Shown here in pieces: positions 1 to 64,000 of a stretch of 64,000 nucleotides of DNA. Position 1 is the first letter of the stretch. Every line of letters starts with the position of its first letter. The position numbers and the translations under genes are program-made. The notes under the pieces were generated by a model. It was not told the DNA's origin. It saw only the letters and a program-made list of their open reading frames with translations, and ran no database searches. The DNA comes from Phaeosaccion multiseriatum (lineage: Eukaryota > Protista > Ochrophyta, other classes): positions 434,001-498,000 of the forward strand of contig OZ218960.1 of NCBI GenBank assembly GCA_965112735.1, given 5' to 3'.

Positions 1-215
1 GGAAGGAAGGAAGGATGGGAGGAAGGAAGGAAGGGAGGAAGGAAGGAAGGAAGGAAGGGAGGAAGGGAGGAAGGGAGGAAGGAAGGAAGGAAGGATGGAA
101 GGAAGGAAGGAAGGAAGGAAGGAAGGAAGGAAGGAAGGAAGGAAGGAAGGAAGGAAGGAAGGAAGGAAGGAAGGAAGGAAGGAAGGGAGGAAGGAAGGAC
201 GGAAGGAAGGAAGGA
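1..215. repeat. (GGAA)n/(GGGA)n microsatellite in an intron of the LRR gene
   Basis: Direct reading; explains the spurious ORF 15..440. Confidence 0.9.
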
Positions 216-301
216 AGTGAAGGAAGTGAAGACCACTCTGCCCCTGCCCGTCGCAGTTGGGGGGGGGGGCGCAGCTCAATCCTTTCAGCCCCTTCACTCA
301 C

Positions 302-2358
302 CTCCACCCCTCCTTGTTCTCGCAGGTCGTTCCATCCTAGATTGAGTGTGCTCAATCTCTGGTTAATCGAGTTGGGCATAGTTGGGCATACATACATACA
401 CGGGTGTAGGGAGAGGGCTTTTGAGGCTTGTGTTGTGTAATGGAGAGTCCTCAATAGCGGTGGAGAAGGACTGTAACGACAAGGAGACAAGCCCTCCCAT
501 CCATTGCCATCCCTCCCTCTCTCTCCTCCTCCCCATTCGCCTCTTACTTCTTCTCTCCCCGATGCCTATCCTCACTCTAACCTTGTGAAATCTGCAAATG
601 TCTGCCATGGCCGAGCCCCCCTGGAGAGAGATGTGATTTCCGCTCAGATCCAGGGAGACAAGGCCCTGGGGGGGTGGTCGGGTTCCAGTTTGAGTTCCAG
701 TCTGTTGTGCTCTCAATGCTTGCACCCTCAGCCTGTCGCGCAGCCTCTCCGCAAAGGTGTTTCCTAATGTGTTGCTTGCGACGCACAAGTCTGCGATGGT
801 GCTGCAGGGAGGGAGGGAGGGAGGGAGGGAGGGAGGGAGGGAGGGAGGGAGGGAGGGAGGGAGGGAGGGAGGGAGGGAGGGAGGAGAAGTTCCACTTAGT
901 ATAGCCGTTGTGGAAGCACCGAGAGGGCCCCATCCCAACCTGACCCCACCCAACCTTACGTACGTGTTCATCCCCAGTAACTCTGCCAGCGGCTCGGCCG
1001 AGTGACTGGTGAGGAGGTTGTCCGACAGGTCCAGCTTGGTCACTTTGGAGTTGAGTTGCAAGGCGAGGCAGAGGTCTCGTGTGCCTGTGTCTCGGAGGTT
1101 TGCACTTTGGGTATTAAGGGGTAGTGGGGGGGGGGGAGGGGCAGACATAAGGGCCAGAATATGGGCAGGCATATGGGCAGGCGTTAGGGAAGACATGTGA
1201 GAAAGCAGGTAGCAGAACAGGCGGCAGGCATATGTGGAGGAGCAGGCCAGTAGAGGCATACGGGTAGGCAGACAGGAGTATGGGGAGGGCAGGAACATGG
1301 TCGGGCGTATGGGGCAGGCAGTGGGGAGACTCATTGGTGAGGGGCGAAGGGTTGTTGGATGAGGAGGGGGGGGCGACAAAGATGAGGATAACCCCCCCCA
1401 GCACCAGCCAGGGCCGCGTTGATGTTTTCGTATGCCTCTAACCTGCTCAGACTGAGTGTCGTGATGTATTGGTTTTCTCCGAGGCCTCTATTGGGCGATG
1501 ATGTGAACAAACCAACAGCAGCAGCAACAACGACAGGAGGAGGGGAGGGAGGAGGGGAGGAGGGGAGGAGGGGGGCTAAGGAGAGTCGAAGTAGAGAGGG
1601 ATGAGAAAACCAGAGACAGAGGGACAGAGACAGACAGGGAGAGAGAGGGGAGCCGGTCCCGTCTCCACCACATACACTCCACTATCTCTCTCTCTCTCTC
1701 TCTCGTAGCTGCAACTGAAGGCAAGATGCTACTCTGTCCACCGTCCCAACCAGAAGACACGGTCGGCCAATGCTACGCTCTCACTTGGCGAGGGCTCGGA
1801 AGTCCCTTGCGGAGAGGAGAGTGTTCCTGAGATGGAGCTGCGGGGACAGGAAGCTGCCCTGGATGTGCGAGCAGGGATGAATTCCCAGCTCCCTACACGC
1901 GGATAGATACTCGGAAATGCCTGTAGATGCGTGAGGGCAGACGCCCCGCGGTGCCACGTAGGGCGGTGACACCGTCTCCTGGTCGACAAGGGACGAATGG
2001 GGTGGCGGGTAGGATATGGGAGGGGAGGGGAGTCAAGAAGGTGGGAAGGAGTGGAGGAGGCGATAAAGAGCTTCGTGTGGCTGACCGGGGGGTGGAGAGC
2101 AATGGCTGCATGTCATTTTCACGTTGGCACTGCCTCCTCCACAGCTCGTTCCCCGGCCCACTCGCTCGCCCATTCAACAATGGAAGGATGTCTCTATGCA
2201 ATCAACCAATGCCCACTCACTTGCGAAATGAACTCCTCGTCGGAGAGGTCGCTCTCATCTCCTGCATTGTTTCCCCACCCGTGGAGGGCGTCGGCCTCGT
2301 CTCCATCTTCCCCGTATTCGGGCTCTGCTGGTCTACGGGGCTGGCGCAGTAGCTGCTC

Positions 2359-2397
<39 letters not shown>

Positions 2398-2406
2398 CTG
2401 CATCAT
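302..2406 (-). CDS. RNI-like leucine-rich repeat protein (LRRC74-like), multi-exon, 3' end runs off the window
   Basis: GT-AG exons ~2406-2221, 1978-1785, 1487-1444, ~1104-962, ~803-582, 358-302 splice in frame to ...KGLGENQYITTLSLSSANLRDTGTRDLCLALQLNSKVTKLDLSDN...LVSLDLSGNHISLQGG...LSTLNLGWNDLREQG. Confidence 0.8.
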
Positions 2407-2622
2407 GGAATCTTAGCATTGGCATGAGCTACAAACGCGAGGCTAAGAGAGAGGGGGAAGGGTTCAACGGGGGGGGGGGACACGATGGCGTTACGGTGGC
2501 AGCAGATGGCGATGGGCGATGGCACTGGATGGCGCGTGGGCCGATCGTGGCGGCAAATTTCCAAGCCCCTCTCTCTGCCAGTGGGGGGGCTGCTGCGAGA
2601 GGGGCGGCTCCATCCGATCACC
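2407..2622. promoter_or_regulatory. Putative bidirectional promoter (216 bp) between LRR gene and TEX10
   Basis: Divergent ATGs at 2406 (-) and 2623 (+). Confidence 0.55.
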
Positions 2623-4798
2623 ATGCCTAGGTCCAACTTCCTCCGCAAAAAGAATGCCAGTAATGTTGTGGGAGGGAAGGCGGGAGGGGACTTCAAGAGA
2701 CTGAAGGGCAAGGTGCGTGTGGTGATGATGTGATTGGGGGACTTCTTCGTGCGGGGAAGCGCAGGACATTGAACGGGAGGGAGTCTGTATCAAGATGTAT
2801 CGGTGTGAACGACACACTGCATCGGGTCTGGCGAATGGAGAGCACGAGCCGCGAGTGTCGGAGTCCTGAAGTGTCACACCGTGCCTGCCCCCCCTCCTCC
2901 TCTCCTCGCTCCCTCCCGTGCTGCAGGTGGGGAAGCGTGCTACTGAAAAAGCCAACCAGACCAATGTGAACTTCAAGAGTAAGCGCGTCAGGGTCACTGC
3001 ACAGGTATGCTGCCTAGCCGCCCCTGCCTCCTTCGCTCTCTCTTCCCCTCTCTCCGCCCCCCCTGTCTCTCGCTGTCCCCCTCTCCCTGTCTGTCTCTTT
3101 CTGCTATCCCTCTCTCCTCTCTATCTCTCTTTCACCCTCACCCTCACCCTCGCTCCCCCTCCCCATCGCAAACACCAAAAGAGCATCCTCACAGAGCACC
3201 GAGAGTCAGCCGTCCTCTCCTCCAAGGGCCAGAGTGTGAGTGAGCTCCTCACCATGCTGCACCACTACAATGCGAGCGTCAAACGCGAAGCCCTCCTTGG
3301 ACTCAAGAGCATCGCAGAGCGACACCCTCGCTTCGCCAGATCCAACTTCTCCTCCATCTCAGAGCCAACGTTAGAGGTGTTGGTCACAACGGACGCCGGG
3401 GCTAGAGCGGCCTTTCTCGGGTGAGTGAGGAGGGCGTACATACACACATGCAGGCACGCTCAGATTGGCAAGGCGTAACCCCCCCCCACTATGTGTCTCG
3501 CTGCTCCTCCCCCTCCTCCCCCTCCTAACCCTTCTCCTCCTGCTGCTCCTCCTCCTCCTCCTGCTCCTCCTCCTCCTCCTCCTCCTCCTCCTCCTGCTCC
3601 TCCTCCTCCTCCTCCTCCTCCTCCTCCCCCCTCACAGCCTGCAGGATGAGCTCCTGTTCTCCAAAAGCGTGATCATAGGCCCCTCGGCCATGGCCCCCTT
3701 TGCGGATCTCTACCTTGCCTACGTGGTCAGTGGCCTGACCTCTCTCCACAGGAGTGTGAGGCTGGACGGTCTGCAGCTGCTGGGCAGGTACGTCCGTACA
3801 TCCATCCTGTTGTTGAGGTGCTTCCCCCGTCTTTGCCTTCCCTTCACGCCTCGTGCCCCGCCCCTTCTCCTCCTCTCCTAATCAAGATGATGACGTAACT
3901 CCTAATCAAGATGATGACGTAACTTCCCCTCCTCTCCTAATCAAGATGATGACGTAACTTCCCCTCCTCTCCTAATCAAGATGATGACGTAACTTCCCCT
4001 CCTCTCCTAATCAAGATGATGACGTAACTTCCCCTCCTCTTCCCCCCCCACCCCACCCCCACCCCCACCCTCAGGCTGCTGGACACATTCCCCAGCCTGT
4101 TTTGCAGGATGTCTGCCACCCACCGTCTCCTGCCCAACTTCGCGGCTCTACTTGCCATAGACCCAACCGCCAAACGCTCCCAAACAAAGAAGTTCAGAGA
4201 GGCGGCTCTGCGTTGTCTACTCCTCTTGGTGCGAGGGGTGGACGCCCTCAGCAACGGTGGAGGGGGAGAGGGTGGAGCAGGAGGAGGAGGAGGTGGAGGC
4301 AGGGGGGGCAAGGCCAGTGGTGGTGGTGGTGGCGGTGGTACCACTGCTATTACTCCTGGTGCTGGTGCTGGTGCTGGTGCTGTATCACCAACTGCTGGTG
4401 CTGGTGCATTTAGTGCTGGAGGTGCTGAGGGAAGTGCGAGCAAGGGCGTGGGAGGGGCGGTGGTGGTAAGGGGGTTGGACAGCCCAATTGTCCTGTGCAG
4501 AGGAGGGCATCACGCCTCGGGGGCGGAGTTGGTTATGGGGGCAGCAGGGGGGGGGGATATGCTCGCCATTCGAGAGAGGGAAGAGGCCACGCTGCTGGTG
4601 GTGGAGCTGGACTCGGTCCTTGTAGCCCTCAAGAAGGTTTGGTCGGAGGCCACCTCCTCCGCCCTCATTCGTCAGGATCAGCAGTTGGTGGTGCAGCAGC
4701 AGCAACAGCAACAGCAGCAGCCGTCGCCGCACAAGAAGCAGCAGCAGGTGTTGGGCCAGGACGACCAGCGAAAGGCGCCCCAGCAGGCTCAAGCCGCA

Positions 4799-4829
<31 letters not shown>

Positions 4830-6180
4830 AAGAGGTGGGCGACATCATTGAGATGAAGCAAGTGATGGAGGTAATGACCACTATCGTCAAGAGCCATGCG
4901 TATCGCAGGCACCATCACCACAGCCCGAGCTCGGTAGCAGCAGCAGCAGCAGCAGCAGGAGGAGGAGGAGGAGGAGGAGGAGAAGAAGAAGAAGAAGCAC
5001 AGGGGGTGGCGAGCGACGGGGTGATGGCAATGTGGACACGACTAGGAGGAACAGGGGCAGGAGGAGGAGGAGGAGGAGGAGGTGGAGGAGGAGGAGGTGG
5101 AGGAGGGGGCGGACGGCCAGACTTCCTCTCGGAGCTGATGGAGAGCTTTCCCTTTCGCTCGCAGGAGGGCAACGAGCTGGGCCGAGGGCAGGCGGTGCTG
5201 CGACAGAGAGTGCGTGAGCTAAACCTTGGCGTGTGCGAGCTTGTGCTGGCTCTTAGAGACGTGGGGGTGGGGGCGTCGCTCTCTCCGGTACGTACGGCTT
5301 GGGAGGGGGGGGGAGGGAGGGAGGGAGGGAGGGAGGGGGGGAGGGGGGGAGATGGAGAGGGGAGGAAGGGAGGGGGAGAGAGAGGGAGGAGAGGAAGGAA
5401 GGGGGGGGGAGGAGGGAGGGAGAGAGGGAGGAAGGGGGGGGGGGAGGGAGGGAGAGAGGGAGGGGGGGGAGGAGGGAGGAAGGGACGGAGGGAGGGAGGG
5501 GGGGATGGAGGAAGGGAGGGTGGGAGGGAGGGGGGCAAAGGACTTACCACACACCTACTTATGGCGTTGCGTGGCATGACAATGGACTTGACGTCCAATC
5601 GCCAATCGTGAATGTGTGGCTGTGCGTAGGTGCCTGTTTTGCTTTGCCCATATGCCTCTGCTCTGCCCTGGCTCATACCCCTCTACCCCCCCCGATCCCC
5701 CCGTCTGTGACCCTTCTTTCTTCTTCTCTCCATTCCACCCCATTTAGGTTATGCGCTACCTGCGTTCCTTGATGACCAATCTTGCGCCTTCTTCCCCTTC
5801 TGGCGCCAAAGAACGGTGCGGAGAACGGTCCGCAGAAAAGTCCGCAGAACAGTCCGCAGGGCGTCGTTCGTCTCTACCCAAGATGGCGACAGGCCCGAGC
5901 CAAAAGAAGAGGAAAAGGGTTGGGCAGGGAGGGGCCATGGCGGAGCAGGAGCAGGAGCAGGAGGATGAGGAGCAGGAGGGGGGGGAGGCGGACGAGGAAA
6001 GAGAAGAGGAAGAAGAAGGTGGAATCCCTCGGGGAGAAATGTTGCCCACTCTCAGCCAAACGCTACGCATCCTCAAGGCTGTCATCATGAGCCCTTCCTC
6101 TTCCTCTTCCTCTTCCTCTTCGAACGGGCGTCATGGAAACGAGGGTGCTGGTGCTGTCTCTCAAAATGGCAGTCATATGG

Positions 6181-6211
<31 letters not shown>

Positions 6212-6653
6212 CAGTCATAAGAAGCATATAGCTCTACTGCGTCAGCAGAATCAGCTCTTGGAGGCATTTGATGACCTGTTTGAGGAGTTGCTCGACAAGC
6301 AGAAGCAGCAGCAGCAGCACCACCACCACCAGAAGGGCAGGAAGAGAAGGCGGCACAGTGCGCCTGCTCGCTCGAGCACCCCCGATGGTGGTGATGGAGA
6401 GCGGGGTGTCAGTAGCAAGGACGACAGAGGAGGAGGAGGTGGTGGTGATGGAAGGGGCATTCAGGAGGACGAAGCGATTGCGGCATGTGGCATGTGCGTG
6501 CAGTTTACGTGTCACATCATCGACCGCTTCCTGCATAAGATGCATCCCTGCTCTGCCTCTTCGATCGCGTCGACGATGGGTACGCAGCAGCAGGGTGGCA
6601 GCACTGCTAGTAAAGGTAGCAGCACTAGCAGCGCTGGCAACAAGAGTGGCAGT

Positions 6654-6691
<38 letters not shown>

Positions 6692-9005
6692 CAGTAAGAG
6701 CAAGAAGAAGCGAGCGCAAGGAGAAGGAGGCACGTCACCAACCGTACCCCCTGCAGCGTCATCCACAGCAGCAGTTGCTGAAGCCGACTCCCTCGTGTCT
6801 TCGTCCGTTGCGACGATGATGGGTCGGTGGCTCGGCCTCTTCCCCTCTCTGCTTGCGCAATGGGGAGGGACGAAGCCCTACATGTCCAGACTTGTACTCG
6901 CGCAGCTGCTCGCGGTTACCACACGCAGCAGTAGTGGGAGTAGTAGCAGTGACGCTTTGCAGCAGAATGGAGGGGCAGAGGGGCGGCAGGGGCGAGGGAA
7001 GAAGCTGAACACAGCAAAGAACGGTCAGCAGCAGCAGCAGCAGCAGCAGTTGGTGATACAGCAGCATGAGGTGATGCAGGCCATGTGTGCGGAGGTGACC
7101 ACGGCCTTACCACCGGCTCTCGTGAGTCTCTTCTCGCCACATGCAGCGGTTGGTGATACAGCAGCAGCAGTTGGGGATACACAGAGTATTCCCTTCCTGC
7201 AACTGCCCCTAGAGCTACAGAAGGACGCATTGGCTTTGGTGTTTCACCTTCCATCATTTGGCGACGACTTACTCCAAGCCTTAACGAACACATTACTCGC
7301 AGTGGACCCGGGCTCGACGAGTAAGTTTGAGGTTGGCATGTGTCTGAAAGGGGCTTTTTCTGAAACCTCCTCTATCCGTCTCACCTTCAGCGAGGGATGT
7401 GAATTTTTACAGTCCGTCTCCCTCCCCTCACTCACTCCCTCACCTACTCACTTACTCCCTCACTCCTCACCCATTCATTCAGGCCAAATTCGATCCCTCC
7501 TGCTGGAGATCCTGCACCACAAACGCTTGCTCCTCTCCCCCAGTGCTTACCTCAGTGTGCTGGTGGAGCTACTGCAAGGCGGAGGGGAGGGGGAGGGGGA
7601 GGTGGAGGAGGAGGACCCGCCTGAAGGAGGCTGGGAGGGGCAAGAGGGGGGGCGGGCCGAAGCTGCTGACGTAAGAGGAGGAGGACGAGGAGGAGGAGGA
7701 GGAGGAAGAGGAGGAAGAGGAGGAGGAGGAGAAGGAGGAGGAAGAGGAGGAGGAGGAGGAGGAGGAGGAGGAGGAGGAGGAGGAGGCTGGGAAGGCGTGT
7801 TGTGCGAGCGAGATGGAGTGACGCTCGACGTGTGCAAGTCGCTGCAGCTCCTGGGGAGAAAGGTTCTCCGCCCTCTATGCCCCGTGCTTCTCAGTCTCCT
7901 TGGGGGGCCATTGGCCGAGGTCCCGCCCGCATCATCATCATCCCGCGATGGTGCTCCGAGAGAGACAACAACTGGCGAAAAGGAAGAGGGGGAGGAGAAC
8001 GGGGAAGAGGAGGAGGACGAGGAGGAGGAAGCGCGTCGGATGCGAGACGGCCGTGTGGCCATGTCTTGTCTCGTTGCCCTCCACCGCTCCTCCGCGGGAG
8101 AGAATCCTGCTGGTGTATCACCAACTGCTGCGCTTCCGGTCGACATCAGTGAAGCCCTGATTGGCACTGTCGTGTCTTCGCTCGGCTTTTTGGGGAGGCG
8201 ACTCGGTCTTTGCGGTGGCGACATCGGAGGAGGGGAAACGAGAGGAGTAGGAAGAGGAGGGATCTCGTCGAAACTGTCAATAGGAGGCGAGATGGCAACA
8301 GACGAGAGGGAGGGTGATGACGAGGAGCAGAGGGAGGGGATGGGGGCAGAGAGAGTAGTAGGGCAGGGGCAGGGGGGGAGACAGCGGCGCTTGTATGCTC
8401 TACAAGAAGACCTCCTGCGGCCCGTCCTTGACACGCTGAGAGTCTTCGGAGCCTCTGGCATGACTAGCAGCAGCAACAGGAGCAGCAAGAAGGGGGGAAG
8501 AGGAAGAGGAGGAGGAGGAGGAGGAGGAGGAGGAGGAGGAGGAGGAGGAGCCGGAGGAGGAGGAGGAGGAGGAGGAGGAGGAGGAGGAGGAGGAGGAGGA
8601 GGAGGAGGAGCAGGAGGGTGTGGGGTGGGTGGGCTGAGAGGCGCTGTGCTGCTCCGAGTAGAGAGTGTGGTCAAGGCGGCATGTGCGGCGGAGCGGCCCA
8701 GAGACGCGGAGGGACTGCTTCTCGCGCTTCTGTGGCTGCTTCAGCGGAGGGATGGCTACGCTCTTCTCGTTGGGGAAGGAGCTAGTGATACACCAATTGG
8801 TGATACAGAGGCCAGGGGCGGGGCCTGCCTGATGCCCCTGCTGCGGCTGGCGGAGGAGGTACGCACAGCACTGGAGGAGGCAGGGGGGGGCAGCATGAGG
8901 GCGGTGGGCTTGCGAATAGCGGCGAGGGTGGAGCTGCTGACCAAGACGAAGCTGCCGTACAAGGGGAAGGGGGAGGGGCGAGAGAGAGCAGAGCTAGAGA
9001 GGTAG
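2623..9005 (+). CDS. TEX10: TEX10/Ipi1 (Rix1 complex pre-rRNA processing protein), multi-exon, with long poly-G/Q/S insertions
   Basis: N-terminus DFKRLKGKVGKR..ANQTNVNFKSKRV and Ipi1_N motif LLTMLHHYNASVKREALLGL; YVVSGLTSLHRSVRLDGLQLL; stop at 9005. Confidence 0.85.
3877..4040. repeat. Intronic tandem repeat CCTAATCAAGATGATGACGTAACTT(CCCCTCCTCT), about 5 copies
   Basis: Direct reading. Confidence 0.85.
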
Positions 9006-9228
9006 AGTAGGAGTGCGCTGGTGTGCCGTCATGGTGGTGGTGGTGGTGTGGGGTAGTCAGACGAGGAGGAGGTGGAGGAGGAGGGGGCAGGAGCAGGAGG
9101 ACCGGCAGGAGGAGGAGCAGCAGCACGCCAGAAGGTTGATGCTGAAACCATTTTTAATTCGATATACTTCTCCCTTCCTTCTCTTAAATTGTTATTGTTC
9201 TCCCCTCCCCCGCCCCGCCCATCATCAC

Positions 9229-9273
<45 letters not shown>

Positions 9274-9436
9274 TATGGTGATGGAGTGGTGTGCCGAAGG
9301 AGAGGATGGCGATGGTGGTAGAGGGGGAAGGTGTGTGTGTGTGTGTGTGAGTGACACATGTGTGAGTGCGTCGATGCTGCTCTGCCTGCCTATCGACTCC
9401 GGCTCGTTCACGCATACACTCACGCCTCGTACGCGC

Positions 9437-9730
9437 GCCTCCTCACTGTATCACTGCCTCACTACCTCACTGCCTCACTGTATCACTGCCTCACTGCTTC
9501 ACTGCCTCACTGTATCACCGCCTCACTGCCTCACTGTATCACTGCCTCACTGCCTCACTGCTTCACTGCCTCACTATCTCACTGCCTCGCTGCCTCACTG
9601 CCTCACTGCCTCACTGCTTCACTGCCTCACTGTATCACTGCCTCACTGCCTCACTGCTTCACTGCCTCACTTCCTCACTGCCTCACTGCCTCACTACCTC
9701 ACTGCCTCACTGCCTCACTGCCTCACTGCG
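9437..9730. repeat. (CACTGCCT)n 8-bp tandem repeat with CACTGTAT/CACTGCTT variants between convergent 3' ends
   Basis: Direct reading; source of three overlapping spurious ORFs. Confidence 0.9.
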
Positions 9731-12700
9731 GTTGCAACACATTAACACATTCTCCTACGACGATGATAACGGACCCTCGAGCTACTGCTGCCCCCACCCC
9801 CCCTTCAGGCTCTCCCTCCTCCTCCTCCTCCTGCTGCTGCTGCTGCTCCTGCTGCTGAATCACCAACTGCTGCAGTCGGCTGAGGCGGTGCGATAGCATA
9901 TCGAGCACCACTTCCGGCCCGTCTCGGACAGTGCAGCGAAGACATTCCACCACGGAGTCCTCCTCCTCCCATCCACTGCCATCCTCCTTCGTGCAAGTGC
10001 TACTAATGCTGTTGCTACTACTGCTGCTACTGCTGCTACTGCTCCTGTCCCATACAGTACTGCTGCTCTGGGTCTGTGCCTCCACAGGAGCCGTTAACAC
10101 CGCTACAGGGCAGGACAGCGGCCAGCCCGAGAGGCGAAGCTGCTCAAACAGACCCCCTACAGCTGACTGAACCACGGAAGGATAAGAAGGAGAAGAAGGA
10201 GGAGTGGGAGGAGGAGGGGAGGAAGAGGACGAGGAGGATGGCAGTGGATGGGAGGATGGCACCCTTTGACCGCCCAGCAGGGAAGTCACGTCGGTGGAAA
10301 TGACCAAAGTAGTGAGGGGCTCGTGCCGAGGCGGTCGGCCGGGCAAGGGCAGTGGATAGGAGGAGGAGGAGGAGGAGGAGGAGGAGGATGGCAGTGGATG
10401 GGAGGAGGTGGAGCCGGAAGTGGTGGTGACGAACGTGACCACTCGGTCAGCGACGTTACGAAACGTCAGGGGAATGCCCGCCAACACCGGCCACGCGAAG
10501 ATGGGAGACAGACCTGCAGCGGAGAGAGATGAGGAGGAGAGAAGAGAGAGGAGGACGAGAGAAGAGAAAGAGAAGGAGGAGGAGGAGGAGGAGGAGGAGG
10601 AGAGAAGACAGAGACGGAGAGTGAAGAGAGACAGAGAGAGGGGGTGTAGAGAGAGAGGTGTGTGTACGTGTGTCTGCGTGTGTTGTGTCTGTGTGTATGT
10701 GCGTGTATGTGTGTGCATGTCTACCCGTCTTACGTACTGTGTGCATGTGCCTATGTATGTAAGTGTACGTGTGTGTACCCCCCCCCCCCCGCTCCCCCCC
10801 TCCGCATCCACTGCCATCCCCCCTTTACCTGGCAGCACCAGTGGATCCACTCCATAGCCTCTGTACTCGAGCATCTCCTGAAGACACCCCCCGGGGCAAC
10901 CCTCCCCATCCACTGCCATCCCGCCGTCCATGAACGGATCCCCCCAAAAGGCCCTAGCCACCCTCTGCCCTCCCACCACGCCTCGCCGCACCGCTGCTTG
11001 TGCCTGGGCCGGGGACCTCACGACCTCCACTCTCCTCCTCCTCAGGCCCCCCCGGGGTGGAGAAGCACCTGCTGCTGTATCACCAACAGCTACCCCTTCT
11101 TGCCTTTTGTCTTTGCGGCTCTCGTTAAGGTCAAGCGCGGCCCTCACCATGCCCGCACTGCACGGGGGGATGGCAGTGGATGGGGGGGAGGGAGACAGGC
11201 CGTTGTTTTGAAGGGGTGGGTCATGGGTGAGTGTGTGGGTGCGTGCGTGGGTGCGTGCGTGGGTGAAAGTGAATGAAATGGGATTGAGGCCTATCCAGTG
11301 CCATCTGTGCCATGTATGGACTATACACCCTTACGTAACTAACGCACCTTGTCTCTTCCACGACGATGACGTCAGCGGCCTCCAACAGTGCCAAGCATTG
11401 CTCCGTCATAAAGTTGGGTCCCTGGCACCCTAACCCCACCATTGCAAGCCGAGGGCCCTTGTCTGCGCCACCCCCCAACCGGAACAGCTCCACGTCTTCC
11501 CCCCCTGGGTAGAGGACTTCCCCCCGGGGCGCCAACCCCCCCCCAGGGGCCTCATACACGGCCCCTGCCAGCCAAGCGGTACAATGATGCAGCAGTTGGT
11601 GATACAGCTTTAGAATCCTTGTTGTTTGTATTGCATGTGGCACTAGCCAAGGAAGGAAAGAGGAAGATGACTTCCAAGAAGGCACGACGAGATCGAGTAC
11701 GTAAGATTATGTAAGACGACGTAAGTACCTTCCCAGGTGCCCCCGTGCCAGCCTCTCACGGCCTTGCCCACCACGAACACAGCGGGGGGGACGATGTCGT
11801 GCTCTTCAGCCAAGTCAGCAATCGTGGACAGGCTTTAGGGAGGGAGGGAGGGAGTGAGTGAGGGAGTGAGCGAGTGAGTGAGTGAGTGAGTGAGTGAGTG
11901 AGTAGTGAGGGAGTGAGTGAGTGAGTGAGTGAGTGAGTGAGTGAGTGAGTGAGTGAGGGAGTGAGGGAGTGAGGGAGGGAGGGAGGGAGTGAGTGAGTGA
12001 GTGAGTGAGTGAGTGAGTGAGTGAGTGAGTGAGTGAGTGAGTGAGTGAGTGAGTGAGTGAGTGAGGGAGTGAGTGAGTGAGGGAGTGAGGTCAAGGTGGG
12101 TGGGTGGGTAGATGGGGTGGCAGGGTGGGGCGGGTGGGGGAGGAGGGGAGTGAGTGAGTGAGTGAGTGAGTAGGTGAGGGAGGGAGGGAGGGAGGGAGGG
12201 AGGGGAGAGAGGGAGCAAGGGAGGGAGAAAATGATGGAGTCAATGAGTGAGAGTGAGTGAGTGAGTGAGTGAGTGAGTGAGTGAGTGAGTGAGTGAGTGG
12301 GTGGGTGGGTGGGTAGCAGAACGAATCTTGGCTCAATAGGACAAGGTCTAACACGCTGAGACTGGAGATGCTCACCTTCCGATGACAGTGTGCTGGTCCG
12401 GCGTGGATGCCTTCTGAACGATGGCGCACCACTCGTCTGGCCACCCCGCCCCCCCCTCTCCTCCCTCCTCTCCTCCCTCCTCTCCCTCCCCCATGAGCCC
12501 CCGACACAGCTGTCTTAGTCTACCCGTGGCCATAAGGAAGACAAGGGTGGTCTGCCCTCCCCCTCCCCCCGTCCACCTCCCCCTCCCCACACCTTCCTCT
12601 TCCTCATCTTCACAATCATAAGGCGTCAGTAGAGGCAAACTTCCCTTGGTGCCAAAGCCCGTGGAAAGCACAACAGTTCCCCAGTGTCCTGCCCTTCCCC

Positions 12701-14155
12701 TTCCCCTTCCCCTTCCCCTCTCCCTCTCGGCTTCGGGCTCCAATCCACCGGGAAGGACTCCTCCCTTCCCCTTGCCCTTCTCCTTCTCCTCCTCCTCCTC
12801 TTGACGGGGAGACGGCACACAGTTGAGGAGCGGAATGCCGCCCAACAGAGGCGCTGCAAGAACGGAAGTGATGCCGGGCAGTACTCGAGGTTCAATGCCG
12901 TAGCTCCGAAACTCCACCACCTGTATGTGTATGGAAGAAGCGAGGGTCGCAAGGGCGGGCGGGGGGGGGAAGGAGTTGTGGATTGAGGTCATTATTGGAC
13001 ACCTCTCTTGGTCGAGGCCCCAGGCCCGAGTAAATTGGAGGCAAGCCACACGCCAGCAGGAAGAGAGGGAGAGGGAGAGGGAGAGGGAGAGGGAGAGGGA
13101 GAGGGAGAGGGAGAGGGAGAGGGAGAGAGAGGGGAGGAGAGAGTAGGGGAGTTTGAGGCAAGCAAGTGTGTATATCATCATCCTCATCATTGTCATCATC
13201 ATCATCATCTTTATCTCGCCCACCTCCTCGCCGCCCCTTCCATACAGGAAGGGATCTCCTATTTTGAGTCTGACTGTTCGCTTTCCCTCCCGCAGCGCCG
13301 CATGCACCCAGGCATAGATCTTCGCCTGTACGTCGTCCATCTTGCCTAGTTTGGGGCGGGGGCGGGCGGGGGGGGGGGGCGACTCAATCCTTCTTCGTTA
13401 TGGAGCGAAGAGAGGGCCTATCTATTCCACCCTCTTACCCTAAGAGAGGGCCTATCTATTCCACCCTCTTACCCTTTTTCTTCTCATCGGGGATGTGTAG
13501 ACGCGTATCAGGTCCGACTGCGGTGCAGGAGATTGGGGAGAGGATTGGGAGAAGGAGGGTAGGGAGGCACGATAGGGAGAGAAAGAGGGATGATGATGAG
13601 AGGGAGAGAGAGAGAGGGGGGGGGGAGGGGGGGTCTTATAACGTCTATCTTCGGTAGACGCTCGCCGAATCGTCGCAGCACCCAAAGCGACTCCTCTTCA
13701 TCACCTTCTCGTAACAGATCCGGTCCCACGAGCCTGTCGCAGACCACCACCTCGGCCTCCCGCAAGAGCCTCCTTCCCATTGAGGTGACCAAGTGCGGCG
13801 CTCCCAGGCCCGCCCCCACCAGAGCGAGGGAGGCCGAAGGTGGTAACACTTTCTCCCCTGGTGCTCCTTGCACCCCTACTCGCACGGAGGTGGCAGCGCG
13901 GTACGAAGAGGACCATGGCGGCAGGGTTCGTAGGCGTATGGTAGGTGCCACTGCTCGTGAGCCAGAGGAGACAAACGCCGGAAGCCGCCGCCGTCTTCCT
14001 CGTTGTCTGTGATGATTATCATGATCAAGCCCCTTTGGGGGTATCGGCGCGCATCCGTGTCCTGCCGCTCCTCCAGCTGCTGCTGCTGCTGCTCCTGCCC
14101 TTCCCGCAACAGCAGACCCCGTCAGCACCAAGGCCAAGGACGGCCAGGGTGACAT
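9723..14155 (-). CDS. Uroporphyrinogen-III C-methyltransferase (SUMT/CobA/UPM1-like) with two tandem tetrapyrrole-methylase domains, probably plastid-targeted
   Basis: Domain 1: LVGAGLG..LLREAEVVVCDRLV, VRLKIGDPFLYGRGGEE, VLPGITS, LVFLMA, PPAVFVVG. Domain 2: MVGLGCQG..LLEAADVIVVE, VARAFWGDPFMDG, LVLPG/LSP..AGIPLTFRNVA. Hydrophobic N-terminus followed by LPAFVSS. Confidence 0.8.
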
Positions 14156-14548
14156 AACGATTAATGGGGAATGGTTTACTTTTCCCTCGCTTTGCGTCTG
14201 GTGCCATCCGTCTCCGTACTTCCTACGACTCTCGTTCTCATTCCAGGTTTAATTAGCCAGTATAATTTTCACAACTCCACGAGAGAGGGGCACAGATGTT
14301 TGCACGGGCGCTGGGGAGTGGCTCTGCCAGAGGTAAGGCACGGGATGGTAACCTGGCGTTGCTGCGAAAGAGCTCGGGGCTGGAGGAAGGACGGGGAACG
14401 CACACATGCGGCGGGGGAGAGGAACGGAGATGGATACGTGCGTCAAAATAAGCAGCGTGTTTGCACAGCAGCAAGTACAGTGCAGTAGGCGCCTTTGCAA
14501 TAGCGGAAGCCGTCGCCCCAGCCCATCGTAGGCCTCAAGCGGGAATGA

Positions 14549-18605
<4,057 letters not shown>

Positions 18606-18767
18606 AGAGAGAGGGAGCTCAATCAAAGCCTGCTGGAGGGAGGGTAACGTCATTCTATTCCTCATTGACTTCATGGGCTTCACAGACATGTGATTGGAGT
18701 GTTGTTTTTGTTTTTCAGGGGAGTGAGTGTGAGTGCGTGAGTGACACTCTGACTGCCGCGAGAAGGA

Positions 18768-18965
18768 TCAAGGTCAAGGTCAGGGTCAGGGTCAGGGTCA
18801 GGGTCATGGTCAGGGCCAGGGTCAGGGTCAGTGTCAGGGATGAAGACCGATGAGGGTTTCAGGGTCAGGGTCAGGGTCAGGGTCAGGGATGAAGACCGAT
18901 GAGGGTTTCAGGGTCAGGGTCAGGGCCAGGGTCAGGGCCAGTGTCAGGGATGAAGACCGATGAGG
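18768..18965. repeat. (TCAGGG)n telomere-like array interleaved with a repeated GATGAAGACCGATGAGGGT unit
   Basis: Direct reading; similar (TCAGGG)n tracts at ~37286-37349 and ~39140-39184. Confidence 0.85.
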
Positions 18966-19857
18966 GTCGGGATGGGCCTGTGTGGGACGGGGTCGGGGCT
19001 TGAGTTTTGTGTGGAACCGGCGATGGACATATGCCATCACATCACCTCACCAGCACGTACAGTGTATGGACATATGCCATCACCATCACCTCACCAGGAC
19101 GTACGTATGTGCATGCATGTGGCCGTAGCCACCACCTTTCACACGGACAGAGTGCCTTTGTATGTTTGTCTTAACACCCAAAGCAGTTGGTGATACAGCA
19201 GCACAGCAGCAGCAGAGGCAGCAGCAGCAGCTGAGGGGTGGAGGGGTGGAGGGTGGGTTGTGACAAGCAGGAGGGAGGAAGGAAGGAAGGAAGGAAGGAA
19301 GGCAACCCACGACCTGACCCGTTGCGAAGGGGCAGGGAGGGAGGGAGGGAGGGAGGGAGGGAGGGACAGACGACAGAGGAGATGCGATGAGAGCGTCGCC
19401 AATAGGAGACTCTTCGTCCTTTTCATTTTCAATTATAAAAATAATAAAATACTACCAAATGCAAAGTTTAATGGGATAAACACCGCTTTGCTACAAACGT
19501 AGTTCAAAAAGTAGTTAAAAAGGGAAGGAAGGGAAGTGAAGGGAATGAGCCGTTCCTTCCGGTGGTGTTTAGACCGGGGCAAGAGGGCAAGAGGGCAAGA
19601 GGGCAGGAGGGCAGGAGGGCAGGAGGGCGGGACCTCTCATTCCTTGCAGTTTCGAATGAGTCGATAACATACCTTAGAGAAGCCCTGCGCGGGGGCAAAT
19701 GTCGTGAGCGAGCAGCAGCAGCAGCAGCAGCAGCAGCGGGCCTCCTTGGCTGGCCACAGAGCATCGACAGAAGAACCAAGTGGACGGACTACAATACGTT
19801 TCTTCCGTCGATTGTGCTGTTTTGTGTATTTCGTTTTGAAAAATTTGTGCTCTGTTG

Positions 19858-19892
<35 letters not shown>

Positions 19893-20469
19893 TAAACCGA
19901 CTCTCTCTCTCTCTCTGTCCCTCTCTCGAGAAGTAACCACCGCTGCCTTCCAATCACCCGTCCACCCACCGGGGTCCTACCCACGATCCTCTATTGTTCC
20001 TCCATGTGCCATACTCTTGTTCATGTCTATCCCTCCACTCCTCCATGTCCACAACCGAAACCAACACTACACACAACTACTCACATATGTTTCTACATAC
20101 ATCACAGAGCTTCACCGGAGTGGGCCCTCCTCCTCCTCCTCCTCCTGCTCCTCCTGCTCCTCCTGCTCCTCCTCCTCCTCCTCCTCCTCCTTCCCGTCTG
20201 CCACTGCTGCGGTATGCGAGACCGAGCACAAGTGCGGCTCTGAACTCAAGGCTCTGTGTACAATAATGCGGGCCTGAGAGCCACAGAAGACACTCATCCC
20301 CCCATCGAACATGGCTGGGTTTCGGCGGATCACCTCTACCCCTCTCCTCTCTCTCTCTACGAGTTGACAGCGTCCTCGCTTCGCCTCCATAGCTCCTCTC
20401 CGTTTCCGCCTTTTGCTTCCACAGTGGCGTCGTAGCTTCCTGTCTTCCCGCCTCTTTCCGCTCTCACGG

Positions 20470-20557
20470 TCACTTGCGCGGGAAAGGGCTGGGCGGGCCG
20501 GAGGAGTTCCCGCCAAAGCGAGAGGGGTACGAGGAAGGGGAGGAGGATGTGTGGTAG

Positions 20558-20588
<31 letters not shown>

Positions 20589-21198
20589 CGTGCTGTTGTT
20601 GCTCATACTGAAACTGAAGCTGTTCCTGCTGGAGGTGGTAGTTGTGGTTGTAATGTTGGTAGGGGTCAACCTGCGCGGCCGGGGGCATCGCAGGGGGGTG
20701 GTTTTGGTTGGAGAGGTCGGAGAGATCGGAGAGATTGTGTGCGTCCATACCCATATCCATAGACATGGCTTGTTGCCCCCCTCCTCCTCCTCCTCCTCCT
20801 CCTCCTCCTCCTCCTCCTCCTCCGCAGCTCTCCCGCGGGTCAACGTCTGGCCTTCCCCTCTTCATCGCCGAGGGCCCCCACCAGTCCTCCTCCCGCGCCC
20901 TCTTCACTCTCGCCTGGGGCCTCGCATCAGAAGGCGTGGGGTCATCCAGTCCCATCCGCCCTACCCAGCCGGCTGGAAGGACTTCGCTCACTCCACCTCC
21001 TCCCAATCCCTCTCCAACGCCAGCAGCATTGGAGCCGGCAGCTCCAGGATACAAAGGAGAAGCGGAGGGTGCGCTTGGTAGTTTTACCAGGCTGCGGCAC
21101 GTGAGTAAGCCAGGGTCACCAAACGCACTCCTACTGGGTCCATTGCTGTTGCTGCTGATGCCGAATGCGCCACGCTCGCTGAGGGGGGAGAAGATCAT
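20470..21198 (-). CDS. Hypothetical low-complexity protein (G/Q/H-rich, basic NLS-like motifs)
   Basis: 242-aa ATG ORF with non-repetitive N-half and RVKRAR / MKRGR motifs; no family recognised. Confidence 0.4.
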
Positions 21199-22159
21199 AA
21201 TTGAATTTGCTACCTGTCAAGCGGCTGTTGCAAAATGGAAGCAGAGGGTCTTCCCAAGAGCGACAAGCCCAGCCTAAAGCAATTGCTATGAATCTTCTCG
21301 TCAGTTCAGATGCTCGTGTTGCTGTGGTGTCGTGCTGCGGCCCTAGTTCTTATACTTTGCGCCTTCCCCCCAAACTCAATTCCACCCTCTCCCAAAAATC
21401 CACGGAGAAGAGCTGCTGCTGGCTGCTGATGGCTACCGCTGCAGAGCGATAGAACAGCCCCCACCCCTTCTCCACGCTGACGGCAGATCCTTTGCAGGGT
21501 ACTACGAAGTTGGTCTAATCAAGCCGCTTTGGAGGGAAGGAGAGACAAGAGCTTCGCGCCACAAGGGAGTGCGTGTTCAAACCCAGAGATGTGAAACTCA
21601 AACTGTTTTTCATCACTGAACACCCAAACAACAGCCAGGGTCACACAGAAGATTCGCATTTGCCACGCGTGTCTAGGTCGAAGCGAAATCGGTGAGGCCA
21701 CAGAGGGGAAGGCGTAGGCTGGCTGTCTCTATAGCTGCTGCTGCTGTGCAGGGAAGACTAGGAGAAGAAGAAGAAGAGAGAAGAGAAAATTCTTGAAGCT
21801 CCGCTCTTCCCTTTCCAAGAAAAGGGGAAAGGGACGAGCCGCAGCAGCAGCAGCGTCAGTACTACTCTTCGCAGACTGTTGGGGTGCCCCGTCCCCTTCT
21901 CGTCACCAGTCGGGCGCTCTTTGAACCACACCCTTCACCACCTTACGTGTTTGGTATATCTATGTCCAACTCCCGCGCGAATTTTTTTATAAACACAAGA
22001 CAATCTCGTCGTGTTGTGCCACCCCCACCCTATTCCTGCCTTCATCTCCTCCTCTTGTGCCACCCCCACCCTATTCCTGCCTTCATCTCCTCCTCTTGTG
22101 CCACCCCCACCCTATTCCTGCCTTCATCTTCTCCTCTTGTGCTCCCCAGGCAATCAATC

Positions 22160-23217
22160 ATGGGTACATCTGAGTCCAAACCCCTGTTTGACTATGTCAG
22201 TCCGCTCGCCATGACGACAGTCAACGGCAAGGCGACCAAGAGAGACGTGAGTGCCTTTGAGCCTTTGAGCGCATTGTCGTTGGCTGAATTCCTTTTCCAT
22301 CCAACAACCCTTTCCTTCCTTTCGTTGGGTGCATGCCTTCTCCCCCTCCTCTTTCCCCCGCCCGTCTCGCTCACTCCTCATCACCCCCACCAGGGTAAGA
22401 CCTACTTCTCCTACACCACCGAAACCAGCCAGGAGGTGCAGGAGCTTGCGACCGGCGAAGGCGCAGACCCGAATGCGGTGCTTGAGCCTTGCCACTACCT
22501 CGCAAACTTGAAAACGGTGTGTGTCTGCTTGCGTGCCTGCCCTGCGTATCTCCTTCCCGTCCTCCCCCTCCTCCTCTCAGCACTACCGGGGGCCCCACAG
22601 CTACTACTTGTATCTACTTAAATCATCTGCTCTTGTTCTCCCCCCCTCCCCCCGTCCTTGCTGCTGATGACTGCTTGACTGCTTGACGGCTTGACAGGTG
22701 GGGGAGGACAAGTTTGAGGGGGAGGAGATCTCCGAGCACGACTTCAAGCACCGCCTCGCCACCGTACGTACTCTGACGCAGCCATGCTTCTCGTTATTTG
22801 TTTGCACTGACTCCTACCTACTCTCTAACCCGCCCCCCCTCCTCTCTCTCTCTGTGTGCTCTCCCCCCCCCCCAACCCCCCCCCCCGGTTCCTCCTTCTC
22901 TCCCTCCCCTCCCCTCCCCTCCCTTGTATCACCAACTTCCCCCCCCAGACGGACGCTGCCCACATCTTCTTCTTTGTGCACGGCTTCAACACGCAGCCCA
23001 TTGAGGTGCTGGAACAGGCAAAGACACTCACAAACAAGTAAGTGTGTGGGTGCGTACGTAAGTACGTGGGTTGCGTGTGTGTGGTGGGTGGGTGCGTGCG
23101 TGTGGGCCTGGGTGGATGCGTGGGTGGGTGCGTGCGTGCGTGCGTGCGGGCGGGCATGTGTGTGTGGGGGGGGGGGGGGGCGTTGAAGAGTGCCAGCAGG
23201 GGGGGGAGAGCTTCGCA

Positions 23218-23248
<31 letters not shown>

Positions 23249-23321
23249 CTTCTTCTTCTTCTTCTTCTTCTTCTTCGGGGGGGGCGTTGAAGAGTGCCAG
23301 CAGGGGGGGGAGAGCTTCGCA

Positions 23322-23352
<31 letters not shown>

Positions 23353-26102
23353 CTTCTTCTTCTTGTTGTTGTTGCTGCTTGACGCCTCCGCCTGTTTGCT
23401 GGTCCCTCCATCCCTCCCCCTTCCCTCTCCCCCTCCCTCCCTCCCCTCCAAAGGTTCAAGGCCCATGAAGGCATCCACGGGCGTGTGGAGGTCATCCCGG
23501 TGAATTGGCCCTGTGGAGACCGAATCGGCCTGGTGCGGCCTTACCGCATGGACCAAGGCGTGGCAAGGAATGCTGCCAGGGGAATCGCCTCGGTGCGTGT
23601 GTGTGTGTCAGTAAGTCAGTGAATAGTTAGTAGTAAGCAAGTCGCTCGCTGCCGGTTCGCCCCCTTCGCTCACTAAAAGTCTCTCTCCACCCCACTCTCT
23701 TTCCCCTCTCTCCTCCCTCACGCTCTGCCCTCTTTCTCCGTCCTCTCTTCTCCCTGCCTCTCTGCTGCTCCCCTCCCCCTCTCCCTATTCCCATATGCCC
23801 TTATGCTTGTGCAGATCTTCAAGGGTGGCATTGATCCCGAGACAGTCACCGCTCGATCCACGCTCAGGTAGCTTCAGCTTCAGTTTCAGTTCCAGTTCCA
23901 GCTCCGTGTTCTCGACTTGGTCCCCTCGAAGCGTCGATATATCGACCCCATTTATATGGATGTTCGATATTATATATCGACCCCATTGTATGGATGTTCG
24001 ATATTGGTGAGGTCAAATCAACTAAGAACTTGACCTCTCCTCGTATGCCTCTTGTCTTGCCACCCTGCCCCTCTGCCGCTCTCTTGACCGGACCGACCAT
24101 CCGGGCCACCACCCCCTATAGGAAGAGGAAGGTGCACACCATGTTCCACAGCATGGGCAACCGAGTAGGGCGCTTCTTGGCGATGGAGGTGTTCCCATCC
24201 GACACCTTCCCCAACACAGTGTAAGAGAAGAGGAGAGGAGAGGAGAGGAGAGGAGAGGAGAGGAGAGGAGAGGAGAGGACAAGAGGGGAGGAGAGGAGAG
24301 GAGAGGAGAGGAGAGGAGAGGACAAGAGGGGAGGAGAGGAGAGGAGAGGACAAGAGGGGAGGAGGCCGCCGCTCCCTTCGCCCAACCCTAACCTCCTCCC
24401 CCCTCCCCCTCCCTCCCTCCCTCCCTCCCTCCCTCCCTCCCTAACCTCCTCCCTCCCTCCCTCCCTCCCTCCCCATGCCAGCACCGGCGCCGAAAAGTAC
24501 GAAGACTCTGTGACGGACCCCACATACAAGAGCATGCTTGACAATTGCTTTTTGGTTGCGGCGGACGTGCCTGCCACCATCTTCAGCGACGAACACGCCA
24601 GGGACGAGGGAGGGGCCGCCCTAAGCACTCTGTACGATCATGTAAGTAGGCTTAAGTATGCGTATGAAAGCTTACGTTGGCTTGGAAGTAGGCGAAAGTG
24701 GGCCCTGGGGCTTTGTTGTAAGTCGCACACGTGGGACATCGTTATGTCGATGGCCCAGTTGTAGGCAGTATCTTTATGTCAATGGCCGAGGTGTAGGCAA
24801 TATCTGTATGTCAATGGCCCAGTTGTAGGCAATATCATTAGGTCAATGGCCCAGGTGTAGGCAGTATCTGTATGTCAATGGCCCGGGTGTAGGCAATATC
24901 TATATGTCAATGGTTCAGGTGTAGGCAATATCTGTACGTCAATGGCCCAGGTGTAGGCAATATCTATATGTCAATGGCCCAGGTGTAGGCAATATCTGTA
25001 CGTCAACGGCCCAGTTGTAGGCAATATCTGTATGTCAATGGCCCAGGTGTAGGCAATATCTGTACGTCAACGGCCCAGTTGTAGGCAATATCTGTATGTC
25101 AATGGCCCAGGTGTAGGCAATATTCATGCAAAGTGGGGGTCGCGGCACGTAACTTTACAGGTGCTCGTTCACGACTGTAAAGTGGGGCTAGCTGGCAGAG
25201 TAAGACAGGGGGAGGGGGGGCGGGCGGGGGCAATGGGTGTAGGCTTAAGTATGCTTAAGTATGCTCAAGTATGCTAGGTGAGGCATGTAACGAGGCCAAA
25301 GGCTGGGACGGAGGGAGGGGGCGTTGGCGGGTGGTGAGTTTCAGTTTCAGTTTGCTTTCATTTCTTACATTGGTACACGGGGGGCGCAACGTGGCTGTGC
25401 TGTGCATCATTGGGTCTCTTCCCCTACCCAATCAGGTGCACGTGGTGCACGCCGGCGGGGACCTCCCTCTCATATCTTCGCAAACGGTCAACTTGGGAGC
25501 TCGCCTCGGCCAAGGGGATGGGGCCAAGGACGTCAGCTCCGGTGAGTGAGTGAGTGAGTGAGTGAGTGAGTGAGTGAGTGAGTGAGTAAGTGAGTGAGTG
25601 AGTGAGTGAGTGAGTAAGTGGTGAGTGAGTGAGTGAGTGAGTGAGTGAGTAAGTGGTGAGTAAGTGAGTGAGTGAGTGAGTGAGTGAGTGAGGGAGTGAG
25701 TGAGTGAGTGAGTGATTGAGTGAGTGAGTGGGTGAGGGAGTGAGTGAGTGAGGGTGAGTGAGGGAGTGAGTGGGTGGGTGAGTGAGTGAGTGCGTGAGTG
25801 AACCCCTTCCTCCCTCCCTCCCTTCCTCCTTGACGCCGCCCCCCCGCTCCCCCTTGTGCCGCCCTTGCCTCTCTCCTTCTCTCTCTCCGTTACCTGGACC
25901 CCCTCCCTCCCTTGCAGGCATTGTCGTTAACCACCTGGATGCCTCTGCCTTCAACGGAAAGTACGACCGCCTGTTGGGCCACAGGTGAGGAAGGAAAGCC
26001 CAACCCCCCCCCCCCCCCTTCCCTTTCCAATCTATGCTTCCTTTCGTCTTTCCCAACCCACTCTGAGCCTTACGCGCCCCCCCTCCCCCTCCCTCGTACC
26101 CT

Positions 26103-26148
<46 letters not shown>

Positions 26149-26385
26149 TTCTTTCTTTCTTTCATTCTTTCTTTCTCCTCTCTCTCTTTCTTTCTCCCTC
26201 CCTCCCTCCCTCCCTCCCCCACGATAAATCTCTGTTGTCGATGTCTCTGCGTGTACCTCTATGTGTACCTCTGTGTGTCTCCTCTCCTTCGGCCTCATGT
26301 TCGGCTCCCGCCCCGCAGCTACCACATGGGCGACGAAAACATCGCCTACATGATGGAGGCAATGGCAAGGTCCGAGCAATCGTAA
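22160..26385 (+). CDS. Alpha/beta hydrolase, DUF900-like, about 11 exons, predicted N-myristoylation
   Basis: MGTSES start; FFVHGFN, VIPVNWP, MFHSMGNRV nucleophile elbow, LVAADV, GH/SYH catalytic His region, all joined by GT-AG introns. Confidence 0.82.
24745..25122. repeat. 32-bp minisatellite (TGTAGGCAATATCTGTATGTCAATGGCCCAGG), about 11-12 copies, intronic
   Basis: Direct reading. Confidence 0.92.
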
Positions 26386-26936
26386 GGGGGGGCTAACAGC
26401 AGTGCTAAAAACAGCAGTACAGCAGCACCGGTTAAGGGTCCGGGTACCCCTCCACAGCACGCATGTTGAACACAGCTCCGTGGCCGAGGCAATGTCCTCC
26501 TTGAACCCCTTGGTTCTTTTCGCACTCCTTCACTCTACACCTCTCCCTTTTGGGCATTGGAAGTTTTTCTCTTCCCCGTCCCAAGGAAGGCCTTAGAGTC
26601 TTTGACTTCACCGTAGACGTAAATCATCTCGCGCCCATCAGCTTAATCCTCTTTCACTTTCTCTCTTGTCTCTTGTGTGAATTAGTGTGTGTTCGTGAAG
26701 TAAGGAGAGAAGCTAGAAGGAGGTGGTGATGGAGCCTTGAATCACACACACACATACGTACTTCGAAGTAGTTGGTAGTTGACTCCCATAAGTCAATAAA
26801 GTTCCCAATTGAATCTTTGGCAGAGACGCTCAATCAGGCCGGCGCAATCAAGGCGGGCTGGCGCCATAATCAGTAATCAGGCCGGCTGCGCCGGCCGTAA
26901 TCAGTAATCAGATAATAATGATGATGAGGTGTGTGT

Positions 26937-27167
26937 TCAACCCCTGATACACTATCCTCTATCGCCGGCGCCAGCCGGCGCGCTATCCGCTATCGCTGGC
27001 GCCAGCTATCCGCTATCGCCGGCGCCAGCCGGCACGCTATCCGCGATCGGCCGGCGCCAGCCGGTGCGCTATCCGCTATCGGCCGGCGCCAGCCGGCGCG
27101 CTATCCGCTATCGGCTGGCGGCCGATAGCGCGCTATCGAGAATGTGGGCGATAGTGTATCAGGGGTT

Positions 27168-27169
<2 letters not shown>
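26937..27169. mobile_element. MITE with perfect 20-bp TIRs (TCAACCCCTGATACACTATC) and internal ~31-bp GC-rich repeats
   Basis: 26937-26956 is the exact reverse complement of 27150-27169; flanked by (GT)n on both sides. Confidence 0.85.
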
Positions 27170-27227
<58 letters not shown>

Positions 27228-27440
27228 CGCATGTTACTTTTAGGCAAAAAGTCCCTTTCGTCCCCACCCTCCCCTATCCCGACACCGCCCTCCCATCACG
27301 CAATACTTTCCCACTTAGTGAGTCTTGAGTACGTTCCACTCCACCCTGCATTCAGCAGCGGCAACCTGTCCCTGTTTACGGTTACCCCAGACCGAGAGTA
27401 GCGAGCCGATTGAGGAAGGAGGAGCGAGGGAGAGGGGGTG

Positions 27441-28653
27441 ATGGTGGCACCCACGGCTGCTGGCGTATCCAAGGCTTCGTCAGTAGGCAATACCCACCTC
27501 GTGGCGCTGCTCCTTCTCGGTGTCTTCCTCGTCTTTGCTTCCTATGTTAACCTCAACGACCCGGACGCGTGGCTATGGTCAACCGCCTACGCCGGAGCCG
27601 CCTTCCTCTCCTTCTACTGCTCGGATACGAAGCTCTACTCGGGTGATCCAGCCAAGGTTAGAGTGAGGAGGAGACTAATACCAGCAGCAGTAGTAGTAGT
27701 GTAGGAGTAGGAGTAGCAAGAGCAGTGGATACAGTACGAGATGGAGAGGCACTTTGGAGTCTCTCTACCGGCAACCCAGCCTGTCACCATGAGCAAAGCG
27801 AAAAGCGCGTCTTTCGTCCTTTGAAGTCCCCATCCGTCCTTTATCCTTCCCTCCCCTCGTTTGAAGTCCCCATCCGTCCTTTACCCTTCCCTCCCCTCGC
27901 GTCGACAGGCCAAAAGACGGAAACAGCTGAGCAAGGTGTGCGCGCTCTACTGCCGGTGCTCTCTCATCCTCTCTCTCGTCAGCTTCTTGCCCATTGTTAA
28001 CCAGTACCACCAACAGCAGCAGCAACAGCAGCGGCAACAGCAGCGGCAGGAGCAGCTGGATCCGAACTCGAGCTTGCTCGGCCTGAGCGGCAAGAGCGGG
28101 TGGCTGGGAGTGTTCGAGCTGGAGGCGATACGCGAGGGAGGGGGTGCGCTCCTTATGGCGGCGGCGATGGCCATGGCAAAGGCCTACACCACTGACGAGA
28201 GCACGTGAGTCAGATTGGGGGGAAAGAAGGATGGCCCACTTCTCTCCTTGACTGCATTCCGTGGTTGATCAACAACTTATCAACCTCCCTTGTCCCTCCG
28301 GTCCCACTTCTTCCCCCCTCCCCCCCGATCTTCTCGCTCTCCTCTTTTCCTCGGCTTGCATCGAATGTGGTGTGGTTCTTCCTCGCCCTATTACTCCATC
28401 TGTGACTATGGCGATGCGCCCATAATGGCAACCAATCAATGGCAACAAATGGGGTGGCAGCAGCGGCCCCAAGGCGAGGAGGGCAGGGAGAGTCTTGGCC
28501 GTGTGTGCGGGGGTCGTGGCCGTGGCGGGCCTGGTGCTCGGGGTGGTGCTGCCGGGCTATTACAATTCCCTTGGGGTGGACATTCCTGAGCACTGCGGAG
28601 GAGAAGGAGGAGGAGAAGGGATTGGTGGGGAAGGTGGAGGGGGCGACCTTTGA
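27441..28653 (+). CDS. TMEM220-like membrane protein, 3 exons (27441-27656, 27909-28204, 28461-28653)
   Basis: YVNLNDPDAWLW, ELEAIREGGGALL, final TM helix followed by IPEHC; splice phases compatible. Confidence 0.75.
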
Positions 28654-29035
28654 ATGGAGAAGGAGAGAAGGAAGCAAAACTCTTGATTGGGACGAAGGAA
28701 GGAAGGAGGGAGGGACAAAGCTACATGTGTATTTTGAGTCGGGTAGACCTACCTCACAGACGACTGGCAGGGTCCTCCCTTCCCATGCCTTCCTTCGGGT
28801 GCCTTCCTTCAAAGGCCAAGTCCTGTCGAGCCAACAACATCAGCCGAAGCTCGATAGGAGAGAAGCTTCGTGCCTACCTAAAGGGGTAGGGGGGGGAGCC
28901 CTCTTTACTCTTTTACTGTAGAAATAAAGGAGGAGTGCTCCTGTCCGGTGACAAGTGTACTTTGGCTGACTGAAGGAATGCATTCCTTCGAGTGTGATGC
29001 ATGATGCTCTGTGGTGATTGGTGGTGCATGGCAAA

Positions 29036-29283
29036 GGACCTCCTGCCTGTTCTGTACCTCTTGACTGCATGATTGGACCTCCTCCCTTTACTGTACCTCT
29101 TGACTGCATGATTGGACCTCCTCCCTTTACTGTACCTCTTGACTGCATGATTGGACCTCCTGCCTGTTCTGTACCTCTTGACTGCATGATTGGACCTCCT
29201 GCCTGTTCTGTACCTCTTGACTGCATGATTGGACCTCCTGCCTGTTCTGTACCTCTTGACTGCATGATTGGACCGCCTGCCTG
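29036..29283. repeat. 39-bp minisatellite, 6+ copies
   Basis: Unit GGACCTCCTGCCTGTTCTGTACCTCTTGACTGCATGATT with a TCCCTTTA variant in copies 2-3. Confidence 0.92.
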
Positions 29284-29310
29284 CACCTTGTGATAGACGC
29301 ACAGCTTCTC

Positions 29311-29347
<37 letters not shown>

Positions 29348-29561
29348 TGTGTGTGTGAGAGAGAGAGTGTGTGTGTGAGATAGAGAGAGAGGGGGTGTGT
29401 GTGTGAGAGAGAAAGGGAGTGCTTTCAATGTAAAGTTCAAGTGGCAGCACATCCCTCCTCTCAATTCCCTTACTCCACTATTCGCCACAAGATTATTACT
29501 TAGAAACTGGAACTGAAACTGTGTGAGACTGGGAGTCAAGAGGGTGAGGAGGAGATGACAA

Positions 29562-30135
29562 TATATTACACCCTTAAGTGCCATCTATGGTTGTCTAAAA
29601 GTAATGTCTCACCGCCCCGGGGAACTTAGCCCTCGAGGTCGTGTCCCTCTGACTCATCAGTTCTCCCCATTGGAACAAAGTTGATACCAGCCAGGATCCT
29701 GTGTCGAACCGATCGTTCGTGTCGGGCCCTCTGGAGCGCTACGGCTAATCGTCGCCGAATGACGCAAACAGCTCTCGCGTAAGCCCTCGTGTCAAGATGT
29801 TCGTGCCCCCCAGCCATGTGGGTGGCGAGTGTTTTGATAAACATCTGTGCTGACGGGCCAAATGCACCTTGCTGCTCCATCCCAAAAGGGACGAGATGAT
29901 ACCTCGTGGGGTCATAGTGGATGTCTCCACCCTGGCCCTCCATGCCTCCATGTGGCACAGGTGGAGGAGAGGCACGATTGGAGAACCAACAGTTGACCCC
30001 GAACGGCGGAGGCCGCCGAAGCGACCGCCGCCGAACAAGGGAGAACTCGCGCCAGAACCGACAACATGCCCCTCCGCGCAAGCAATGGGAGTGAGGAGGG
30101 ACAGGCCGGCCGCCCAAGAGGGGGACTTCACTCAC
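29562..30135 (-). mobile_element. 5'-truncated/degenerate CRE-like non-LTR retrotransposon (end of RLE domain plus 3' UTR)
   Basis: LVPFGMEQQGAFGPSAQMFIKTLA...RRRLAVALQRA matches the C-terminus of RLE-type retroposon proteins; its 3' UTR recurs, with TSD and A-tail, at 58214-58246/62641-62662. Confidence 0.78.
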
Positions 30136-30783
30136 TTTCCTTTTTGAGAGGGGGATCTATTGATAATACAGCGGGGAGTCATTAGGTTTTCCAATCATTC
30201 TTCTAAGTTATCCTAGTTTTAGCTTTACAAGTTTAAAAAAACGTTTCTCGCTCTGGCCAAGGCTCTGCACGAAAAAATGATGACCATATCTCATTTCTGT
30301 AACCGTAGACAGGCACTCGTGTGCAGAGGGGAGGGAGGGACGCTCACACGCTCGACACAAGAGGGAGGAACGAGCGTGTTGTCGCAATACTCAAGTACTA
30401 CGAAGCACCTGTGTTGATTGACATCCAACAGCGGTGCCAACAGCGGTGTCAACAGCGGTGCCAACAGCGGTGCCCTCTCCCCCGCGGGCCTTCGCTGCCC
30501 CGCTCGGTGTCTCTGGCAGGATGAGTTACAACGCAATACAAATGCAATGCATGGTAGAGAAGAACCGCTGGAGAGAGAGAGAGAGAGAGAAGAGAGAAGA
30601 GAGAAGAGAGAAAGAAAGGGGGGGAAGAGAACGCAGCCAAGTCTCCCAGTGTGCATCCATCCATCCATCCATCCACTGCCATCCATCCATCCATCCATCC
30701 ATCCTCTGTGCCTTGTCGTGGAAAGAGAAGCATGGCCTGCCCGCCCTGGCGCGCTACTGCCCTGTAGCATCAACTGCCCTGCC

Positions 30784-33700
30784 TCACACGTTGGAGTCAC
30801 AGTTGGCGATGGCGGTGCCCATGGCTTGCACAGGGGATAAGGGATGTCTGAAGTCCATAACGAAGGAGTCCGATCTAAGCAGGAGAAGGTGTCATGAATA
30901 CAGGGGGAGGGAGGGGTAGAGAGAGGAGAGAGAGCTTAGAGAACGAACGAACACTGAACAAATGAACAAAACAGACAAAAAAAGAGTAGAAGAATGAAGA
31001 ATGAAAAGACTTGTTTTCATTGTCCACGACCAAAGGAAAAAACACCCTACTCCTCCATCCCTCCCTCCCTCCCTCCCTCCCCTTTTCACCCCTCACTCCC
31101 TCACTCCCTCCCTCCCTCTCCTTCTCACCCCTCCCTCCCTCACTCCCTCCCTCCCTCCCTCCCTCCCTCCCTCCCTCTCCTTCTCACCCCTCACTCCCTC
31201 CCTCACTCCCTCCCTCGCCTCCCTCTCCTTCTCACTCACTTACTCCCTCCCTCCCTCCCCCCCTGCCTCCCTCCCTCACTCCCTCCCTCCCTCACTCCCT
31301 CTCTCACTCCCTCCCTCTCCTTCTCAACCCTCCCTCCCTCCCTCCCTCCCTCCCCCCCTCCCTTCTCTCCTGCCTCACCTGTCGCCTCTCCTTCCCGACC
31401 TCCCAAATTGCATGACGAAGGAGTTTTGCTCGTCCTTCAATAGGCAGTTCTTCACGCTCTGATTCTTGACCCGGTCCTGTGGGTGAGACGCGAGGTGACG
31501 GGGGAGGGGTGGAGGGGAGAAGGGGAGGAGGGGAGGAGGGGAGGAGGTAGGGTAGGAGAGATGACCAACAGCTGTTAAAAGTGGTAGTAGTCGTTACGTA
31601 ACCTCTTACGTATATTCGAGTCCTACCTTGTAAAACTCGAGCACGAAGTAGCCCGCGCCTGCGTCCCACTCGGGCAGGGCGCTGATGCAACGCAGCGTGT
31701 GGGCACCGTCCACCTCCTGCTGGCGACGCACCTGCAAATACACAACCAACACGCCAAGGAGAAGGGGCATGGGGCAAGGGAGGCAGGGAGGCACACGGAC
31801 AGAACAGAACACGGCCCGGCATTGAGTGATTACACACGTTAAATGAGCAAAGGCTGTTGTGTTCTGAAGTATTGCGCCTTACTTTCTTTGTTCCCTTCCT
31901 CCCCTCCCACCCCCTCCCCTCCCCTCCCCTCCCCTCCCTTGCCCTCTCCTTCCCCTCGCCCTCACCGTAGACAAGCTCCCCAGCGCCTCTTGCAACTGGC
32001 GACGATCGTCATCCTCAAGCTCACTCTCTTGCACCGAGGGGAATACCGCCGTGACAGCCCTCGGCCCCTGCCCCTGCAGGTCTGCGTGTTTGGTGAGTTC
32101 GACGGTTACAGCACCGAGCTCCAGGGCTCCCAGCTCGGCCTGAGCTCAGTCAGGGGGGGGGGGATGGCAGTGGATGGGATAAGGGTGAGGGGTAGGAGGG
32201 AGACAGGAAAGCGCAGCTACCATTGGAAGCGCAATGAGGTGGGCACACGGTACACACGTATGGTACGTACGTATATACCCCTTGTTACACAATAAGGTTG
32301 GTATGTTACGTACCTTCTTGGAGCTCTTCTTGAGTGACTTGGTCCCCTCGTCAGTGATGAGGTACTGCCGCCTCTCGTCCACTTGCCGTACTAGCCCAAT
32401 CACAGGGTCTGCCGGGGGAGGGAGAGGGAGGGAGGGAGGGAGGGAGGGAGGGAGGAGGGAGGGAGGGAGGGAGGGAGGGAGAGGGAGGGAGGGAGAGAGG
32501 GAGAGAGGGAGAGGGAGAGAGGGAGGGAGAGAGGGAGGGAGGGAGGGAGGGAGGGAGGGAGAGAGAGAGTGACTCCTGAGTGAAGAGAGGAAAGGTGGCA
32601 AGAAGGCAGGAAGAAGGGAAGGAAGGAAGGAAGGAAGGAAGGAAGAAGGGAAGGAAGGAAGGAACGGAAGGATAGCAGCGGAAGGAAGGAAACAAACAAC
32701 CACGGGAAACAAACAACCAGGTAAAACCAAAAAAAGTATGCATGACACACATTTGTTGCCTCTCTCTCTCACTCACTCACCCTCCGACTCCGTAAGGAAG
32801 GATGAATTGAGTGTGATGGCGTATCTACTCTTATTCTTCCTTGCACTGGCGAGCAACAGGCCCGTATCCTCGTGGAAGAACTCAAAGCTGTGGTGGTGGT
32901 GGTGGCGGTGGTGGTGGTGCCGTACGGAATCCGAATCGGAATCGGAATCGGACCGAAGGAGGAGGGGGCGGGCGGGGGCGGGCGGGGGATGGGATGGGCG
33001 GGGTAGAGCGGCACGGGGGTGTCACTAAGCGTGAATCTCTCTCTCCGTCTCTCTCTCTCCCTCCCTCTCTCTCTCTCTCTCCCTCCCTCCCCCCCTTCCC
33101 TCACTCCTACTTACATATTGGTACCGAGGATGTTATTCCTCTTTCTCACCACCCGGCACTCGAGCACTCCGGAGGCTTGCGGCAGAGGATCGCAAAGGAA
33201 GGCCCTGACGTGTGCCGGGTTGAGAGGTAGCTTGTTGAGCATGGCTCGCCCGACGGAGGAGGCAGACAGGGCGTCTCGTAACGCCTCTTGGTCCAGGCGA
33301 AGAGGGACGCCGGGAGGGGGGAGAGCAAGCTCCTCCTCCTCCTCCTCCTCCTCCTCTTCCTGCCCCTCTCCTCCTCCTCCTCCTCCTGCTGCTGCTGCTG
33401 CTGCGGCTGCTGCCTGCGCCTCCGCGGCTGCTGTTGCATCTGCTGCTGCCGCCCACGCCGCTGCTGCGGCTGCCTTGGCCTCTCTGTGCTGGCGCTCCTG
33501 TCTCCCCTGCGCTGCCTCCTCCGCTGCTTTGGCCTCCCCTGCTGTGATGAGGGTAGCCAATAAACCAGGGGCAGCGACAGAGGCAGCAGTGGCGCTAGAG
33601 CCGCTGTTGGACCGCCCCCCAGCGGCGGTAGAGGCGGTAGAAGCGGTAGAAGTAGACACTGACCCCGAGCTCCCATACCGCCCCCCTCGCCCCCTTCCCC

Positions 33701-36132
33701 TGCCCATCACCCCCAATGGCATCCTGCCCCCAATTGGAGCCGCAGCTGACCCCAGGCTACCCATTGACCCCCCTGATTGCTGATGGCCAATCTCCCTCTC
33801 GCTCTCGCCCCCCCCCCGTCCCAGTCGCTTGAACAGCTCCTCGTCGCTGCTCTCTTCTTCACTATCGTCAAAGTGGCCCCCAACACCCATCTTCTCGTCA
33901 TCCCCCTGCTCCTCCTCCTCCTCCTCCTGCTCCTCCTCCTGCTCGTCGTCATCTTCCCCCTCTCCTTTCCGGAAAGTGAGAGCGGTCTCCTCCGTGGCAT
34001 CCTCTGACCCGTCTGCACTGCCGAATACACCGATGGGGGTGGTGCCCTGATTTGGGAAGAAGGGAGGGAGGGAGGAGAGATGAGAGAGTGAAGGGTAGAG
34101 AAAGAGGTGGCGAGAGAGGAGACACACACACACACACAAAGAGACGGAGAGAGAGAAGAGAGACGAGAGAGAGGGGAGAGGGAGACAGAGAGGAGAGAAA
34201 GCCAAGAGAAAGATCAGTGCCTAACTTCATTCCACCTCCCAAACACGAGTCAAAAGAGAAGGAGGGCTGTCCGATATCGCCAGGCCAGTGGCAGGCCAAG
34301 CTCCATAGGCCCATCACATCACATCCCCTGTCCAAGCTCCATAGGCCCATCACATCCCATCCCCTGTCCCACATTCTCCTCTTCCCTCCCCATCTCTCCC
34401 CTTCCCTCCCCATCTCTCCTACTTGCTCCCCATCCACACTCGTCTCCTCCCTTCCTATCTCCCTCCTACTTGCTTCCCATCCACACTCGTCGCCTCCCTT
34501 CTCCTTCCCTCCTCTTCCCCCTCCCCCCTGCCCCCCCGCCCGGCTTAACCCACTGACTCACGTACTCATTCACTCACTCACGTACTCATTCACTCACTCA
34601 CTCCCACACTCACCCACTCACTCACTCACTCACTCACTCACTCACTCACTCACTCCTTCACTGACAACTGTCTCGCACACTCCCCCCCTTACTCACATTG
34701 CTCAACCCCTTGCCTAATGCGGCTGCCGCTGCTTGCTGGTCCGCCAAGGCCTTCTCCTGCGCGGCTTCTCTCTCGTTCAGATCCCTCTGCTGCTCCTTGC
34801 TCTCCTCCTCCTGTTGCTGCTGCTTTCTCCGCCTCTCCCAGGCAGCTCTCTCCTCCTGTCTTCTCTTCGCCCCCAACTCCTTGGCGTATTTGGTTGATGC
34901 CTTGGCCACACAATCTGCGCTGACCTTTTGACGAATGGCCAGAGCACCATCGAGCGTAGAGGGTACCGCTCCTCGCAGAAATACTCGGGTCTTGCCAAAC
35001 GTGATGTTGGTGGATTGGGGAAACATAGACTCGCACGCTTCTCGAGTGAGATCAGCCGGGTTTTGTGCATCTGAGAAAGGAGGGGGGGGGGGGGGGAGGG
35101 CGAGGGAGGGAGGAGAGGGAGGAGAGTGTAAAGAGGGAGAGAAAGGGGAAGAGGAATGGACGAAACCCACTTGTGTGGTGTCAAGTTGGTCCCAGGGGGA
35201 CTGAAAGCATTTTGGTTGCAAGGACCCCCACCAAACCAACCCAAAACCAACCTGGGGAGCCCTTCTGTACGAGCAGGGAGGCATCGTACACGCGTGTGGG
35301 ACAGAGCACCGCATACTTTTTGAGGAAGTCTTGATACTTGGGGTGCTTGCCGACTTGGCTCATCATGCGATTGGCTGCGACGATGTTGGCACAGCGGAGC
35401 TGCTCCACCACATAGTCGGGGTCGAACAGGAGGGATGCGTCTTCACTCGCACTGTTGTTTCGGTGGTTGGGGAGGGAGGAAGGGGGAGGGGAAGGGGAGG
35501 GGAGGGGTATTGGCGGGTAGGGAGGGAGGGAGAGAGGGGGAGAGGGGGAAGGGCAAAACGCCGGAGAGGGTGAAGGTGAGAGAGGGAAGAGACGATGAAG
35601 GTGAGGGCCACAGGGGGTGGGGTGGGTGAGGTATATAGGGGAGAAGAAAGGAGAAGAGAAAGGGGGACATAAGAACAAGCACGGACACCGCTGCCCCGTT
35701 CCAATCATCCTCGCTCCTCTTCATCTCTTTTATCCTCTCTTCTCTCTTCCCCTCCTCTTCATTCTTCTCTTCTCTTCTCCCCTCCTCTCTTCTCTCCTCC
35801 CCTCCTCTTCTCTCTTCTCTCCTCCTTTCTCCTCCCCTCTCTCTTCTCCGCCCCTCCTCTTCTCGTTTTTCCCCCTATGCTCTCCCCTCCTCTCCTCTCC
35901 CCTCCCCTCCTCTTCACTCACGTATTGGGCTGTATGCACGAGATGTAGTGCCTCTCCATCCTCCCAATTGACATGACAAGTTGCTGCAAGTCCGATCGGA
36001 ACTTGGACGAAACCGTCTTACGCACTCGCGACGGTGTCTTGCGATGCAGCACCCTCCCTGACCCTGACACCGAGCCTCCCTCTCCTCCCTCCCCTCCCCC
36101 TCCCCTGGCCTCTTCCCCTCCTCCTCCTCCTC

Positions 36133-36175
<43 letters not shown>

Positions 36176-37891
36176 ACCACCAACAACTGGCGTAATCCCC
36201 GCAGAGCCCTGACGAGCGGTTTCATCCTTCTCCTTGAACCCCTTGAGTAGCTTCGAAAAGGCAAACGATGGCGACTGCGGCTGCTGCGTAGCACTACCAC
36301 CCGCACCACCACCAGTACCAGTGCCATTCACGGGGGAGATGGGCTCCAAGCCAGCAGGGAGGTCGGCGTACGCATTGGCCACGAAGACGGTGGTGCTTTG
36401 CCGCAAAAGCTTGACCACAGAAGCATGCACGGTGCCTTTGTTCTTCTCTACAAACTCCCCACAGTTATATGTCACTGAAGGAGAGGAGAGGAGAGGAGAG
36501 GAGAGGAGAGGAGAGGCCACGAGAGAGAATGGAAGAGGGGGGTACAAGGAGACGAGGGGAGGACTTATTTTGTCAGTCAAGGAAGGGCAAGAGAGTAGAG
36601 GCCAGCAATGTAGGCAGCTGTATGTGTATGTCACTGAAGGAGAGGACACAGGAGGGAGAATGTTGCTCTATGTAAAGGGGGGTGGCTGTCTGTCGTATGT
36701 CGCATGCACGTATGATTACGTACCACTCTGGGCAAAGTGCCTGAGAGAGAACTCCCTGTGATTCACGTGCACGCCAATTCGTCCCTCGGCAGAGGGCAGC
36801 ACCTGATGAGCGGAGAGAGAGGCGGGGGGGGAGGGAGGGAGAGAGAGGGAGGGAGAGGAGGGGAAGAGAGGGGAGGGGAGAGAGAGAAAGTGAGAAGCTG
36901 CTGCCCGGACCACCGCCTCGCCCACACACACACACACACACGCACACGCATCTTACCCCCCCCCCCCCCCTCTCTCTCTCCCTCTCTCACTCTCTACCCA
37001 CCCACTGACTTCATGTACCCACCTGGTTCTCAACGAGGCGTAGGAAGCCCTCGTCAGCCACTCCCGTGGGTACAGGCAAGCTTGCCTCATCATCCAGTAC
37101 GTCAATGACGCCCCTCTCCCCCTCGAGCAGCAGCAACACAGGCAGGTTGTCGGTGTACGGCACCTCGGTAAGCGCGATGCCTTCGAGGCGACACACCTCC
37201 CTTCCCACCTCGAACATGTCTGCCAGTGGTTAGTTCGTTAGTTCACAAAGAGTACAAATTGATTGAGAGGGAGGGAGGGACCGCAGTCAGGGTTAGAGTC
37301 AGGGTCAGGGTCAGGGTCAGGGTCAGGGTCAGGGTCAGGGTCAGGGTCATGATTGGGACAGAAATCACGACGACCTCCGCCTCAGAAACTCACTCACCGA
37401 GGATGAACTGTCTTTGAAGCTTCTCAGCGGAGTAGTTGATGAGGAACTGCTCAAAGCCGTTCTCTCTCAACACCTTCGCGTCAGCACAACATGCAGGTAG
37501 GAAGGAAGTAGGGCAGGCCCACGGCCGCCAGTGGGGTGAGGGAGGAGGAGGAGGAGGAGGAGGAGGAGGAGGAGGAGGAGGAGGAGGAGGAGGAGGAGGA
37601 GGAGGAGTGCATGTCAGGTACAGCAAACAAACGAACAGAAAGCATGGCAAACATCTTACCTCGAAGCCGAATATGTCAACAAGAGTGACACTTCCCTCTT
37701 TCTTGCCATCGCGCCGCACTTGCTTGAGCAGCTCCGGGTCTCCAGCAGAGGCTTTGTTCACTCGGGACAGGATGAGATGGAACACACCTGCAGGGGGTTG
37801 AGGAGAGAGGAGCAGAGGAAGGGGGGGGGGGGGAAGAGGGAGGGCCAATTTAGTGGGCATCACCAGGAGTACACGAGTACACCGATACCCA

Positions 37892-37923
<32 letters not shown>

Positions 37924-40900
37924 ACACACACACACGCATTGGTGCTGCACACTGACCTCGGTACACATCCTTGGCGATGGCGTCACGGGCCTCCCGAGCA
38001 GCAGCGACGGAGTTTCGCTTGGTCACCTGGATAGAAGGTTGTAACAGAGGAGGAGGAGGAGGAGGAGGAGGAGGAGGAGGAGGAGGAGGAGGAGGAGGAG
38101 GAGGAGGAGGACGAGGAGGACGAGGAGGAGGAGGAGGAGGAGGAGGAGAGTCAGGCACAGGAGGGAGAGAACGAAGTGCAAAAATCCATCCCCCCTTTCA
38201 CCTTCACCCTCCCTCCCTCCCTCTCCCCCTCAATCCCTCCCTCCCTCCCTCCCCCTCCTCCCATCTCACCTCCTCCGCCCCGAACATGCTTGTCCGCTGA
38301 GTGAGCACTCGCTCAAGCTCGTCCATATCGAGCCCCAGCAGGGCCGCTGACACTTCCATCGCCTCTCTCGCCGCAGGGGAAATGACGCACACCGCCATGT
38401 TGCTGCGCTTGCGCTCATCGTCTGGTATGGAGAGAGAGAGAGAGGAGGGAGGGAGGGAGGGAGGGAGGGAGGGAGGGGAGGGGAGGAAGGGGGGGACGGA
38501 GAGAGCGAGGGGAGGGAGGGAGGGAGAGAGCAGGAGGGGAGGGGCAACAGAAGGGGATGGGAGCACTTCGAGTTAGTGTTTGAACAGTTTGTAGGGCTTA
38601 CTTTTTTTTCTTTCCCTCCTTCCCTTCCCTTCCTCCTTCCCCCCCTCCCTCCCTCCCTCCCTCCTTCTCCCTCCCTCACCCTGTCCCTCCCTCCTCCTTT
38701 CCCTCCTTCACCCTCTCCCTCTCCCTCTCCCTCCCTTCTTCACCCCTTCCCTCCCCTCCCTCCACCCCTCACTCACCATCCACCGCAAAGTGCACCTGCC
38801 CCAGATGCAGCAGGCCAGACAGAGCGCATAGGAGATCATACTCTTCTGCCTCGTCCATCCCAAGCTCTCCAAGGGTAGCTCGAAGCCTCTCCAGCCCCTT
38901 CACATCGCCGGCCCGGGCGGGTGCCTCCGTGCGTGTGTAAAAGAAGTCTTCAGCGGTCTTTTTAAGCGATAGTTACAGTTACAGTTACAAGGGGGGGGGG
39001 GGGAGGTTAGAGGCCAGGAGACAGATAAGACAGAGAGGGAAAAAACGACAGGGAGAGATAAGAGAGAGATAGAGAGAAAGCAGAGATAGAGGGCAGGGTC
39101 AGCAGCAGGATGACCGGTAGGAGCAGGGTAACCGTCAGGATCAGGGGTCAGGGTCAGGGTCAGGGTCAGGGGCAGGGTCAGGGTGCACACGTAGAGGCAC
39201 TCCCTCCCTCCCTCCCTCCCTCCTTCCTTCCTCCCTTCCTCCCTCCTTCCTTCCTCCCTCCCTTCCTCCCTTCCTCCCTTCCTCCCTTCCTTCCTTCCTC
39301 CCTTCCTCCCTTCCTTCCTTCCTCCCTCCCTTCCTCCCCTCCTCCCTTCCTTCCTTCCTCCCTCCCTTCCTCCCTCCCTTCCTTCCTCCCTTCCTCCCTC
39401 CCTTCCTCCCTTTCTTCCTCCCTTCCTTCCTCCCTTCCTTCCTTCCTCCCTCCCTCCCTTCCTCCCTCCGTCCCTCCCTTCCCTTCCCTTCCTACCATAC
39501 CTTATTCATGAGGTGAAAGTTGGCCTTGAGCTGCACATCGTCGGTGGCCAGCAAGTGGTACAGCACGTGGAAGTTGCGCTCTTTGATGGGTCGGGCCACC
39601 ACCCTAGAGCTCTCTAGCAGCACAGACCGCATCTGCACAGGCGGAGGAGAGAGGTCAGCAACACAAGACAGACATTCAGATAGGGGCCACGAGCATCGCC
39701 TTCTCCCTCCCCATATCTCCCCGTCTCTCCCTCTCTCTCTCTTTGCGTGTCTCTCTCTCTTTTCTTCTCCTCTCTGTGTGTGTTGTGGAACCAGGCGCCT
39801 CCTCCTCCCCCCTCTCCCACCCACCCATTAACACACTACATCCACCCACCTTGAAGCCGAGCATGACGGGGGGCAGGTCCTTCTCCAGCCCGAAGATTAC
39901 TTCCGTGGTGAGGCCGTACCTGCCCCACGGTACAGCAGTTGGTGACAAAGCACAGTACAGCAGTTGGCGATACAGCACACGCATTTCCCCATTTGTCGCT
40001 CTCCACCCGTCTCTCTCTCTACTTCCCTCCATCTCTCTCTCTCACACACACACCCACACCACCGTCTCGCCCACCTGCTGCTGTTGGCGTTGGAGCTCGT
40101 CTTGGCACAGCCGAAGCACTCCAGAAGGTTGGTACATTCAGACACCTTCGCTCCATCTGTACAGGGTGGTGATACGAAACATCAATCACAGTAGACAGTT
40201 GTTTCAAGCCGTGAGCACAGGAGAGATGTAGAGATGGAGAGAGGGAAAGATAGAGAGCCACAGACAGAGAGGGAAAGGAAGAGAGGGAGGGAGGGAGGGA
40301 GGGAGGGAGGAAGGCCGGCATCGGCACTGATGACAAGACAAACGAGCATGCGGACCCGCCCCCTTCCTTCAGCTGCCATCTGCTCCCATCGGTTGCCATC
40401 TCCAGCCTCCCTCCGCCGCCAGTAGCCATCATCGTCATCCTCTCACTCACCCGCTACCCCTGCCCCCCCCACTCTGAGGCCCACTACCCGGTGCCCTCCC
40501 TCCCTGCGCGACGCCAGATGACCGAGTAAGATCTTGCAACTCTCAGTTTTGCCAGAGCCGCTGAGCCCACTGACGATGATGGCCTGGTTTGTGCCGCTCT
40601 CTGCCAGAGACCGAAGCGCGTTGGCACTCACTCTGGTGGGTGTGGTGTGCACGAAGGAAGTTTGGGTCAAACACGTGAGCGTGGGGTTGAGTCAGTCATG
40701 CACAAGGGGTGCGGCTACTTGCTCACTCCCTCCCTCCCTCCCTCCTTCCTTCCCTTCATCCTTTTCTCCCTCCCTCACTCTTCCTCCCTCTCCTCTCCTC
40801 CCTCCCTCTCTGCCCGTGTTGGGTCTCCGTCCATAGGCACCTGTAGGCGTGGGCAGGTAGGTTTGGTCGAAAGTCGTGGTATGCCTGCGGTGATGTATAC

Positions 40901-42066
40901 GGACGGACACACACGCGCACACACAGGAGATAAGTGTGTGTGAGAGAGAGTGTGAGGAGGGGGGGGGGGGGGAGGGGAAGGTGAGAAGAGAGGAAGGGGA
41001 AGAGGAAGAGAGGGAGGGGGGGGGGGAGACAGGGACGGACAGAGACAGATGCCGAGGGGAGGTCCCCACTGTGCCCATTGACCCCATTCATGCCCTGAAG
41101 CTACTGCTGTATCACCAACTGCTGCTGCGGCTGCCACCAGATGAGCGAGTCAACAAGTGTAGTGCCTGCTCTGGCAGCTATCTCTACTCTGCTCTACTCT
41201 GCTCTGCGGTGTCGTATCACCAACTGCCTACCTTCTGCGTCTCCGGGCCGTAGAGGTCGTGCCAGGCGAAGGGGTTGACGGCTATCATGAGCCCCCCTAG
41301 GTCTGTGTAGGGCTGTTGCTGCAGGCTCTGAGCGCGTAGGGTCTCCACCATATCGTCCTCGCTGCCTAACGCCGTCAGCTGAAGGAGGAGGGAAGGAGGG
41401 AGGGAGGGAGGGAGAGAGGGAGGGAGGGAGAGAGGGAGGGAGGGAGGGAGGGAGAGAGGGAGGGAGAGATAGGGGGAGAGAGAGGAGGAGCAGAAGGCGG
41501 TAACAACAAAAGCACAGGGTAGAACGTGAGAATATCACCCCATTCAAAGTGGGACCCACCCGTGCAGCAGCTTGTCTCCCTTCCCTTCTGCTGGAAGTTT
41601 TAGCCCCCTCTACTTCGCCCCCCGTCCCTCTCCGTCCGTTTGCCGCCCGAACCTCCTTCATCCTCTTCTTTCTCTCCCTCTCTTCTCTCTCTCTCTTTCC
41701 CCCCCCCCTTTTTCTCTTTGTCTCTCTTCTCTCACTCCTCCCTCCCTTCTGTGCACACAAGCGTGGCCTACTCTCTCTCTGTCCTCTCTCTCTCTCTGTG
41801 TGTGTGTGTCCCCTCTCTCTCTGATATATGCATAAGTGTTCGACTATCTCGGCAGTCATATGATCTAGAGAGAAAAGGAGACCCAGCTCCGCCGAAAATG
41901 TTCCGACAAAATGCACCTCTTACACACAATTGTGCCACGTACTTCTCTCACCCACCTGTGCATCAGCAGCCGAGGCAATGATAGACGCCTTGCGCTGCAA
42001 TCCGCTCATGCTCATGGCTTCTTGTGCTGTGCTGTTGCTTCCACCTCCTTCTGTTGCTCCTGCCAT
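30784..42066 (-). CDS. Divergent unconventional myosin with C-terminal Tubby domain (more than 20 exons)
   Basis: Motor: IAVNPF, VSGLSGSGKTE, FGCAKTSSNANSSRYG, LLESSRVV..ERNFHVLY, DIFGFE, FEQFLINYSAEKLQ, HYISCIQPN, FGKTRVFLR. Tail: LPEWDAGAGYFVLEF, RVKNQSVKNCLL, VMQFGRSG, DSFVMDFRHPLSPVQAMGTAIANCDS* (last exon 30874-30784). Confidence 0.88.
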
Positions 42067-42346
42067 TTCCAACACCAAAGGGCCCTGGTTAAGATAGGCT
42101 TGGAGAGAGACCACACAGCCTCCCTCCACACGACCGGCCTGCCGTCTGCAGAGAGAGTGGCTGTGACTTATCCACTGTTCTCTTTCCCTTTGCTCCCTCT
42201 CCTTTTCACCCCCCCCCTCTCCCTCTTTATACGTGCTTGCGTACGAGGACAAGCGGATTTAGAAGAGAAGGCATTGGGGCATAAAATGGAACTCAAACTA
42301 AATTCTGTCAAATGTACCCCAACCCCTTCCTGGACCAATGCCACTG

Positions 42347-42806
42347 TCGAACTCCTCATGTTTCCTCTGCGTCCAATATCCTTCTTTCTCTCTCATATCG
42401 AACTCCTCATGTTTCCTCTGCGTCCAATATCCTTCTTTCTCTCTAATATCGAACTCCTCATGTTTCCTCTGCGTCCAATATCCTTCTTTCTCTCTCATAT
42501 CGAACTCCTCATGTTTCCTCTGCGTCCAATATCCTTCTTTCTCTCTGATATCGAACTCCTCATGTTTCCTCTGCGTCCAATATCCTTCTTTCTCTCTCAT
42601 ATCGAACTCCTCATGTTTCCTCTGCGTCCAATATCCTTCTTTCTCTCTAATATCGAACTCCTCATGTTTCCTCTGCGTCCAATATCCTTCTTTCTCTCTC
42701 ATATCGAATTCCTCATGTTTCCTCTGCGTCCAATATCCTTCTTTCTCTCTAATATCGAACTCCTCATGTTTCCTCTGCGTCCAATATCCTTCTTTCTCTC
42801 TCATAT
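42347..42806. repeat. 51-bp tandem repeat, 9 copies
   Basis: Unit TCGAACTCCTCATGTTTCCTCTGCGTCCAATATCCTTCTTTCTCTCT(C/A/G)ATA. Confidence 0.95.
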
Positions 42807-43104
42807 GCTCTGAATTAGGGACACCACTCCATAAAAAGTCTCTTAATTTATATGCAATGCAATATGTACACTCTTTTGCTTCTTCCCTGCCGCCCGCTGT
42901 CTCTCCCTCCCTGCTGCGTCCCAACCCAATACCCATACTCCTACCGCATGGTCTCACGAGATGAGCATAGAGCGCCCAGTGAAGAGAGAGATTACGTAAT
43001 ATCTATAACGAAGTATCTCATTGCTGTTTAACTTAAATCAATTGGACTGGTACCGCTGTATCACCGCTGTATCACCGCTGTATCACCAACTGCTGCGAGT
43101 TACG

Positions 43105-45329
43105 TTACGCCTTAACTGGTGCTGCCTGTTGAGTGTGCTTGCTCACAAAGCTCCGGACAAGGGGGTTCACAAGCTGGGGTGGGGTGGGGTGGGGTGGGGT
43201 GGGAGGGGGGGGGGAGGTTAGGGGAAGACGAGATAAAGGTGAAGCATAGGAGAGGGAGTCCGGCAGAGAGACAGAGAGGGTCAGAAAGAGAAGCATGGAG
43301 AGAGGGAGGGAGAGAGAGAGAAAGGGTAGAGAGAGAGAGAGAGAGAGCGAGATGAGACAAACCAACACAACCTGACACTGGAGCTGAAACCGTCAGTCCG
43401 TCACTGAAACCGTCCGCCTGTCCTGCTTGCTTACCTGTGGCGCCTCGTCTTGGGGGCAGTGTCCCGCCCCGGGCAGCACGATAAAGTCCTCCACTGCCTC
43501 CTGTGACCCGAAGGCTTCTCTAGCCAGCGCCAGGGGCTCCCACGGGTCCACCTCACCCCACCCAATCACCACGGGCACCTGCAGGCAGGGGGCGGGCAGC
43601 GGGCAGCGGGCAAGGTGGGGATGGATGTGTGTGTACGTGTGTAGGTGAGAGGGGGGGAGAGGAAGAGGGGGGAGAGGGAGGGAGGGGAGGGGGAGAGTGA
43701 TGGAGAGAGAGAGAGAGATAAGTCCAGAGAACAGCTTGCATCCGACGGCACAACCAGACCTGCCCAAAAGCAACAAGTACTATGCCCAAAAGCAACAAGT
43801 ACTACTACACTAAGTGCGGGCTCTAAGAACCAACCTTCTGCTGGGCCAACAGGTCCTCAGGAAGAGGCCCCCCCGAGAACGAAATAAAGTCGAGGAACAC
43901 CTTGACGGCTCCTGTGGTGTGCAACCCAAGCGAAGGAAGGGACAGGGAAGGGAAGGGAGGGGGAGGGAGAAAGAGCGTGTGGTGAGCATCATGCAACTGT
44001 TGGGATGTTGCATCATGGGACCTTTCCTCCCCCTCTCTCTCTCTCTCTCTCTCTCAAAATCTCTCTTATTACACTGCTATCAATCCTCCCTCCGTCCCTC
44101 CCTCTCTACCTGGTGTCAAGCCCGGCTCAAGGATCATCTGCACGAGTTCGTCTGTAACGGCTTCGGGGTCTCCGTAGCATTGCTGCAGAATGCTCTTGAC
44201 CGTCTCCGCCTGAAGGAGGGGCAGTTTGAGTCTCAGTTGGAGAGGGAAAGGTTGCGTTTGAGCTTCACATCCCTCCTTCCTCCCGCCCTTCTTGTTCCCA
44301 TCTTTCCTTCCTTCCGTTCTTCCTCCCCTCCGTCCTTCCCTCACTCCCTCCCTCCCCTCCCCCCTCTCTCTCCTACCTTGGCAACCGAGCCGAAGAAAGC
44401 GGCCCCCAGCGGCGTCTCTCTCAACACGTACTGCAGCGCCTTCACAAAGGGCCTCATCAGCGGCGCCTTCACAAAGCACGAAACGACGCACAAGGATGGC
44501 AGTGGATGGAGGAGGGAGGGAGGGAGGGAGGGAGGGAAGAGCGGTGTTCCGAGAGAGAAGATGGTTACGAACACTTCCACCGCTTCAGAACAAATCCACA
44601 CACCTGTGACTGTCCTCTGTAACTGTCCTCTGCAAGATGGAGCATCGCCCAGCACACACACACAAAAAAAAAAAAAAAACACACACACACACACAGATAC
44701 ACACACAGACACACACACACACACACACACCTGCTTCTCAGTGTGTAGCATGCGCAGAGACACGTTGAGAATGACGATTCCCTTGAAACGCTCCAGAGCA
44801 GCAGAGCCGCTCTTAGCCGCGTCTATGGTGGCCTGCATACCCGCGATGGCTCCCACACTAGTTGGTTGTACGGAGCGGGGGGGGGGGGATCACAATCATG
44901 AGGGCGAAGGAAGCACACGAGGGTTGTCCACCTTCCTGCCTTCCCTTCCGCCCTCCTCTCCCTCCCTCCTCCCCCCCTCCCTGCCTGCCTGCCTGCCTGC
45001 CTGTCTGCCTGCCTGCCCTCATCCCTGCCCTCCCTTCGGCGGTTGGACCCACACACCTGTTGCACACCAAGAAAACAGGTTGCTTGATGACCTGCTCCTG
45101 GAAGTCCAGCAGCTGCTGGCCCCATGTTGAGAAGTTGTACACACCGTTCTTTTCCTTGCGTCGGGAGGATGGATACAGCATGAGGCAATCGGTCAATCAA
45201 ATGAAGGACGGACTTTCTGAGTGGCTTGTTGTAGCCCTCACTGTGTCAATGGGAGAAAGAGAGGCGAACGGAAGAGAGGGGAGGGGGGCTTACCTCCCAG
45301 GGGCCGGGGTCAGGTTTAGACGAGAACCC

Positions 45330-45369
<40 letters not shown>

Positions 45370-46291
45370 TACGAGTGGTGGAGAGCAGGCCGGGATGCGA
45401 GCAAGGCGAACAGGTGAGCGAAAGTATTGGGGCGGGGGGGCAGATGGATGCCTGAAGCAGCGGGATAAGGATGCCCGGTCTCTGAGGTCTCAAAGCTTTT
45501 CGCACGCTGTGTGAGGGCCGTCCGTCCCTCATGCCTCTCCCTCGCCCACCCAGCCACCCACACTCACACTCACCGTATCCGAGGAGGTCGATGGCGTAGC
45601 ACGGCCCATCATGTTGTAGCTCAGCAATGTTCTTCCTAAAGTGATCGGCATTGCCTCCAAAGCCGTGTCTAATGAGCAAGAGGGGTGTAGGGTAGGGGGG
45701 ACGTGCCACATACAGAGAGGGGGAGAGTTACAGAGGAAGGAAGCAAGTCAGTAAGCACCACGCGCGTGACATTTATGGGCACTACAAACTTTGAGAGGCA
45801 ACCGGGCACTTCAGCCACAAGCAACCCGCATGTTGCCTTGTTTTACTCTCCCCGCTCGCTCAGGAAGAGGAAAGGCACAGACGCCACTATCTGACATGAA
45901 GAGCACAGACACCACTCACTTACACGAAGAGCATGGCGGGCCCCGGACTCCCCTCCCCTAAGACCTTGTATCGAATCGTGAAATCCCCCATTGGTCCCGA
46001 CCAGTTCCAGTAGCGGGTCGCCTTGCTCCACTCCTCAGGGAAGTTGTCCACAGCCGCTGCCACGGGAGAGGAGGAGGAGGAAGCCAGAGACATGGCAGGT
46101 CTCTTCCTGCCTACCCGTGCGTAGCTGCTGCTGCTGCTGGTGCTCCATGGTGAACTTCGGCACGCATCTCTCTGGGTGCCCTGCCCCCTTCCACATCCTC
46201 TCTGAGCCAGCAACTGCGGCGCAAGGGAGAACCCGCTACTCTGCTGCACACGCGGGGCCAACAAGCAGAGAGCAGCCAAAGCCACCCGCAT
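43105..46291 (-). CDS. Plastid-targeted pheophytinase-like alpha/beta hydrolase, about 10 exons
   Basis: Signal peptide then SSGFSL; LFVHGFGGNADHFRKN, YAIDLLGYGFSSKP, FLVCNSVG, GWGEVDPWEP, GHCPQDEAP. Confidence 0.9.
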
Positions 46292-46458
46292 ATTTTGTTT
46301 CTTTTTTTTTTCTGCGTGGATTTGGCTTTGCCAGCCACGACGTGGATAAGTCAATGATGGGAGAGGCATCGTCGGCCCACACGTTACTTTTAGGCAGCGC
46401 CGATGGCATCATAAGGGTGTGCACATTGAAAAGCTTCTCCCTTCTTCCTCTTTCCTCG
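46292..46458. promoter_or_regulatory. Putative bidirectional promoter (167 bp) between two plastid-targeted genes
   Basis: Divergent ATGs at 46291 (-) and 46459 (+). Confidence 0.55.
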
Positions 46459-47849
46459 ATGATCGCCTGTGCTTTACGAAATCTCCTCCTCCTGCTGCTG
46501 CTCGGCTGCTGCTGTTCGAGCTGTGGAGCTTTTTGCATCAGCGGCAGGAACACCCCCAGTGGCAGCAGCTGGGGCCTGAGGTATCCCCCTCCGTCTCGCT
46601 TCAGATGCTCTTCTCGGACGGTGGCACGGGCTGCTGCCCGGGGAGACATCACAGCTCCCCTCATCGAGAGGTGGGTACATGCTATGCTCCTGCCCCCACT
46701 TCTTCTTTCGCCTCACCCTTTTTTTTCTTCCTTCTCTCTTTTTGCTTCCGTTCTCTCTCTCACCCGTGCTGCCTTCCCTTCCCTTCCCCCTTCCCCCTTC
46801 CCTCACAGTGTGGCAAACCAAGTCATCAAGGTGCTTTTGGCCAACGGGAGGCACAGAGATGTAGAGGTAATGTTGATGAGGATCTCCTGTCTGGCATCTC
46901 ACTTACTTGGATCATCATCACTAAAAGGAAGGAAGAAGTCCGGCCTGAGGCAATCTTGTCATCTTCCACGCCGTCCTTGCTGCGGAACAACCCCCCTCCT
47001 CAGGTCGAGACGAAGGTACAGAGCTCGGGAATGGAGCTGCTGCAGGGGAGAGTGGAGGGGGGGCAGGTTACGGGCAGCAGGTGGCAGAGCAACCTCGGCT
47101 TCACATGTAGAAGGTAAGGACTGACTGACTGACTGACTGATAGCTTGGTTGCTTGATTTATTGATTGATCGATGGCATCTCCCAAGCTCGGATATAAACG
47201 TTGAAGGAGGACTGAGCATTGATGAACTAATTGACTGATCGATTGGGTGACAGACGGAAGGATGGGCAGATACATGGGCGATTGAGAGACTGATTGATTG
47301 GTTGATTGATTTGTGGCAGCATGCCTCCCAAGCTCACATTATAGAAAGTAAGAGAGATTTGACTGATGGAATGATTCAATTGGATGATTGATTGATTGCT
47401 TGATCGATTCAATATATTAAATGGGCTGATGGATTGGTGGCAGCATGGAAGCTCATGCCCTAGAGGCGCCACTCGAGGCGGGCTGCAGGCTGCTCGCGAT
47501 CCTCAAGATCCAGACAGAAACTTGCCTCGTTTGTTTGCCTCTACCTTTGTAGCTGGCTATACATACTACCCCTCACCCCCCCTCCCTTCCCTCCCCTGTC
47601 CATCCCAATCCCATCCAACCCCAATGGCTATATGCGGCCGCTCCCCTGAGCAGGATTGTCGTCAAGGTTAGCGACGTGAATGTGGACATGGGCGCTCTGG
47701 TGCGCCAGAGAGAGCTCCACTTCACTCGACCCATCCTCGGTACAGCGCTCGTCCAGTTCAACCAGAGAGACTTCGGGGCACTACTCACACACCCCTTCTT
47801 GGGTTACATTCCCTCCCCTATGGCGGCAGAAGCAGAAGCAGCAGCAGCA

Positions 47850-47887
<38 letters not shown>

Positions 47888-48377
47888 TTCGGGAAAGGGC
47901 GAGGGGAAGCAGGGTCGTAGTGGTGGAGCTGACGACCATGTCAACGACGACGACGTGCTTTTCACATTTCGCGGCGACGGGGTGAAGATCGATTCCGCCA
48001 GCTCCACTGTAAGGTTCAGTGGCATGTACAAAGGAGAGCAAATCGGGGTGGAGCTCTGCAAGTCACAGGCTGGCGACGGCGGTGAGGAAGTGGATGGGGT
48101 GGACGGTCCGCAGTTGCGAGCCAACGTCACCCCCATGTCAGCGCCCTCTCCCGCTCATCAGCCTCATCAGTCAGCAGACCAGGAGGGCGCCTTGGCGACT
48201 CTTCGGGAGGCGGTGGAGGAGTATTTCAACGGACTGACGGTCGATTTGTTCGGAGTCAAGCTCATCTTCCAGGATCTCACGTATGAGAAGGGCCCCCCTC
48301 CGAATGGGAAAATCGAGCTCGTGAACATTGCCATGGACGTCGAAATTACGAGCATGCCTACCTCGGCGCGCTTTTGA
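46459..48377 (+). CDS. Plastid-targeted DUF2993/LmeA-like protein
   Basis: Signal peptide then CGAFCIS; ELLQGRVEGGQVTG..W, LHFTRPILGTALVQFNQRDFGALL resemble DUF2993. Confidence 0.6.
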
Positions 48378-49219
48378 AGCCCTTGGAGCTCCATCAGACT
48401 AGACGACAGCTCGCGCTCTCTCTGTCTCTCCCTCTCTCTCTCTCCCCTCTCTCTCTCCCTATCTATCTCTCTCGCCCTGCCTCTTCTCTGGCTCCGAGGG
48501 TCTCTTTCTTCGTATTCTTCCTCTTCCACTTCGGACATCGACATCGACACCGACTTGTTCCTCTTCGATATTTCGACATGGATTGATGGATAGAGCAGCG
48601 CCTGGTTGTGCGTGCGTGCGTGGTGAGCAATCAGGCTTTGTTGTTGTTGCTTTCCTTCGGATGGTGGGGACTGCGCCTTCAGGCCTTGTTTCGAACCACG
48701 ATCCACCATCGCCCGCCCCCCCAGCAGCGGCACTGTGACGTGATACACCGGTATCTGTGAGTGCCCGCCCGGGTCGAGCCGCAGCAGGAGGGACAAGACC
48801 AAAGCAAAGTGCAAACATCGCAAGGAAGATGGAGTGGGAGAGCAGCCCCCTTGCTTGATACGGGCCGAAGGGAAGGAGCTGGCGGGGGGGGGCCTTGGGG
48901 TTCCAGGACAGAGGGAGGGATGGAGGGCCCGCCCAGAACCAGGGCTCGTCCAGAGGGAGGAAGGCCAAGGAGACAATCCACCGGCAGCGTGGAGCGTACC
49001 AGGACGGTAGAGCAGGGCAGGGTGGCGAGTAAGAGAGATGAGGATGAGGAGGAGCAGAGGATGAACAAGCGTTACAGAACGGAGGAAGACCCATCGCAGC
49101 ATCGCCTGCGCCTCTGTTGCCAAGAGGTTGTGAGGTGCCTGCCCGTGGCTGTGAAGGGCGAAGCGGTAGAGCGCGGGAAGGGGGGGGGGCGAAGGCGGTC
49201 AAACCAAGATGAACAAGAC

Positions 49220-49277
<58 letters not shown>

Positions 49278-50379
49278 GTGATGACGATGATGGTGATGGC
49301 GATGGCAACACCCCGCGGTGAGAAGGCGACTTTGATGAAGACTGTTCCTGCTCCATGGAAGTGGTTGTCTTGTGCTCGACGACGATGGAGCACGAGGGAG
49401 GGAAGCAATCAAGAACGCCCCTTTCACGCCTCCCCACGAACGTGCCTCTCCTCTCTCACCACACCCCTTCGGTCAGTCGTGGCCAAAGGGATGACGGACG
49501 TGAGATGGAGGGCGAATGAGACGGTTGCGGCGTGGTGAGTGACGTACACGAGGGGAGACTTGGGGGGGGGGCGGAGGGACGCGAGAGAGTAGCGACACTC
49601 GAGTAGAACGCGCACCTTCCTCGCCTCGTGGGGTCGAAGGGTCTGGGAAGGGGCATCGAGTGGCCCCACCACAGTCTGGCAGGATGGCAGTCTAGGCGAG
49701 CCCCGAGTCGACGGCCGACGTAGGCGTTCAGTCGTTCAGGGCAGAGCAAAGCGTGACCAAGCGACCTGGTAGAGAGGGTAGAGGGTAGACGAGCTAAAGA
49801 AGTAACCGTCCGTCAAGTATTCAAAACCCTAACCCTTGAAGCTAAGTCTGCGTGGTACCGTGGAGGGAGCGCGACAGCCCAGGAGGTGGAGGAGGAGGAG
49901 CAAAGGTCCTGATTTGAGAATCATGGAGCCGAAAAACTAAACCGTTTGGAAATGAAAGCCTGATAATTTCCAGGCTCTTCCAGGAGGCACATTCAAAAAC
50001 GGCTCCAGACGAGGGTTTCCGACCTTATTCTAAGCGGGTTTCCGAGACTGTATACGCGGTGAGTCTGGGAGGGCCCAAAGTCTCACCCTTACGTAAGGAA
50101 AAAATAGCCATCACCCCTAATATTAAGGGGTGTGACGGTTCGGAGAGTTCACACTTGGGTTTATTACGAGATTGGCATTTGACTTGATTTAAGTATAGAA
50201 AAACGGCATGTAAGATATCTGGCAAATATCGATATATTCGATTTTAATGTGCCATGCTTCTGGTGACGTTTCGATGCCTTTTCCGGAAGGAGGGTATAAA
50301 GTGCGTCTGTACTTTAGTCGCAGCAATAGTAGCAGCAGCAGCAGCAGCAGCAGCAGCCCCTCTCCTGTACAGAGTCACG

Positions 50380-51860
50380 TTGCTCTCCACCTAGGATAGG
50401 AGTAGCCGCATGGACAAGGTAATAGCAACCCCAAAGCCAGCCTGGCAGCCAGCCTTGTCTCTATTAGCTTTATCCGTGAGCCATCCTAAACGACCAACCT
50501 GCTGGGAGGTGAGTGAGAAACGGGCCACGCACCGTTTCTCACCGTACTTGCCTGGGCCTGGGCCATTGACATAATACTGACTTTCAACATCCCGGTCAGC
50601 CCTCCCTGCGCTTCTAACATCCCCCTGAACTAAACTATTGCGTGTCCCCACGCAACTCAAGCGGGTGCGCCGACTAAAAGCCTCCATGTTGCTTCCAATA
50701 AAAACGGATGAGAAATATGCAAAACTCCCCCAGGTGTGTGCGCCCGCTCCTCCAACACACACCCTCCTGTATTGGTGAGAAAATCCCACGACTCAAACTC
50801 ACCCACACAGGCTCACCATGACTCAAACTCACCCGCGCAATATCTGTCTCCACTCCTACGCGCCACCAGCTTTGCCAAAGCCTCATTGCGCACCACTAGT
50901 GCGGACTGCTAAAGTGTTTACTGATGTGCCTACAAGGCACCCAGACAGTCCCTAAAGCAGCCTTGCGAGACTGAGGGGACCCATGGGGGAGGTGGTGATG
51001 GTGATGATGGTGGTGAAGAGGGGGTGGGACAGGCGATAGGATGATGATGATGTGGATGATGATGATGATGATGTGGATGATGATGATGTGGAGCCCGTTC
51101 TCACCATATCTGCCTGGGCCTGGGCCATTGACATATGGACCATCTAATCTGAGGCCTTCCAACAGCATCGCCCGCCTCTGTTAGAAGTCGTGCTTTTGCT
51201 AGACTGGTACCTACCCTCTGAATTCAGACCGGGAGGTACCAGTCTAGCAAAAGCACGACTTCTAACAAGCCCATTGCTAGAAGTCGAACCCCCCCCCCCA
51301 CCGCACATAGTGGAGAGAAGTAACTCGCAGTCTGGGAATCAGACTAATGGGTCAGCAAGCCAGCAAGCCGGTTTCTTTGCACGACTTCTAACACCTCCTT
51401 CTAAAGAGGGATGCCGATACGGAGTCGGCCGCCAACGACGGGCGTCGGGCCATCCACATGATATGAGAGAGTAAGCCTGCCAGCGCATTTCCGATTCTTA
51501 GGGCACTTATCGTGTTTGGTACCAGTGTCTGCGCAGTAGGTACCACGGGGTTCTCTGCTGTACACTTACGTGCTGCAGGAGGGACAGCAGATGTCTCTGA
51601 CTAGTGCGTATGTTAACACACCTGCACTCTCGCCATTCCCCAGTATGCCACTCCACCAGGGTGTTTCCCACAACGATGTGTTAAGAGTCACGTTGAGGAC
51701 GACACCCTCCTCCTTCCTTAGCCAGCCTTGTCTCTATTAGCTTCATCCACGAGCCATCCCGAACAATCAGCCTGCTGGGAGTGAGTGAGAAACAGGCCAC
51801 TCACCGTTTCTCACCGTATCTGCCTGGGCCCGGGCCACTGAAAACACTACTGACTTTCAA
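50380..51860 (-). mobile_element. Inverted, fragmented copies of the Helitron-internal repeat family
   Basis: 50390-50970 is a diverged reverse complement of ~59955-60610; partial extra copies at ~51095-51165 and ~51720-51860. Confidence 0.7.
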
Positions 51861-52575
51861 CAGATGACGACGTCATTAAAGTTCTTCTACGCAATTGCTA
51901 CGGCTACCGAGACGCGGTTGCCAGCCCTCGCACATGGGGGAAGACAAAGCCACCGGCCCCGCCCGGTGTAGCTCTCGAACGTCAAACCTCCCACCCTCGC
52001 CGCTTCCCATCGGAGCTGCACAGGCCCAGGTATGTAGCCGCTCGATACCATCAGCCATCTGCGCCAGCTACGACACGGGAGTTGGGTGGGCTGCCCCACA
52101 GGAGCGATACACACCTGATCGGCGAAGATGACAGCAAGACGGTGGGTGAAAATCGAGGGATGGAGGGACCCGGCAACTGCCCAGACCTCGAACATACCCC
52201 TTCCTCCCGCCCCCGTCGCTGTTCGATAGGACTCCACGCTAAGGAAGGACAGCGACCCACCCGGGGCCTCCCCCTCTGCCAAGCAGTTCACCCACGCTCA
52301 CCTTCATTGAAGTTTCTGATTACTGTGACATCAATTTCGCTGGGGAAGAGCGAAGAGCGTGCAAAGAGCAAGCAGACGAGGAGTGTCACGAGTGTAAGAA
52401 AAGGACATATCGACGCAACAAGAGGCGAGATGGGAAGTTGCTGACACACACCTGTAAAACATTGTCCCGGTAACATACTAAGCCCGTTGGACAGGTCACA
52501 AAATACAGTCTTCACGGGGGTTTACACTACACCTGCTCCTGTTCACAGGAGACACTCTGCGCAAAAACCTAAAAC

Positions 52576-52992
52576 CTACCCCGTCGTAACACTACCGTCT
52601 CTAAAGCAGGGCAATGGCAGACACCTGGAACATATTCCCTCGCGTGAATACTTTCTTACGCGTTGGACATGTGCGATAAACTTATCCACAGGAAGTGTTC
52701 CCTTCATGAAGTTACAAGTCCTGCAACAAGAAACACAGTTGTCGTCATCATCATGATCTACACCGGTATATTCCTTACAGCTTTCGCGCTCCTCCTTTGA
52801 CCATCCACCACAGTAGTGACATGGAGCAGAGGTTATTCGTTGGAAGCTGGTCTTAGTGATGTGTACCTTTATCCCACGGCGCGCTGCTTGCGTCAGAAAA
52901 ACGCTCCTGCACTTCTTCGCTGCATATGTCTTGTACTTGAGGGTCTTCCGGTAGCGTCTCTTCTTCAAGGCAAGAGCGCGTTGGGGATCCAA
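52576..52992 (-). pseudogene. Zn-binding HNH endonuclease of the giant-virus/phage type, probably degenerate
   Basis: AARRGIKVHITKTSF..PCHYCG..GVDH..DNCVSCCRTCNFMKG..KFIAHVQRV. No in-frame ATG (ATG at 53014 is out of frame); the usual GY-containing spacer between the GVD and NCV motifs is missing. Confidence 0.78.
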
Positions 52993-53078
52993 TGCCGTGG
53001 CTTCTAGACGGCATCTTCTCCCCCTTCCTGGAAGGTCACATCCATTTGTGAGTATTTCGGATTCAAAGGTCGCTCACG

Positions 53079-56000
53079 TCAAGGGGCATCGGGTGCCGTC
53101 CGCTGGCCATCCAAAAAGTCGTTACGTTTCTGGGACGTGCCATCTGGGACGTCCAGTGGACGTCCGTGAGAGCAGGGGCGTGAGGGGGACGTCCGAAAAA
53201 CCAGACGTCCTCTGTACGTCCTTGGACAGGGTGGACGTACCCGGTACGTCCACCATGTCCTGCACGCACCCCGGACGTCCACTGGCCGTGCGTGCTGGGG
53301 ACGTGCATTGGGTCTTGTCCGTGCCGTGTACGTGTGTGTGTGTGTGTGCGTGTCGGTGAAGGCACGTGCTTGTATACCTCAGGTGGGGGCGCAACCTCGG
53401 CGTGGACTGTGCCACGACCATTGTGTAGACTAGAACAATTGATATTAGTATGCATTGCAGTAGACTGCTTACGAGGCGGAAGGCGAAGTTAGAGTGTGCT
53501 CTGTCTACGACTGCCGTTCCGATGTGAGTGGCGTGCTTAGCGGCTCTCGTCTTCTGGGAGAAGAGGGGCTCCGTTACGGAACCGCTGGGGCGCTCGCCGC
53601 TGCCTCCTCCTGCCCGTGGGTTCGGGGGCCGGCTTGACCTTGGAAAGCCTGCGCTTGTTGCTCCCAACTTTTTTGGCCTTCACCAACTTCTCCTTCCCTG
53701 CCCCCATTCCGGCCGTATTCGCCCGCTTGTGCTCCGCCCCCTCCTCCTGCTGCTGCTCGCCTGTCCTCTTCTGTCTTCTCGCGTTGGGGCCGGAGGTTAG
53801 AGAAGAGAGAGGTGTATCCGAGTTTGGTCCATCATCTCCTCTGAGACGAGCCCGCCTCTCACGTGGCTCATGCGCTTCTCCCACGGCTCCTCCCCGCTCC
53901 TCACTGCCTTTCTGCCTACCCCCCCTGCGCTGCTTCTCGGCCGGCGGAGCTTTTGTGTTGGTATCCTCGGCCGATGTTCGAAACTTCACGGAGACCTCTT
54001 CGTCCTCCGTATCCGACTCCTCCGCCTCCCCCCCCCGCCGCCTGCTGCTGCAGCTCCTTTCCCCTCCCTCGTTCCTTCGCTGTCGTCTCGCCTTGCTTCG
54101 GGGTCATTTCCCTTCTGGCCTCGGCCCGGAGGGTGGAAGACGGAGGCCTGCGTTGCCACCCCCCCCTTCGTCCCGCTGGATGGCTGGGCGCCCCCTGTCG
54201 CTCTCCTTCTCAGACACGGAACTCCCAAGTCTTCGCTCCCCTCGTCGGTGGACGACTGTCCTCCTCTTCCTTCTTCGTCCTTAGTCGAAGGAGAAGGTCT
54301 CGCGAGGGGGTGGGGCCACAGTTCGTGGGGTCTGCCCCCGGAGTTGGTGGGTGCTGGCCCCCCCTGGAGTGCACTTGGATCAATGTCGGGTTGATCCGTG
54401 GCTATGAAATCGTCACACAGGGCCTGGAGTGCCTATACAGGAGTCTCGGGCATCTCCGTGGCTCCTTCATCGTCAAATGTATCACATGTGTTATGGTCGT
54501 CTGCCATGTGCGGGGGCGGGAGGCGGCGGGAATGGGGGGGCGCGGGGGGTCGGAGTTGGGTGAGTACGTCATGTTCCACATCTTCGTCTCCTGCTTCGGT
54601 CTAAACATGCTTCCTCGCTTCCTGTCATATGTGCCCCTGCCCTGCACGCCTGGCCTACTCACCTCCATTGAACCGGGTTGACACGGGAGTACATCTAAAC
54701 ATCGCGATTGGACGCCCATCCGAGTTGCTGTATTGCTGGCCGACTCGATACCGATTCTGATGTAGCCCTTGGTAAAACTGTGGCGGAGGCGCGAGGAAAG
54801 GGGGGGGGGGGGGGGGCATGGAGTGGTACCGGTTAGTGTGATGTATGGGAAGTGGGCACAGGCGCGGTTGGGCGGGCGCAGTCTGATCATCCCTCCTTAT
54901 CTCTCATGCCCTCCCTCACCATGAAGATTGGCCCATTTCTCCATCCTCGCTAAAGATATTCTGATCCCACGTCCTGCCGGTCTGGTTGCCTTTCGGGCGA
55001 AGTCGATTCCTCCGTGTATGCGCGGGGGAGTGTACGTAACGCTAGGGCGGTTCCCCTGAGTTGATTCCCATCCAGCGCCGAAACTTGTTGTCTCATGGCG
55101 GCGGAAAAGCGGGCCCTCTCATCAATATCATCCAGTCTGGCTCTGGCTGCGTCAATCACTGCCTCAAGCGCAGCTGCAGTTCTTGGATCAAAAACGCCCT
55201 GTCGGAGGGGTGTGGAGATGCAGTCTCCTCCGTTGCCGTCGGCCCCCTCATCGCCAGAGGGTGGACTGTAGCCTGGACCCCCTCGCCTGGCAACACCAAC
55301 AGCAAGCAGCAGCAACGGCAACAGCACTGTGATCAGGTTCATTTCAACAGCCAACAGGGGTGGAGGTCCCGTAGCGTCGGGCAAGAGGCAGGTGGCTAGG
55401 TACGGAGGTGGCGTTCATGGAGGCGACAGTAGGGGCGGGACATTATGGAATCACCCCTCAGACTCACCGTCACCGTCGCTCATGGTGATGAAAGCAAGCA
55501 GGAAAAGTATGAAGGACGATGATGCCGGCGGTTGGTATTACTCTTAGAATACCGTTACTCTTTTTTTTTCAAGCCCATAATCGTCAACGGCGAAAAGCGA
55601 GTCCAGTGCAGGGGCCACAAGATGTACGCACTACCGATAGAGAGGCAGGAGAGAGGGCGAAGAGGGAGGGCCGGGTGATGGTGGTGGGTGACGGGAAGAA
55701 GCAAGTTTGATGCGGGGAGCCGAGTAGGCAGCAGCCGATACTACGGGGGAGGGGCGGCACGATGGACACGCGCATGAGAAAGCCGGTGGACGGAGGAGAG
55801 GCGATGGGTTAGGGAGCGGGGGCGCGGCGACATGACACCCTCCTCCGGGGCGGATCGGTGCGAAGGGGAGGGGGGGGGGAGGGGGGGGGGGGTAAGCAGA
55901 GGGACAAGAGGAGGAAGGGTGATGGGGGAGAGGCGAGAGTGTCGTGGAGAGGAAGGTGATGAGGGAAGAGTGGATGGTCTGAGTGCGGGAGGAGGCAGGA

Positions 56001-58190
56001 AGCGCGAACGATGGAGGACTTGGGACGAAAGAGGGAACAGACGGCGGATGGGCGGGTTGGAGGAAGCAGGTGCCAGGTGTGGTGGGTGACGGAGAGAGGA
56101 AGGGACGGTCGGAGGGTGAGGGTGGGGAGAGGAAGGGATGGGGGGCGAAGACGACAGTAGCATTGACAGTTGGGAGAGGGCGGGACAGGGTGTGTGGAGA
56201 CGCGATGTCTGCCTGCCGTAGTATTTATGTAGGAGGCGAGTGTCCAAAACTGACCTCCTCCTCGCCCACCCCCACACCCTCCCTCCCCCGCCTGTGCTGC
56301 ACTCCCTTCCCACGCTGAAGCCGCAGACCAGCCACTGACGGCCGTCATCGGCCTTGCCCGTCTCAGAGCACGAGGTGAGGAGGCTGGACGGAGTAGCCGG
56401 ACTTGACGAAGAGGGAGGGGAGGGTAGGGAGGGGGAGACCCAAAAGTAGGAACAAGAAGAGGGGAGTTTTTGGGGATGAGAGGGGGCAGGGAGTGCGAAA
56501 GGGAGAGGACCTGCGATGAAAGAGAGTGCACGGCCGGGAGGGTTGTTTGGGGAGAAGTATGGGATAGGCATGGTGGATGATGGCGGTACGGAGGGATGGT
56601 TGGGGAGTGAGAGCGGAGCGAGAGGGGCAGGCGGGCGAGGACGAGCAGCATAGAGTGGAGAGAGGAGAGAAAAGGAGTAGGAGAGTGCGCGGAGAAGCGA
56701 GGTCTCCCGGCTGAAGTATTTTAACAGAAGGTGCCCACGAATAACCCCTCCTCCCCACGCACCCTCACTCAGATCAGCTCCTCTCTCTCGGAGCTGGAGC
56801 ATACCCCCGGTCGGCACACTCCGCTGATGTACTGCAGCACTCCGACGTTGGTGCGGTTCTGCTCCAGCTCCGAGAGACAGAGGAGCTGATCTCCCTCCTT
56901 GGCTTTGGAGAGGACCGATCCAGGCACCGCAGGCAGGTAGGTGGGAGGGCAGCAGTGCCCAGGTTGTTGGTCAAGATGTCTGCCGCCTGGTGGGCCGTCT
57001 CCACATACTCCATGGAGATCGGCTCCAACTACATCCTCATCATGGGCCCTTCTGCGCCGGCTATCGACGCAGCTGCCATGGAGATCCTCCCCCGTCTCTC
57101 CTTGAACCCCGACCCACACCGAGGCCACAGACGCTGGCGGCCGACATAGACTCCGCCCGTCCATGGGCAAGAGGTGTGCACATTCGACGGAATAGCTGGG
57201 CGGGATGGGGAGCGAAGGTCGAACAGAATAAAAGGAGGGTGGACGGACGAGGCAGGGCCCAAGACGAAAGAGGGCGCCACCGGGCTAGATGGAGAAAAGG
57301 GCAGACAGAGGGGTCTTGCAGGATGGCTTGGTGGGTGCAGCAGAGCGGCGTGGATGGAGGGTATGTTGGAAATTTTCGGGGTAACAAGTGACTGACGCGG
57401 CGAAGCTGACCCCACGGCTATGACGACCCAACCATAGACGAATGAGTATACACGAACACCCCCCCCCCCCCCCCACATCCGTATGCACAACGAACCCCGC
57501 CTCGACAGAGCATAGCTTGGCGTAGGAGGAGGGAGAGGCGACAGTACAAGAGGAGACGAGTGAACGCACACGGAATGAAGCAGAGAAAGTGGCGCGGAGA
57601 CGTACGTCGAAATGAAGGGAGACAAGGCGGCCTGTCAAGCCCCTGACGGGGGGGCCCGACGCATTTCCAGTAGCACATCTGCCAGCCCCCCCCCCCCCCC
57701 CCCCCAGTAACACGCCACTGGCCGCCGGCTGGTAGCAGGTAGCACGTTGGCTGCAGCCGGCTGGTAGCAGATAGCACGCCGGCTGTGAGCAATACTAGCA
57801 GGTAGATAGTAATTGGTCCGCTACTGTCCCGGGGACGTACACAACCGCTGTGTGATGTTTTGAAAGTCAATGTATTATCCAAACCCAAACCCAACCAAAC
57901 ACCGCGCCCGCTGTTCTCGGCTTCACGCCCCTCCGCCACCCGGCTCACACGCACGTCCCTGGGACGTCCACTTGCGCCCGTGCGGGGGACGTCCACACGC
58001 GTTCTCGGCCAAAGCACGACCCGTCTAATGTACGCGCCTCGGACAGGCGCCGCTCGGACGTCCCGGGAACGTCCGAACGTCCCGGAACGTCCTTGGGTTT
58101 TTGGACGTTCCGAGTACGCCTCTTACCATGGCGTCCCAGAAACGTAACGACTTTTTGGATGGCCAGGGGACGGCACCCGATGCCCCTTGA
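53079..58190. mobile_element. 5.1 kb TIR element (~60-bp TIRs, subterminal GGACGTCC repeats, 2-bp TSD), no recognisable transposase
   Basis: 53077-53137 is the reverse complement of 58132-58192 with one mismatch; flanks ca-cg|TCAAGGGG...CCCCTTGA|cg-ca. Confidence 0.85.
54950..55384 (-). CDS. Uncharacterised ORF carried inside the TIR element
   Basis: 144-aa ATG ORF with non-repetitive, helical-looking composition; no family recognised. Confidence 0.3.
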   Translation of the reverse strand: MPDATGPPPLLAVEMNLITVLLPLLLLAVGVARRGGPGYSPPSGDEGADGNGGDCISTPLRQGVFDPRTAAALEAVIDAARARLDDIDERARFSAAMRQQVSALDGNQLRGTALALRTLPRAYTEESTSPERQPDRQDVGSEYL

Positions 58191-59244
58191 CGCAAGCAAT
58201 TTGTGTGCGTACTACATTACTTTTAGACAACCATAGATGGCACTTAGACCTATATAAGATTTCTTCGTTATCCCATATGCCTCTAAATATGAAAATGCTG
58301 CACGCTCAGCGCTCTAACCATATGCCTCTACTTTTGTGCCTCTACACTGTACAATTTTTCCTCCGGACCGGCTCCACACCGTCTTTTCGTGTATAGAAGT
58401 AAGCCCCCCAGTTTACACAGCAAAGTGTGCAGCAATAAGTACGTGCTTTGCAGTGTGCCTGATGCTCTTCATCTCTTCCTTACCCTTACCTATCTGTTAT
58501 GCCGCCAAGCCTTTTTTTTTTTCTCCTTACGCGGTTCCCCCTTCTCCTGTTCCTGATATGTCTCTTTTGTAGCGGACGTCGAGTCTTTCGTGTTCCCATC
58601 CACTTCCTCCACGCGGCACGTGCTGCCACCAGCACTTGAAGAAGTAGCCCTTGCAGTGAGGACGAGCAGTTGCCCTTGCAACAGCAAGCGTGGGTGTTGT
58701 GCCTGCAAGAGAGGACTTGATACAAGGTAAGCGGGCTGCCTTCTCCTCCTGTGTTTTCTTTCCTTCAGGCTTCAAATCTTTCTTCACTATGACCATTATT
58801 AAATCTCTTCGTCTCATCCTTAAGTGGCCGCCTTTACCTCCTGTGTTTTCTCCTTCAGGCTTTAATCTTTCTCCTTTCCCCCTCCTGTTGGAAGGCCTCA
58901 GATGAGATGGGCCATAAGTCAATGGCCCAGGCCCAGGCAGATACAGTGAGAACGGGTGGCGTGGCTCTCACTATCCTATGTGCGAAGGTGGTCGTTTAGG
59001 ACTAGCATGCGATAAGTTAATAGAGGCAAGGCTGGCTGCTAGGCTGGCTTTGGGGTTGCTGTTACCTTGTCCGTGTGTCTAGTTCTATCCTATCTGTAGG
59101 CGACAGCGCATGTCGGTCGTGCGTACGTCGTTTTACAACCCCAAAGGCCCGAAAGCAGCACTTAGCCAAGAGGCTTAGGCAGGGAAGGAAGAGGCGTGTT
59201 AGGGGAGCACCGTGCGGCACATACGCAGTGCCGTACGACGTGCG

Positions 59245-59930
59245 ACAGCAGCGGAGTTGTTGTTGCACGGAGAGGCGGGAGTGGAGAGAGAATTGCCGGG
59301 AGTGGTGTCTACAGCGGGCACAGCTTTCGAGTGTGGCAGCAGCACGGATGTTGTTGTTGCACGGAAATGGATGCTGAAGGTTGGTGGGCAGTGGAGAGAG
59401 AGAATTGCCGGGAGTGGTGTCTACAGCGGGCACAGCTTTCGAGTGTGGCAGCAGCACGGATGTTGTTGTTGCACGGAAATGGATGCTGGAGGTTGGTGGG
59501 CAGTGGAGAGAGAGAATTGCCGGGAGCGGTGTCTTACAGCGGGCACAGCTTTCGAGTGTGGCAGCAGCACGGATGTTGTTGTTGCACGGAAATGGATGCT
59601 GGAGGTTGGTGGGCAGTGGAGAGAGAGAATTGCCGGGAGTGGTGTCTACAGCGGGCACAGCTTTCGAGTGTGGCAGCAGCACGGATGTTGTTGTTGGACG
59701 GAAATGGATGCTGGAGTTTGGTGGGCAGGGGAGAGAGAGAATTGCCGGGAGCGGTGTCTTACAGCGGGCACGGCTTTCGAGTGTGACAGCAGCACGGATG
59801 TTGTTGTTGCACGGAAATGGATGCTGGAGGTTGGTGGGCAGTGGAGAGAGAGAGTTGCCGGGAGCGGTGTCTTACAGCGGGCACGGCTTTCGAGTGCGGC
59901 AGCAGCACGGATGTTGTTGTTGCACGGAGC
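59245..59930. repeat. ~112-113 bp tandem repeat, about 6 copies, inside the Helitron
   Basis: GAATTGCCGGGAG recurs at ~59290, 59402, 59514, 59627, 59740, 59853. Confidence 0.92.
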
Positions 59931-61180
59931 TTGGTGGGAGACAGAGAAGGATACTCGCAAGGCTGCTTTAGGGACTGTCTGGGTGCCTTGTAGACACACC
60001 AGTAAACACTTTAGCAGTCAGCATTAGTGGTGCGCAACGAGGCTTTGGCAACGCTGGTGGCGAGTAGGAGTGGAGAAAGATATGGCGCGGGTGAGTTTGA
60101 GTCGTGGGATCTTCTCATCCGTGAGCCTGTGTGGGTGAGTTTGAGTCGTGGGATTTTCTCATCAATACAGGGGGTGTGTGTGGGAGGAGCGGTCGCACAC
60201 ATCTGGGTGAGTGTTGCATAATGCTCATCCGTTTTCTTTTTTTGGAAGCAGCATGGAGGCTTGTGCGACAGTCGAGCTTCAGTAGGCGAATCCGCTTGTG
60301 TTGCGTGGGGACACGCAACAGTCTTGTCAAGGGGATGTTGGAAGTGGCGGATAGCTATTGGGGATGTTGGAAGGCCCCGGGATAGGCATTGGGGATGTTG
60401 GAAGGCCTCAGATGAGATGGGCCATAAGTCAATGGCCCAGGCCCAGGCAGATACAGTGAGAACGGGTGGCGTGGCTCTCACTATCCTATGTGCGAAGGTG
60501 GTCGTTTAGGACTAGCATGCGATAAGTTAATAGAGGCAAGGCTGGCTGCTAGGCTGGCTTTGGGGTTGCTGTTACCTTGTCCGTGTGTCTAGTTCTATCC
60601 TATCTGTAGGCGACAGCGCATGTCGGTCGTGCTTTCCTACACCCGGCTCTTTTGCTCCTGTGTTTTCTTTCCTTCAGGCTTTAAATCTTTTTCCTTTCCC
60701 CCTCTTTCCTACACCCGGCTACTAGAGGCTACGACAGCGAGAAGTGGGTCCTTCACTCCAACATAGGTAAGTACCCTTGCGTAGGCAAGTAGTGGATAAT
60801 TTTCTCTCTTTCAGGCTTTAAATCTTTCTCCTTTCCCCCTCTTTCCTACACCCGGCTACTAGAGGCTACGACAGCGAGGAGTGGGTCCTTCACTCCAACA
60901 CAGGTAAGTACCCTTGCGAAGGAAAGTAGAGGGTAGTTAGACTTCATTCAAAGCTGTTCCTTTACCATTTAAACCACTTGCCTTTTACCATTTACACGTG
61001 AATTACCAGTACCTTTTACCCTTCCTTTACCATTTAAACCACTTGCCTTTTACCATTTACACGTGTACCTTTACCATTGACACCACTTAAACCAATTTAC
61101 GTGCAAGATTTTCCCTTGACACCATTCAAACCAATTCACTTGCAAGATTTTCTTATCCACGAGATTCTATTATCTTTACA

Positions 61181-61950
61181 ATGCAGTGCGAGGACGGTGG
61201 CTTCCTGGAGTGCAAAAATGGCTCCACTGTTCCTCCTTCCTCACCTACAATTCCTGACCCTGTCGCCGATGCCAAACAAATCCCGACCTCTTTATCCTCC
61301 TCTTCCTTTTCCTGCCCCTCCACATTGCCCACCTCACATACTCTTCCTCCCACTATTGCCGAGTCCAAAAGCCCCGCTCCATCCCCTCCTCCAGTTTTGC
61401 TCCAGTCTTCGCCCCGCACTACCCCTCTCCATCCCGTTGCTCCCCTGTCCATGTCTTCATCAGAACGCTGTCGCCTTGCTAGGGTGCACCGCATGAACAT
61501 CCGTACTGCGCGCGCCTCGCTTCGTCACCAGTCCCACCCTGTCTCTTCCTCAACACTCCACCTCCACACCTCCACTTGCACCTCAGCCCCCTCCACGTGC
61601 CCCTCGTCGTCCTCCTCGTCACCCTCCACGTGCCCCTCGTCGCCCTCCTCGTCACCCGCATACTACCCCTGATCGGCCAGCCCATATTGGCATTGTCTCC
61701 CATGAGGAATGTTCCGCCCATCCGCACAGGTACCTGGATGACCCTCCCTTCACTCCCAGAGACATTTCCAACATCTGCCCCCACTGCTCCACCCGTCTCC
61801 TCGATGGAGAAACCACCTCCTGCTGTAACAAAGGCCAGCACGTCATAGAACCTCTTCCCGACCTTCCCCAAGACATGATAGACCGTCTTACCACCTGCAC
61901 TCGCTTCTACAAAGACCACCGCAAGATGAACGGATTGTTCAGCTTCACTA
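61181..61950 (+). pseudogene. Helitron Rep-helicase N-terminal fragment (frameshifted, truncated)
   Basis: A frame not in the ORF track reads ICPHCSTRLLDGETTSCCNKGQHVIEPLPDLP...FYKDHRKMNGLFSFT (Cys at 61776), the typical RepHel Zn-finger/YNxxFAFT region. Confidence 0.82.
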
Positions 61951-62697
61951 TAAGATTTCTTTTACCCGTACGCCTCCAAATGTGCCAAAATGCTGCACGC
62001 TCAGCGCTCTAACCATATGCCTCTACGATTTTCCTCCGGAACGGCTCCCCACTGCCTTTTCCTGTAGTACAGGCTCCCCGGTACCTCGTCCAGCACGCTG
62101 GGCGCCCCCTTCGTGCGGGAAAATCCGCTTGAAGATGACTTTTCACCCGCTGGCACTTTCTGGCCAGTACCCACGCTGTGCCTATTTTCTTTTTTGTAGC
62201 TTCTCTGTCCCCCCCCCTTTCTCTTCGTCTGTCTTCTCTCCTACAGCCACCTCTTCTCCTTCCCATCCTCTATCTTCTCTCCTGCAGACTTCGAGTCTTT
62301 CGCCTTCCCACCCATTTCCTCCACGCGGCAGCCGATTTCCTGCATGGATTACCTGCAGGCCCACAAGCTCAAGTCCGGAGACGCATCGCAGCCAGCCAGA
62401 CCGTTATCTGGAGACGCATCGCATCGCAGCCAGACTAACCTCCTCCCCCCCCCCCCCTTGCTCCTTCCACATCCTGCACTCGCCATTTGTGAGTCCCTCC
62501 TACTTTTGCTCCTCCTGCGCGCCTCCCCTCCCCCTTTCACCTTCCTATCCTCCACTCTCCCTTCTCCCACTTCTTGCCAACTCCAACCCTCTTCTCTCCT
62601 CCTCCTCCCTGCCGAGGGCGCAGCCCGAAGCAACACCTTGTAAGGGTGTAATATAAAAACAACGTACTACATACACCAAGTAGGACCAGTGTTTGTG

Positions 62698-64000
62698 ATG
62701 TCTAACGTTCTAGAGGGACAGCGTAGAATGCTCACGGCCTTCTTCCACGCCACGGGAGGACCCGACTGGTCTAACATCGCAGGATGGAACACGAAAGCAC
62801 CAGTAGAAAACTGGGCCGGAGTGACGGTAGAGAATGACTATGTTGTGAAGCTCAATCTGTGGGCGAACCGCCTCAAAGGTGAGAGAGACGTGATTATGGT
62901 TGTTCCGCCTGAGGTCCTGAAGAGTATTCTGAAGTATTTCCAGAATGTTCGGAAGTTTTCTCTCTGTTCATGCATCTAGATGTGTTGGGTCTAGAATATT
63001 CGGGAAGGACAATCAAAGCGGGACAAGAGAAGGCACGAGGCGCGGCATGGTGTGGTAGTTCAGCGACCCGTTCGCGTCCCTTTCACTTGATATTAGTGTG
63101 ACCAAAGAACTTTCCTTGCTCCGCAGGGACCATTCCGTTGGAGTTGGGGAAGCTGACAGAGCTTCGAGAACTCCACCTGTCAAAGAACAATCTAGAAGGT
63201 AGGTGGTACGCGTACCTGTTCGCGTCCCATTCACTTGATATTAGTGTGACTCAAGAACTTTCCTCCGCTCCGCAGGGAGCATTCCGAAGGAGTTGGGGAA
63301 GCTTTCAAACCTTCGAGAACTTAAACTGTCATGGAACTCTCTAGAAGGTGAGTGGTACGCGAACCCGTTCGCGTCCCTTTCACTTGATGTAAGTATGGCT
63401 GAAGAACTTTCCTCCGCTCCGCAGGGAACATTCCGCCCGAGCTTGGAAGTCTTGAGAACCTGGCGGTGCTCAACCTGCGGGCCAACGAGCTCACTGGTAA
63501 GTGGTACGCACACCCGTTCGCGTCCCTTTGACTTGATATTAGTGTGACCAAAGAACTTTCCCCCGCTCCATAGGGAGCATTCCAGCTGAGCTTGGAGGTC
63601 TGGAGAAGCTTGAGAAGTTGGGCCTCGCCGACAACAAGCTCACTGGTGAGTGGTACGCACACCCGTCGGCGTCCCTTTCACTTGATTTGAGTATGACCAA
63701 AGAACTGTCCTCCGCTTCGCAGGGAACATTCCACCCGAGCTTAGACGTCTGGGAAATCTTACGGTTTTAAGCCTCTTCTCCAACAAGATCACTGGTGAGT
63801 GGTACGCACACCCGTTCGCGTCCTCTTGACTTGATATTTGTATGACTGAAGAACTATCCTCACATCTCAGGGAGGATTCCGCCGCAATTTGGACAGCTTT
63901 CCAACCTTCGAGAACTTTGGCTCTCCGGGAACCGTCTAGAAGGTGAGTGGTACGCACACCCGTTCGCGTCCCTTTCACCTGATGTTAGTGTGACCAAAGA
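62698..64000 (+). CDS. LRR receptor-like gene (ROCO-like N-terminus possible): capping exon plus 72-nt single-LRR exons; runs off the window
   Basis: Exon 62698-62878 (LTAFFHATGGPDW..GW..W.GVTV) then 63127-63198, 63276-63347, 63425-63496, 63574-63645, 63723-63794, 63871-63942, each a GxIPxxxxxLxxLxxLxLxxNx(L/I)x repeat, phase-1 GT-AG introns. Confidence 0.93.

Follow-up and report, generated by a model that had tools for sequence, protein, structure and literature searches.

The window, a 64,000-nucleotide stretch of the Phaeosaccion multiseriatum genome (contig OZ218960.1, positions 434,001 to 498,000), ends in a broken nuclease gene and an LRR gene that face away from each other on opposite strands. 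Three insertions lie between them, and the gene pair becomes apparent when these are removed (Table 1).

Table 1. Features of the nuclease/LRR locus (window positions)
Feature	Position	Strand	Basis or remark
Second GT-AG intron, downstream of nuclease stop	52115..52301	-	X5 joint 52111 to 52299, cut +3
GT-AG intron in nuclease 3' untranslated region	52340..52451	-	X5 joints, canonical ends
PacI-type His-Me (HNH) nuclease gene, broken allele	52576..53045	-	PHROG match, alignments, PacI as top PDB match for the family profile
Divergent spacer, piece 1	53046..53076	.	Contigs of X6 and X7 join it to piece 2
TIR element, unclassified	53077..58192	.	61-bp terminal inverted repeats; differently flanked copies; absent from X6/X7
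Divergent spacer, piece 2	58193..58217	.	10-bp target duplication, first copy at 58208-58217
Probable retroelement 3' stub, 49 bp	58218..62672	+	58218-58244 plus 62641-62662; second target copy 62663-62672; uninterrupted copy at 29575-29607
Helitron-like insert	58245..62640	+	Sits between two T's of the stub; empty site
Divergent spacer, piece 3	62673..62697	.	First 11 letters present in X6/X7 loose ends
LRR gene, first exon	62698..62878	+	N-terminal cap, no obvious signal peptide; atlas top match LRR N-terminal domain, 0.95
Array of six 72-bp one-LRR exons	63127..64000	+	Introns of 76-77 bp, nearly identical; array continues past the window end

The empty site and the three insertions

The first-pass annotation proposed that a head-to-head nuclease/LRR pair is hidden by three insertions, and contigs from two other samples of a single study (X6, two contigs; X7, one contig) confirm it. 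In these contigs, position 53076 runs directly into 58199-58217 and then into 62673-62683, with the three insertions absent and 58193-58198 missing. The X6 consensus differs by one letter at the empty site, while the X7 contig extends over 52 bases on the nuclease side and 183 beyond, the first 30 of which were compared. The pair is real and no artefact of reconstruction. The start-to-start distance is ~75-100 bp, and not the 136 bp given earlier, which had taken the non-ATG codon 52992 as the nuclease start; the likely start is ATG 53045, or an ATG inside a lost stretch adjoining 53025. The host divergent spacers of 167 and 216 bp that had served as a comparison were not reproduced among candidate ATGs, to which this comparison was confined. 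Candidate ATGs elsewhere in the window lie 62 bp apart (46291/46354, the second gene being a candidate), and short divergent spacers may be common in this window.

Mobile elements fill the locus. The inverted repeats of the TIR element (53077-53137 and 58132-58192, 61 bp each) are 98% alike, and five other contigs of run X4, with mixed flanks, depart from the window at 53077. The element is therefore placed at 53077-58192; its identification as an insertion stands, with ends two bases further out on each side than the 53079-58190 first assigned. The 10-bp direct repeat around the stub (58208-58217 and 62663-62672) upholds the target duplication described before, but the accompanying CRE label could not be confirmed, and the 49 bp are likely the 3' end of a non-LTR retroelement. 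Since a second copy of this stub (29575-29607, minus strand) lacks the 58245-62640 insert, the ends of the insert are fixed between two T's, where they had been proposed. Its assignment to the Helitrons was not borne out by the Pfam scan, in which the one ORF scanned, like four ORFs of the TIR element, had no match; the Helitron-like label used here is our assumption from the resemblance of a Cys-rich ORF. Shorter copies of the insert in X4 and X5 join 58733 to 62273.

The nuclease gene and its family

The window allele of the nuclease is decayed, as suspected, with three lesions where two had been noted: a stop plus frameshift around 53003-53005 together with a deletion adjoining 53025, a second deletion around 52907-52916, and, around 52750, the loss of a loop. 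The last removed the conserved Arg and Tyr; Cys, Asp and Asn are kept. Other strains have extra letters at all three places, amounting to 18-26 additional bases at the loop deletion (compared untranslated), and alleles that are less damaged and transcribed occur in them. Spliced transcripts of both gene types, nuclease and LRR, are present in one run, X5, which was taken as RNA because it shows GT-AG joints and little depth over introns, no run being annotated as RNA. Its joints further reveal an alternative donor at 52866 that skips most of the nuclease domain. Based on this splicing and the extra letters at the lesions, the nuclease resembles a host gene. Contig depth, a rough guide only to copy number, indicates ~3 nuclease copies and far more numerous LRR units. 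In one X4 contig, the segment from 53020 is present and the nuclease body is replaced by unrelated DNA.

The window protein had no relative in a word-based search, and Pfam gave no match for the nuclease. The best PHROG match was endonuclease VII (PHROG 1035, E 4e-9), whereas the family profile matched PacI best in the PDB (E 1.6e-5). PacI also came first in a fold search with the model of L011, an intact family member (mean pLDDT 72.5; rmsd 4.7, 95 aligned), at a Z of 6.8 that lies below the tool's caution level of 8. The Holliday-junction resolvase reading implied by the PHROG label was dropped because profile and fold search rank PacI first. T4 endonuclease VII belongs to the same superfamily, but the catalytic His is absent here: G-x-D-H occurs in none of 280 relatives bearing the CxxCN motif, and G-x-D-R...Y...N is retained in 277. 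This core, with Tyr replacing His, and two CxxC pairs are present in the family and in L011. The parts of PMC5714182 dealing with group 20 describe the same C-x-x-C and G-x-D-R...Y...N...C-x-x-C-N arrangement, with Tyr for His, for PacI (PDB 3ldy/3m7k). By its sequence, the nuclease is a PacI-like, tyrosine-type His-Me finger.

Further likenesses to PacI-type nucleases are similar size, giant-virus relatives and a predicted homodimer. The L011-family homodimer model scored 0.58 against 0.01 for the best control (contacts agree 100%, pLDDT 79), which may reflect the solved PacI dimer; 20 of 30 solved dimers pass the mark applied, as does 1 of 23 monomers. Unlike those enzymes, the nuclease is here encoded by a spliced nuclear gene adjoining an LRR array, and the window allele is without the Arg and Tyr. 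According to the same parts of PMC5714182, PacI is without a methyltransferase and depends on its host having no sites, and the group 20 table includes six eukaryote members. The family search yielded 6,854 matches at E<=0.001, and giant viruses and phages are rich in relatives. The W-x-x-F-x-x-Q-A motif marks a single-domain subfamily that accounts for 30 of 281 proteins and was found in none of 135 other loci, mostly viral; identity within the marine subfamily is 49-60%, with an invariant C-terminal motif. Four longer, fused forms of the nuclease were found, none with an LRR family listed, which is a weak indication.

The LRR array and a second locus

All exons of the array (6/6 in the window) are 72 nt long, encode one LRR each and share the same phase. 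The five complete introns measure 77, 77, 77, 77 and 76 bp, and their constancy, reported in the first-pass annotation, is borne out by interiors that are 85% identical versus 48% (50/103) at four-fold exon sites. The pattern ACGC-N10-GCGT is found in all five, and its six occurrences in the window all fall within the array. A search of viral and prokaryote collections with a pattern for the array's introns gave 0 matches. Loose ends in X5 at the donors 63646 and 63943 were read as exon starts. An intron hairpin or cruciform was also considered as a nuclease target and ruled out, as folding was not consistently significant (DNA z -1.67 to +0.64; RNA 1/6 at -2.41).

As far as the brown algal Type I ROCO and LRR-only arrays are described in the relevant parts of PMC3341825 and PMC11378527, the window array resembles them in having a 24-residue LRR per 72-bp exon with GxIPxxL, an N-terminal cap and a multi-copy family. 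It differs from the arrays described there in its 76-77 bp introns, which are more conserved than silent exon sites, and in the lack of inverted intronic exons, a sign of shuffling, from its visible part (1.3 kb, with no minus-strand LRR exon motif). Those parts mention no nuclease neighbour and no known enzyme for brown algal LRR shuffling. Unlike brown algal LRR-ROCO genes, no ROC-COR domain appears before the window end, where the gene continues.

Searching with the nuclease only, without LRR sequence, led to a single further locus that is clearly nuclear, L021, from an unrelated marine eukaryote. There, an array of 72-bp LRR exons (7/7 with one LRR each, in the same phase) lies 2.9 kb from the nuclease. 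The adjacency, whose repetition the first-pass annotation had named as support, is seen once more, in tandem rather than divergent orientation; the rough chance of such an array by random placement is 0.4-5%, given assumed genome sizes and array counts. The end of the L021 LRR gene appears to be a short cap. Its introns are 66% alike, versus 76% for exons and 73% for four-fold sites, and 5/6 contain TTGCAA. Between window and L021, intron likeness does not exceed that of shuffled controls (49% vs 48%), no third gene is in common, and in a quick tree the two nucleases do not group together with support. Common descent of the pairs is not supported, though it may still apply to the nucleases. 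LRR genes likewise adjoin such a nuclease at a giant-virus locus (L123). The locus L013, at one point regarded as eukaryotic from its GC content, was dropped, as it reads as a giant-virus-like contig; it carries an ORF that we take to be TFIIS-like. Pfam viral genes were absent from the 98 of 185 candidate window ORFs scanned. A literature search, conducted partly by title and abstract start, found no nuclease and LRR-array pair.

A possible defence locus and its alternatives

Direct joining of the pair in other strains and similar neighbours in L021 argue for a defence locus, and we tentatively favour the possibility that the head-to-head pair is a co-expressed receptor and nuclease. The variable LRR protein would serve as sensor or guard, the PacI-type nuclease, a predicted dimer, would cleave the DNA of an invader or bring about the death of an infected cell, and the two genes would share a promoter. 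Ordinary unequal crossing-over and gene conversion would keep the introns alike, so that whole exons could be swapped without the nuclease. The window would hold a decayed copy, with three lesions in the gene and three insertions in its promoter. In plants, sensor/executor NLR pairs are arranged head-to-head with a short shared upstream region and a variable LRR partner. The present pair is alike in these respects, but the other partner is a stand-alone nuclease and no NB-ARC or TIR domain is seen. Several observations weigh against a defence locus: support comes from a single independent eukaryote locus, tandem rather than divergent, whose nuclease is unjoined in the quick tree; short divergent spacers may be common in the window; LRR genes far outnumber the nuclease copies; a giant virus carries a similar pair; and unrelated DNA replaces the nuclease body in one X4 contig.

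A somewhat less likely explanation is co-location without a functional link, with both genes of a fast-turnover kind that collects in repeat-rich regions, and the pair then inherited and duplicated as a block. The locus is rich in mobile elements, repeat fragments in the flank (51394-51830) are also common to paralogous contigs, a nuclease copy is lacking near most LRR units, and L021 differs in orientation and shares no third gene. However, the sole independent nuclear locus, found without LRR sequence, also carries an array, and the spacer is below about 100 bp in strains without the insertions. It is improbable that the nuclease is a virus-derived selfish gene of homing type, one that would cut LRR loci lacking it and copy itself together with the start of the neighbouring gene. 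The abundance of relatives in giant viruses and phages fits, as do less damaged and decayed copies side by side, as in homing cycles; yet the gene carries spliceosomal introns and is present in only ~3 copies, neither a target site nor element ends were found, and the conservation of the marine subfamily is that of a retained host gene. For the virus-derived or mobile unit carrying both genes that was suggested earlier, no evidence was found beyond the ancestry of the nuclease, in a window that stops short of the right end; no third gene is common with L021.

The first-pass annotation further suggested that the nuclease drives exon shuffling, by cutting in or near the constant introns so that repair by homologous recombination swaps, duplicates or deletes LRR exons. 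The conserved intron interiors and the symmetric sites in both arrays fit, as a dimeric enzyme would read such sites, and brown algal LRR shuffling is without an enzyme in the cited parts of PMC3341825 and PMC11378527. However, the two arrays have no common intron target, the L021 introns are less alike than its exons, the palindromes are short and were chosen after the fact, and there is no significant hairpin. Steady cutting would be expected to erode its target rather than conserve it, contig joints within the array could stem equally from paralogues or from somatic change, and the nuclease has few copies and differs in orientation between the two organisms. The suggestion is not supported, and we consider it improbable. 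The broader version, in which a giant-virus PacI-type nuclease was domesticated beside LRR cassette genes in unrelated microbial eukaryotes, cuts symmetric intron sites and drives exon shuffling, has a similarly small probability.

To our knowledge, little has been established on the ways in which algae and other protists recognise giant viruses and stop them. A small nuclease recurring beside LRR arrays opens a direct test of both virus defence and exon shuffling. If the nuclease is a eukaryotic restriction-type enzyme that works without a methylase, it would represent a new layer of protist immunity; if it is a shuffling enzyme, it would be the missing enzyme of algal receptor diversification, and likewise a new layer of protist immunity.

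The pair beneath three insertions

The first-pass annotation proposed that three insertions hide a head-to-head pair of a virus-type HNH nuclease gene and an LRR gene, and this pair does exist as DNA. Array parts are present in seven public runs from three studies, four of which (X4, X5, X6 and X7) were compared as contigs; X4, which probably is the source sample, does not count as independent, and X6 and X7 are two samples of one study. Two X6 contigs and one X7 contig run from 53076 into letters matching 58199-58217 and on to 62673-62683, so that past 53076 they show none of the three insertions, as read in the first 30 visible letters departing from the window (of 183 in the X7 contig). The nuclease domain and the LRR exon are not bridged by any one contig. 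Record 25 of X7 (1,369 bases) differs from the window at 10 positions, which places the organism itself in X7. The two genes are indeed close once the insertions are removed; the proposed ~136 bp, however, gives way to ~75-100 bp start-to-start, with the start codon at 53045 or within the lost stretch. In X4, the loose letters at 53068 are similar to spacer piece 2, a sign of a second spacer copy; the contig may be the one departing at 53020, and that copy would then be without the nuclease body.

Inverted repeats, a target duplication and an uninterrupted stub copy at 29575-29607, which fixes the bounds of the nested insert, establish the insertions as real, but their CRE and Helitron labels were unconfirmed. 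Five other X4 contigs, with mixed flanks, depart from the window at 53077, one boundary of the TIR element.

The window is intron-rich eukaryotic DNA, repeat-rich from ~49.8 kb. A scan of 98 of 185 candidate ORFs placed housekeeping genes on the left (tetrapyrrole methylase, adenylosuccinate synthetase, myosin and an alpha/beta hydrolase with a signal-peptide-like start), and one ORF has a weak LRR_6 match below the Pfam cut-off. Judged by the hydrolase start, the source is probably a secondary-plastid alga. The high-copy repeat holds a minisatellite in its interior, and its direct repeats, 237 bp long, are identical; TGTTG starts five copies in LTR-like fashion, depth is very high in X4 and X5, and the repeat is possibly a small non-autonomous LTR element. 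Contigs of X4 and X6 pass over the insert that contains a 90-bp palindrome, which is likely a MITE.

Coordinates of features in the window and in related metagenome and viral loci
Feature	Sequence	Position	Strand or size
ORF, weak LRR_6 match	window	366-1487	-
High-copy repeat	window	58884-60632; also 50392-50969, 51094-51165, 51720-51863	
Insert with palindrome	window	51175-51393	219 bp
X5 joints, canonical GT-AG ends	window	52340-52451, 52115-52301, 52340-52866	
Nuclease gene	window	52576-53045	-
TIR element inverted repeats	window	53077-53137 and 58132-58192	61 bp each
Spacer piece 2	window	58193-58217	
Stub target duplication	window	58208-58217 and 62663-62672	10 bp
Nested insert	window	58245-62640	
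Degenerate repeat-intron copy	window	63050-63126	77 bp
LRR array	L021	47-1088	seven 72-bp LRR exons, related introns
Nuclease	L021	4248-4542	
Nuclease	L011	995-1405	
Capsid, nuclease and LRR genes	L123	3579-10056	

Family, alleles and transcripts of the nuclease

The nuclease matches endonuclease VII in PHROG (E 4e-9), and giant viruses and phages commonly encode its relatives. Among solved chains, PacI was the best match to a profile of 13 single-domain relatives (E 1.6e-5), and it ranked first in a fold search with the L011 protein model, at a modest Z of 6.8. PacI is a homodimer cutting an 8-bp palindrome (PMC3384342 and PMC5415892); PMC5714182 places it, without a methyltransferase and with Tyr replacing the catalytic His, in a mostly giant-virus group that includes six eukaryote members. 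A homodimer model scored 0.58 versus 0.01 for the best control, which may reflect the solved PacI dimer. The motif W-x-x-F-x-x-Q precedes the first CxxC in 30 of 281 proteins (29 of the 30 <250 residues) and, among 137 loci, in L011 and L021 only, which hints at a host subfamily. Thirteen short nucleases from L011 and P0001-P0014, mostly on short contigs, form a well-supported clade with an invariant C-terminal W-R-T-G, an unnamed, conserved family.

As first described, the window copy is decayed. It carries three lesions, and at each of them the sequence of other strains is different. X5, X6 and X7 diverge at 53002, X6 with additional letters next to 53025; read by eye, other alleles have a longer N-terminus without the stop at ~53003-53005. 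X5 also carries additional letters at 52907-52916, which can be read as the subfamily's Tyr-Arg-Trp motif. The X5, X6 and X7 contigs hold 18-40 gap letters; one insertion among them lies near 52750, the place at which the allele of the window is without ~7 residues including a conserved Arg and Tyr. From these partial reading frames we infer that the other-strain alleles are intact.

In X5, a run labelled 'DNA?', GT-AG joints and low depth over 52122-52289 identify the nuclease as a host gene that is spliced and has introns at its 3' end. Exon-start letters stand behind LRR donors, and both gene types are transcribed in X5, as read from contig joints. The joint at 52340-52866 uses an alternative donor within the coding region; this form skips all or most of the catalytic domain and could be a regulatory off form.

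Array introns and a second locus

The window array has a mean identity of 61% in exons and 83% in introns, and intron interiors are 85% alike versus 48% at four-fold exon sites. The introns have thus been homogenised or are under constraint, the pattern that crossovers and conversions anchored in them would leave. A degenerate full-length copy of the repeat intron closes the first LRR intron.

L011 and L021 (99.6% alike) are one nuclear locus of a marine eukaryote, adjoined by a PB1 kinase; a metagenome scan with the nuclease alone as query gave 21 loci. In L021 the LRR gene seems to stop near 1265. Another 2.9 kb along the same strand the nuclease begins, with a one-base insertion relative to L011 that is either an assembly error or a broken allele. 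Thus the one independent nuclear locus carries an array (1/1). The pattern there is ordinary (introns 66%, exons 76%), and its introns are unrelated to those of the window (49% versus 48% shuffled). Two features were noticed after the fact: each of the five complete introns of the window holds a gapped inverted repeat, and 5/6 L021 introns hold a 6-bp palindrome; folding of the introns gave no significance. Of the remaining 135 loci, which are largely viral and in part redundant, L123 has intronless LRR genes near the nuclease and four have a single loose motif match. L123, a giant-virus contig, carries a capsid gene, a tandem-domain PacI-type nuclease and two adjacent intronless LRR genes.

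Readings of the pair

Nuclease and array would be adjacent by random placement in roughly 0.4-5% of cases under assumed counts, and this chance is higher where variable regions gather both gene types. Co-location in a fast-evolving region is a real but rather unlikely explanation. Three results speak against a shared ancestral cassette in the window and L021: orientation differs, no third gene is common to both, and a quick tree (127 rows) gave no supported grouping of the two nucleases.

That the nuclease drives exon shuffling is improbable. In X4, unique contigs have depths of ~480-550 and the nuclease sums to ~1,400 at 52789, about three copies by depth, although summed depth cannot be equated with copy number, and copies <80% alike escape it; the first-exon bin (10,959) is inflated by adjoining repeats, and the array bins reach 66,418 and 49,312. 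This contrast makes a close nuclease copy impossible beside most LRR units. For Ectocarpus, exons are of the same type and no enzyme is named in the excerpt of PMC3341825; that of PMC11378527 states that neither a recombinase nor a somatic recombinant locus has been reported, and prefers alternative splicing. A selfish homing-type gene is equally doubtful.

Our literature search found no paper on a nuclease and LRR-array pair. The most likely function of the pair in the window, which we put forward tentatively and with every functional step inferred, may be that of a co-expressed receptor and nuclease defence locus, in which exon variation would arise by ordinary intron-anchored recombination.
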